This document shows positions 1 to 64,000 of a stretch of 64,000 nt of DNA, piece by piece. The position numbers and the translations under genes were made by a program. The stretch's first letter is position 1; each line of letters starts with the position of its first letter. Under the pieces are notes generated by a model. It was not told where the DNA came from, did no database searches, and was given only the letters and a program-made list of their open reading frames with translations. The DNA comes from Ranitomeya imitator (lineage: Eukaryota). Location: contig NC_091286.1 in assembly GCF_032444005.1 (NCBI RefSeq), positions 660,300,001-660,364,000 on the forward strand, in the 5' to 3' direction.

Positions 1-580
1 AAAACAAATCACAAAAACACAGCCATGTCGAGTTAGTGATTAAAGCCTAATGGACCTTGAGCACGAGTCCGAATAATCCATCTATCCTCCTTAATAATAA
101 TTTATTGAGGTCACCTCCATACTCAGGCATTTTAACAGTTTCAATGTAAGCGTTAAACGATCGTCGTCTGCATTTGCTCCACTGTTTTATCTGCCTGCTG
201 TTGGTATGATGATGCCACAATAAAGGATTTTGTTGCACGGGACGGTATGTGCCAATCCGATTTCTTTTCTATGCCTTATGATACAACGGCTGCGCACTAA
301 ACACCCTGGCGGGGCCCACCCAATCATCTGTAACTCTCATTACCGCCATCCTAGGCCGTCGTGAAATTCACAACCTTCAGAAAGAATCCAGAGAGTCGAT
401 GTAAACAATTTACAGCAAGCCGAGAAGTTGAGATTGATGAGAAACTGAAAACACAGAATATAGGAGAAAGTTGTGGAAGTTTTCATTGTATTTTTTATCT
501 GCACACTGGCCCCTATTAAAGCAGTGGAATTATAACGTTAAGAAAAAAAATGAATACACAATGGAAAACCTTTATTATTT

Positions 581-678
581 GCAGCACTGGGGCCCTGGGT
601 TCAAATCCCACCGAGGATAATATCTGCATGAAGTTTGTATGTTCTCCCCGTGTTTGCGCAGGTTTCCGCCAGGTGCCC
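581..678 (+). mobile_element. tRNA-derived SINE fragment (V-SINE-like)
   Basis: B-box-like GGTTCAAATCCC at 598-609 followed by the conserved core gtttgtatgttctccccgtgtttgcg..ggtttcc typical of fish/amphibian tRNA SINEs; truncated. Confidence 0.6.
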
Positions 679-936
679 ACCTTATTCAATGCTTAGTTAA
701 TGGAAAGGAGTGAAATTCATTCCAAATCTGCAACGAAATCTACACGTGAATTCTTTCTACGAACAATTTTGCAGCGGACATTTTCCAACGTGATTGTCAA
801 ACTCCTCCTCCTGATTAGCTCACCAGTCATAAAATCCCAATACTGGCTGGTATCACTTCCATTTTTGCTATTATATCTATGTCCTGGCGATGTGACAGTG
901 CCCGAGGTCAGGATCTTCCATGTCAGGGCTGTTAAT

Positions 937-1247
937 TAGTGATGAGCGAATATGCTCGTTACTCGAGATTTCTCGAGCATGCTTGGGGGTCCTCCGAGTA
1001 TTTTTTAGTGCTTAGAGATTTAGTTTTCATTGCTGCAGCAGAATGATTTACATCTGTTAGCCAGTTTGATTACATGTGGGGATTCTCTAGCAATCAGGCA
1101 ACCCCCACATGTACTTATGCTGGCTAACAGATGTAAATCATTCAGCTGCGGCGATGAAAACTAAATCTCCGAGCACTAAAAAATACTCGAAGGACACCCG
1201 AGCGTGCTCGAGAAATCTCAAGTACTGAGTATACTCGCTCATCACTA
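937..1247. mobile_element. Non-autonomous hAT MITE (foldback)
   Basis: TIR TAGTGATGAGCG...CGCTCATCACTA, near-palindromic body, perfect 8-bp TSD ctgttaat (929-936 and 1248-1255). Confidence 0.88.
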
Positions 1248-1520
1248 CTGTTAATATCTACCTCTGCTCTGCGACAATTGTAATAATTAAGCTCCATAAA
1301 CGGCAAATCAAAGGTCAAATGGGAATTGGATAATAATCAGCCACAGTTTCTGCAATGGTTGAATACAGGAATAGTCCCTTCATTCTCAATGTTCTTCTGC
1401 TATTCCAATATTCCAACACTTGACCAGAGTGTGAGACTGTTACAGGCTAACCGTAGTACGTACGCCACCCAGGACCCGTGCCTTTTCCATGACGATTAGG
1501 TCAATTCCTTACTGGCGATG

Positions 1521-2270
1521 AATCATAGAATGTTAGAGTTGGAAGGGACCTCCAGGGTCATCGTGTCCGACCCCCTGCTCAATGCAGGATTCACTAACCC
1601 ATCTCAGACATTTGTCTTTCCAGCTTCTGAAGACTTCCATTGGAGGAGAACTCACCACCTCTCATGGCAACCTGTTCCACTCATTGATCACCCTCAATGT
1701 CAAAAAGGTTTTTCTTATATCTAATCTATATCTTCTCCCTCTCAGTTTCATCCCATTGCTTCTCCTGTTTCCATGTGAAAATTAGAATAAGTATGATCCT
1801 TCTACAATGTGACAGCCCTTGAGATATTTGTAGACAGCTATTAAGTCTCCTCTTGGCCTTCTTTTTTGCAGGCTAAACTTTCCCAGATCCTTTATCCTTT
1901 CCTCATAGGACATAGTTTTCAGTCCCCTCACCATCCTGGTAGCTCTTCTCTGAATTTGCTCCAGTTTTTCAATATCTTTTTTAAAATGTGGTGCTCAGAG
2001 CTGCACACAGTATTCCAGAAGATGAGGCCTGACCAAGGGGGAGTAGATGGGGATAATTACTTAGTGATCTAGACTCTAGGCTTCTCTTCATACATTCTAG
2101 GACTGTTTGCTTTTTTGCTGCTGCATCACACTGTTGACTCATGTGTGGTCTGTGATGTATTGGTATACCCAAGTCTTTATCACACGAGCTGTTGCTTAGT
2201 TCTATTCCTCCCATTCTATAGATGTAATTTTCGTTTTTCTTGCCCAGATGTCGAATCTTGCATTTTGCAT
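1521..2270 (-). mobile_element. CR1 LINE 3' fragment (degraded RT C-terminus and 3' UTR)
   Basis: Minus-strand translation KCKIRHLGKKNENYIYRMGGIELSNSSCDKDLG...MSQQCDAAAKK matches the CR1 RT C-terminus; 3' end ttctatgatt motif at about 1521-1530. Confidence 0.85.
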
Positions 2271-2440
2271 GAGCAAGCATTCTCCGATAAGATGTTATCC
2301 GAGCATGCTCATGTACTAACTGTGCGACTTCATAATGCTTGAAAAATATGTTCGAGTCCCCGTAGATGTTCAACAGCCGCAACACATGAACACGGACATG
2401 TTTGGATAACACCTTATGCGAGCAAGTTCGCTCATCACTA
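2270..2440. mobile_element. Degraded hAT MITE abutting the CR1 fragment
   Basis: Right TIR ttcgctcatcacta (ends 2440), the same TIR family as 937-1247; left TIR decayed. Confidence 0.6.
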
Positions 2441-2617
2441 TTGCTTACCAAATGTTTGCTAATCCTTGTCGAAAGTAAGAGTCTTGTACAGTTTCTCACC
2501 AGTCAGTAGCTAAGGATATGGGGCCCTCTTTTTTCAAGGGCCCCATAGTGGCTGCGTGATCTCCCTATGTTATATAAGTCCTTGAATAATGGTGTCAGTC
2601 ATACTGCGCTATATTAA

Positions 2618-2876
2618 AGGGATCCTGTCATGTCCCCAAACATTATTACACTGCAGCCGTGCGGCCGCCGAACTGAAAGCCCGGCTCCTGGGAGGAAATG
2701 AACCTTATTCCTCCCTGCAGCCTCTGACTTTCAGTCATAGAGCTGCGGCCGGTGCTGCTTCAGTCTCCGCTCAGTACATAGCGGGAGGTATAACCGTGCA
2801 GCCGGCACTGACTGACAGCCTGCTCAGCAGTACATCAGTGCTGTCAGTGAATCCTATGCTGCCTTATGAAACCATT
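2618..2876. mobile_element. Kolobok/T2-type MITE fragment
   Basis: TTAA followed by AGGGATCCTGTCA terminus; no matching right end found. Confidence 0.4.
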
Positions 2877-3141
2877 TAGCCAGTAACTTAGTGCATTAAG
2901 AAAAACAATGACCAGTACCTGAGACCTCCTCACTGCTATCAGTGGCTCCAAGCATCGACATCAGCATATAGCTCACATGCTAACCACTCACTCGCATCAC
3001 TCATCATGGGGCGTTCCCATACTCATCGCAGCACCCACAGAAAGGATATAACAGAACATACTGGTGGGGTTTATAAGAGGGCAGTGGACCCACTTACATG
3101 CTGAGAACGGTCATATGTACTCATTGGTACCCACTAGCGCA

Positions 3142-3563
3142 TTTGGAATGTGTCAGCAGGTTATGCTGCAATCTGAAAGCAGCATAATGTAGGGGCAAAA
3201 ACCCTGATTGCAGGAATGTGTCTCTTCCTGGACTGCTTGGTGCAGTTTTGATACAATCTGTGCTTTCTCTGCCACATATGTAGCAGTGCTCAGAACACTG
3301 ATCTGTGTGTAATCAAGCCCACACCACTGATTGGCAACTTCCTGTGTACACTGTCAGCAAATAGCCAATCAGTGATGGAGGCGGGTTAGACAGATTAGCT
3401 GGACTAGTTTTCACATGGCACCTAGTCAGTATAAATCTCCTGCTGAAGGTTTTGAAACTACAGAACACAGCTTAATAAGTGACACATCCCTGGAATCAGG
3501 CTCTATGCCCGTACATTATGCTGCTCTCAGATTAAATAGCAAAAATCTGTTGACAGATTCCCT
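3142..3563. mobile_element. Kolobok/T2-type MITE
   Basis: Right end gacagattccct|TTAA; palindromic arms; similar to copies at 21639-22082 and 56370-56742. Confidence 0.65.
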
Positions 3564-4050
3564 TTAAGAAAAGCCAGATGCACAAAAAGCTAAATCTTTC
3601 CATTGGAAACATGTTCTCATATATGTATCTCATCATGTATCCATGAAGCTCCCTATATAAAGACTGTAATCCACCAGCAGCGATCACTGGTCTTCTGTCA
3701 ATGTCTGTGATGCCAATTACTGGTTCATCCTCATTTAAGGCTGTTGGTGACTCAGAATTGTTATGTAACAAGGTAAAGTGTGCGGATGGAGGAGAATCAG
3801 AAGAGCAGAGACAATACTGTGACAAGTGAGAACATGGTAACCTTGCTCTGCCACCTTTTCCAGATACAACCACCTCCTCCCACACCTTGGCAAGGATTAT
3901 ATAGCAAAACATTAATACATGCGGATTTCCATCTCAGAGTCCTGAATGTTATGTGCTCTATTTCACATCATCGTATAGTTTGTATACATATGTGATCTGT
4001 ATAAAACATTAACACATTTCTTGTGGCGTAAAATATGTATACTCTGTCAC

Positions 4051-7000
4051 GAGTTACATCTGTATTATACCCCAGAGCTGCACTCACTATTCTGCGGTGC
4101 AGTCACTGTGCACATACATTACATTACTGATCCTGAGTTACATCCTGTATTACACCCCAGAGCTGCACTCACTATTCTGCTGGTGCAGTCACTTTGTACA
4201 TACATTACATTACTGATCCTGAGTTACATCCTGTATTATACTCCAGAGCTGCACTCACTATTCTGCTGGTGCAGTCACTGTGTACATACATTACATTACT
4301 GATACTGAGTTACATCCTGTATTACACCCCAGAGCTGCACTCACTATTCTGCTGGTGCAGTCACTGTGTACATACATTACATTACTGATCCTGAGTTACA
4401 TCCTGTATTATACCCCAGAGCTGCACTCACTATTCTGCTGGTGCAGTCACTGTGTACATACATTACATTACTGATCCTGAGTTACATCCTGTATTATACC
4501 CCACAGCTGCACTCACTATTCTGCTGGTGCAGTCACTGTGTACATACATTACATTACTGATCCTGAGTTACATCCTGTATTATACCCCAGAGCTGCACTC
4601 ACTATTTTGTTGGTGCAGTCACTGTGTACATACATTACATTACTGATCCTGAGTTACATCCTGTATTATACCCCAGAGCTGCACTCACTATTCTGCTGGT
4701 GCAGTCACTGTGTGCATACATTACATTACTGATCCTGAGTTACATCCTGTATTATACCCCAGAGCTGCACTCACTATTCTGCTGGTGCAGTCACTGTGTA
4801 CATACATTACATTACTGATGCGGAGTTACATCCTGTATTATACCCCACAGCTGCACTCACTATTCTGCTGGTGCAGTCACTGTGTACATACATTACATTA
4901 CTGATCCTGAGTTACATCCTGTATTATACTCCAGAGCTGCACTCACTATTCTGCTGGTGCAGTCACTGTGTACATACATTACATTACTGATCCTGAGTTA
5001 CATCCTGTATTATACTCCAGAGCTGCACTCACTATTCTGCTGGTGCAGTCACTGTGTACATACATTACATTACTGATCCTGAGTTACATCCTGTATTATA
5101 CCCCAGAGCTGCACTCACTATTCTGCTGGTGCAGTCACTGTGTACATACATTACATTACTGATCCTAAGTTACATCCTGCATTATACCCCAGAGCTGCAC
5201 TCACTATTCTGCTGGTGCAGTCACTGTGTACATACATTACATTACTGATCATGAGTTACATCCTGTATTATACTCCAGAGCTGCACTCACTATTCTGCTG
5301 GTGCAGTCACTGTGTACATACATTACATTACTGATCCTGAGTTACATCCTGTATTATACTCCAGAGCTGCACTCACTATTCTGCTGGTGCAGTCACTGTG
5401 TACATACATTACATTACTGATCCTGAGTTACATCCTGTATTATACTCCAGAGCTGCACTCACTATTCTGCTGGTGCAGTCACTGTGTACATATATTACAT
5501 TACTGATCCTGAGTTACATCCTGTATTATACCTCAGAGCTGCACTCACTATTCTGCTGGTGCAGTCACTGTGTACATACATTACATTACTGATCCTGAGT
5601 TACATCCTGTATTATACCCCAGAGCTGCACTCACTATTCTGCTGGTGCAGTCACTGTGTACATACATTACATTACTGATCCTGAGTTACATCCTGTATTA
5701 TACCCCACAGCTGCACTCACTATTCTGCTGGTGCAGTCACTGTGTACATACATTACATTACTGATCCTGAGTTACATCCTGTATTATACCCCAGAGCTGC
5801 ACTCACTATTTTGTTGGTGCAGTCACTGTGTACATACATTACATTACTGATCCTGAGTTACATCCTGTATTATACCCCAGAGCTGCACTCACTATTCTGC
5901 TGGTGCAGTCACTGTGTGCATACATTACATTACTGATCCTGAGTTACATCCTGTATTATACCCCAGAGCTGCACTCACTATTCTGCTGGTGCAGTCACTG
6001 TGTACATACATTACATTACTGATGCGGAGTTACATCCTGTATTATACCCCACAGCTGCACTCACTATTCTGCTGGTGCAGTCACTGTGTACATACATTAC
6101 ATTACTGATCCTGAGTTACATCCTGTATTATACTCCAGAGCTGCACTCACTATTCTGCTGGTGCAGTCACTGTGTACATACATTACATTACTGATCCTGA
6201 GTTACATCCTGTATTATACTCCAGAGCTGCACTCACTATTCTGCTGGTGCAGTCACTGTGTACATACATTACATTACTGATCCTGAGTTACATCCTGTAT
6301 TATACCCCAGAGCTGCACTCACTATTCTGCTGGTGCAGTCACTGTGTACATACATTACATTACTGATCCTAAGTTACATCCTGTATTATACCCCAGAGCT
6401 GCACTCACTATTCTGCTGGTGCAGTCACTGTGTACATACATTACATTACTGATCATGAGTTACATCCTGTATTATACTCCAGAGCTGCACTCACTATTCT
6501 GCTGGTGCAGTCACTGTGTACATACATTACATTACTGATCCTGAGTTACATCCTGTATTATACTCCAGAGCTGCACTCACTATTCTGCTGGTGCAGTCAC
6601 TGTGTACATACATTACATTACTGATCCTGAGTTACATCCTGTATTATACTCCAGAGCTGCACTCACTATTCTGCTGGTGCAGTCACTGTGTACATACATT
6701 ACATTACTGATCCTGAGTTACATCCTGTATTATACCCCAGAGCTGCACTCACTATTCTGCTGGTGCAGTCACTGTGTACATACATTACATTACTGATCCT
6801 GAGTTACATCCTGTATTATACTCCAGAGCTGCACTCACTATTCTGCTGGTGCAGTCACTGTGTACATACATTACATTACTGATCCTGAGTTACATCCTGT
6901 ATTATACTCCAGAGCTGCACTCACTATTCTGCTGGTGCAGTCACTGTGTACATACATTACATTACTGATCCTGAGTTACATCCTGTATTATACCCCAGAG

Positions 7001-7238
7001 CTGCACTCACTATTCTGCTGGTGCAGTCACTGTGTACATACATTACATTACTGATCCTGAGTTACATCCTGTATTATACTCCAGAGCTGCACTCACTATT
7101 CTGCTGGTGCAGTCACTGTGTACATACATTACATTACTGATCCTGAGTTACATCCTGTATTATACCCCAGAGCTGCACTCACTATTCTGCTGGTGCAGTC
7201 ACTGTGTACATACATTACATTACTGATCCTGAGTTACA
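4051..7238. repeat. 86-bp tandem satellite, about 37 monomers
   Basis: Unit ctgatcctgagttacatcctgtattataccccagagctgcactcactattctgctggtgcagtcactgtgtacatacattacatta; ORF-track starts recur every 86 bp. Confidence 0.98.
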
Positions 7239-7241
7239 GGT

Positions 7242-7437
7242 GACCATGTGATATTTCAGCTTTTCTATTTTAATAAATTTGCAAAAATGTCTACATTTCT
7301 GTTTTTTTTCAGTCAAGATGGGGAGCAGAGTGCACATTAATGAGAAAAAAATGAACTTTTTTTGAATTTACCAAATGGCTGCAATGAAACAAAGAGTGAA
7401 AAATGTAAAGGGATCTGAATACTTTCCGTACCCACTG
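7242..7437 (+). mobile_element. Tc1 right-end fragment
   Basis: Ends ctgaatactttccgtacccactg|TA; closely similar to the 3' end of the Tc1 at about 46884-47082. Confidence 0.8.
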
Positions 7438-8277
7438 TATATTACATTATATTTCACACATTTGCAGGATCCTGGTCCAACAGTCACGTTGGTGGTCCAT
7501 GGCCAACAAGCAGGAGCCCTGAAAGCCTCTTTCTATCTGCCTGCATCCAAAGTGGCTCCTCTGATTATCTATAAGGCCTGTTTTACAGGTATTTACATTC
7601 TAAAACATTCAGTTATTCTTATTTTTTTTAAAGAAATTTGCAAAATGAAAGCTGCAACCTGATTAATTTTATAATAATGGTAGCTCTGTATTTCATAAAT
7701 GTTTTATATCTGCGGGCATAAAGCTACCACCAGGGGGAGCTGACAACATATAGATTTATAGAACTGGTATTGAATTCAGCGCCATAAATCTATGTGCAGA
7801 GAGCTCCCTCTAGTAGCAACTGCAAAACCATTATAATAGCTTGTTATAGGAGAGAAGACATTGGTACAGCAGCGAGTTCCAGATGAGACAAAGTAAGCAG
7901 TTCTTGAAGAACAGTAACAGGAGGTGTAATCGGGAACCATGGAGTCCGACGAATCAAGGTGGAGAATAACAGCAACAGTTATAAAAGCGTTGTAATCCAC
8001 AAGGTAATAGAGGACACTCGGCGATGACGAGCAGTGGAGAAGAGCAGGGTGGCCTCAGCGATTTTATAGTGAAGGAAATAAGTATTTAATCTCTTGCTGA
8101 TTTTGTAAGTTTGCCAAAGGCATGAACAGTCTATAATTTTAAGGATAGGTTAATTTTAACATTGAGAATATAAAAAAATAAAACCCAGAAAATCACATTG
8201 TATAAATTATATAAATTTATTAGCATTTTGCAGTGAGAAATAAGTATTTGATCCCCTACCAACCATTTGGAGTTCTG

Positions 8278-9069
8278 TGTTATAGACCTGGTGGTTAGGA
8301 GCACCAGGAAAGACCTGATGGTTAAACTCACAGGACATGCTCTGGGAAGTGGGAACTCTGCTGACCGCAATCCCTAATCCTATCACACACACTAGAAATA
8401 GCCGTGGAGCGTACCTAACAGGCCTAGACGCCTCGACACAGCCTAAGGGCTAGCTACCCCTAGAGATAGAAAGTAAAGCCTACCTTGCCTCAGAGAAATT
8501 CCCCAAAGGAAAAGGCAGCCCCCCACAAATATTGACTGTGAGATAAGATGAAAGTCACAAACACAGGAATAAAAGAGGTTTCAGCAAAGGGAGGCCAGAC
8601 TACCTAAACAGACAGAGGATAGAAAAGGTAACTTTGCAGTCAGCACAAAAAACTACAAAAGACCACGCAGAGTGTGCAAAAAGACCCCCGCACCGATTCA
8701 CGGTGCGGAGGTGCCTCTCTGCCTCCCAGAGCTTCCAGCTAGCCAGACAGAATCATATTAGCAAGCTGGACAAGAAAACAAGAACAACAAAATAAACCAG
8801 CAGGGACTTAGCTTCTGCTGGAGTAGAGAGTTCACCAGAAAGATCCAAGAGCGAACTGAACCAGTACTGGAACATTGACAGGTGGCATGGAGTAACGATC
8901 TGGGTGGAGTTAAATAGAGCAGCCAGCCTAAGAATTAACCAGGTCACCTGTGGAAGGAACCTCAGAACCAGCAGTTCTACTCACAGCCACCAGAGGGAGT
9001 CCATGGACAGAACTCGCCGAAGTAACATTCATGACCACAGGAGGGAGTTCCAAAACAGAATTCACAACA
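8278..9069 (-). repeat. 3' LTR of the Gypsy element
   Basis: Direct repeat of 13251-14038 (about 10 substitutions and 2 small indels by eye); preceded on the minus strand by the PPT aaggggggg. Confidence 0.95.
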
Positions 9070-12000
9070 GTACCCCCCCTTGAGGAGGGGTCACCGAACC
9101 CTCACCAGAACCCCCAGGCCGATCAGGACGAGCCAAATGAAAGGCACAAACCAGATCAGCAGCATGAACATCAGAGGCAACAACCCAGGAATTATCTTCC
9201 TGACCATAACCCTTCCACTTGACCAGGTACTGGAGTTTCCGTCTTGAAATACGAGAATCTAAAATCTTCTCCACCACATACTCCAACTCCCCCTCGACCA
9301 ACACCGGGGCAGGAGGGTCAGCGGAGGGAACCATAGGCGCCACGTATCTCCGCAAGAACGACCTATGGAACACATTATGGATGGCAAAAGAAGCAGGAAG
9401 GGCCAAACGAAATGATACAGGATTAAGAACTTCAGAAATCTTATAAGGACCAATGAAACGAGGCTTAAACTTAGGAGAGGAAACCTTCATAGGAACATAA
9501 CGAGACGACAACCAAACCAAATCCCCAACACGAAGTCGGGGACCAACACAGCGACGGCGGTTAGCGAAACGTTGAGCCTTCTCCTGGGACAATGTCAAAT
9601 TGTCCACTACGTGAGTCCAAATTTGCTGCAACCTGTCCACCACAGAATCCACACCAGGACAGTCCGAAGGCTCAACCTGCCCTGAAGAAAAACGAGGATG
9701 GAAACCAGAATTACAGAAAAAAGGCGAAACCAAAGTAGCCTAGCTGGCCCGATTATTAAGGGCGAACTCAGCCAAAGGCAAGAAAGACACCCAATCATCC
9801 TGATCAACAGAAACAAAGCATCTCAGATATGTTTCCAAAGTCTGATTGGTTCGTTCGGTTTGGCCATTTGTCTGAGGATGGAAAGCCGAAGAAAAAGACA
9901 AATCAATGCCCATCTTAGCACAAAAGGACCGCCAAAACCTCGAAACAACCTGGGAACCTCTGTCCGAGACGATGTTCTCCGGAATGCCATGCAAACGAAC
10001 CACATGCTGGAAAAACAATGGCACCAAATCAGAGGAGGAAGGCAATTTAGACAAGGGTACCAAATGGACCATCTTAGAGAAGCGATCACAAACCACCCAG
10101 ATGACCGACATCCTTTGAGAGATAGGGAGGTCTGAAATAAAATCCATGGAAATATGCGTCCAGGGCCTCTTCGGGACCGGCAAGGGCAAAAGCAACCCAC
10201 TGGCACGAGAACAGCAGGGCTTAGCCCGAGCACAAGTCCCACAGGACTGTACAAAAGAACGCACATCCCGTGACATGGAAGGCCACCAAAAGGATCTAGC
10301 CACCAAATCTCTGGTACCAAAGATCCCGAGATGACCAGCCAACACCGAACAATGAACTTCAGAGATAACTCTACTAGTCCATCTATCAGGGACAAACAGC
10401 TTCTCCGCTGGACAATGGTCAGGTCTATCAGCCTGAAACTTCTGCAGCACCCGCCGCAAATCAGGGGAGATGGCAGACAAAATTACCCCCTCCTTGAGAA
10501 TACCATCCGGCTCAGGAACATCCGGAGAGTCAGGCACAAAACTCCTTGAAAGGGCATCAGCCTTCACATTCTTAGAGCCCGGAAGGTAAGAAACCACAAA
10601 ATCGAAACAGGAGAAAAACAGCGACCATCGAGCCTGTCTAGGATTCAACCGTTTGGCAGACTCGAGATAAGTTAAATTCTTGTGATCCGTCAAGACCACC
10701 ACGCGATGCTTGGCTCCTTCAAGCCAATGTCGCCACTCCTCGAATGCCCACTTCATAGCCAACAACTCTCGATTGCCAACATCATAATTACGCTCGGCAG
10801 GCGAAAACTTTCTAGAAAGAAAGCACATGGTTTCATCACCGAGCCATCAGAACTTCTCTGAGACAAAACAGCCCCTGCTCCAATCTCAGAAGCATCAACC
10901 TCGACCTGAAACGGGAGCGAAACATCTGGCTGGCACAGCACAGGGGCAGAAGAAAAACGACGCTTCAATTCCTGAAAAGCCTCAACGGCCGCAGAAGACC
11001 AATTGACCACATCAGCACCTTTCTTGGTCAAATCAGTCAACGGTATAACAACACTAGAAAAATTAGCGATGAAGCGACGGTAAAAATTAGCAAAACCCAG
11101 GAACTTCTGCAGGCTCTTCACAGATGTCGGCTGAGTCCAATCATAAATGGCCTGAACTTTAACAGGGTCCATCTCGACAGTAGAAGGGGAAAAAATGAAG
11201 CCCAAAAATGAAACCTTCTGAACTCCAAAGAGACATTTAGAACCCTTCACAAACAAGGAATTAGCACGAAGGACCTGCAACACCATTCTGACCTGCTTCA
11301 CATGAGACTCCCAATCATCCGAAAAGACCAAAATATCATCCAAATATACAATCATGAATCTATCCAGATACTCTCTGAAGATGTCATGCATAAAGGACTG
11401 AAACAGATGGAGCATTAGAAAGCCCGAATGGCATCACCAGGTACTCAAAATGGCCCTCGGGCGTATTAAATGCTGTTTTCCATTCATCGCCCCGTTTAAT
11501 ACGCACAAGATTATATGCCCCTCGAAGATCTATCTTGGTGAACCAACTAGCCCCCTTAATCCGAGCAAACAAATCAGACAGTAGCGGTAAAGGGTACTGA
11601 AATTTGACCGTGATCTTATTAAGAAGGCGGTAATCGATACAAGGTCTCAAAGAACCATCCTTCTTGGCCACAAAAAAGAAGCCTGCTCCCAACGGTGACG
11701 ACGACGGGCGAATATGCCCTTTCTCCAAGGACTCCTTCATATAACTCCGCATAGCGGTGTGTTCTGGCACAGATAAATTGAACAGTCGGCCCTTAGGAAA
11801 CTTACTACCAGGAATCAAATTAATGGCACAATCACAATCCCTATGAGGAGGTAGGGCACCGGCCTTGGGCTTATCAAATACATCCCGGTAATCCGACAAA
11901 AACTCAGGAACTTCTGAACGAGTGGAAGACGAAATTGACAGCAATGGAACATCACCATGTACCCCTTGACAACCCCAGCTGGACACAGACATAGATTTCC

Positions 12001-13234
12001 AATCCAATACTGGATTATGTACCTGTAGCCATGGCAACCCCAAAACGACCACATCATGCAGATTATGTAACACCAAAAAGCGAATATCCTCCTGATGTGC
12101 AGGAGCCATGCACATGGTCAATTGAGTCCAGTACTGAGGCTTATTCTTGGCCAAAGGCGTAGCATCAATTCCTCTCAATGGAATAGCACACTGCAAGGGC
12201 TCCAAGAAAAAACCACAGCGCCTAGCAAACTCCAAGTCCATCAAATTCAGGGCAGCCCCCGAATCCACAAACGCCATAACAGAATAGGACGACAAAGAGC
12301 AAATCAGAGTAAAGGACAAAAGAAATTTAGACTGTACCGTACCAATGGTGGCAGACCTAGCGAACCGCTTAGTGCGCTTAGGACAATCAGAGATAGCATG
12401 AGTGGAGTCACCACAGTAAAAACACAGCCCATTCTGACGTCTGTTTTCTTGCCGTTCAGCTCTGGTCAAAGTCCTATCACACTGCATAGGCTCAGAGAAT
12501 ACCGCCAAATGGTGCACAGCTTTGCGCTCACGCAAGCGCTGATCGATCTGAATGGCCAAGGACATAGACTCATTCAGACCAGCAGGCGTGGGAAATCCCA
12601 CCATGACATCCTTAAGGGCTTCAGAAAGACCTTTTCTGAAAATTGCCGCCAGGGCACACTCATTCCACTGAGTAAGCACAGACCACTTTCTAAACTTCTG
12701 ACAATACACCTCCGCTTCATCCTGACCCTGACACAAAGCCAGCAAGTTTTTCTCTGTCTGAGCCACTAATTTTGGTTCATCATAAAGCAATCCAAGCGCC
12801 AGAAAAAACGCATCTACATCACGCAATGCAGGATCTCCTGGCGCAAGGGAAAATGCCCAGTCTTGAGGGTCGCCACGCAACAAAGAAATAATGATTTTTA
12901 CTTGTTGAACTGGGTCACCAGAGGAGCGGGGTTTCAAAGCAAGAAACAATTTACAATTATATTTGAAATTCAGAAACTTAGATCTATCCCCAGAAAACAA
13001 GTCAGGAATTGGAATTCTAGGCTCTAACATTGGATTCCGAACTACAAAATCTTGAATGCTTTGTACCCTTGCCGTGAGATGATCCGCACAAGAGGACAGA
13101 CCTTGAATGTCCATATCTACACCTATGTCCTGAACCACCCAGAGGTAAAGGGGAAAAGAAAGACAAAACACACTGCAGAGAAAAAAAAATGGTCTCAGAA
13201 CTTCTCTTATCCCTCTATTGAGATGCATTAACAC
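9062..13234 (-). pseudogene. Gypsy gag-pol polyprotein pseudogene
   Basis: Gag CX2CX4HX4C ([14 protein letters not shown]), protease VDSGA, RT YLDD, RNase H, integrase HHCC and D,D,E region, chromodomain EYVVEKILDSR...YLVKWKGY. Broken by frameshifts near 11405 and 10822 and an in-frame TAG at 9740-9742. Confidence 0.95.
9070..9082 (-). other. Polypurine tract of the Gypsy element
   Basis: Minus strand aagggggggtac immediately before the 3' LTR start TGTTGTG. Confidence 0.85.
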
Positions 13235-13239
13235 TTTGG

Positions 13240-13248
13240 GCCACCTGT
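13240..13248 (-). other. Primer-binding site, self-priming type
   Basis: Minus strand ACAGGTGGC, 2 nt after the 5' LTR, perfectly complementary to LTR sequence GCCACCTGT (13859-13851) located 30 nt after a TATA-like box. Confidence 0.7.
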
Positions 13249-13250
13249 AC

Positions 13251-14038
13251 TGTTATAGACCTGGTGGTTAGGAGCACCAGGAAAGACCTGATGGTTAAAC
13301 TCACAGGACAAGCTCTGGGAAGTGGGAACTCTGCTGACCTCAATCCCTAATCCTATCACACACACTAGAAATAGCCGTGGAGCGTACCTAACAGGCCTAG
13401 ACGCCTCGACACAGCCTAAGGGCTAGCTACCCCTAGAGATAGAAAGTAAAGCCTACCTTGCCTCAGAGAAATTCCCCAAAGGAAAAGGCAGCCCCCCACA
13501 AATATTGACTGTGAGATAAGATGAAAGTCACAAACACAGGAATGAAAGAGGTTTCAGCAAAGGGAGGCCAGACTACCTAAACAGACAGAGGATAGAAAAA
13601 GTAACTTTGCGGTCAGCACAAAAAACTACAAAAGACCACGCAGAGTGTGCAAAAAGACCCCCGCACCGACTCACGGTGCGGAGGTGCCTCTCTGCCTCCC
13701 AGAGCTTCCAGCTAGCCAGACAGAATCATATTAGCAAGCTGGACAAGAAAACAAGAACAACAAAATAAACCAGCAGGGACTTAGCTTCTGCTGGAGTAGA
13801 GAGTTCACCAGAAAGATCCAAGAGCGAACTGAACCAGTACTGGAACATTGACAGGTGGCATGGAGTAACGATCTGGGTGGAGTTAAATAGAGCAGCCAGC
13901 CTATTAACCAGGTCACCTGTGGAAGGAACCTCAGAACCAGCAGCTCCACTCACAGCCACCAGAGGGAGTCCATGGACAGAACTCGCTGAAGTACCATTCA
14001 TGACCACAGGAGGGAGTTCCAAAACAGAATTCACAACA
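13251..14038 (-). repeat. 5' LTR of the Gypsy element
   Basis: TGTTGTGAATT...CTATAACA on the minus strand; TATA-like TATTTAA at 13889-13883. Confidence 0.95.
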
Positions 14039-14177
14039 GTTCTGGCTCCTACAGACCAGTTAGATGCTCCTAATCAACTAGTTACCTGCATTACAGAAAG
14101 CTGTCTTACATAGTCACCTTTATAAAAGACTCCTGTCCACAGACTCAATTAATCAGTCAGACTCTAACCTCTACAAC

Positions 14178-15200
14178 ATGGGCAAGACCAAAGAGCTTTA
14201 TAAGGAGGATGTCAGGGACAAGATCATAGACCAGCACAATGCTGGAATGGGCTACAAAACCATAAGCAAGACGCTGGGTGAGAAGGAGACAACTGTTGGT
14301 GCAATAGTAAGAAAATGGAAGAAATACAAAATCACTCTCAATCGACATCGATCTGGGGCACCATGCAAAATCTCACTTGGTGGGGTATCCTTGATCATGA
14401 GGAAGGTGAGAGATCAGCTTAAAACTACACGAGGGGAACTTGCTAATGATCTCAATGCAGCTGGGACCACAGACACCAAGGGAACCATTGGTAACATGTT
14501 ATGCCGTAAAGGCTTATATTCCTGCAGTGCCCGCAAGGTCCTGCTGATCAAGAAGTCACATGTGCAGGCCCGTCTGAAGTTTGCCAATGAACACCTGGAT
14601 GATTCTGTGAGTGATTGGGAGAAGGTGCTGGGGTCAGATGAGACAAAAATTGAGCTCTTTCGCATTAACTCAACTTGCCGTCTTGGAGGAAGAGAAATGC
14701 TGCCTATGACTCAAAGAACACCATCCTCACTGTCAAGCATGGAGGTAGAAACATTATGTTTTGGGAGTGTTTCTCTGCTAAGGGCACAGGACTACTTCAC
14801 CACATCAATGGGAGAATGGATGGAGCCATGTATCCTGAGTGACAACCTCCTTCCCTCCACCAGGACATTAAAAATGGTTCATGGCTGGGTCTTCCAGCAA
14901 GACAATGACCCAAAACATACAGCCAAGGCAACAAAGGAGTGGCTCAAAAAGAAGTCCATTAAGGTCATGGAGTGGCCTAGCCAGTCTCCAAACCTTGATC
15001 CCATAGAAAACTTATGGAGGGATTTGAAGCTCCGAGTTGCCAAGCGACAGCCTCAAAATCTTAACGATTTAGAGATGATCTGCACAGAGGAGTGGACCAA
15101 AATTCCTCCTGACATGTGCAAACCTCATCATCAACTACAAAAAACATCTGACTGCTGTGCTTGCCAACAAGGGTTTTGCCACCAAGTATTAAGTCTTGTT
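14178..15200 (+). pseudogene. Tc1 DD34E transposase (decayed)
   Basis: MGKTKEL...paired-like [17 protein letters not shown]...[15 protein letters not shown] with 34 residues between D and E; the middle and C-terminus read out of the consensus frame. Confidence 0.9.
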
Positions 15201-15218
15201 TGCCAGAGGGATCAAATA

Positions 15219-17106
15219 CCGTATATACTAGAGTATAAGCCGACCCGAGTATAAGCCGACCCCCCTAATTTTGCCACAAAAAACTGGGAAAACTTATTGA
15301 CTCGAGTATAAGCCTAGGGTAGGAAATGCAGCAGCTACCGGTGAATTTCAAAAATAAAAATAGATGCTCCATACCGTTCATTATTGCCCCATAGATGCTC
15401 CATATCAAGCTGTGCCACATATAATTCTCCATATCGTTCATTGTTGCCCCATAGATGCTCCAAATAAAGCTGTGCCATATATAATGCTCTGCAGCGTTCA
15501 TTATGGCCCCATAGATGCTCCAAATAAAGCTGTGCCATATATAATGCTATGCACCGTTCATTATGGCCCCATAGATGCTCCAAATAAAGCTGTGCCATAT
15601 ATAATGCTCTGCACCATTCATTATGGCCCCATAGATGCTCCATATAAAGCTGTGCCATATAGAATGCTCTGCAGAGTTCATTATGGCCCTATAGATGCTC
15701 CATATAATGCTGTGCCATATATAATGCTCTGCACCGTTCATTATGGCCCCATAGATGCTCCTTATAAAGCTGTGCCATATAGAATGCTCTGCCCCGTTCA
15801 TTATGGCCCCATAGATGCTCCATATAAAGCTGTGCCATATAGAATGCTCTGCAGCGTTCATTATGGCCTTATAGATGCTCCATAGAAAGCTGTGCCATAT
15901 AGAATGTTCTGCACTGTTCATTATTGCCCCATAGATGCTCCTTATAAAGCTGTGCCATATATAATGTTCTGCACCGTTCATTATGGCCCCATAGATGCTC
16001 CTTATAATGCTGTGCCATATAGAATGTTCTGCACTGTTCATTATTGCCCCATAGATGCTCCTTATAAAGCTGTGCCATATATAATGTTCTGCACCGTTCA
16101 TTATGGCCCCATAGATGCTCCTTATAATGCTGTGCCATATAGAATGTTCTGCACTGTTCATTATTGCCCCATAGATGCTCCTTATAAAGCTGTGCCATAT
16201 AGAATGTTCTGCACTGTTCATTATTGCCCCATAGATGCTCCTTATAAAGCTGTGCCATATATAATGCTATGCACCGTTCATTATGGCCCCATAGATGCTC
16301 CAAATAAAGCTGTGCCATATATAATGCTCTGCCCCGTTCATTATGGCCCCATAGATGCTCCATATAAAGCTGTGCCATATATAATGTTCTGCACCGTTCA
16401 TTATGGCCCCATAGATGCTCCTTATAATGCTGTGCCATATAGAATGTTCTGCACTGTTCATTATTGCCCCATAGATGCTCCTTATAAAGCTGTGCCATAT
16501 ATAATGCTGCTGCAATAAAAAAAAAAAATCACATACCTTTCTTTGCTCAGGACGCCGGCGCTTTCAATATTTACCTGCTCCTCGTGCGGCTCCGTCTCCA
16601 GCACTGACGCTCAGCAGAGGGTGTGCACTGACTACATCACTGCGCCCTCTGACCTGAGCGTCACAGCTAGAGGACGCTAGAGACGGAGCAGCAACGGAGC
16701 GAGGAGCAGGTAAATATCGCGCAGCGCTCCCCTCCCCGTATACTTACCTGCTCCTGGCGCGGTCCCTGCAGTCCCTGGCGCTGCATCTTCTTCCTGTATT
16801 GAGTGGTCACAGTTACCGCTCATTTACAGCAATGAATATGCGGCTTCACCCCTATGGGAGGTGGAGCCGCATATTCATTTCTGTAATGAGTGGTACCATG
16901 TGACCACTCAGTACAGGAAGAATCTGCAGCGCCGGGGAAGCAGGGACTGCAGGGACCGCACCGGGAGCAGGTAAGTATAATTACTCAGCCCCCACTCCCC
17001 CTCCCCTGCTGACCTTCCGGTATATGACTCGAGTATAAGCCGAGAGGGGGACATTCAGCCCCCAAAAATGGGCTGAAAATCTCGGCTTATACTCGAGTAT
17101 ATAATG
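15219..17106. mobile_element. Non-autonomous Tc2/pogo-like element inside the Tc1 right IR
   Basis: TIR CCGTATATACTAGAGTATAAGCCG / CGGCTTATACTCGAGTATATAATG; TA TSD (15217-15218 and 17107-17108) restores gatcaaaTActtgtttctc. Confidence 0.85.
15360..16509. repeat. 60-bp tandem array (about 19 copies) inside the MITE
   Basis: Unit atagatgctccatataaagctgtgccatatataatgctctgcaccgttcattatggcccc aligns in register with the 60-base lines. Confidence 0.97.
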
Positions 17107-18090
17107 TACTTGTTTCTCACTGCAAAAAGCAAATACATTTATATAATTTATACAATGTCATTTTCTGGATTTTGTTTTTGATATTCTATCTCTCAATGTT
17201 AAAATTAACCTACCCTTAAAACTGTAGACTGTTTATGTCTTTGTCAGTGGGCAAACTTACAAAATCAGCAAGGGATCAAAAAATTATTTCATTCACTGTA
17301 GCAAAGCTGGATTTGTCACAGAGTCCAATGCAGTGAAAAGAAGGGTTACCCAGCAATGTAACTGAGCTACATTTGCAGAGTGAGTTAAGAAGTCGCTTGT
17401 AGCTGCCAGGATTCCACCAACCTGAATACTCAGGTGGCATGTCGCGGCATGAGTTGGCCTGTAAGGACTGGGAGCGTGACCTCACAATAGAGTGCTATTT
17501 ACCATGATAACTCAATGTATGGTAAAGCAGAGAGAGTATCAAGGCTGGGGGAAGACAGAGAGGCTGGGACAGGTAACAACTGCCTATATGTGGAATGCAC
17601 CTAATCGTCGCCCACCGCACATAATATAAGAACCATTTGACCATCATTTCAGAAATGGTTGTCTCAAGGCAAGTAAGCAAATTGTATATTTGTTCCATAT
17701 TTATCATAAAGTCCTCATTACTCGCTTGCTCGGTGCTTATTTACTTCCTTCCTTGCTCCCTCGCTGGCACATAATTGCAATCAGGGCCCTTGTAATTAAT
17801 ATATTCACATACACATAGCAACTGTTGCACCCAGGAGGCTTCGCCTTGCTCTGATGAGCGAGTGTTTCTGTGTACTCTATGGCCGGACTGTGCCCAGCTC
17901 CTAGGTAAGCAGTGCAGGCTCACCCCTCCCTAGGGCACAGTTTATAGTCAGCCCTTTCTTTGCACATTGATCCGTAGCTCCAGAGGAGGGAGGAGAAGGG
18001 TCAATGATTACTTGATATAACTAGACCATTCTCAAGATTCAGCTTTTACCTTGGACGCTCAGGTAGGAAGGATTAAGATTTGTGATCCAG

Positions 18091-18655
18091 TTCTGCAAAT
18101 TTACTCGAAGACTCAGATCTACGGAAAGACTCCATCATGCAGGCGTCTGAACATCTGTATGAAACGACCATGCCCCAAAAGTGGACGGACGATGAGAGAA
18201 TCTACTCCATCCCCAGTAGTCCAGACAGTATGGATCTGAGTCCTGATCGCCCTTTGAGCCGAGCATCAACCAACCGGTCTTCTCAGCATAGTGGAGATGA
18301 TGTGCATGAGGTTGAGAAGGACTCACTAAACAAACCTAATTTGCAGCTGATCATTGGAAAGAATCCTCCGAACCACAGTTCATCTCTTTCTCCAAAGTCC
18401 ACCACTCCGACATCTCCTAATAAATCAACATTTTCTCCTACGAATGTCAAGTCTTCATCATACCCAACATCTCCGACCTCTCCAAGGGAGTATGTCGCGC
18501 CTTATGGTCTGCACACATGGGTTCTGGACCCCACCGGACAATCGAACAACAACGATCGAAGTGTCGATGAAGCGGACTACGAGGAGCCGGAGGCTGACAT
18601 CGCTCTCTACGTCAAGGTAGATAATGAGTCTAATGTGGTATTAGGAGACCTTTAG
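18091..18655 (+). CDS. Candidate host coding exon (possibly terminal): Ser/Pro/Thr-rich segment with several Tyr motifs
   Basis: About 188 open codons in non-repetitive DNA; motifs LYET, IYSIP, EYVAP, DYEEP, LYVKV; candidate acceptors at 18090 (atccag) or 18116; stop TAG 18653-18655. No recognisable domain. Confidence 0.45.
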
Positions 18656-19169
18656 AAACTCTTAGGTGTCTTTGATGTATCGTCTAGCTTGGCCACAAAA
18701 AATGTATATCTGGCGCCTTTTCCTATGGCGTACCTGCCAAGATAAACGTATATATGGGGTAGCCATTATGTTCCTAAGTGCCCACAACAGAGCTCCAGAT
18801 GATGGTTAACCATGGTACCCATTTTAACGTAAATCCAATTGTTTTGAGAACCATGGTGGACGTAGCTTATTGAAGATAGACAGTAGGAACCTACACTTTT
18901 ACTATGTCAACATAACTATTCAGAACAAATATCAAGGGCTTGTATATTGTAAAAACACCCCTGGAAGAAGTAGTAAGCCATTTATTATTATTTTTATCCA
19001 TATTTAAAATCGTGAGAATTGGCCATTCGACCACTGGAAAATCTCCTACAATGGGACAATGTCCTCCTCGCCTTCTAGGATATGGACAGGGCATGGCTGT
19101 ATAGCAGAAGGCTCACTAGTCAGTGATTGGTGTCAACGTGAATTTTCACAATTTCACCAATGTCAATTT

Positions 19170-19700
19170 GAAGTGTAACTGAACGCTTTCACTTTTATTT
19201 CATAAATCAATAGTACAAATGAAAATAATAAAGTTTGTAATATATCTTGTCAGTAAAATCTGCTGCTTTCTCCGCCAGGACTGAACATTCGTTCTCAAAA
19301 TTCTCAATTCTCGGGTAAAATATGAAGGCAGATTTTTTACATAATGGAGATAAGGAATGACAAGTTCTACTGATAAGATTTTACATTATGGAGATAAGGA
19401 ATGACAAGTTCTACTGAAAAGATTCTCTACAGAGGGAAGAGAGAAAGCGGAGGGGGGAGCTGGAGACAGAACTGCTCTCTCCTCCTCTAAAAAAATATCT
19501 GCCATCTCCTGTCTCAGTAATGAAACAATCTGTCTTCACTGAATACAGATTTTACCCAAGAATTGAGAATGTTGAGAATGAATGATCAGTCCCGGTGGAG
19601 AAAGAGGTGGATCTCACTGATAAGATATATTACAAAGGTTCTTATTTTTGTCTTGTACTATTGATTTATTTAATAAAAATTAAAGCTTCGTTTACACTTA
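19170..19700. mobile_element. Kolobok/T2-type foldback MITE with an internal ~45-bp tandem duplication
   Basis: Arms aagtgtaactgaacgctttcacttttatttcataaatcaatagtac / gtactattgatttatttaataaaaattaaagcttcgtttacactt; duplicated tggagataaggaatgacaagttctactga at about 19345-19420. Confidence 0.7.
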
Positions 19701-19872
19701 ACGCCACGGATATGATGTTAGTCCGATGTGTCTTAAATATCCCCTTCGGTTGGAGTCTCGTCGGACCACTGGATCCCGGACATCACTTTGTAGAGTGGAT
19801 CTGTTTGCAGGATGATCTAGTGGTGGGAAGCCCTAGAATGTGAAGTTCCTTTTTAGAAATCTAGGACATTAA

Positions 19873-20268
19873 AGAGGTCTTGCAGTTCCAGAAAAAGAAT
19901 AGTTTTTCTTAAGAAAAAGAAAAAACAAGCTGTGATTTACTCACCCTCCCCAGGTCCAGTGCTGAGTCTCCACCACTGCGCCAAGTGTCTGTTATTGCCT
20001 TCAGTGCTGAGGTCACGTTGACAGCGCTGCAGCCAATCAGCGAGTTTAGCATCCCTGAGCTGCTTGAGCTGTCAACTCGAACAGAGTCACCGAGCTCACT
20101 GATTGGCTGCAGCATTATCGATGTGACGTCAGCACTGCAGACAACAGACACCAGGAGCAGTAGTGGAGACTCAGCGCTGGACCTGGGAAGGGTGAGTAAG
20201 CCCCCTTTTTTTTTTTTTTACACAAACATGGGTTTTCTGACCCAGAACATCTGAAACAACCACTCGTT
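19873..20268. mobile_element. Kolobok/T2-type foldback MITE
   Basis: TTAA|AGAGG start; palindromic arms tactcaccctccccaggtccag...ctggacctgggaagggtgagta. Confidence 0.7.
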
Positions 20269-21104
20269 TTCATGTGGAGTTTAACAATTTTCTAATTGTA
20301 CCCAGTGCCAGTTGTGTATACTTGTATATTATCCGCCGCGGCAACACTAGAGTTTTTACGGAACTGCTGTGTTCCGGCAGCAATAGAGAAGGATAGGCCA
20401 TCAATAAGGAAGAAGTGGCCAAGTAGAGGTCCTTTGTTCAGGTTCCTCATTTTTTGGTCCGAGTGGAGAGAAATTGTAAATGGTGTGGCTTGCTCCGGAG
20501 GACCGGTCCTGTCCCTCATTACACACGGACATTTGGGATTCATGTTCTGTGAGTGCTGGACACCTGGGTGTGATCGGTAATATCTCACTGCTCCCATAAA
20601 GGAGTCCTAATACATCACACTACATAACTATTTATGACCTGAGAAATAACTCGTAAATGTCAGGAGGACAAAGTTCCGTGGAAGATTAAATCTGGGAACA
20701 GGCAGTATTCTAGTACTGCGGAGCAATGTTTTGTTTTTTTCTGTTTTTCTTTTTTTTTTAAAGGGTTAGAACTTAATTTTTGACTTATTGTTAGGAAATG
20801 CCATAAATATCAGATTGGTAATCTGGATAAAGGGACGGTAACACCGGAACTTTGCATCCCCAAAATTGTTTACCAGGCATAGCGCCACCCATTTGTTAGT
20901 GGCTGTGCTTGGTATTACAGCTCAATACTCATTTTTTGGACTTTAATGGGGCTTAGCTGTAGTGCCCTGCAGCGCCAGACATAGTCATGTCTCCTATGGG
21001 GGAAAAGCTTACTATCACGAATTAGCCACATTGCATATTTTTCCACTACTTTGAAAACTTTCAGGTTACAGGATGGTCATAGTCCAGTGGAAGCCCAAAC
21101 TTAA

Positions 21105-21354
21105 AGGGACACTGTCACCTGAATTTGGAGGGAACAATCTTCAGCCATAGGGGCGGGGTTTTCGGGTGTTTGATTCACCCTTTCCTTACCCGCTGGCTGC
21201 ATGCTGGCTGCAATATTGGATTGAAGTTCATTCTCTGTCCTCCGTAGTACATGCCTGCACAAGGCAATCTTAAGGAAAGGGTGAATCAAACACCCGAAAA
21301 CCCCGCCCCTATGGCTGAAGATTGTTCCCTCCAAATTCAGGTGACAGAGTCCCT
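21105..21354. mobile_element. Young Kolobok/T2-type MITE with long, near-perfect TIRs
   Basis: TTAA|AGGGACACTGTCACCTGAATTTGGAGGGAACAATCTTCAGCCATAGGGG...mirrored at 21265-21354. Confidence 0.85.
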
Positions 21355-21638
21355 TTTAGAAAGGACCTGTCACTTTCCTCTGGATAGCTCATCAATATCT
21401 GATCGGTAGCCGTTTGACCTCTGGCAGCCCTACAGATCAGCTGCCAGGCACCTCTGGTGGCAGCTTATCTCACCGAGAACGAAAGGACCGGCAGTCCGAA
21501 ATCATACAGGATCTGTCAATCCCTCTAAGTCATCCGTCAGGGGAGCGTCGGGGGCCCCCCTACGCATATAGTCTTAGCCGAGCCTGCAGATGTTAACAGG
21601 TTAAGCCAATGTCAGCCGAATGTGTATGAGGGCCTTAA

Positions 21639-22082
21639 AGGGAATCTGTCAGCAGTTTTTTGCTATTTAATCTGTGAGCAGCATAATATAGGGCAAGAAA
21701 GCCTGATTCCAGGGATGTGTCACTTATTTGGCTGTGTGTTGTAGTTTCAATGCAATCAATATTTTATCAGCAGGAGATTATCACTGCAAGACTAGGCATC
21801 ACGTGCATGGCAGTCAGGATAGTCTGTCTAACCCCACCCCCACCACTGATTGGCAGCTTGCTGACAATGTATTGTACAGAGGAAGCTCCCAATCAGGGGT
21901 GTGGGAGGGGTTATACACAGCCAAGAAGTCTTAACTCCGCTACATCTACATCACATAAAATAAGGATTCTATCAAAACCACACCAAGCAGCCCAGTAAGT
22001 GACAGATCCATGGAATCAGGCTCTCTTGCCCTATGCTATGCTGCTCTCAGATTACATATCAAAACTTGCTGACATATTCCCT
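21639..22082. mobile_element. Kolobok/T2-type MITE
   Basis: TTAA|AGGGAATCTGTCAGC...GCTGACATATTCCCT|TTAA; same family as 3142-3563. Confidence 0.85.
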
Positions 22083-23962
22083 TTAAGATGAGTCATACCT
22101 GAACTTTTAGGTAGCGTAATGGGAATGAATAATTATTTTAGAATGTAACGTTGTCCTGTATAATATCATCCATTCTCCTCTATCTTCATATAAATGCATA
22201 GCTCTCAACCGTCCCGGACTCAGAGGGACTGTCCCGCCAGGTCAGGGCTTTGTCCCCACTTCTAATACTCACCTCTCTATAATGTTGCCCTGTAGCTCCT
22301 CCTCCTCCAGGGGCAGGGCTGCATTAAATTATAATATTCATTCCGTTTTGGATCTCCAACTCACATCACTATGTCTACAGGCAGGAGCTCTAGCTTTAAG
22401 CCACAGCCCATTATGACATACATAGGAGAATTTGTTAATCAGGCAGTGAACATAAATGTGGATTATATATGTACATAGAGATATATTCTACCTAGCAGTG
22501 AATTTCTATGATCCTTGTATAATAGAGGTGAAGAAAACATCAGATAATTCTGTTCCTATAAAACTACTATCTCTGAAGAGACAATTTGTATAAAACTACT
22601 AAAAATTGTAAAAAGCAATTACAAAAATGTAATTTTTTTTACTTTTTGTTTGACTCCCTGGAATTGTATCGACAAACTTCAACATTACAGGAGCTAAATG
22701 TACTGCGCCCCAGGCTCTGGCGATGTCACTGGGAGAATTTTGTGTACTTGATCTCTATTGTCGGCTGTGACCCCAAAGGCAGATTATACTCGTACATAGA
22801 GAGACTTTGTACACAGCAGAGTATTTCTATATCTTTGTATTCAACACAGAGAATAAAAGAGATTTTTTGTTACTATCAAATTACTAAAACATTATGAAAA
22901 ACAATTACAATAATGTCATTTTGTTTTTAAATAATAAACATCACAAATCAGCAAATAACATGGACATATTTGGTGTCTCTGTAATCGTAACGACTCGCAC
23001 AGCACAGCAATCAGCTTATTTAATGGGAACAGTAAATGGCGTAAAAAATTATATTTTTTTCTCTACTAAACTGATAAAAAATGTAATAAAAATGTACCGT
23101 TGAGACCATGTTCAATTGTAGCATAAATGATGCGTTTTTCTACTGCTTTTTTCTCCAAACCACAAGATTTATTAACAATCCTCTCTAATTATTGCATGTT
23201 TTCTGCGTTTCTTTCACGCATTTTCCCCATCTTTGATGCATTTTTGATGCAGATTTGAAGCCACGTTTTTAATTCTTTTTTAATACTACAAAAAAGTATT
23301 GAGTCTACACTTAAAAATATGTCTATCTTTGCCTATAAAGAACAAAAAGCAACAAATCTGCAGAGTACAGCAACGTGTTTAGATGCACCAAAGGCGGAGA
23401 GTTCATGGAATTACGGCCACTTTGCTTGGACTTTTAGACCTTGTTCACACGTAGCGTAAATGCTGCATATTTTCGGCTGCTTTTTTGGCACAGAAATTCT
23501 GCTGTTTAACTGTCCAAGCAAAGTGGATGTGATTTCATGAAAACTGTGCCTGCAGTGGTGTAAAGACGCGGACTAATGAAAAGCCGAGTCGGGGGTGCTG
23601 GAAGGTCAGAGATTCGCGGGCTCCTGTCCAACCACAAGGGATCACTGATCTGGACGCTTGACCAGAGTCCCGTGAATCCATCCGCTCATCTCTAGTCCCA
23701 ACAGTCCCGGATACAGAGGACAGTCCCGGATTTGGGTCTCCTCCCTGCAGTCTCGAGCGTCTTCTGAATGTCCAGCACTACCACCGCCCCTCTGACAACT
23801 CCTCCTGAGAAAGAAATGGGAAAGGGGCGTGGATTGGGGCACTGCCAATATTTCCGGCAATGCCCGCCACACACATCGTCCCTCTTTCGGTTCTTTGTGA
23901 GGGATGTAAATGACATAGTTTGTCTTTAGCACGATAAACACGTGAATGCGGCAGCATGGACG

Positions 23963-24237
23963 GCTCCGGAGCGCACTGTGTACGTAACAGCCCCGGAGCG
24001 CACTGTGTATGTACCAGCCCCGGAGCGCACTGTGTACGTACCAGCCCCGGAGCGCACTGTGTACGTACCAGCCCCGGAGCGCACTGTGTACGTACCAGCC
24101 CCGGAGCGCACTGTGTACGTACCAGCCCCGGAGCGCACTGTGTACGTACCAGCCCCGGAGCGCACTGTGTACGTACCAGCCCCGGAGCGCACTGTGTACG
24201 TACCAGCCCCGGAGCGCACTGTGTACGTACCAGCCCC
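23963..24237. repeat. 27-bp CpG-rich minisatellite, about 10 copies
   Basis: Unit cccggagcgcactgtgtacgtaccagc (translates as a 9-aa repeat in several frames). Confidence 0.95.
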
Positions 24238-24619
24238 TATTGTATCACATCACACTGTGTGATCAGACACTGTGGACACAATGGACAAGAGCCGGCAATA
24301 CTATAGCTCAAACGTGTCAGAGCATGCACCGTCATCCCCCGCAGCGCTTTACCTGCGCCTTGTAGCCATCGCAAATACACCAAAGCCTCACTGTCAACAA
24401 CCCTAGAATTACACAGGAATATTTGTTTTGGGTTTAAAGATGATTGCTGAGGACACAGGTGGGACAGGATATATTGTGACAAGTGCTACATTATACCTGT
24501 ACACCATTCCTTCCTTTTATAAGCTTTAGTCACAAAGAATGTATCACCTTTTACAGTGTGTGTGTATACAGAAATAATCTACACAAAAAGGTGCAGTCAC
24601 TTTCTAAATATATTATATC

Positions 24620-25545
24620 GCTTATCCTGTACTGATCCTGAGTTACATCCTGTATTATACCCAAGAGCTGCGCTCACTATTCTGCTGGTGCAGTCACTGT
24701 GTACATACATTACATTACTGATCCTGAGTTACATCCTGTATTATACCCAAGAGCTGCGCTCACTATTCTGCTGGTGCAGTCACTGTGTACATACATTACA
24801 TTACTGATCCTGAGTTACAGCCAGTATTATACCCCAGAGCTGCACTCACTATTCTGCTGATGCAATCACTGTGTACATACATTACATTACTGATCCTGAG
24901 TTACATCCTGTATTATACCCGAGAGCTGCGCTCACTATTCTGCTGGTGCAGTCACTGTGTAAATACATTACATTACTGATCCTGAGTTACATCCTGTATT
25001 ATACTTCATAGCTGCACTCACTATTCTGCTGCTGCAGTCACTGTGTACATACATTACATTACTGATCCTGTACTGATCCTGAGTTACATCCTGTATTATA
25101 CTTCAGAGCTGCACTCACTATTCTGCTGGTGCAGTCACTGTGTACATACATTACATTACTGATCCTGAGTTACATCCTGTATTATACTTCAGAGCTGCAC
25201 TCACTATTCTGCTGGTGCAGTCACTGTGTACATACATTACATTACTGATCCTGAGTTACATCCTGTATTATACTTCATAGTTGCACTCACTATTCTGCTG
25301 CTTCAGTCACTGTGTACATACATTACATTACTGATCTTGAGTTACATCATGTATTATACCCCAGAGCTGCACTCACTATTCTGCTGCTGCAGTCACTGTG
25401 TACATACATTACATTACTGATCCTGAGTTACATCCTGTATTATACTCCAGAGCTGCACTCACTATTCTGCTGCTGCAGTCACTGTGTACAAACATTACAT
25501 TACTGATCTTGAGTTACATGCTGTATTATACCCCAGAGCTGCATA
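24620..25545. repeat. Second array of the 86-bp satellite (about 11 more divergent monomers)
   Basis: Same unit as 4051-7238; includes a monomer with a 10-bp insertion (atcctgtact) near 25065. Confidence 0.95.
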
Positions 25546-25559
25546 CATTATACATACAA

Positions 25560-28237
25560 GGTGAGGTGATTAACGAGGACACAATGGGTGCAGTCTCTTT
25601 ACCTTTACTGAAGGCTTCAGCATCCACAGTCCAGAGTGCCGGATGACAAGGTAGGCAGAGTCCGGCCGGTCCGATGGCAATTCCAGAGTCCCATTATCTT
25701 GGTGGAAATCAGTAGCCTTCCCCTTGCGCACAGTAACGTAGTAGGTCCCTACTTGCATTAGCTCCCATAGGATCCTCACTCTTGTTACTCTTCTCTCTGT
25801 CCCCCAGATGGATAGGACAAACCCGTATGACGGTGGTGGCCTGAGGCTATTTTATAGGGACCCTAGCATCGCCCCTCCTCCGCGTTGCCACCTTGTCTGC
25901 TTAGGTTCTTAGGTCGGACAGCCAACTTGGAATCAACTGTCCTGCCGGTCTCTGAAGTAAAGCGTTGAGTCTATTACTCCCTCGGTGTTCCGGCCACCGG
26001 ATCTGCGCTCAGTGGGAGGCAGCCTGCTTCTAGCTGGTCTGTTATGATCTGGTGGCCTTGGAGCAGCATGAGACGTCCTCTGGAGAAGGTGGTCCCTGTA
26101 CTGACCGCAAACCCTGAACCTAGCAGCGCAACTAGAAGTAGCCGTGGGGGGTACCTAACACTCCCTAGACCCCTCGGCACAGCCTAAGATCTAACTATCC
26201 CTAAAGACAGAAACAGGAAACCTATCTTGCCTCAGAGAAAATCCCCAAAGGATAGATAGCCCCCCACAAATATTGACTGTGAGAGGAGAGGGAAATAACA
26301 TACGCAGATATGAAATCAGATTTTAGCATAGGAGGCCATACTAGCTAAAAAGAAAGAATAGAACAGAGTACTATGCTGTCAGTATAAAAACACTAGAAAA
26401 TATCCACCGCAGAAAATACGGATCACCACATCTGACTAAAGACATGGGGGGCATATCTGCATCTCCAGAGAAATAGCTAGGCTGCAAAAAATCCTTCACA
26501 GACCAAGCTGGACAAGACAAAAACATGAAAATGCACAGAACTATAAGGTCCACAGCAGGTGGACAGCAAAAACAAAGCCAGGACTTATCTTTGTAGAAAA
26601 GCACAGCAAACTGGAGAGACCAGCAGGGAAGTGAATCCTTCCAGAACAATGGACAACTGGCACTGACTAAAGGATCCTGCAAAGCTATATACCCCAGTCA
26701 GTTTTGCAATTAGTAGATACACCTGTCCACTCCTGCAGTCCAGGCACAACTGCATTACCCTCTACAACCACCGGAGGGAGCCCAAAAGCTGAATTCACAA
26801 CACTGGTCTCCCACTGGTGTTATACTCCTGTTGCTACGACTTCTGTGCTCACTCACTACGGCACACTTCCTTTCTTGTCCTTTCCTAGGAGGCTGCCGCA
26901 TGGGTTGCAGGCGCAGCTCCGAGTCCTTCTTTCCCTTTCCTGGGCCGAGCCCAGTCTGCTCCTCTCTTCTCCTCCTCCTGGCTCCTTCTCCTTCTAACTC
27001 CAGCCAGCTTCTCTCTCACTTCCTAACCAACCCCCAGTTTTACCCAAGTGTGGGGAGTGGCCTAATAGATAGAACCTTTTGCTCCCTCTGGTGGCCGGCG
27101 TGTGAAGTGTGTGTGTGGCTGTGATACCTGGCAGGGTGAACTCATTTTGGTGCCATCAGACGTAACATCGCTCCCCCTGGTGGAAGAACGACTTTACTGC
27201 AACGACCAGGACTCTGGGGCGCTGCACTCCCCCCCCCCGTTAACTCCAGCACTCCCGGACTGGGAAAGGAACACAACGATTACAGGTTAGCAAAAGACAT
27301 GCAAAATTTTTGGAATGCTTTAAACAAATAAATTAACAATGCTTCCCTTTATGGGAGGTGAGAACACTTGAACGTTGCAAACAAAAAGATATTTTCATTG
27401 TGTGTATTACCCTTTAAGGCAAAAGTAGAAAAATAACAATTACTAACTTACTATGGCATACAATTACCCATACAGGTATTCTATCTACTAAGTGCAATTA
27501 CCCTCTAAGGGTATACTATCATTAACCCTTAATGTGCAATTTAACATTTTTCTTTATTCTTCTTCTTCACATGCAGGACTATCTGTCTACCCCACGAGCC
27601 CACTGCATCTTTTCTTCCTAAAACCTTACTTTTATTTAAAGTACGTCATTAACATTCTATCACTATCTAGATACATATCATCAGCTATGTAAACATTATA
27701 AAGGTGCAACGACCGAACATTCCCTTTAAGAGAGAAACTAGTCGTTTCTGAGGTAGTGCAAACAATCAACAAGTCACTAATAAACTTTAAGACAAGAGAA
27801 ACTTTCACGTCGCCATCAGGAACAGTTTCTTCGCAAAGTCTTCTTGCTTGTAAAACCAGTAGAGAGCACCCTTAAGAAGGTGCAAACAGAGGACAGTTCG
27901 GGAACCATTCACCGTCCATGATTCCAATGTTCCTTTAAAACCATGATGAACTTTTGTGCAAACTGGAACAAAATAGGGATCCCGGGTAAACTAAGGGCTC
28001 CTTCTCCTTCTAACTCCAGCCAGCTTCTCTCTCACTTCCTAACCAACCCCCAGTTTTACCCAAGTGTGAGGAGTGGCCTAATAGAACCTTTTGCTCCCCC
28101 TGGTGGCAGGCGTGTGAATTGTGTGTGTGGCTGTGATACCTGGCAGGGTGAACTCCTTTGGTGCCATCAGACGTAACATCGCTCCCCCTGGTGGAAGAAC
28201 GACATTACTGCAACGACCAGGACTCTGGGGCGCTGCA
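25560..28237 (-). mobile_element. Internally deleted LTR retrotransposon (partial LTR, internal 3' region with PPT, second LTR)
   Basis: LTR start tgcagcgccccagagtcctggtcgttgcag on the minus strand at 28237 and 27226; G-run PPT at 27227-27238; LTR similar to the solo LTR at 41561-42715; no coding remnant recognised. Confidence 0.7.
26040..26802 (-). mobile_element. Solo LTR related to the Gypsy LTR at 13251-14038, nested in another LTR
   Basis: TGTTGTGAATTC...CATAACA on the minus strand; shares blocks such as cttgcctcagagaaa and ccccccacaaatattgactgtgag; 6-bp TSD ctggtc (26034-26039 and 26803-26808). Confidence 0.9.
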
Positions 28238-29293
28238 CTATGATGCTGAAATCTCCCAGCATTGCCTGCTTGTTCTGTATCTGAGATTTGCATTCTGGAA
28301 TGTGCCCCTTTTGCATCCTAATACTGTGTCCAATAATGTGAAGCAGGACACACAACCCTGCTTTATAACAGATCAGATAATCTATGGGGAAATCTGAAAT
28401 TAAGTTTACATGTACTTGACACTAGCAACCAACAGAATTGTGAGTGCAGCTCTGGAATATAATGCAATCTGTTGTTGAGATTGAATGAAGTAATAACTAA
28501 TTGCATTGATGTGTACAATGATAACCTTACAAGATGGGTTAAGCCCTTGAATAAGTATGAGAAGTGCTTTACATTGGTTTTCAGAGTCCGTGTCCACTTG
28601 TCCTGTATGGATGATAAATGATAGAGTGGTCTATTGCTCAATGTGGACGACCCCTTGGGGATTAGCAGATCAGGGGTGTTGCTCACAAAACAGTGTATTC
28701 TTCATGCACTAATGTCAGGCGGCTGCTGTACTTTCCTGGTAAATATGTTATTGGATATATGTAATCTGCACATTTCACTACCCCAGATACTAACCCCGCA
28801 CCCAGGTGTAATCCACAGCCTAATCTTACAGGACGTGGACTTGTGTACCAAACCGCCTGGGACACAGCGAGATAAATCCGTCCCTAGAAATATGTATCGC
28901 GGTCACCTCCCGTCATTACCAGCTGTCGGCATGTTTATTGTTTTTCTTTTTTATTATAATCTGTTAATTGATGTTTTTTGATACCTACAACTTTATTAAC
29001 TATCGGAGTCGTATGAACATGTACAGAAGTAGACGCAGCCACAGAAAACGGCTTAATCCCTTCCCATGTGGGAATTTTTTCTTTTTGCACTTAAGTTTTT
29101 TCCTCCCCTTCTTCCAAGAACCATTCTGACTTTTTTTTTTGTAGTTGTAGATTTGAATGACACCATGCACTTTACCATATAATATACTGAAAAAAAAAAA
29201 ACAGGAAGAAAATAAAAGTGGAGTCAAAGGGTTAAAAGACCTCTGCAATTTTGCCACTTTTTTTCTCAGAGGCGGTAAAACTGAGCTAATAAC

Positions 29294-29420
29294 TAGTGAT
29301 GAGCGGATCCTTGGAAATCCGGGTTCGTTGGGTTTGGACTAAAGTTCGGTTCGGGTACAAGAACTGTACCTGAACTTGAACAGAATCCGAATCTCATAGA
29401 AATGAATGTGATCCCGCCGA
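29294..29420. mobile_element. hAT MITE left-end fragment
   Basis: TAGTGATGAGCGG TIR followed by gttcggttcgggt subterminal motifs similar to 58623-59155. Confidence 0.55.
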
Positions 29421-29994
29421 GGTTTTCATGCAGAAGACCGCCCAGAAAACATCTTTTGTATCATTTTTTGAGTTGTTTCCTGAGTTTTTTTTGACAGTTT
29501 TGGCCACCATTATTTGTTTTTTTCGAGGCTTTGCCCATGGTTTTTGTGACGTCTTTTCTACTAACATTTTCCAGTTGTATTTTTCGTTCCATTGTATAAT
29601 GAAGAAACCACAAGCAGTTTTTCTTAAAAAAACAAAAACGATAGTAAAGTGCTCCAAAACAGACATAGTTTGAGCTTTCCCATCGACTTATATTGTAAAG
29701 TACAGGTCATCTTTGGAGCGGAAAGCGCCAGAAGAATGGATGTCACTTACGGTGTTTCAAATGCTTGGTGTTCGACAGATGTTCAAAAGCCTGAGGATAT
29801 GCACAGCAAGTAGTTCTTACAGAGAAATATATATGTTCGCTTTTTTGATCATTCTATGATAGTCTTTATTGATAATTTCCATGGCGGAATTCACATGTGC
29901 ACATAGCGTGATGTGGATTTAAATGTATATATATATATATATACTAGATGGTGGCCCGATTCTAACGCATCAGGTATTCTAGAATATGCATGTC

Positions 29995-32900
29995 CACGTA
30001 GTATATTGCACAGCCCATGTAGTATATTGCCCAGCCACGTAGTATATTGCCCAGCCACGTAGTATACAGCATAGAGCCACGTAGTATATTGCACAGCCCA
30101 TGTAGTATATTGCCCAGCTACGTAGTATATTGCCCAGCCACGTAGTATACAGCATAGAGCCACGTAGTATATTGCCCAGTCACGTAATATATTGCCCAGC
30201 TACGTAGTATATTGGCCAGTCACGTAGTATATTGCCCAGTCACGTAGTATATTGCCCAGCCACGTAGTATATTGCCCAGCCACGTAGTATATTGCACAGC
30301 CACGTAGTATACAGCACACAGCCACGTAGTATATTGCCCAGCCATGTAGTATATTGCCCAGTCACATCGTATATTGCCCAGTCACATCGTATATTGCCCA
30401 GTCACCTAGTATATTGCCCAGCCACGTAGTATATTGCACAGCCACGTAGTATATTGCCTAGTCACGTAGTATACAGCACAGAGCCACGTAGTATATTGCC
30501 CAGTCACGTAGTATATTGCCCAGTGACGTAGTATATTGCCCAGCCACGTAGTGTATTGCCCAGCTACATAGTATATTGCCCAGCCACATAGTATATTGCC
30601 TAGTCACGTAGTATACAGCACAGAGCCACGTAGTATATTGCCCAGTCACGTAGTATATTGCCCATCCACGTAGTATATTGCCCAGTGACGTAGTATATTG
30701 CCCAGCTATATAGTATATTGCCCAGCCACGTAGTATACAGCACAGAGCCACGTAGTATATTGCCCAGCCACGTAGTATATTGCCCAGCCACGTAATATAT
30801 TGTACAGCCACGTAGTATATTGCCTAGTCACGTAGTATACAGCACAGAGCCACGTAGTATATTGCCCAGTCACATAGTATATTGCCCAGCCACGTAGTAT
30901 ATTGCCCAGTCACGTAGTATACAGCACAGAGCCACGTAGTATATTGCCCAGTCACGTAGTATATTGCCCAGCTACGTAGTATATTGCCCAGCCACGTAGT
31001 ATATTGCCCAGCTACATAGTATATTGCCCAGCCACATAGTATATTGCCTAGTCACATAGTATACAGCACAGAGCCACGTAGTATATTGCCCAGTCACGTA
31101 GTATATTGCCCATCCACGTAGTATATTGCCCAGTGACGTAGTATATTGCCCAGCTATATAGTATATTGCCCAGCCACGTAGTATACAGCACAGAGCCACG
31201 TAGTATATTGCCCATCCACGTAGTATATTGCCCAGTGACGTAGTATATTGCCCAGCTATGTAGTATACAGCACAGAGCCACGTAGTATATTGCCCAGTCA
31301 CATAGTATATTGCCCAGCCACGTAGTATATTGCCCAGTCACGTAGTATACAGCACAGAGCCACGTAGTATATTGCCCAGTCACGTAGTATATTGCCCAGC
31401 TACGTAGTATATTGCCCAGCCACGTAGTATATTGCCCATCCACGTAGTATATTGCCCAGTGACGTAGTATATTGCCCAGCCATGTAGTATATTGCCCAGC
31501 CACGTAATATATTGTACAGCCACGTAGTATATTGCCCAGCCACATAGTATACAGCACAGAGCCACATAGTATATTGCCCAGTCACGTAGTATATTGCCCA
31601 GCCACGTAGTATACAGCACAGAGCCATGTAGTATATTGCCCAGGCACGTAGTATATTGCCCAGCCACGTAGTATATTGCCCAGTCACGTAGTATATTGCC
31701 CAGTCATGTAGTATATTGCCCAGCCACGTAGTATACAGCACAGAGCCACGTAGTATATTGCCCAGCCACATAGTATATTACCCAGCCACGTAGTATAGTA
31801 ACATAGTAACATAGTTAGTAAGGCCGAAAAAAGACATTTGTCCATCCAGTTCAGCCTATATTCCATCATAATAAATCCCCAGATCTACGTCCTTCTACAG
31901 AACCTAATAATTGTATGATACAATATTGTTCTGCTCCAGGATGACATCCAGGCCTCTCTTGAACCCCTCGACTGAGTTCGCCATCACCACCTCCTCAGGC
32001 AAGCAATTCCAGATTCTCACTGCCCTAACAGTAAAGAATCCTCTTCTATGTTGGTGGAAAAACCTTCTCTCCTCCAGACGCAAAGAATGCCCCCTTGTGC
32101 CCGTCACCTTCCTTGGTATAAACAGATCCTCAGCGAGATATTTGTATTGTCCCCTTATATACTTATACATGGTTATTAGATCGCCCCTCAGTCGTCTTTT
32201 TTCTAGACTAAATAATCCTAATTTCGCTAATCTATCTGGGTATTGTAGTTCTCCCATCCCCTTTATTAATTTTGTTGCCCTCCTTTGTACTCTCTCTAGT
32301 TCCATTATATCCTTCCTGAGCACCGGTGCCCAATACTGGACACAGTACTCCATGTGCGGTCTAACTAGGGATTTGTACAGAGGCAGTATAATGCTCTCAT
32401 CATGTGTATCCAGACCTCTTTTAATGCACCCCATGATCCTGTTTGCCTTGGCAGCTGCTGCCTGGCACTGGCTGCTCCAGGTAAGTTTATCATTAACTAG
32501 GATCCCCAAGTCCTTCTCCCTGTCAGATTTACCCAGTGGTTTCCCATTCAGTGTGTAATGGTGACATTGATTCCTTCTTCCCATGTGTATAACCTTACAT
32601 TTATCATTGTTAAACCTCATCTGCCACCTTTCAGCCCAAGTTTCCAACTTATCCAGATCCATCTGTAGCAGAATATTATCTTCTCTTGTATTAACTGCTT
32701 TACATAGTTTTGTATCATCTGCAAATATCGATATTTTACTGTGTAAACCTTCTACCAGATCATTAATGAATATGTTGAAGAGAACAGGTCCCAATACTGA
32801 CCCCTGCGGTACCCCACTGGTCACAGCGACCCAGTTAGAGACTATACCATTTATAACCACCCTCTGCTTTCTATCACTAAGCCAGTTACTAACCCATTTA

Positions 32901-33290
32901 CACACATTTTCCCCCAGACCAAGCATTCTCATTTTGTGTACCAACCTCTTGTGCGGCACGGTATCAAACGCTTTGGAAAAATCGAGATATACCACGTCCA
33001 ATGACTCACCATGGTCCAGCCTATAGCTTATTATATTGTACAGCCACGTAGTATATTGCCCAGCCACGTAGTGTACAGCACAGAGCCATGTAGTATATTG
33101 CCCAGTCATGTAGTATATTGCCCAGTCACGTAGTATATTGCCCAGTCACGTAGTATACAGCACAGAGCCACGTAGTATATTGCCCATCCACGTAGTATAT
33201 TGCCCAGTGACGTGGTATATTGCCCAGCTACGTAGTATATTGCCCAGTCACGTAGTATACAGCACAGAGCCACGTAGTATATTGCCCATC
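29995..33290. repeat. 20/22-bp composite minisatellite inside the Helitron (split by CR1)
   Basis: Units gcccagccacgtagtatatt (20 bp) and gtagtatacagcacagagccac (22 bp); interrupted at 31797-33028. Confidence 0.95.
31797..33028 (-). mobile_element. 5'-truncated CR1 LINE with an uninterrupted RT C-terminal ORF
   Basis: DVVYLDFSKAFDTVPH, SGVPQGSVLGP, FADDTK, CVQYWAP...; about 370 open codons to the natural stop at 31904; (ctatgtta)n-type 3' tail at about 31797-31815. Confidence 0.95.
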
Positions 33291-35334
33291 CACATTTGTC
33301 ACAGGTTAAAAAAAAATAAACATACTCCCCTTTCCGATGACCAGTTGTAGTTCGATCACATGACCGTGACGTCATGGCAGGTTCTTCTCGCGCAGGGCCT
33401 GTGATTACGTCACGGTCCCATGACCGTGACGTCATGGAAGGGCCTTGTCGCGCAGGCGCGCAGGACCTGTGATGACGTCGCGGTCACATAACCGTGACGT
33501 CATGGAAGGTCCTTGTCACGCAGGACCTGTGATGACGCCGCGGTCACATGACCGTGACATCATGGAAGGTCCTTGTTGCATACCATTCTTAGCACCGGAG
33601 CGTCTGGAGGAGCGGGAAAGGCGCCGGAGGGTGAGTATATGTTGATTTTTTATTTTTTAACATTAGATCTTTTTACTATTGACGCTGCATAGGCAGCATC
33701 AATAGTAAAAACTTGGTCACACAGGGTTAATAGCGACGGTAACGGAGTGAGTTACCCGCGGCATAACGCGGTCCGTTACCGCTGGCATTAACCCTGTGTA
33801 AGCGGTGACTGCGGGAGTATGGAGTGGGCGCCGACTGCAGGGGAATAGGGAGAGACTAATCGGACTGTGGCCGTCGCTGATTGGTCGCGGCACCCATGAC
33901 AGGCAGCTGGCGAGACCAATCAGCGACTTGGATTCCATGACAGACAGAGGCCGCGACCAATGAATATCCGTGACAGACAGAAGGACAGACAGACAGAAAG
34001 ACGGAAGTGACCCTTAGACAATTATATAGTAGATACTGTATAGTATATATATATATTTATTTAAAATTTTAGAATTTTATTTTTAAATTCTGAACTTTGT
34101 AAAATAAAAATTTGGTTTCTGTCCCCATTTTCTGAGACCCGTAACTTATTTATTCTTCCATTGAGGAATGTTTTTGTTGGTCAACATACAACATACTTTT
34201 TTTTCGCATTCATTGTACTTTTGGGGGGAGAAGTTCAATGTCCTAAAAACTTGAAGTCTGGTGTTTCCACACCCTTTTTCAGTCTGTAACGTCTTTATAA
34301 TATGATGGACTGATTTCTATAGTCTTGACGATACCAAAGATGTTTAATTTTTTCTTTCTTTATTTTTTAAATGGGAAAAGGAGTGTGATTATTTTTTTTT
34401 ATATATATATAGGATAGTATTGCATTATGTATATTACTGATCACCTGTGAAGCCCAGCCACTGGAAGGACTTCATGGGAGTACTGAGTTGGCAGTAGGGG
34501 ACTTTTATATCAACGCATCAATTCCCGTAATCTTTGCTCCCCAATTTCTCACAGCCATCCATCCCCACGATGGTAACCATGAGACCCTTGTTAAACATTC
34601 ACTATTGGGGCCCAGGAAATTCAAATGACAGCTCTGGAGGACAATTTACAACCTCTCCCAGAACATCCAGGAGGTTCCAGGAAAAAAACTTGACAATCTG
34701 CGGCGCCCACATAAACCACCCAGGTGGTAGCGTTGCCTGAATATTTTTTAGCTCGGTTCCAGCTTTATGAAACTCAGTCCCAGTGTCCAGATGTTACGCA
34801 CCTTCACATAGGCAAGGGAATGTGAAGAATTAATGGGTACGGGAAGCAAATCACATGGTAAATGGAGGTCGTGGTCATTTAAATTAATTTTCATCGGCCC
34901 AATTAGTTGCATCACTCATTCTTCCACATGACCATTTAAAGTCGGCAAGTATGGAAATAGGCCCATGGAAGGGGCTTCATAGGGTAAAAAATAAAAGGTG
35001 AGCAAAGTTTAAAAAATTTGCTTAGGTTTTAATTTTAATCCGAACTGGAAGGAAAATTAAAATCCATCACGACATTTTTGATGCCCTGAGGTCTTTCCAG
35101 ACCCCTAAACAGAGGTGAGAGAAGGGGTTAAAAAAATAATAAAAGATTATACTCAACTTGCCTATGCCGCCACATCACCTGTCCTGCCAGCTTCGCCTGC
35201 CGCCAATCCTCACGCGGTCATGTTATTGCCATGCGCTCCACGTGACCACTCGATTCCTATTCAGGACCAGTAAGCCTGGAGGCCGAAAGATCCGAAGTAA
35301 AGATCGTAGGCTCGGACATGGAGCTGCGGAGGTT

Positions 35335-37960
35335 GGACAGGTGAGGAGTGGGTCTAGGACAGGTGAGGAGCGGGTCTAGGACAGGTGAGCTGCGGAGGTT
35401 GGACAGGTGAGTAGCGGGTCTAGGACAGGTGAGGAGCAGGTCTAGGACAGGTGTGGAGCGGGTCTAGGACAGGTGAGGAGCGGGTCTAGGACAGGTGAGG
35501 AGCTGGTCTAGGACAGGTGTGGAGCGGGTCTAGGACAGGTGAGGAGCGGGTCTAGGACAGGTGAGGAGCTGGTCTAGGACAGGTGAGGAGCGGGTCTAGG
35601 ACAGGTGTGGAGCGGGTCTAGGACAGGTGAGGAGCGGGTCTGGGACAGGTGAGGAGCTGGTCTAGGACAGGTGAGGAGCGGGTCTAGGACAGGTGAGGAG
35701 CGGGTCTGGGACAGGTGAGGAGCGGGTCTAGGACAGGTGAGGAGCGGGTCTAGGACAGGTGAGGAGCAGGTCTAGGACAGGTGAGGAGCGGGTCTAGGAC
35801 AGGTGAGGAGTGGGTCTAGGACAGGTGAGGAGCGGGTCTAGGACAGGTGAGGATCGGGTCTAGGACAGGTGAGGAGCGGGTCTAGGACAGGTGAGGAGCG
35901 GGTCTAGGACAGGTGAGGAGCGGGTCTAGGACAGGTGAGGAGCGGGTCTAGGACAGGTGAGGAGCAGATCTAGGACAGGTGAGGAGCTGGTCTAGGACAG
36001 GTGAGGAGCGGGTCTAGGACAGGTGAGGAGCGGGTCTAGGACAGGTGAGGAGCGGGTCTAGGACAGGTGAGGAGCGGGTCTAGGACAGGTGAGGAGCAGA
36101 TCTAGGACAGGTGAGGAGCTGGTCTAGGACAGGTGAGGAGCGGGTCTAGGACAGGTGAGCTGCGGAGGTTGGACAGGTGAGTAGCGGGTCTAGGACAGGT
36201 GAGGAGCAGGTCTAGGACAGGTGTGGAGCGGGTCTGGGACAGGTGAGGAGCTGGTCTAGGACAGGTGAGGAGCTGGTCTGGGACAGGTGAGGAGCGGGTC
36301 TAGGACAGGTGTGGAGCGGGTCTAGGACAGGTGTGGAGCGGGTCTAGGACAGGTGAGGAGCGGGTCTAGGACAGGTGAGGAGCAGGTCTGGGACAGGTGA
36401 GGAGCTGGTCTAGGACAGGTGAGGAGCTGGTCTGGGACAGGTGAGGAGCGGGTCTGGGACAGGTGAGGAGCGGGTCTGGGACAGGTGAGGAGCGGGTCTA
36501 GGACAGGTGAGGAGCGGGTCTAGGACAGGTGAGGAGCGGGTCTAGGACAGGTGAGGAGCGGGTCTAGGACAGGTGAGGAGCGGGTCTAGGACAGGTGAGG
36601 ATCGGGTCTAGGACAGGTGAGGAGCAGATCTAGGACAGGTGAGGAGCTGGTCTAGGACAGGTGAGGAGCGGGTCTAGGACAGGTGAGGAGCAGATCTAGG
36701 ACAGGTGAGGAGCTGGTCTAGGACAGGTGAGGAGCGGGTCTAGGACAGGTGAGGAGCATATCTAGGACAGGTGAGGAGCTGGTCTAGGACAGGTGAGGAG
36801 CGGGTCTAGGACAGGTGAGGAGCGGGTCTAGGACAGGTGAGGAGCGGGTCTGGGACAGGTGAGGAGCGGGTCTAGGACAGGTGAGGAGCGGGTCTAGGAC
36901 AGGTGAGGAGCGGGTCTAGGACAGGTGAGGAGCAGATCTAGGACAGGTGAGGAGCTGGTCTAGGACAGGTGAGGAGCGGGTCTAGGACAGGTGAGGAGCA
37001 TATCTAGGACAGGTGAGGAGCTGGTCTAGGACAGGTGAGGAGCGGGTCTAGGACAGGTGAGGAGCGGGTTTAGGACAGGTGAGGAGCGGGTCTAGGACAG
37101 GTGAGGAGCATATCTAGGACAGGTGAGGAGCTGGTCTAGGACAGGTGAGGAGCGGGTCTAGGACAGGTGAGGAGCTGTCTAGGACAGGTGAGGAGCTGGT
37201 CTAGGACAGGTGAGGAGCGGGTCTAGGACAGGTGAGGAGCGGGTCTAGGACAGGTGAGGAGCGGGTCTAGGACAGGTGAGGAGCGGGTCTAGGACAGGTG
37301 AGGAGCAGATCTAGGACAGGTGAGGAGCTGGTCTAGGACAGGTGAGGAGCGGGTCTAGGACAGGTGAGGAGCATATCTAGGACAGGTGAGGAGCGGGTCT
37401 AGGACAGGTGAGGAGCGGGTCTAGGACAGGTGAGGAGCGGGTCTAGGACAGGTGAGGAGCGGGTCTAGGACAGGTGAGGATCGGGTCTAGGACAGGTGAG
37501 GATCGGGTCTAGGACAGGTGAGGAGCGGGTCTAGGACAGGTGAGGAGCGGGTCTAGGACAGGTGAGGATCGGGTCTAGGACAGGTGAGGAGCGGGTCTAG
37601 GACAGGTGAGGAGCGGGTCTAGGACAGGTGAGGAGCGGGTCTAGGACAGGTGAGGAGCAGATCTAGGACAGGTGAGGAGCTGGTCTAGGACAGGTGAGGA
37701 GCGGGTCTAGGACAGGTGAGGAGCATATCTAGGACAGGTGAGGAGCTGGTCTAGGACAGGTGAGGAGCTGGTCTAGGACAGGTGAGGAGCGGGTCTAGGA
37801 CAGGTGAGGAGCGGGTTTAGGACAGGTGAGGAGCGGGTCTAGGACAGGTGAGGAGCGGGTCTAGGACAGGTGAGGAGCATATCTAGGACAGGTGAGGAGC
37901 TGGTCTAGGACAGGTGAGGAGCGGGTCTAGGACAGGTGAGGAGCTGTCTAGGACAGGTGA
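35335..37960. repeat. 22-bp purine/G-rich minisatellite, about 119 copies
   Basis: Unit gacaggtgaggagcgggtctag with variants (cagatc, ctggtc, catatc). Confidence 0.98.
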
Positions 37961-38393
37961 ATATGATTGTTTACTATTTTTTCAAACCCTTTCCTAACCC
38001 ACAAATGAAGCCAGTAAAATGGAGTTGGCCGGCCGCCATTTTGCTGCATTTTTTGCTAATCGAATCAGTAAATAATAATTTTTGAGGGATGAATCTGAAT
38101 TTTTCCAGAAATTGGTGATGGATTCATCTCTAGAAAAAAATAAATAAATGTACACCAAACTCATCTATCATCAGTGGCAATTCTGCATAATAATGGAGGC
38201 CATTTCTATCTTTTGCCTTTTTTCTGATAGGACTATGAAAAAAAAACTTTGCAATGCAGCTCCGAAAAATTAAACCACAATCTCGGCTCTGCTGCATCCA
38301 TAATTGGAGATGTGTTCGTTGATAGGTAGCGACTAAAATGCGTTTTACTCTGGGCCACTATTATGTTAATAAAATTGCCTCAGGGACAAATGA

Positions 38394-40138
38394 AAAAAAC
38401 CAGAAACAAATGACCAAGGTCTATTCAACTAAACCAAAAAATACAAAAAAGACCTAAAAAATATATTTTTATTGTAAATAAATAAAAATTAAATATAAAT
38501 AAAGAACCACTTATAACCTATAGACAAAAAGTAGGGATCATAGGGTCAGGATAAGCTCATAAAAAATAATAGAGCAGAAAAAATATATGATAATAAGGAA
38601 AGGACTAGGGATCATAGTGGTGCCTCACCCTAAGCTGTACCCTTCCTTGCAGCGGAGGTTGGCACCCTGGGATACGAAATGGCGCCCCCGCTCAACGTCG
38701 ACTGACCCTGATAACCCTAGTAGGTGTCCCTACCACAAGCCACCACCCAAACAAACACCACAAAAAAAACAGAAAAAAGTGTAAATGTACACTAAAATGC
38801 TGTAGCTGGTACTGACTGCTGATAGTGATGGTGAGCTTATTATAATAGACTCTAAGAGATTACCAAGACTCTTACTAATGTGAATCACTAGAAGATAAGG
38901 TGATTTACAAAGAGGTAGATACAGGTGGAGTATAAGAAAAATTCTCAAGTAGTCACCTATTAGTGATTATACATATTAATGCTTTGGGGCTTTGCCTGCA
39001 TTGATAGTGATGCGATTGGCACAGGTGGTTTGTGACAGCCTTTGGTGATGCTTGTGCATATGCGATGATCCTAATAACATCTTTTTGGCAGTGACGCTAT
39101 GTATGGATCAGTTCACTGAGGGCTCTGCTCTGGCAATGATGCCAATATCCGTTGATATCTATAGAGCATCATATCTCTGGCGATGATGCCCTCACATATA
39201 TCTGAATAGACTGACTTTTTTCTGGCGTCGATATCACTGTATATGATATCTGGATCATGATACGCTCTGGCAACGATGCCCTCGCATATGCTATGACTCT
39301 GTTTTATTTTTTCTGGTGGTGATGCCATTAAGCTTTGATCAGCTTATTATTTATGCTCTATTTTTGAGACACGATGCACTTATAAATATTCATATAAGAG
39401 AATAAACCTATTATCTGTCTAGCGCCGATGCCAGTGTGCACCAAAAAAAAAGGGACTGAACATTGTCCATCATTTACGTTCAGATGTTTGAATGAATTTA
39501 TCTTTTTCTTGTGCTGATGCCATTGTGCACTATAAGGGATTGACCTAAATATCATTAATAGCCATGTCCCTATATATATATTTTGTCTGGCATCGACACC
39601 ATAAGATGTATCAAGACTCTTCTATTTACTAATAGGTGACTACTTGAGAATTTTTCTTATACTCCACCTGTATCTACCTCTTTGTAAATCACCTTATCTT
39701 CTAGTGATTCACATTAGTAAGAGTCTTGGTAATCTCTTAGAGTCTATTATAATAAGCTCACCATCACTATCAGCAGTCAGTACCAGCTACAGCATTTTAG
39801 TGTACATTTACACTTTTTTCTGTTTTTTTTTTGTGGTGTTTGTTTGGGTGGTGGCTTGTGGTAGGGACACCTACTAGGGTTATCAGGGTCAGTCGACGTT
39901 GAGCGGGGGCGCCATTTCGTATCCCAGGGTGCCAACCTCCGCTGCAAGGAAGGGTACAGCTTAGGGTGAGGCACCACTATCATCCCTAGTCCTTTCCTTA
40001 TTATCATATATTTTTTCTGCTCTATTATTTTTTATGAGCTTATCCTGACCCTATGATCCCTACTTTTTGTCTATAGGTTATAAGTGGTTCTTTATTTATA
40101 TTTAATTTTTATTTATTTACAATAAAAATATATTTTTT
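38394..40138. mobile_element. Element with ~510-bp inverted repeats and a 16-bp TSD (Penelope-like inverted structure, inferred)
   Basis: IRs at 38456-38964 and 39628-40138 are nearly identical; 663-bp spacer; direct repeat cctcagggacaaatga at 38378-38393 and 40139-40154. Confidence 0.7.
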
Positions 40139-41144
40139 CCTCAGGGACAAATGACATGAAAATGACTCCATTTTGCTTTCACTTTGATGGATGTATCGCT
40201 ATAGCGACAATGATGGGCAGAGAACACCGGCCGTAGGCATCAGAGCGAAAGTAGGCCGCATCAAAGGCTCATCATCAAAGTGAAATCACTAGGCCCGGTT
40301 TCCATAGTAACCAATTAGCTTGCAAAACAACACTTCAAACAAGCCTTTTCTTTTTCTGCTTAATTCATGAGGATAAAGTGAATAATATGAATCATGAGGG
40401 TTATTTTCACCCCCAATACTGAAACTTTATACACCAGTCTTGAAGATAACCATGCCGGAGTAAGATGCGCCAAATTTACTCAGAGACATGCGACTTCTAA
40501 TTAATTTAGCGCATCTTTGTGGCCACACCCCCTCCATACAGAAGACCCACCCTCTTTTCTATAAGCCACGGATTGATTAAAAATAATAAAACGAGATATA
40601 CTCACCTCCCGGTGCCCCCCTTGAATTTAACGCAGACCACCCTGGGGGTCTACGCCAGCGGTGACAGCTTTGTTTTTAAATCCTAGCACCGTTGCAGTCT
40701 GTAATTGGCTAGTGACTAAAAGAGAACGTTGTCGGGGAAACATTAAACCCTAGATCTGGGGGTTGCTGTATGGCGAGTATGCCTCCGTTTATTATTTGAA
40801 ATCAATGCATACGGAAAAAAATATTACTGTCCCTTTAAGGGAAAAGTAATTGTACGTGATAAAAATCAATAGAAAGTTCGCTGTAGTGCCCCTGGAGAGA
40901 GGAGGCACCAATCAATATGGCTGCACCAATTAAAGGGGCAGTATATTGGTGGCAATTGGTGGCATACTGCTGGATTATTGTTATGTCTCCCCTGGTGAGA
41001 TCGATCCTTGATCCCTCATCTGACCTGGATGAGGAGTTCTTGGGCGAGTGGCACTGGTGCAGCATGGTGGATGAGTTATGTACCTTGTATATATAGTAGC
41101 ATGTAAAACTTTTGTTTTTTTCCCCTAAAATACAAAGGAAATGT

Positions 41145-41253
41145 GTCATCTTTAAGTTTAAGCCTTTTAGAGATCATTTCATATTCAACTTACTTAACTA
41201 TTCACAATAGCAGTAATTTTGACCAGGGGTGCCCAAACTTTTACATGCCACTG
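41145..41253 (+). mobile_element. Tc1 right-end fragment (another family)
   Basis: Ends ggtgcccaaacttttacatgccactg|TA. Confidence 0.65.
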
Positions 41254-41277
41254 TATGTATATTATCAACTTATTATT

Positions 41278-43980
41278 GTGCAAAAAGGATCTTAACTTCA
41301 GTTAGGAAAATGAGAAGGGTTCAGATAGGGCTGCTGTTTCCATTGGCTTAGAAATGAGAAGTGCCAAGGTAGAAGAGCTGTGGGAGGTGCTGAGGTAGCA
41401 GAGCTAAAGAATGTGCTGAGGTAGCAGAGCTATGGGAGGTGCTGAGGTAGCAGAGCTATAGGATGTGCTGAGGTAGCAGAGCTATGGGAGGTGCTGAGGT
41501 AGCAGAGCTAAAGAATGTGCTGAGGTAGCGGAGCTATAGGAGGTGCTGAGGTAGCATACCTGATCGCCCCCCAAGGGCCGTGGGATACTCGGTACCAGGT
41601 CCTTCGGCTCCGGTCCGTGGCCCTGGGACGTCCGTGTAAAGGGGAAAGGTCTTTAAGGGGAATGTTCGTGATGCCACCTGTGGTATTCGGTCAGGATGAC
41701 CGACGCTGCTTAAAGGGGGTCCGCTGGGGTGATGTTATGGCAGCTAGATGGTATACCTTCCCACAGGTGAAGTATATCCCCAGGGCTTCCCGGTGTGTAG
41801 ATGGTGATATGGTGAATGGCGCGGTGAAGAACGAGGACACAAGGTTGCAGTCTCTTTATCTTTACTGAAGACTTCAGCATCCACAGTCCAGGGCACCAGA
41901 CCACAGGGCAGGCAGAGTCCGGCCGGTTTGGAGGCAAGTCCAGAGTTCCCTTGTCCAGGTGGAAAACAATAGCCTTCCCTTGCTCTGTAGTGGTGTAGTC
42001 CCTTACTGCATAAGCTCCAAATAAGGGTCTCACAGATGTGGTGTCTCTCTCGCTGTCCCCCGTAGTCAGATAGGACAAAACCCGTATGACTGGTGGCTTG
42101 AAGCTGGTTATAGGGACTCTAGCACGCCCCGGCCTCTGAGGGGTGCCACCGTGCCTCCTGGGTGTAGGTGCGAACAGGTAACCTGCAATTAGCTGTCCTG
42201 CTGGTCTCTGGAGTAAAGCATAAAGGTCCTTACTCCCTAGGTGTTCCGGCTACTGGGATTCTGCGCCTCAGAAGGAGGCAGCCTGAGCGGGGCTGGTCCC
42301 CTTCTGGTATCCTCTCCTTTGCTTTGCTTTCCTTGCACGCTCTCTGCAATACAGTTCTGCCTTCAATGTCTCTTTCTGGGAGCTGCAGCTCTAAGGGCAT
42401 GCACAGCTCCTTTTAACCTTCTTTCTTCCTCAGACTGTGGTCTGGAACTCCCTCCAGAACTCCTGACTGGAGCTCTGTCAGGAACTGACTCCTGTCTGGA
42501 ACTCACTACTCTTCCTACAGACTACCAGTTATATATATACGGGGAGTGACCTAATAAATAGGAGCAGAAGCTGCCCCTGGTGACCTGGAGTGTGAAATGT
42601 GTTGCATGTTTGTGATACCTGGATGCAGTTATCCTTCTTTGCCTCCAAACGTAGCATCACTCTCCCAGAGAGGAAAGCAATACCACTGTGACGACCAGGA
42701 CCCTGTGGCGCCGCAGACCGATAGTAGGTGCTAAGGTAGAAGAGCTATAGGAGGTGCAAGTTAATGGGAAAAAGAAACCTTAGCTTCAGTTAGGATAATG
42801 AGGGTTCAGATAAGGTTGGCATTTTCTTTTTTACAATCTATGAGAGGTGCCAAGGTATCAGAGATATAGGATGTGCTGAGGTAGCAGAGTTATGTGAGGT
42901 GCCAAGGTAGCAGAGGTGTAGGATGTGATGAGGTATCAGAGCTATAGGAGGTGCTGATAAATGTGCAAAAATGGATCTTAACTTCAGTTTGGAAAATGAC
43001 GAGCGTTGCGATAAGTTTGGAATTTTCTTTTGGCCTATCTATGGGAAGTGCCCATCTAGCAGACCTATAAGATGTGCTGAGGTAGCAGAACTTTGGGAGG
43101 TACCGAGGAAGTAGAGCTATGGGAGGTGGCGAGGTAGCAGAGCTATGGTAGTTGCCAAGGTGGTAGAGTTATAGGAGATGCTAAGGTGGCAGACCCATAG
43201 GAGTTGTAGAGGTAGCAGAGCTATAGGAAATGCTGAGGTAGCAGAGCTATGGAAGTTATGAGGTAGCAGAGCCATAGAAGGTGCCAAGGTAGCAGAGCTA
43301 TAGGAGATGCTGATGTGGCAGAACTATGGAGGTTATGAGGTAGCAGAGCCATAGGAGGTGCCAAGGTAGCAGAGCTATAGGAGATGCTGAGGTGGCAGAG
43401 CTATGGAGGTTATGAAGTAGCAGAGCCATAGGAGGCGCCAAGGTAGCAGAGCTATAGGAGATGCTGAGGTGGCAGAGCTATGGAGGTTATGAGGTAGCAG
43501 AGCCATAGAAGGCGCCAAGGTAGCAGAGCTATAGGAGATGCTGAGGTGGCAGAGCTATGGAGGTTATGAGGTAGCAGAGCCATAGGAGGTGCCAAGGTAA
43601 CCGAGCTATAGGAGATGCTGAGGTGGCAGGGCTATGGAGGCTATGAGGTAGCAGAGCCATAGAAGGCGCCAAGGTAGCAGAGCTATAGGAGATGCTGAGG
43701 TGGCAGAGCTATGGAGGTTATGAGGTAGCAGAGCCATAGGAGGTGCCAAGGTAGCCGAGCTATCATAGATGCTGAGGTGGCAGGGCTATGGAGGTTATGA
43801 GGTAGCAGAGCCATAGGAGGTGCCAAGGTAGCCGAGCTATAGGAGATGCTGAGGTGGCAGGGCTATGGAGGTTATGAGGTAGCAGAGCCATAGGAGGTGC
43901 CAAGGTAGCAGAGCTATAGGAGATGCTGAGGTGGCAGAGCTATAGGATGTGCTGAGGTGGCAGGGATATAGGAGGTGCTG
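41278..43980. repeat. 26-bp satellite with a 77-bp trimeric higher-order repeat (interrupted by a solo LTR)
   Basis: Monomer gaggtagcagagctataggaggtgct; 26+26+25 trimer with 77-bp period at about 43260-43960; three ~100-bp head segments at about 41278, 42754 and 42963. Confidence 0.9.
41561..42715 (-). mobile_element. Solo LTR
   Basis: Minus strand TGCGGCGCC...GGGGCGATCA; similar to the LTR at 25560-27226; imperfect 4-bp TSD tacc/gacc. Confidence 0.8.
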
Positions 43981-44399
43981 ATCTACTGGGGCACTCACAG
44001 GGTCTAGCTGGTACATAACAGAACTGAAGCAGAAGGTCGAGAGTCCCAATCAACACTTTATTAGCCGCTATCATTTTCTTTTGATGAGGCAATATGGAAT
44101 TTTGTAAGTTTTAGAGTCTGGGACATATCCAAGACTCGTTGTTCATTACCTTATCATAGTAGATAAGATTTCTAAAAAGAACCTGAATTTTCTTTCTGGC
44201 ACCTTGTGGACATAACATTAAAGATAAAATTCCAATACTTCACTCCTCTCTCACAAAAGTCCAAGAAGTTGAGATACGAGGTGTTGTTTGTTGGAGTTCT
44301 TATGTTGTACGGCTACAATGGATCATGGTGTCCATTAGATAACCAAGTGATCTGTCCATATCACGACGGATGTCAGAAGTGCCGGACAGACCTCACTTA

Positions 44400-44709
44400 G
44401 GCTAGGTTCACATTGCGTTAACAGCAGCCCGTTCAACACATGCGTTAACGGGCTGCTGTTAACGCAAGTGCCGACTTGTCATACCGCTAGCACAGATAGA
44501 GCTAGCAGATGCTCTATCTGCGCTAGCAGTGACGGACCCGGAAACACTGCAGCCCGCGTCCCAGGGTCCGTCACTCAATGACAGGACATCGCTAGCGCAC
44601 GCCCAATATGGGCTTAATGGCAGCGTTAACGGACTGCGTTACACCGTGTTATGCCGCGGTGTAACGTAGTCCGTCTAACGGACCGCTAAATCGCAATGTT
44701 AGCCTGGCC
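44400..44709. mobile_element. PIF/Harbinger-type MITE with internal hairpins
   Basis: TTA|GGCTAGGTTCACATTGCG...CGCAATGTTAGCCTGGCC|TAA; strong internal hairpin gcgttaacagcagcccgtt...aacgggctgctgttaacgc. Confidence 0.75.
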
Positions 44710-45041
44710 TAACTTATACTGGGGTCCACACCCCAGACATGTGAGATGGGGCACCGTTCTCTGAGATTCCAGCCTTGGGACAACATAGATGTTAGCACTA
44801 ATTCAGAATTTTGGCTGGATATACACATACGATAAGAAACATGACTGGTTTCAGACAAGCAATCATCATAGATTCCTATACTTTTTTTATTTTTTTATGT
44901 ATTGTAGTACCCTGCTAGTATTTTAGAGCATTTTTTCATTTTTATTATTTAGTGTGTTTTTACAATGTTAGTCAATCAAATTATAAAAAGTCTGTAAAAG
45001 ATATTTTGGTTTCCATCGTACAACTTGACCCATAACCCCAT

Positions 45042-45537
45042 TGTCATGATCCAGTTCTGAGTTTGTGTTCAGCTGTCTTGTCTCTGGACTGGTCATGTGG
45101 GAATTAATCCCCTCTGCCTCACTATTAAAGTCCTCTGCAGTCTGTGGGCCAGTGTCAGCTATAGTTCATGCTGCAGGGCTTGAGCACCTGATCTGTTCAC
45201 TTGTACTAGTGTTCCTTTTTGCCTCTGACTGCCTGTACCCGTTTATGACATGTTCTGACTTCTGGCTTGTATCCTGACTTCGTCTTACATCTCACGTTTT
45301 GGTTACCACGTTCCCGGTAGGCTCTGACTTCTTGTTTGTCCCTGACCTTTCCTCTGACTCCCCCTGTGTACTGCGCTGATCTCTCTGTGTATGACTTGGC
45401 TTGTCTGACTTCTCTTTCATTACCTGTGACACCTGTGTTGTTGTTCAGTATTGCTGCGCTGTGTGTACAACCTCTTTTTCTTAACCAGCACCCCCTGGTG
45501 GAAGTTGCACTATACTACACTGCAGCAGCATATTACA
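45042..45537 (+). mobile_element. Solo LTR
   Basis: TGTCATG...TATTACA; 5-bp TSD cccat (45037-45041 and 45538-45542); TATA-like tattaaa at 45123. Confidence 0.8.
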
Positions 45538-45597
45538 CCCATGGGTTGTAAAGGATTTTTTTTTGACCCACTGAGAACAGTCATAAAACGTCCCATG

Positions 45598-45710
45598 TAG
45601 GGGCAGACATATCATTGGTACAACCTGTGCAGCCAGCCAGGGGCCCAAGATGATGAAGACCTATAAACTATCCTTGCACAGGGGCCTTCTCCTTTCTCTG
45701 TCCACCCCTG
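45598..45710. mobile_element. Short hAT-type MITE
   Basis: Termini taggggcagaca / tgtccacccctg; degenerate 8-bp flanks gtcccatg/gtgccacg. Confidence 0.5.
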
Positions 45711-46114
45711 GTGCCACGTATATATCACACTTAACTTGACTTGTGTAGAGCAGGTATTCTAAAAAAGTTTCTAAACTTATACATTTTCTTTGATATGCTA
45801 TAGCCCTTTTTCTTAGTGTTGATTGGCAACGTTCCAGGTCGCCGACAATCAGCCAAACCTAGAAAAAGAAGCCTTTTCTTATAGCGTATGAGCAGTATGA
45901 TGTACAAGCTCCATACAAGCCTGTTTGTCCAAATACTGTTCTTCTCACGCCCGAGGCTAAAGTTTGCTTGTTTGATCGATCGGTGGAGGTCTCAGAACTG
46001 CACCTCCACCAATTAACACTGCCGAACAAAACAAAAAACAAAAAAACTTTAGTTATACTTTCATGGGTCAAAACATTTCATATCATCTCTAGGTTGGTTG
46101 ATGTTGATGTCTCA

Positions 46115-47082
46115 AGATCACTGTGGCTGAGCTCTAGAGATGCAGTAGAGAGATGGGAGAAAGTTCCACAAAGTCAACTATCAGTGAAGCCCTCCACCAG
46201 TCGGGCCTTTATGGCAGAGTGGTCTGACGGAAGCTTCTCCTGAGTGCAAGATATATGAAATAGAGTTTGCTAAAAAACACATGAAAGACTCCCAGACTAT
46301 GAGAAATAAGATTCTGTGGTCTGATGAGAGGAAGATAGACCTTTTTGGTGATAATTCTAAGTGGTATATGTGGAGAAAATCAGGCACTGCTCATCATCTG
46401 CCCAACACAATCCCAACAGTGAAACATGGTGGTGGCAGCATCATGCTATGGGGGTACTGGTTATCATTGAAGGAAACATGAATGCGGCCAAGTACAGAGA
46501 TATCCTGGATGAAAACCTCTTCCAGAGTGCTCTGGACCTCAGACTTGGCCGAAGGGTCACCTTCCAGCAAGACAATGACCCTAAGCACACAGCTAAAATA
46601 ACAAAGGAGTGGCTTCAGGACAACTCTGTGACAATTCTTGACTGGCCCAGCCAGAGCCCTGACCTAAACCCAATTGAGCATCTCTGGAGAGACCTGAAAA
46701 TGGCCGTCCACCAACGTTCACCATCCAACCTGACGGAACTGGAGAGGATCTGCAAGGAAGAATGGCAGAGGATCCCCAAATCCAGGTGTGGAAAACTTGT
46801 TGCATCATTCCCAAGAAGACTCATGGCTGTACTAGCTCAAAAGGTGCTTCTACTCAATACTGAGCAAAGGGTCTGAAGACTTATGACCATGTGATATTTC
46901 AGTTTTTCTTTTTTGATAAATTTGAAAAAAATACTTCATTTCTGTTTCTTTTTTTCAGTCAAGATGGGGTGCAGACTGTACATTTATAAGAAAAAAATGA
47001 ACTTTTTTGAATTTACCAAATGGCTGCAATGAAACATAGAGTGAAAAATTTAAAGGGGTCTGAATACTTTCCGTACCCACTG
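46115..47082 (+). mobile_element. 5'-truncated Tc1 element with a decayed DD34E transposase
   Basis: [34 protein letters not shown]...WPSQSPDLNPIEHLW (D34E); right end ...ccgtacccactg|TA. Confidence 0.9.
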
Positions 47083-47383
47083 TATATACCATTGTCTTAT
47101 CTTGCTTCTTTTTCTCCACAAACTCCATGCAGAATGAGCTGCTTCACCTGTTTTGTTCTTGCACGTAGAGAAGCTGTTTTGAACTTCAGTTCTAGTAATC
47201 ATCCACACACCAGTGCTAGTGTCTCCGCTCCCCTTCTCCATGGTCAGACAGGAACAGTGTCTGTGAACAGTGTCTGAGTATTGAGGAGGGGAGCGGAGAA
47301 GCTGACACAGGAGTACAGATATTTGCTAGAACTGGAGGTCAAAACAGCAACTCTAAGTGCATGGACAAGGCAGTTGAAACAGC

Positions 47384-47949
47384 TGTCACGGGTGTGTCAG
47401 ATGCAACAGACTGTTGCTCTACATCTGGCTGTAGAAGGTTTCTGCGTTTTGCATTACAGACGCCTCCTTAATCCTTCTGACTCTCGGACCCGGCAACCTC
47501 CCTCCGGCTCTAGTTGACACACCTGGACCTGGGTGTTTATAAATCCCCAGTCTGCTGCAGAGAGTCGCTGGTGATATTCGCATTTTTCCCATGTGAGGCT
47601 TGGAGCTATAGCAGTCGGTTAACTTAATCTCTGGAGCTGTTTGAGGATGTTTTGTGTTACCTCTCTGAGTCTGCTCAAGCTAAGTTCATTCCCCTTATTT
47701 GTCTACCTTTTTGTCTTTAGTTTTCAGTGGGGATTGACCAGTGCTCAACCTCTCCCCCTCCCTATTCAGGGCCTAGCTCTAGGGAGATACAGGGCTTAGG
47801 TTCCTGCTCGGCGATTGGTGAGGAACCAATTTATGGACAGTAGGGCAGGTAGGGTGTTATCACATCTGCCTAGGGGTTTCCACTCACCACTTCCCTAATG
47901 TCTGGGCTTTCTTCCCTTCATTCCTTCGTGTTGCACTCTGTGCGAGACA
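47384..47949 (+). mobile_element. Solo LTR
   Basis: TGTCACG...GAGACA; imperfect 5-bp TSD acagc/acacc; tttataaa TATA-like box at about 47536. Confidence 0.7.
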
Positions 47950-49703
47950 ACACCCCTTTCAACATGGAGCTTGGAAAAAAGGGAATAAAAATAAGGTAAT
48001 GGAGTATATTACAAATATTCCTAACTTTGCAAAGACTGATCTATGATTAAATTAAAATAAAAGCTTTAGTTACCCTTTACTGGCCTTAAGGTACAAGTCT
48101 GCAGTAACTCTACTCTGGATCAAGGGGAAAAAATCCCACAGACGCCTCCCAAATCTTAGAACCAAAAACACATGGGCTACTTGCACAGTGAAAAAGTCTG
48201 TAGAAACCTGTTCACACCACCAAGAAACTTGAAGACACAAAAAGAGCACAGCGAGGTCAAAAATACTCTGTTGTAAAGAAGTCACAGTAAATGAGCAAGT
48301 GCTAGTCAAAAAATGAAAAAAAAAATACAGGGTATTTAGTTAATACGTTTTTTTTTGCAAAAAAATGTATATTAAGCTGCTCCACCAATTTTTTTCATTT
48401 TTTGACTAGCACTTGCTTATTACTGTGACTTCTTTACAACAGAGTATTTTTGACCTCGCTGTGCTCTTTTTGTGCCTCCCAAATCTTGTAGAGACCCTTC
48501 CCAGAAGAGCGGGAGCCATTATATCTACAGAGGGACCGACTCCATATTAGCGTGGACATAAAATAGGAGGTTGAAGAAGCTCCAGGAGGTGTAATGCGTT
48601 GTGCCCCAACACTTTTGTTGCTCATGATATTCATTGACTTTCATGGCTTCTCTCATTCCGGCACACGTTGCCCCAGGACCAGGATTGCACTTTCCTGACA
48701 CAAAAAAAGAAAGGTATGTCCAGCTTCACCGAGTCCGTAAAAAAGCGTTTTCTTTATTCACAAACTTTAAACATGATTAACCCCTTCCCGACCTTTGACG
48801 CATACGCTGCGTCATGAAAGTCGGTGCCATTCCGACCCATGACGCAGCATATGCGTCATGGAAAGATCGTGTCCCTGCAGATCGGGTGAAAGGGTTAACT
48901 CCCATTTCACCCGATCTGCAGGGACAGGGGGAGTGCTAGTTTAGCCCAGGGGGGGTTGGTTCCCCCCCCCCCGTGGCTACGATCGCTCTGATTGGCTGTT
49001 GAAAGTGAAACTGCCAATCAGAGCGATTTGTAATATTTCACCTAAAAAACTGGTGAAATATTACAATCCAGCCATGGCCGATGCTGCAATATCATCGGCC
49101 ATGGCTGGAAACAATGTGCCCCCACCCCACCGATCGCCCCCCCCAGTCCCCCGATCTGTGGTCCGCTCCCCTCCGTCCTGTGCTCTGCTCCCCCGTCCTC
49201 CTGTCCGCTCCCCCCGTGCTCCAATCACACCCCCCGTGCTCCAATCAAACCCCCCCACACTCCGATCCCCCCCGCACAGCGATTCCCCCCCCCCGTGCTC
49301 CGATCCACCCCCCCGCACAGCGATCCCCCACCCCGTGCTCCAATCCACCCCCCCGTGTTCCGATCCACCCCCCCATGCTCCGATCCACCCCCCCGTGCTC
49401 TGACGCCCCCCCGTGCCCTGATCTCCCCCCCCTTATACTTACCTAGCCTCCCGGGGTCCGTCCATCTTCTTTCCTGGGCGCCACCATCTTCCAAAATGGC
49501 GGGCGCATGTGCAGTGCGCCCGCCGAATCTGCCGGCCGGCAGATTCGTTCCAGAGTGAATTTTGATCACTGAGATATAACCTATCTCAGTGATCAAAATA
49601 AAAAAATAGTAAATGACCCCCCCCCCCCCTTTGTCACCCCCATAGGTAGGGACAATAAAAAAAATAAAGAATTTTTTTTTTCCACTAAGGTTGGGGTAAG
49701 AAC

Positions 49704-49800
49704 TAGGGTTAGGGTTAGGGTTAGGGGTAGGGGTAGGGTTAGGGTTAGGGTTAGGGGTAGGGTTAGGGTTAGGGTTAGGGGTAGGGGTAGGGTTAGGGTT
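49704..49800 (+). repeat. Telomere-like (TTAGGG/TAGGGG)n block inside the piggyBac-like element
   Basis: About 16 hexamers of ttaggg/gtaggg; continues in degenerate form at 50498-50660. Confidence 0.9.
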
Positions 49801-49801
49801 C

Positions 49802-50143
49802 GGGATGTGCACACGTATTCTGGTCCTCTGCGGATTTTTCCACAGAGGATTTGATAAATCCGCAGTGCTAAACCGCTGTGGATTTATCGCGGATTTACCG
49901 CGTTTTTTCTGCGCATTTCACTGCGGTTTTACAACTGCGATTTTCTATTGGAGCAGTTGTAAAACCGCTGCAGAATCTGCAGAAAGAAGTGACATGCTGC
50001 GGAATGTAAACCGCTGCGTTTCCGTGCAGTTTTTCTGCAGCATGTGTACAGAGATTTTTGTTTCCCATAGGTTTACATTGAACTGTAAACTCATGGGAAG
50101 CTGCTGCGGATCCGCAGCGTATTCCGCAGCGTGTGCACATACC
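49802..50143. mobile_element. Harbinger-type MITE inserted in the telomere-like repeat
   Basis: Termini gggatgtgcacacg / cgtgtgcacatacc. Confidence 0.7.
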
Positions 50144-50153
50144 TTTAGAATTA

Positions 50154-50497
50154 GGCTATGTGCACACGGTGCGGATTTGGCTGCGGATCCGCAGCAGTGT
50201 TCCATCAGGTTTACAGTACCATGCAAACATATGGAAAACCAAATCCGCTGTGCCCATGGTGCGGAAAATACCGCGCGGGAACGCTGCGTTGTATTTTCCG
50301 CAGCATGTCAATTCTTTGTGCGGATTCCGCAGCGTTTTACACCTGTTCCTCAATAGGAATCCGCAGGTGAAATCCGCACAAAAAACACTGGCAATCCGCG
50401 GTAAATCCGCAGGTAAAACGTAGTGCCTTTTACCCGCGGATTTTTCAAAAATGGTGCTGAAAAATCTCATACGAATCCGCAACGTTGGCACATAGCC
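50154..50497. mobile_element. Harbinger-type MITE inserted in the telomere-like repeat
   Basis: TTA|GGCTATGTGCAC...GGCACATAGCC|TTA. Confidence 0.8.
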
Positions 50498-50669
50498 TTA
50501 GGGTTAGGGTTGGGTTGGAATTAGGGTTGTGGTTAGGGTTAGGGGTGTGTTGGGGTTAGGGGTGTGTTGGGGTTAGGGTTGTGGTTAGGGGTGTGTTGGG
50601 GTTAGGGTTGTGATTAGGGTTACGGCTACAGTTGGGATAAGGTTTAGGGGTGTGTTGAAGTTAGAATTG

Positions 50670-53600
50670 AGGGGTTTCCACTGTTTAGGCACATCAGGGG
50701 GTCTCCAAACGCAACATGGCGCCACCATTGATTCCAGCCAATCTTGTATTCAAAAAGTCAAATGGTGCTCCCTCACTTCCGAGCCCCGACGTGTGCCCAA
50801 ACAGTGGTTTACCCCCACATATGGGGTAGCAGCATACTCAGGACAACTGCGCAACAATTACTGGGGTCCAATTTCTCCTGTTACCCTTGAGAAAATAAAA
50901 AATTGCTTGCTAAAACATCATTTTTGAGGAAAGAAAATGTATTTATTATTTTCACGGCTCTGCGTTATAAATTTCTGTAAAGCACTTGGGGGTTGAAAGT
51001 GCTCACCACATATCTAGATAAGTTCCTTTGGGGGTCTAGTTTCCAAAATGGGGTCACTTGTGGGGGGTTTCTACTGTTTAGGCACACCAGGGGCTCTGCA
51101 AACGCAACGTGACGCCCGCAGACCATTCCATCAAAGTCTGCATTTCAAATGTCACTACTTCCCTTCTGAGCCCCCACGTGTGCCCAAACAGTGGTTTACC
51201 CCCACACATGGGGTATCAGCTTACTCAGGAGAAACTGGACAACAACTTTTGTGGTCCAATTTCTCCTGTAACCCTTGGGAAAATATAAAACTCTGGGCTA
51301 AAAAATTATTTTTGAGGAAAGAAAACGTATTTATTATTTTCACGGCTCTGCGTTATAAACTTCTGTGAAGCACTTGGGGGTTGAAAGTGCTCACCACACA
51401 TCTAGATAATTTCATTTCGGGGTCTAGTTTCCGAAATGGGGTCACTTGTGGGGGGTTTCTACTGTTTAGTCACATCAGGGGCTCTGCAAACGCAACGTGA
51501 CGCCCGTAGAGCATTCCATCAAAGTCTGTATTTCAAAACGTCACTACTTCACTTCCGAGCCCCGGCAAGTGCCCAAATAATAGTTTCCCCCCACATATGG
51601 GGTATCACCGTACTCAGGAGAAACTGGACAACAAATATTGGGGTCAAATTTCTCCTGTTACCCTTGGGAAAATTAAAAAATTCTGGGCTAAAAAATTATT
51701 TTTGAGGAAAGAAAACGTATTTATTATTTTCACTGCTCTGTGTTATGAACTTCTGTGAAGCACTTGGGGGTTCAAAGTGCTCACCTCACATCTAGATAAG
51801 TTCCTTTCGGGGTCTAGTTTCCAAAATGGGGTCACTTGTGGGGGGTTTCTACTGTTTAGCCACATCAGGGGCTCTGCAAACGCAACGTGACGCCCACAGA
51901 GCATTCCATCAAAGTCTGCATTTCAAAACGTCACTACTTCACTTCCGAGCCCCAGCATGTGCCTAAACAGTGGTTTACCCCCACATATGGGGTATCAGCG
52001 TACTCAGGAGAAACTGGACAACAACTTTTGGGGTCAAATTTCTCCTGTTACCCTTGGGAAAATAAAAAATTGCGGGCTAAAAAATCATTTTTGAGAAAAG
52101 AAATTTTTATTTTTATTTTCATGGCTCTGCGTTATAAACTTCTGTGAAGCACTTGAGGGTTCAAAGTGCTCACCACACATCTAGATTAGTTCCTTTGGGG
52201 GTCTAGTTTCCAAAATGGTGTCATTTGTGGGGGATCTCCAATGTTTAGGCACACAGGGGCTCTCCAAACGCGACATGGTGTCCGCTAATGATTGGAGCTA
52301 ATTTTCCATTTAAAAAGCCAAATGGTGTGCCTTCCCTTCTGAGCCCTGCCGTGCGCCCAAACAGTGGTTTACCCCCACATATGGGGTATCTGTGTACTCA
52401 GGACAAACTGGACAACAACATTTGTGGTCCAATTTCTCCTATTACCATTGGCAAAATAGGAAATTCCAGGCTAAAAAATCATTTTTGAGAAAAGAAAAAT
52501 TATTTTTTATTTTCATGGCTCTGCATTGTTAACTTCTGTGAAGCACCTGGGGGTTTAAAGTGCTCAGTATGCATCTAGATAAGTTCCTTGGGGGGTCTAG
52601 TTTCCAAAATGGGGTCACTTGTGGGGGAGCTCCATTGCATAGGCACACAGGGGCGCTCCAAATGGGACATGGTGTCCGCTAACAATTGGAGCTAATTTTC
52701 CATTCAAAAAGTCAAAAGGCGTGCCTTCCCTTCCGAGCCCTGCCGTGTGCCCAAACAGTGGTTTACCCCCACATATGAGGTATCGGCGTACTCGGGAGAA
52801 ATTGCTCAACAAATTTTAGGATCCATTTTATCCTATTGCCCATGTGAAAATGAAAAAATTGAGGCGAAAAATTTTTTTTGTGAAAAAAAGTACTTTTTCA
52901 TTTTTACGGATCAATTTGTGAAGCACCTGAGGGTTTAAAGTGCTCACTAGGCATCTAGATAAGTTCATTGGGGGGTCCAGTTTCCAAAATGGGGTCACTT
53001 GTGGGGGAGCTCCAATGTTTAAGCACACAGGGTCTCTCCAAACGTGACATGGTGTCCGCTAACGATGGAGATAATTTTTCATTCAAAAAGTCAAATGGCA
53101 CTCCTTCCCTTCCGAGCCTTACCATGTGCACAAACAGTGGTTTACCCCCACATGTGAGGTATCGGTGTACTCAGGAGAAATTGCCAAACAAATTTTAGGA
53201 TCCATTTTATCCTGTTGTCCATGTGAAAATGAAAAAATTGAGGCTAAAAGAATTTTTTTGTGAAAAAAAAGTACTTTTTCATTTTTACAGATCAATTTGT
53301 GAAGCACCTGGGGGTTTAAAGGGCTCACTATGCATCTAGATAAGTTCCTTGGGGCGTCTAGTTTCCAAAATGGGGTCACTTGTGGGGGAGCTCCAATTTT
53401 TAGGCACACGGGGGCTCTCCAAACGTGACATGTGTCCGCTAAATAGTGCAGCCAATTTTTCATTCAAAAAGTCAAATGGCGCTCCTTCCCTTCCAAGCCC
53501 TGCCGTGCGCCCAAACAGTGGTTTACCCCCACATATGAGGTATCAGCGTACTCAGGACAAATTGGGCAACAACTTTCGTGGTTCAGTTTCTCTTTTTACC

Positions 53601-53800
53601 ATTGGGAAAATAAAAAAATTGTTGCTGAAAAATCATTTTTGTGACTAAAAAGTTAAATGTTCATTTTTTCCTTCCATGTTGCTTCTGCTGCTGTGAAGCA
53701 CCTGAAGGGTTAATAAACTTCTGGAATGTGGTTTTGTGCACCTTGAGGGGTGCAGTTTTTAGAATGGTGTCACTTTTGGGTATTTTCAGCCATATAGACC
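50670..53800. repeat. About 8 tandem copies of a 380-394-bp unit inside the piggyBac-like element
   Basis: Marker ggggtcacttgtgggg at 51050, 51438, 51828, 52217, 52611, 52991, 53372 and 53766. Confidence 0.92.
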
Positions 53801-54808
53801 CCTCAAACTGACTTCAAATGTGAGGTGGTCCCTAAAAAAAATGGTTTTGTAAATTTCGTTGTAAAAATGAGAAATCGCTGGTCAAATTTTAACGCTTATA
53901 ACTTCCTAGCAAAAAAATATGTTGGTTCCAAAATTGTGCTGATGTAAAGTAAACATGTGGGAAATGTTATTTATTAACTATTTTGTGCCACATACCTCTC
54001 TGGTTTAACAGAATAAAAATTCAAAATTGCTAAATTTGCAAAATTTTCACCAAATTTCCGTTTTTATCACAAATAAACGCAGAATTTATTGACCTAAATT
54101 TACCACTAACATGAAGCCCAATATGTCACGAAAAAACAATCTCAGAACCGCTAGGATCCGTTGAAGCGTTCCTGAGTTATTACCTCATGAAGGGACACTG
54201 GTCAGAATTGCAAAAAACGGCAAGGTTATTAAGATCAAAATAGGCTGGGTCATGAAGGGGTTAAGGGAGCCTAGTCTCCAGAAACGCGTTGAGATTCTCA
54301 CCCATATGGTTGTGCTGAAGTCTGTATCCTCCATGTTTAAAGTTTGTGAATGAAGAAAACGCTTTTTTACGGACTCGGTGAAGCTGGACATTCCTTTCTT
54401 TTTTTGGATCTTGTACGCCTGGACACAGCGGGTCCGTGCTCCCGAGGTTTGGTTGTTGAATCACGGGTGAGCTGGTTTATGTTCCTTCTTACAAACTTTC
54501 CTGACACACAGAATAACGTTTCATATTAACTGTGATCATTTACTGCTCAAACCTTGATAATCAGGGTCAATTAAGGACATATCAGACGCACGTAATAAGA
54601 CTTTATCAGTTATTGTACCAGTTTTAATGACTCAGGTCGTATATAACCATGAACCATGTAGATGACCAATTCCTGATTATATGGTGCTCATTTCTCTGCA
54701 TCATAAATTAAGCACATTTGACACTATATCCACCGCTATCAGTGCATCACCAACCATTCTATTGATTACAGCTTTCTACGTGGTTATTACAGCTCCATCA
54801 TGGCAGTA

Positions 54809-54908
54809 TCATAGAATCATAGAATATTAGAGTTGGAAGGGATCTCCTGGGTCACCTGATCCAACGCCCTGCTCAAAGCACGATTCACTAAATCATCCCA
54901 GACAGATC
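54809..54908 (-). mobile_element. CR1 3'-end fragment
   Basis: catagaatcatagaatattagagttggaaggga..., same family as 1521-2270. Confidence 0.75.
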
Positions 54909-55299
54909 ATCAATGAGATCTTATAGGGTTTTGTGAATTATCCCATAAGAAATAAATCCTAGTGTCTAACAATTTCACTAGCAAAAACCTCCAAATAGGG
55001 TTATCTTCTACTGAATATTTGTGACTCCTTATTGTATTATGCCTGGAAACACTGCAGAATCTTCTGTGAGGATTCACCGATGCTGGGAGTGGTGGGCACG
55101 TGACCATAAGTATGTGATTTGCATACATGCGGTCACAAACCGACTAGACATGCAGCGCCGGATGAGTCTAGTTGGAATATGGCCAATTGCATACTTGCGG
55201 TTTCATGCCGGGCCGACACCAGAGAATCCTCACAGCACTATGAGGATTCACAAGTCTGCAGTCATAGGTCTGAGGTCAGTACGTGAGGTTGGGGGAAGG

Positions 55300-55830
55300 C
55301 CGGGACCACAGTCTCCATTCTAGGTGTTGGATGGGACTGACGGTCAGGCTCTGGGCCGGTCACGTTCTACCACAAAACTCCTCCACCCATGTCTTTAGGA
55401 CCTTGTGCACTAGGCACAATCATAGGGAACAGAATAGAGCCTTCCCCAAAGTGTTCCCACAATGCTGGAAGCTAAAACTGTCCACAATGTCTTGCGCAGA
55501 AGCGATAGGATTTCTCATCACTGGAGCTGAGACTCCTGAAAAACATCCCATAGCGTTATCCTCCCTCTACCATCTGTACAGGCGGGTAACATCCTCCTGG
55601 AATCACCAAACTCACACTCCTCCATCAGATGCCAGAAAGAGAAGGGTGATCCGCCACTGAACAGAACACGTTTCATCCAGAATTCAGTGGTGGCGGCTTT
55701 ACACCACTCCCTCCGAGGCTCGGCATTGTGCTTGGTGATGTACGGCTGCATGCAGCTACTTGACCATGAAAACCAATGCCATAAACCTCATAGCACAGTT
55801 TTTGTGCTGATTATAAAGGGTTTGTCTGGT
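55300..55830 (-). pseudogene. Old Tc1 transposase remnant
   Basis: Minus translation PYITKHNAEPRREWCKA...KRVLFSGGSPFSFW resembles the Tc1 transposase mid-region; multiple frameshifts. Confidence 0.7.
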
Positions 55831-56369
55831 CACACTAAGTTGGTGACCTTTATATCATATAGTAGGTCATTAACTTGAGATCCGTGAGAGTTCAACACCT
55901 GGTACTGCAGAACAACTCCTAGTGGAAAGAACAGAATCTGTTCTGCAGCACCCTGCAGCGGCACTACACAGTAAATGGAACTACACATGGAGAGGTCATC
56001 AATATGGTGTGACCACACTGCCCCCTTTAATGCGTGAGTAGGTTCCTGCAGTTATGGGGTCTGCAGAGCATTGGTGACTTTTCTGCCCTCTGCTCCTCAG
56101 CACCCGGCCCACCGCTCTGTAATGCTATGGGGTCTCTACTTTGTGGCCTAATTGCTTCGGTTCCTTCTACTTCTCAAAATTATCACTCACAGGCAATGGA
56201 GGAAGATTACGGAGGATGAGAGTAGTGCAGCCACCAACAAGAGGCAACGACCAAAGGGGGAAGGTTTTTATAAACTCCGGAGGGGCTATTGGCATCTCAG
56301 GGAGGAGTGGGTGTGGGTTACTGGGAGGGGAATGGACGTTTTGGGGGGCCAGACATAAAGGGGATTTAT

Positions 56370-56742
56370 CTCCAGGATTTTGCCACCTAATCTGACAGCA
56401 GCATAATGTAGAGACACAGACTCCGTATCACTTACTGGGCTGCTTAGTGTAGTTTTATCACAGGAGACTATCACTAGAGGACTAGTAAACCAGCTGCCAG
56501 CTAGTCCTCCATATTCATGAGCTCGGTATAACCCCGCCCCCACCACTGATTGGCAGCTTTCTGCCAATGCACAGTGCTCAGCATTCAGAGAACTGCTAGA
56601 CCTGCAGCAGATCATTTTTTTTTAAATCACAATAGCAGCAAGCAGCCCAGTAAGTGACACAACACTGGAATCAGGGTCTCCGTCTCTACATCATGCTGCT
56701 CTCAGATGGAATACCAAAAATCTGCTGATAGATTCCATTTAA
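56370..56742. mobile_element. Kolobok/T2-type MITE (3142 family)
   Basis: Shared arms cagcataatgtag / tcacttactgggctgct...gcagcccagtaagtgac; right end gatagattccatttaa. Confidence 0.65.
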
Positions 56743-56781
56743 ATGCCTGAAATTTCGGCAAGCCTGATAGGTTCTCCTTAA

Positions 56782-57126
56782 AGGGGTTGTCCTCTTTCAG
56801 ATAATGTTTGCTTTGGCGGCAATTTGTTAAAAAAAATAACAAATCGCCCTTTGCTCACCTTCCCTGTCTCCACCCATGAGTCTCTGCCGCTCTCAGAGTC
56901 TGGCATTGGCTGTGGAGCTGACATCATGTCGACAGCCAATCACTGAGTTCAGTGGTTCTGAAGGGGGCGATCCGTCTACATTGGCACAATCACTAATCTC
57001 ACTGAGTGGCCACTGTCACCAGGGCGTCCGCTCCGCAGCCAATTCCAGAGACCCAGTGCAGCGACTGAGACTCACCAATGGATAGCACAATTTTTTTTTG
57101 TTACTGCAGCTGTGAGACCAACCCCT
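56782..57126. mobile_element. Kolobok/T2-type foldback MITE
   Basis: TTAA|AGGGGTTGTC...CCAACCCCT|TTAA. Confidence 0.8.
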
Positions 57127-57253
57127 TTAAGTGTTTTAGGTCAAACTCCTTTTAACCCACTTTTCCGAGTACCTGTGCTTGGTTTGGGCAGTCATTCTGT
57201 GCTGACAGTCCCTTTATAAGGTGCTTAGCCTCTACATTTTATTCCATAGACAG

Positions 57254-57272
57254 CACTGCCCTCTAGTGGTCA
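57254..57272 (-). promoter_or_regulatory. Candidate CTCF-binding site
   Basis: Minus strand TGACCACTAGAGGGCAGTG matches the CCASYAGRKGGCRS core; lies outside recognised repeats. Confidence 0.5.
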
Positions 57273-58622
57273 TCATTAGAAACACACTTTATTTTAATTA
57301 TAGTTTTTTTTTAAACTTTATTCTGAGATAAGAATATTTAAATCAAGTCTCAATATTGTTTCTATACCCTTCAATAATGTAAGCATGTAACATGCCTTAA
57401 AATACATATTTTCATTAAAACTCGAGATTGCCTATCACCACCTCACACTATTCTTGTAGATAAGAGGTTTTATTTCTTTCTTTTAAGACCCTTTTGTTGT
57501 TCTAAATAGAATATGCATTCAAAATTCTAAATATTTCTTGGGGTATACGTTCACAAGGGACAGAGCTAATTTTTCTGCTAAAGGAAATTGTAATATAATT
57601 TATTCCTTTTTTATTTCTCCTTTGTAGAGATTTAGGTTACTGAAGTTTAGGGCACCTAATATGCTAATCTCCCTTTCAACTAGGGGGGAGGCATTAAAAG
57701 GGATTCTTCTCTGGTGGTATTTACTTTTTCAGTTGTATGACATTGCCCAATTACAAGAAGGCAGCGACATACAGGGGGCAAAAAATAAAACGCCCCTAGA
57801 TCAGAATTTTCACTGTGATCTGGTAAGACTGATGTGTCTAACTTTATCACACTCAGATCTCACTGCTTGTACTTACTGAAATGACAGTGTCGGGAGAAGA
57901 GAGCTGCTCTGTATTGTCTTTACATACAATGTTCTGGATCTATCCCAGATATCGAGGAATAAAGTCATGATACTTGTAATGGATGCAGAGCAATGACACA
58001 CTGCTCACATTGTGCAGCTCTCAAGTGCCGGCACTGTCATGTCATTCCATTATGAAGGACGTGACAGTGCTGTGAGATGAGACCTGCAGTGTATCACATT
58101 CACTGGTCTGCATCTTTTCCAGTTGTCAAGACATTATTCCACGATAGATTTTTTTTCTTCTCCCAATGCCTTAATATCAGTAAGTGCCAGGAATGAGGAA
58201 ATCTCACTGTGATAAGGTTAGACACATCAGTCTTTCTAGAGTTCACACACCTCCATGTTGATTTTCAGTCCCCTCTTCACCTTGGACTCTACCGTTCCGG
58301 AGGAAGTGGAGCACAAGAAATCTTGGGAGTTTTTGCCAAGTTTTTTGGGCTGCATTCACACATTGCAGCTTCATTGTATTTGTACCATAGCTGTGGAAAA
58401 ACCTGCTCAGTTTTAAAAAATCAAAGCACAACCAAAACTAGTGAACTTAACTTTTGGAAAATTCCTGTCTCCCCAAGTATGCTGGAATGCCGTCTAGCAC
58501 TTGTTAATTGACATTTTATTTTTGCATATGGATCCCTGTAATCACACATGAAATCATGCGCATGTGCATTGTTTTCAGGAGTAGAATCACCTCCTTTACG
58601 CCCCGTATCCTGATGCATGTAA

Positions 58623-58861
58623 TAGGCATGAGCGGACCCTTGGAAGTTCGGGTTCTAGTACACGACTCAAACTTTATTTCAAAGTTCGGTTCAGGTGCCA
58701 GGTTCTGTCTCTCACTCTCTCTTTCTGTCCTCCCATACTTCCCCCAGAACTCCGACTATCCCAACGGACTACTGGGAGATGTCACTGTTTGGTGTTTACC
58801 ACCGAATGCTAACTGTCCAGTACGAATCCCGAGCTTTTAAATTCGGGTCCGCTCATCCTTA
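58623..58861. mobile_element. hAT MITE
   Basis: taggcatgagcggaccc / gggtccgctcatcctta TIRs. Confidence 0.65.
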
Positions 58862-58869
58862 CTTCTGAA

Positions 58870-59155
58870 TAGAGATGAACAAATACAAACTTAACAGTTT
58901 GTGGTTCGTACTGGACAGTTATTGTCCGGTGCTAAATGACGAACAAGGACTTCTCCTGGTAGTCTGTTGCAATGGTCGGAGTTCCGGTGAAGTCCGGGAG
59001 GAGAGAGAAAGAATTTTCCAGCTCAAAAGTTTGGATCCTTATTGTTTTCAAAGGGATTCAGGTTCTGGTTACAGTTCTTGTACCCGAACTGAACTTTGGA
59101 ATAAAGTTGGGGTAGGGTGCCAGAACCCGAACTTCCATGGGTCCGTTCATTCTTA
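58870..59155. mobile_element. hAT MITE
   Basis: tagagatgaac / gttcattctta TIRs; degenerate 8-bp TSD cttctgaa/ctcttgaa. Confidence 0.65.
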
Positions 59156-59481
59156 CTCTTGAAGTCTTCAGACGCTAAACGCAGAAATCATCAGACACTA
59201 AACGCAGAAATCAATCAGACTTATGCTTAGTAAGGTATTGAAGACAGAGGGCAGTAATGGCAAAGAATCAATGCCTGCACCCATCATTAGTGCCTTTGTG
59301 TGACATTTTCTGTGCCACAAGTTGTCCATCCAGATAAGAGAAGCGAGGACATCACTGCTTCTCAAGGTTAAGCTCAACTCCTTTCTTGCATTTTACTCTT
59401 CGACTCATTTACCTACAAGGTGGCAAAACTTCGTAAATCAATTCCAGAAATCTATAAGCTAATTAAGAAACAAGTGGATAC

Positions 59482-59958
59482 TAGGGTTGAGTGACTTTTA
59501 CTTTTTTAGGGTCGAGTCGGGTTTTGCGAAACCCGACTATCTCAAAAGTCGAGTCGAGTGAAATCGGCCGATTATAGCGAAAAGTCGGGGATCGACCGAA
59601 ACACGAAACCCAATGCAAAGTCAATGGGATTATTTTTCTCTCTCTCTCTCTCTCTCTCTCTCCCCCCTCCGTCCCTGAACAGAAAAGCTGGTGTTACACA
59701 TTGCAAATCGCTACAGCGCACAAGCGACAAGATGGCGATAGGCGTCCACGCCGCTAAGACCTATGTCATCACTCTGCCCACACTCCTTCATTGGCTGAAA
59801 AAATGGCGCCAAGCGCGTCATACGAAACGCGACTTTGGCGCGAAAGTCGCGTACCGCATGGTCGACCCCACACAGGGATCGGGTCGGGTTTCATGAAACC
59901 CGACTTTGCCAAAAGTCGGCGACTTTTGAAAATGAACGATCCGTTTCGCTCAATCCTA
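59482..59958. mobile_element. hAT MITE containing a (CT)n tract
   Basis: TAGGGTTGAG...CTCAATCCTA; perfect 8-bp TSD gtggatac (59474-59481 and 59959-59966). Confidence 0.85.
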
Positions 59959-60785
59959 GTGGATACATCTGGTTCATTTTTCATTTCACCTGAAAGCTTA
60001 AAAGGGTCCTTGCAAAAAAAAAAATGCCCCTTGGTATCAGTACTGCAACTTCATGCTTCATGCCTTCATGTAAGCAATTATATCATATTTTACAGTCATT
60101 TTTTATTTTTTATTCATTGCTATCAGTAAAATATGGTAAATGATTGACAGATTAATTGTCAATCTTGCTGGAAGCCATGCTATCCTACACTCATCAACAT
60201 TTTAGTAGTCCAAATTGGGAAATAGGTAATAAATATCTGAGCGTTAGGGGGTCCAAAAATCAGCACCCCCACTGATCAGCAGTTTGCAGTTCCTACAGAA
60301 GTAGCAGGAAGTAACCAGTGTACATTGCTGGCACAGCACAGCTCCTTGCAGTGTGTAGTGGCAGTTTTCAGGTACTGCAGCTCAGATCACTGCCACTTCA
60401 ATAGGATCTGAGCTGCAGGACTGAGAGCTGCCACCATTCAGTCCATGAAGCTATAAACCAAGTAACCAAGAGTACAGGATACAAAATAGTCACCTATCTA
60501 CATGTTGGTCAAATGTATTAACCCTTGTAGCATTATAAATCCTATAAATGGGATCTAAGGGGAAATGTTTCTCCTTGTGAAGAGTGACAAGCCAGGCCTG
60601 TCATGTCAGAGTGAGGAGACTTAAATGCCTTGCAAGCTCCTCTGGGAAATTAAATATGCAAATTGCTTCGTTGGAGAAAAAGAGGACTAGAACTATAGTA
60701 CCACCCACTGGAAGCAGCAGTCAATATTGACCCTTTAACGAGCCTTTCAATATGACTCAGGATAAAAGCCAATCCAGAATCTCAA

Positions 60786-60830
60786 TTTGCAGACATGGTG
60801 TTTCAGGGTATTGCCCCTCATCAGTGCAAA
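60786..60830 (-). ncRNA. Minimal type I hammerhead ribozyme (core intact)
   Basis: UUUGCA CUGAUGA GGGG-CAAUA-CCCU GAAA CACCAUG UC^UGCAAA: perfect 6-bp stem I, all core nucleotides present, G10.1-U11.1 wobble, short stem III; predicted cleavage between 60792 and 60791. Confidence 0.85.
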
Positions 60831-60946
60831 GTATGAGATCTAATTTGTGTAAAAAAGAGTCAAAGACTGGGATCTAAGGAGTAACATTTCTCCTTGTGTA
60901 GAGTGACAAACTAGACCTGACGTCATGCTCCTGTCGGAAGTTAAAT

Positions 60947-60954
60947 ATGCAAAT
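60947..60954. promoter_or_regulatory. Octamer ATGCAAAT in the retrozyme monomer (also at 60656-60663 and 61185-61192)
   Basis: Exact octamer conserved in all three monomer copies; PSE-like tcactct(a/t)cacaaggagaaa downstream on the minus strand (starting at 60906 and about 60587). Confidence 0.55.
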
Positions 60955-61008
60955 TGCCTCTTCAGATCCCAGTCTTAGCCTCTCACTTAGCCAAATCAGA
61001 TATCATGC

Positions 61009-61053
61009 TTTTCACTGACGAGGGGCAATACCCCAAAACACTGTGTCTGCAAA
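61009..61053 (+). ncRNA. Minimal type I hammerhead ribozyme, mutated copy
   Basis: UUUUCA CUGACGA GGGG-CAAUA-CCCC AAAA CACUGUG UC^UGCAAA; G12 changed to A (61035) and one stem I mismatch, so probably inactive. Confidence 0.75.
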
Positions 61054-61242
61054 TTGGGATTCTGGTTTGGTTTTTGTCCTAAGTCATGGGTCAAGGCTCT
61101 TTAAAGGGTTGATATTGACTTCTAGGATTGCTACTTCCAATAGGTGGTGCTAGAGTTCTTGTCCTCTTCCTCTCTGAAGAGGTGATTTGCATATTAAATC
61201 ATATAAAGACATACGTGTTGTCTTCCCTCATAATGTAATAAT

Positions 61243-63237
61243 GTCCCCCATTCTGTAATAATGTCACCCATCCTGGGCCCGTTCCTGGTATAATGTCCCC
61301 CATCCTGGGCCCATTCTGTAATAATGTCACCCATCCTGGGCCCGTTCCTGGTATAATGTCACCCATTCTGGGCCCGTTTCTGGTATAAGGTCACCCATCC
61401 TGGGCCCGTTCTTGGTATGTCCCCCATCCTGGGCCCATTCCTGGTATAATGTCCCCCATCCTGGGCCCCTTCCTGGTATGATGTCCCCTATCCTGGGCCC
61501 GTTCCTAGTATAATGTCCCCCATCCTGGGCCCGTTCTTGGTATAATGTCCCCCATCCTGGGCCCATTACTGGTATAATGTCCCCCATCCTGGGCCGGTTC
61601 TTGGTATAATGTCCCCCATCCTGGGCCCATTCCTGGTATAATGTCCCCAATCCTGGGCCCATTCCTGGTATGATGTCCCCCATCCTGGGCCCCTTCTTGG
61701 TATAATGTCCCCCATCCTGGGCCCGGTCCTGGTAAAATGTCCCCCATCCTGGGCCCGTTCCTGGTATAATGTCCCCCATCCGGGGCCCGTTCCTGGTATA
61801 ATGTCCCCAATCCTGGGCCCCTTCCTGGTATAATGTCACCCATCCTCGGCCCGTTCCTGGTATAATGTCCACCATCCTGGGCCCGTTCCTGGTATAATGT
61901 CACCCATCCTGGGCCCGTTCTTGGTATAATGTCTCCATCCTGGGCCCATTCCTGGTATAATGTCCCCCATCCTGGGCCCCTTCTTGGTATAATGTCTCCA
62001 TCCTGGGCCCATTCCTGGTAAAATGTCCCCCATCCTGGGCCCGTCCCTCATCCTGGCCCCGTTCCTGGTATAATGTCCCCCATCCTGGGCCCCTTTCTGG
62101 TATAATGTCACCCATCCTCGGCCCATTCCTGGTATTATGTCCCCCATCCTGGGCCCATTCCTGGTATAATGTCCCCCATCCTGGGCCCCTTCTTGGTATA
62201 ATGTCCCCCATCTTGGGCCCGATCCTGGTAAAATGTCCACTATCCTGGGCCAGTTCCTGGTATAATGTCCCCAATCCTGGGCCCCTTCCTGGTATAATGT
62301 CACCCATCCTCGGCCCGTTCCTGGTATAATGTCCCCCATCCTGGGCCCGTTCCTGGCATAATGTCCCCCATCCTGGGCCCATTCCTGGTATGATGTCCCC
62401 CATCCTGGGCCCGTTCCTGGTATAATGTTTCCCATCCTAGGCCCGTTCTTGGTATAATGTCCCCCATTCTGTGCCCATTCCTAGTATTATGTCCTCCATC
62501 CTAGGCCACTTCCTGGTATAATGTCCCCCATCCTGGGCCCTATCCTGGTATGATGTCCCCCATCCTAGGCCCGTTCCTGGTATAATGTCCCCCACCCTGG
62601 GCCCGTTCCTGGTATAATGTCCCCCATCCTGGGCCCGTTCCTGGTATAATGTCCCCCATCCCGGGCCTGATCCTGGTAAAATGTCCCCCATCCTGGGCCC
62701 CTTCCTGGTATGATGTCCCCCATCCTGGGCCCGATCCTGGTATGATGTCCCCCATCCTGGGCCCGATCCTGGTATGATGTCCCCCATCCTGGGCCCGATC
62801 CTGGTATGATGTCCCCCATCCTGGGCCCCTTCCTGGTATAATGTCCCCCATCCTGGGCCCATTCCTGATATAATGTCCCCCATCCTTGGCCCCTTCCTGG
62901 TAAAATGTCCCCCATCCTGGGCCCCTTCCTGGTATGATGTCCCCCATCCTGGGCCCGATCCTGGTATGATGTCCCCCATCCTGGGCCCGATCCTGGTATG
63001 ATGTCCCCCATCCTGGGCCCGATCCTGGTATGATGTCCCCCATCCTGGGCCCGATCCTGGTATGATGTCCCCCATCCTGGGCCCCTTCCTGGTATAATGT
63101 CCCCCATCCTGGGCCCATTCCTGATATAATGTCCCCCATCCTTGGCCCCTTCCTGGTAAAATGTCCCCCATCCTGGGCCCCTTCCTGGTATAATGTCCCC
63201 CATCCTGGGCCCATTCCTGGTATAATGTCCCCCATCC
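61243..63237. repeat. 32-bp C-rich minisatellite, about 62 copies
   Basis: Unit tggtataatgtcccccatcctgggcccgttcc. Confidence 0.97.
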
Positions 63238-63750
63238 TTTTTTTCCATTTCTAATTATTGCTCCCACTGTTGATTTCTTCACTCCAAGCTTGTTGGCTAT
63301 TGCAGATTCAGTCTTCCCAGCCTGGTGCAGGGCTACAATTTTGTTTCTGGTGTCCTTTGACAGCTCTTTGGTCTTCACCATAGTGGAGTTTGGAGTCAGA
63401 CTGTTTGAGGGTGTGCACAGGTGTCTTTTTATACTGATAACAAGTTTAAACAGGTGCCATTACTACTGGGTAATGAGTGGAGGAAAGAGGAGACTCTTAA
63501 AGAAGAAGTTACAGGTCTGTGAGAGCCAGAAATCTTGATTGTTTGTTTCTGACCAAATACTTATTTTCCACCATAATATGCAAATAAAATGATAAAAAAA
63601 ACAGACAATGTGATTTTCTGGATTTTTTTTTCTCAGTTTGTCTCCCATAGTTGAGGTCTACCTATGATGTAAATTACAGACGCCTCTCATCTTTTTAAGT
63701 GGTGGAACTTGCACTATTGCTGACTGACTAAATACTTTTTTGCCCCACTG
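63238..63750 (-). mobile_element. Tc1 5' fragment (left TIR plus transposase N-terminus) truncated at the minisatellite
   Basis: TA|CAGTGGGGCAAAAAAGTATT on the minus strand; ORF from 63381 MVKTKELSKDTRNKIVALHQAGKTESAIANKLGVKKSTVGAIIR. Confidence 0.9.
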
Positions 63751-63753
63751 TAT

Positions 63754-64000
63754 ATGGGGAGTGCACTTTACTATATATCCTATATTGGGAGTGCATTATA
63801 CTATATGTACTATATGGGGAGTGCATTATACTATATATCCTATAATAATAATAATAATAATAAATAATAATAATAATATCCTATATTGGGAGTGCATTAT
63901 ACTATATGTACTATATGGGGAGTGCATTATACTATATATCCTATATCGGGAGTGCATTATACTATATGTACTATATGGGGAGTGCATTATACTATATATC
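63754..64000. repeat. 30-bp minisatellite (alternating 60-bp dimer) with an embedded (TAA)n tract; runs off the window
   Basis: atatggggagtgcattatactatatatcct / atattgggagtgcattatactatatgtact; (taa)n at about 63843-63876. Confidence 0.9.

What the first reader, a model, noticed from the sequence alone, without database searches (positions are those of the whole stretch)
60549..61194. Frog satellite-2-like retrozyme: ~320-bp monomer with a hammerhead ribozyme, present as a divergent inverted pair
Seen: a complete minimal type I hammerhead on the minus strand (60830-60786) with a perfect stem I, CUGAUGA, stem II, GAAA and GUC cleavage triplet. A second, G12A-mutated copy lies on the plus strand (61009-61053). 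The monomer period is 319 bp and there is no ORF. Known: newt satellite 2 (~330-bp monomers, self-cleaving transcripts) and metazoan non-LTR retrozymes have this size and a minimal type I hammerhead with a short stem III that favours dimeric folding. Inference: this is one copy of a dispersed anuran retrozyme family that could produce monomeric or circular RNAs. It is a non-coding mobile RNA system that ORF-based annotation would miss.
Basis: partly seen in the sequence, partly recalled or inferred. Interest (0 to 1): 0.9.

Follow-up and report, generated by a model that had tools for sequence, protein, structure and literature searches.

The report
Decayed frog hammerhead retrozyme insertion
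This is a real but old, mutation-worn copy of a very abundant roughly 319-bp non-coding repeat carrying a self-cleaving hammerhead ribozyme, a kind of mobile RNA element already well described in amphibians, so it is ordinary rather than surprising.

Summary
The minus strand 60830-60786 spells a complete type I hammerhead (HHR). It has a 6-bp helix I, CUGAUGA, a 4-bp helix II with a G10.1-U11.1 wobble, GAAA, a 3-bp helix III and a GUC cleavage triplet. A homologous dead copy (G12A plus a helix I mismatch) lies at 61009-61053 on the plus strand. My descriptor finds only this site in the window and about 0.003 hits per random 64-kb window. Rfam does not call it.

The 651-bp block (60549-61199) is a single insertion. 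It holds one full 319-bp unit, a 5'-truncated partial unit upstream of it, and a 5'-truncated inverted copy joined head-to-head. That layout is the typical insertion scar of Penelope-like elements (PLEs).

Public DNA contigs from three species labels lay 16,000-18,000 pieces per run on the block. They also show 319-bp head-to-tail joints, and two other species carry the same flank-to-element junction. So this is an old, fixed copy of a huge family.

The two arms differ by 20%. The core defects of both are CpG-decay products. Each strand has only one HHR, and a read-through RNA folds into a roughly 240-bp hairpin. This locus therefore cannot release monomers or circles.

It is a non-LTR retrozyme / satellite-2-like repeat, a known kind. 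The scan holds 29 similar notes elsewhere in this genome.

The parts
60549..60867 (-). Copy A: one full 319-bp unit of the repeat, sense on the minus strand, with no ORF and 42% G+C
   Evidence: Direct-repeat spacing of 319; blastn of the unit against the window; alignment A1; G+C and stop-free stretch
60779..60839 (-). Extended hammerhead of copy A. Distal stem AUCUCA/UGAGAU (60839-60834 / 60784-60779), 5' bulge UAC (60833-60831), helix I (60830-60825 / 60791-60786), CUGAUGA (60824-60818), helix II GGGG/CCCU with loop CAAUA (60817-60805), GAAA (60804-60801), helix III plus C17 (60800-60792). The predicted cut lies between 60792 and 60791.
   Evidence: Read from the sequence. Only descriptor hit in the window. 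The MFE fold keeps the distal stem, helix I and helix II. The layout matches the axolotl constructs.
60868..60966 (-). Partial unit C: a 5'-truncated copy directly upstream of copy A in the sense direction. It has a 28-nt deletion and no hammerhead. It forms the partial tandem.
   Evidence: Direct repeats D3 and D4, 85-86% identical to the 3' part of copy A; alignment A1; the family sequence at the deletion seen as loose ends before 60925
60958..61199 (+). Copy B: an inverted, 5'-truncated copy (242 nt) joined head-to-head to C. It ends at a family-typical terminus (...GCATATTAAAT).
   Evidence: Inverted repeats I1-I3. Pairwise alignment with A gives 46 mismatches in 233 columns. Loose ends behind 61181 show that many family copies stop here.
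61000..61060 (+). Dead hammerhead of copy B. It carries a helix I mismatch (61012 U), G12>A (61035), a weakened distal stem (61002, 61057) and bulge UGC.
   Evidence: Sequence. The family majority has G at 61012, G at 61035, C at 61002 and A at 61057 (table 3). The hammerhead-compatible structure scores only -5.4 kcal/mol against an MFE of -13.1.
60958..60966 (.). Head-to-head junction: 9 nt (CTCTTCAGA) that align both as the start of copy B and, reverse-complemented, as the start of partial unit C (microhomology)
   Evidence: Overlap of I1 (starts 60958) with I3 (60941-60966); alignment A1
60543..60548 (.). Possible target-site duplication TATAAA, left copy (the right copy is at 61202-61207). 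Weak: short and AT-rich.
   Evidence: Flanks printed

Best explanation
The 651-bp block 60549-61199 is one old, fixed insertion of a non-autonomous, non-coding retroelement of the non-LTR retrozyme / satellite-2-like kind. Its unit is about 319 nt and carries a canonical metazoan type I hammerhead.

How the family works (inferred from the literature, not shown here). Multimeric transcripts of tandem copies self-cleave at GUC|U. Two neighbouring ribozymes pair through their palindromic helix III. The unit-length RNAs are circularised by a host tRNA ligase and are copied back into DNA by the reverse transcriptase/endonuclease of a Penelope-like element acting in trans.

What the locus shows. A full unit is preceded by a 5'-truncated unit, and an inverted 5'-truncated copy is joined head-to-head to them. 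This is the typical Penelope-type integration scar.

State of the locus. The copies have since drifted about 20% apart, and methylation-driven CpG decay has hit the ribozyme core. The ancestral C11.1-G12 dinucleotide became UG in copy A and CA in copy B. The CpG in loop III became CA in A and UG in B. With one hammerhead per strand, a weakened copy A, a dead copy B and a foldback that sequesters both, the locus is an inert fossil and not an RNA-producing unit.
For: Motif real and non-random.

Family abundance:
- 16,382, 18,417 and 18,232 contigs from DNA runs of three species labels lay on the 926-nt stretch at >=80% identity.
- Summed depth is 1e4-1e6 inside 60549-61199, against about 10-20 in the unique flank 60455-60485.

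Circular contiguity and tandems:
- Joints 60847->60549 with 20 letters between (period 319) occur in all three DNA runs.
- At 60847, 150-198 loose ends per run continue with the family version of the unit junction.

The family ribozyme is canonical. The majority letters at 61002, 61012, 61035 and 61057 restore the distal stem, helix I and G12. None of the 41 listed majority differences falls in 60786-60830.

CpG decay: there are 5 reciprocal TG/CA sites between A and B, two of them in the hammerhead. The window's CpG observed/expected ratio is 0.45.

Old and fixed:
- A contig of organism B spans 60300-60719 (about 7% different).
- A contig of organism D spans 60372-60584 (about 8% different). 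Both cross the flank/element junction (table 8).
- The K2P distance between A and B is 0.23.

Architecture matches the published Penelope-like insertion structure: partial tandem plus an adjacent inverted 5'-truncated copy (PMC8557442).

Kinship of non-LTR retrozymes with Penelope pLTRs: bioRxiv 10.64898/2026.07.22.740005.

Dimer dependence: helix III does not fold as a hairpin (0 kcal/mol). As a homodimer it gives -7.4 kcal/mol for the CpG state and -10.3 for the ACACGUGU variant, but only -3.2 for copy A. Axolotl retrozymes behave this way (PMC7229834).

Foldback: the minus-strand RNA of the block folds at -321.9 kcal/mol, z = -27.
Against: - Rfam's curated hammerhead models do not report the site.
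- No self-cleavage, transcript end or circular junction could be examined. All runs offered were assembled contigs, and the only 'RNA?' runs are guesses.
- No Penelope RT/GIY-YIG gene lies in the window, so the partner is inferred.
- The target-site duplication is only 6 AT-rich bases.
- The two outward ends are not at the same unit position: A runs 100 nt further than B.
- Summed contig depth is not a copy number.
- 147 rows of the variant table were hidden, so I could not read the family state at U11.1 (60805) directly.
Confidence: 0.8

Rival explanations
1. One reading: this copy is a working retrozyme that yields unit-length or circular RNAs.
For: Copy A keeps every invariant core nucleotide and a perfect helix I. 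Axolotl HHR_Amex2 still cleaves with a U-U mismatch at the base of helix II (PMC7229834), so a G-U wobble need not be fatal.
Against: - There is only one hammerhead per strand, because partial unit C lacks it. Two cuts are needed to free a unit.
- The helix III palindrome is broken in copy A: homodimer -3.2 against -7.4 kcal/mol.
- Copy B has G12A.
- The foldback of -322 kcal/mol buries the motif.
- The 'RNA?' run shows zero depth on the unique flanks 60424-60516.
Confidence: 0.03
2. The block is the heavily 5'-truncated end (pseudo-LTR) of an autonomous Penelope-like element, not a separate non-autonomous retrozyme family.
For: Penelope insertions are mostly 5'-truncated and carry hammerheads in their pLTRs (PMC4209133; PMC8557442). 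The insertion architecture is the same. The scan notes Penelope elements with GIY-YIG in this genome (unchecked).
Against: - The unit closes on itself at 319 bp, here (the C/A junction and the start of B) and in contigs of three species. A Penelope tandem would have a period of several kb.
- The ribozyme is the canonical form (helix I 6 bp, helix II 4 bp, with helix III). It is not the minimal Penelope form (no helix III, helix II 6-8 bp, helix I 4-5 bp).
- According to the 2026 preprint the two categories are related, so this rival is partly a matter of naming.
Confidence: 0.1
3. A plain satellite DNA fragment spread by recombination or segmental duplication, with no RNA intermediate. The hammerhead would be a passenger.
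For: Tandem joints exist. Newt satellite 2 was first described as a satellite (PMC7229834).
Against: The block is a short, isolated 1.3-unit piece with an inverted truncated copy and sharp edges inside TE-rich single-copy flanks (depth falls from more than 1e4 to about 10 within 100 bp). That pattern fits insertion, not array erosion. Thousands of distinct contigs run on into unlike sequence (5,665 of 16,382 only partly on it in X1), which indicates dispersed copies.
Confidence: 0.05
4. The conserved foldback has been kept as a hairpin-RNA locus that feeds small RNAs against the family.
For: A very stable hairpin of about 240 bp. The locus is retained in at least three species labels.
Against: The arms have drifted to 78-81% complementarity at roughly neutral-looking rates, with CpG decay on both. 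No small-RNA data are available. Retention of a neutral insertion over about 8% flank divergence needs no selection.
Confidence: 0.02

Closest known systems
Non-LTR retrozymes of metazoans (Cervera & de la Pena 2020, PMC7229834), including axolotl Rtz_331 / Rtz_353 and the Xenopus families of Li, Clavereau & Pollet 2026 (bioRxiv 10.64898/2026.07.22.740005)
   Same: - Non-coding unit of about 320 bp (the amphibian mean is 316 bp), G+C below 45%, and a tandem-capable unit.
- Canonical type I hammerhead with a 6-bp helix I, a 4-bp helix II and a short palindromic helix III that needs a dimer.
- Same extended layout as the axolotl constructs: 6-bp distal stem, 3-nt 5' bulge, 6-bp helix I, and a single U opposite the bulge.
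- The family variant of helix III, ACACGUGU, equals that of axolotl Ax353.
- Very high copy number.
   Different: This locus holds only 1.3 sense units and one ribozyme per strand. Both ribozymes are mutated. No RNA evidence was obtainable. Sequence similarity of the unit to published amphibian families outside the ribozyme was not tested.
Penelope-like element insertions (pLTR, partial tandem, inverted 5'-truncated copy; Craig et al. 2021, PMC8557442)
   Same: A full copy is preceded by a truncated copy, and an inverted 5'-truncated copy abuts its 5' side. The hammerhead lies in the repeated part.
   Different: There is no RT/GIY-YIG ORF, and the unit is 319 bp rather than 3-4 kb. The ribozyme is canonical, not the minimal Penelope form. 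A 30-40-bp 'tail' could not be identified with confidence.
Newt satellite 2 (Epstein & Gall 1987, as summarised in PMC7229834)
   Same: Monomer of about 330 bp; type I hammerhead with a weak helix III that is active as a dimer (Forster et al. 1988, cited in PMC4209133).
   Different: It is a caudate, not an anuran, family. It occurs as long arrays with demonstrated transcripts. Homology beyond the ribozyme was not tested here.

Membership tests
Hammerhead ribozyme, type I (canonical metazoan form) | Invariant core: C3 U4 G5 A6 N7 G8 A9, G12 A13 A14, A15.1-U16.1, H17 | tested here: met
   Copy A has CUGAUGA, GAAA, A-U and C17. Copy B fails at G12 (61035 A). The family majority there is G.
Hammerhead ribozyme, type I (canonical metazoan form) | Helix I about 6 bp and open-ended, helix II about 4 bp, helix III short with a palindromic loop (PMC4209133) | tested here: met
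   Helices of 6, 4 and 3 bp. G10.1-U11.1 is a wobble in copy A and G-C in copy B. The helix III palindrome is present in the CpG state and in the family variant, but broken in copy A.
Hammerhead ribozyme, type I (canonical metazoan form) | Loop 1 / loop 2 elements for the tertiary contact | tested here: inconclusive
   The layout (3-nt 5' bulge UAC, single U opposite, loop 2 CAAUA) parallels the axolotl constructs (UUC or UGC bulge; loop 2 CACUA or CAAAAA). From my memory only, it also parallels the Schistosoma ribozyme. No structural or kinetic test was possible.
Hammerhead ribozyme, type I (canonical metazoan form) | Reaches the gathering score of an Rfam hammerhead model | tested here: not met
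   0 hits at gathering score in the window. No hammerhead model at E<=10 on 1.7 kb. Only 13 bits to RAGATH-1-hammerhead on 81 nt. The alignment suggests the very short helix III is the likely cause.
Hammerhead ribozyme, type I (canonical metazoan form) | Self-cleavage after H17 | not testable with these tools
   Needs in vitro transcription or RNA end mapping. Only assembled contigs were available.
Non-LTR retrozyme | Short (150-450 bp) non-coding unit, G+C below 50%, found as tandem repeats | tested here: met
   319 bp, 42% G+C, longest stop-free stretch 49 aa. There are 1.3 tandem units at this locus. Joints of period 319 occur in contigs of three species labels.
Non-LTR retrozyme | At least two hammerheads in the same orientation flanking a unit (needed to release it) | tested here: not met
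   At this locus there is one motif per strand. The feature may hold for other family copies; scan notes claim so, but they are unchecked.
Non-LTR retrozyme | Expressed as linear and circular unit-length RNA | not testable with these tools
   No run on record as RNA holds the stretch. X19 is 'RNA?' by guess and is contigs only.
Penelope-type (PLE) insertion | 5' truncation, partial tandem, adjacent inverted 5'-truncated copy | tested here: met
   C (60966->60868) plus A (60867->60549) in sense, and B (60958->61199) inverted, joined head-to-head with 9 nt of microhomology.
Penelope-type (PLE) insertion | RT plus GIY-YIG ORF in the element | tested here: not met
   No such ORF lies in or near the block. 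The window's RTs are Gypsy-type and CR1-like. The element would therefore be non-autonomous.
Penelope-type (PLE) insertion | 30-40-bp tail at one end; target-site duplication | tested here: inconclusive
   The ends differ by 100 nt in unit position. The only candidate duplication is TATAAA.

The most novel reading that the evidence does not exclude
The insertion scar of this canonical-hammerhead retrozyme (a partial tandem plus a head-to-head inverted 5'-truncated copy) would be direct structural evidence that non-LTR retrozymes are integrated by Penelope-like RT/GIY-YIG machinery acting in trans. This goes beyond the sequence similarity and co-occurrence reported so far. If so, the C11.1-G12 CpG in the ribozyme core would act as a built-in methylation-driven 'fuse' that silences copies in vertebrate genomes.
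Probability: 0.45. Interest if true: 0.45.

Novelty: new member of a known kind. Interest (0 to 1): 0.25.

Why it matters
For annotation, the block should be masked as a hammerhead-bearing non-autonomous retroelement. ORF-based and Rfam-based pipelines both miss it.

For biology, the locus itself is inert. Its architecture adds a small, independent line of support to the recent proposal that animal retrozymes ride on Penelope-like elements. It also shows how CpG decay hits the ribozyme core at C11.1-G12.

The family's very high abundance in several related species makes those genomes suitable for testing retrozyme circular-RNA biology in anurans. So far only in vitro cleavage of one Xenopus element has been reported (bioRxiv 10.64898/2026.07.22.740005).

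Tried and rejected
- Rfam at gathering score on the whole window: no hit.
- Rfam at E<=10 on 60000-61700: no hammerhead hit, only weak miRNA-model and CsrB matches to neighbouring repeats, which I take as chance or low complexity.
- Rfam on 81 nt: 13 bits to RAGATH-1-hammerhead.
- Other copies in the window: none by blastn with word size 7 or by core regex.
- Family copies in metagenome contigs (two patterns) and viral contigs: 0 hits, as expected for microbial collections.
- RNA evidence: no run on record as RNA and no raw-read run was offered, so 5' ends at 60791 and circular junctions could not be examined.
- A Penelope ORF in the window: rejected. The RTs are Gypsy-type (9062-13234) and CR1-like (31904-33109).
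- Literature search for the Schistosoma ribozyme string to back my recollection of its UAC bulge: 0 papers.
- Scan look-up by sequence: blank.
- The 'opposite strands' joints (for example 60665<->61180 and 60795<->41041-type pairs such as 60795<->61041) are not real inversions. They join equivalent unit positions of the two arms, so they are mapping switches between copy A and copy B.

Full report
**What is there**

The plus strand 60786-60830, read on the minus strand, is UUUGCA CUGAUGA GGGG CAAUA CCCU GAAA CAC-CA-UGUC UGCAAA. This is a complete type I hammerhead.
- Helix I has six Watson-Crick pairs.
- The core strands CUGAUGA and GAAA are intact.
- Helix II has four pairs, the innermost being G10.1-U11.1.
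- Helix III is A15.1-U16.1, C-G, A-U around three loop bases.
- C17 is base 60792, so the scissile bond lies between 60792 and 60791.

Outside helix I the RNA continues with a 3-nt bulge UAC (60833-60831) on the 5' side, a single U (60785) on the 3' side, and a second 6-bp stem AUCUCA/UGAGAU. ViennaRNA's MFE for the 61-nt stretch keeps the distal stem, helix I and helix II.

A relaxed descriptor (helix I >=5 bp, helix II >=3 bp, helix III >=2 bp) finds only this site on either strand of the window. It found one site in 300 simulated 64-kb windows. The motif is not a chance match.

Rfam does not call it. There is nothing at gathering score and no hammerhead model at E<=10 on 1.7 kb. On 81 nt there is a 13-bit partial alignment to RAGATH-1-hammerhead in which almost the whole model helix III is deleted. 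I record that as a failed database test. I attribute it to the very short helix III.

**The second copy and the block**

The plus strand 61009-61053 is the homologous motif. It has a helix I mismatch (61012), C at the free position 7, C11.1 and G12>A (61035).

Repeat analysis and alignment resolve the block 60549-61199. In the sense orientation of copy A (the minus strand) it contains:
- a 5'-truncated partial unit C (60966->60868, with a 28-nt deletion and no ribozyme);
- directly after it, a full 319-bp unit A (60867->60549);
- abutting C head-to-head across 9 nt of microhomology (60958-60966), an inverted 5'-truncated copy B (60958->61199).

The block has 42% G+C and no stop-free stretch above 49 aa.

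**It belongs to a very large family shared among species**

I laid the contigs of three DNA runs (species labels A, B, D) and one small run guessed to be RNA on 60300-61225 at >=80% identity. This placed 16,382, 18,417 and 18,232 contigs from the DNA runs and 265 from the fourth run.

Summed depth is about 10-20 in the unique flank (60455-60485). It jumps to 1e4-1e6 exactly between 60549 and 61199. The tool warns that this is not a copy number, but the contrast and the number of distinct contigs show a very abundant family.

Contigs in all three species join 60847 back to 60549 with 20 letters between, giving a period of 319. At 60847, 150-198 loose ends per run continue with the family's version of the unit junction. 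The unit is therefore circularly contiguous: it occurs in tandem or in inserts longer than one unit.

About 130 loose ends behind 61181 run into unrelated A-rich sequence just after ...GCATATTTAAA. Copy B therefore ends at a preferred family terminus.

The 'opposite strand' joints in that table link equivalent unit positions of A and B. They are mapping switches, not inversions.

**The family ribozyme is canonical**

Of the 41 best-supported positions where the family majority differs from the window, four lie in copy B's extended ribozyme. All four move it to the copy-A or canonical state:
- 61002 A>C and 61057 G>A restore the distal stem;
- 61012 T>G restores helix I;
- 61035 A>G restores G12 (72% of depth in X1).

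None of the listed positions lies within 60786-60830. However, 147 rows were hidden, so the family state at U11.1 could not be read directly.

**Decay**

A and B differ at 46 of 233 aligned positions (19.7%; K2P 0.23) plus a 9-nt indel. Five sites are reciprocal TG/CA pairs, the signature of independent decay of one ancestral CpG. The window's CpG observed/expected ratio is 0.45. Two of the five sites are in the ribozyme.
- C11.1-G12 became UG in A (the U11.1 wobble) and CA in B (the lethal G12A).
- The loop III CpG became CA in A and UG in B.

Many private differences of one copy are corrected by the other copy and by the family majority. That fits two copies made from one template and then decaying in place.

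Helix III does not fold as a hairpin in any version (0 kcal/mol). As a homodimer it gives -7.4 kcal/mol in the CpG state and -10.3 for the family variant ACACGUGU seen in loose ends, but only -3.2 in copy A. So copy A has a weakened helix II base pair and has lost the dimerisation palindrome, and copy B is dead.

**Age**

A contig of organism B covers 60300-60719 (31 substitutions and 17 gap positions). A contig of organism D covers 60372-60584 (17 substitutions). Both cross the left flank/element boundary (table 8). The insertion therefore predates the split of these species labels, in line with the 20% divergence between the arms.

**What the locus can and cannot do**

Releasing a unit needs two cuts in one transcript, and each strand has a single motif.

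A read-through minus-strand RNA folds into an imperfect hairpin of about 240 bp (-321.9 kcal/mol, z = -27) that pairs copy A's ribozyme with antisense B.

The run guessed to be RNA has no depth on the unique flanks.

I conclude that the locus is a fossil.

**Comparison with what is known**

- Canonical metazoan type I hammerheads have a helix I of 6 bp, a helix II of 4 bp and a 1-2-bp helix III with a small palindromic loop, and they act as dimers (PMC4209133).
- They sit in tandem repeats of about 300 bp with low G+C, called non-LTR retrozymes. [quoted passage not shown] Amphibian ones need dimers, and a tRNA ligase closes the circles (PMC7229834).
- The axolotl constructs printed in that paper's supplement have the same extended layout as copy A: 6-bp distal stem, 3-nt 5' bulge, 6-bp helix I, and one U opposite. 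Ax353 has helix III ACACGUGU, identical to the variant seen here in the family.
- Penelope-like insertions are typically 5'-truncated partial tandems with an adjacent inverted 5'-truncated copy (PMC8557442). That is the architecture of this block.
- A 2026 preprint finds non-LTR retrozymes in all seven amphibians sampled (mean unit 316 bp) and 57 families in Xenopus. It finds kinship with Penelope pLTRs, and strong in vitro cleavage for only one of nine tested dimers.

No Penelope ORF lies in this window. Its RTs are a Gypsy-type polyprotein and a CR1-like LINE.

**Earlier notes of this scan**

Twenty-nine first-reader notes on other pieces of the same genome mention hammerhead/retrozyme repeats with units of 312-357 bp. 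Several describe inverted duplications or a '5' inversion', and two mention Penelope elements with GIY-YIG. I could not check them. They agree with the reading given here but are not independent evidence.

**Verdict**

The family assignment (satellite-2-like / non-LTR retrozyme with a canonical type I hammerhead) is supported. The idea that this locus makes monomeric or circular RNA is not. It is an ordinary, decayed member of a known kind of element. Its modest added value lies in the Penelope-type scar and the CpG-driven decay of the ribozyme core.

Noticed in passing
window 60359-60433: Near-perfect hairpin (arms 60372-60388 / 60405-60421) with sub-threshold matches to several miRNA models (best mir-2329 at 31 bits, gathering score 90). 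Contig depth here is 1e3-1e4 against about 10 nearby, so it is a repeated, MITE-like palindromic element rather than a miRNA gene.
   Followed up: partly
window 61258-63238 and 63239-63381 (minus strand): A 32-bp minisatellite (about 62 copies, 88-90% matches) has expanded directly after the first 48 codons of a Tc1/Sleeping-Beauty-type transposase (HTH_SB, E 1.8e-17). This creates long spurious ORFs. The hammerhead block ends about 30-60 bp from the start of this array. Penelope-like elements are reported to prefer microsatellite targets (PMC8557442), but the proximity may be coincidence.
   Followed up: partly
window 60486-60547: The 60 bp left of the insertion have contig depth of about 500-850 (against about 11 further left). 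The target site therefore lies in another moderately repeated sequence of unknown identity.
   Followed up: no
window 9062-13234 (minus strand): Ty3/Gypsy-type retrotransposon in four frame-broken ORFs: gag, protease, RT, RNase H, integrase, SH3_Tf2-1 and chromodomain.
   Followed up: partly
window 14178-15254 (plus strand): Tc1/mariner transposase ORF of 358 aa with HTH_SB, HTH_Tnp_Tc3_2 and DDE_3 domains. It appears uninterrupted.
   Followed up: no
window 29891-33435 (minus strand): The C-terminal part of a CR1-like LINE reverse transcriptase (31904-33109, RVT_1 E 4e-25) is embedded in a tandem repeat whose translation reads GQYTTWLGNILR... on both sides.
   Followed up: no
window 60804-60805 and 61034-61035; loose ends at 60795: The hammerhead core contains a CpG (C11.1-G12). 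The two copies here carry its two decay products. A sizeable share of family contigs (about 28% of depth at 61035, and a loose-end consensus in organism D) also has A12. Either a hot spot recurs or an A12 subfamily amplified without an active ribozyme.
   Followed up: partly
window 63751-64000: A 30/60-bp tandem repeat running off the end of the window.
   Followed up: no
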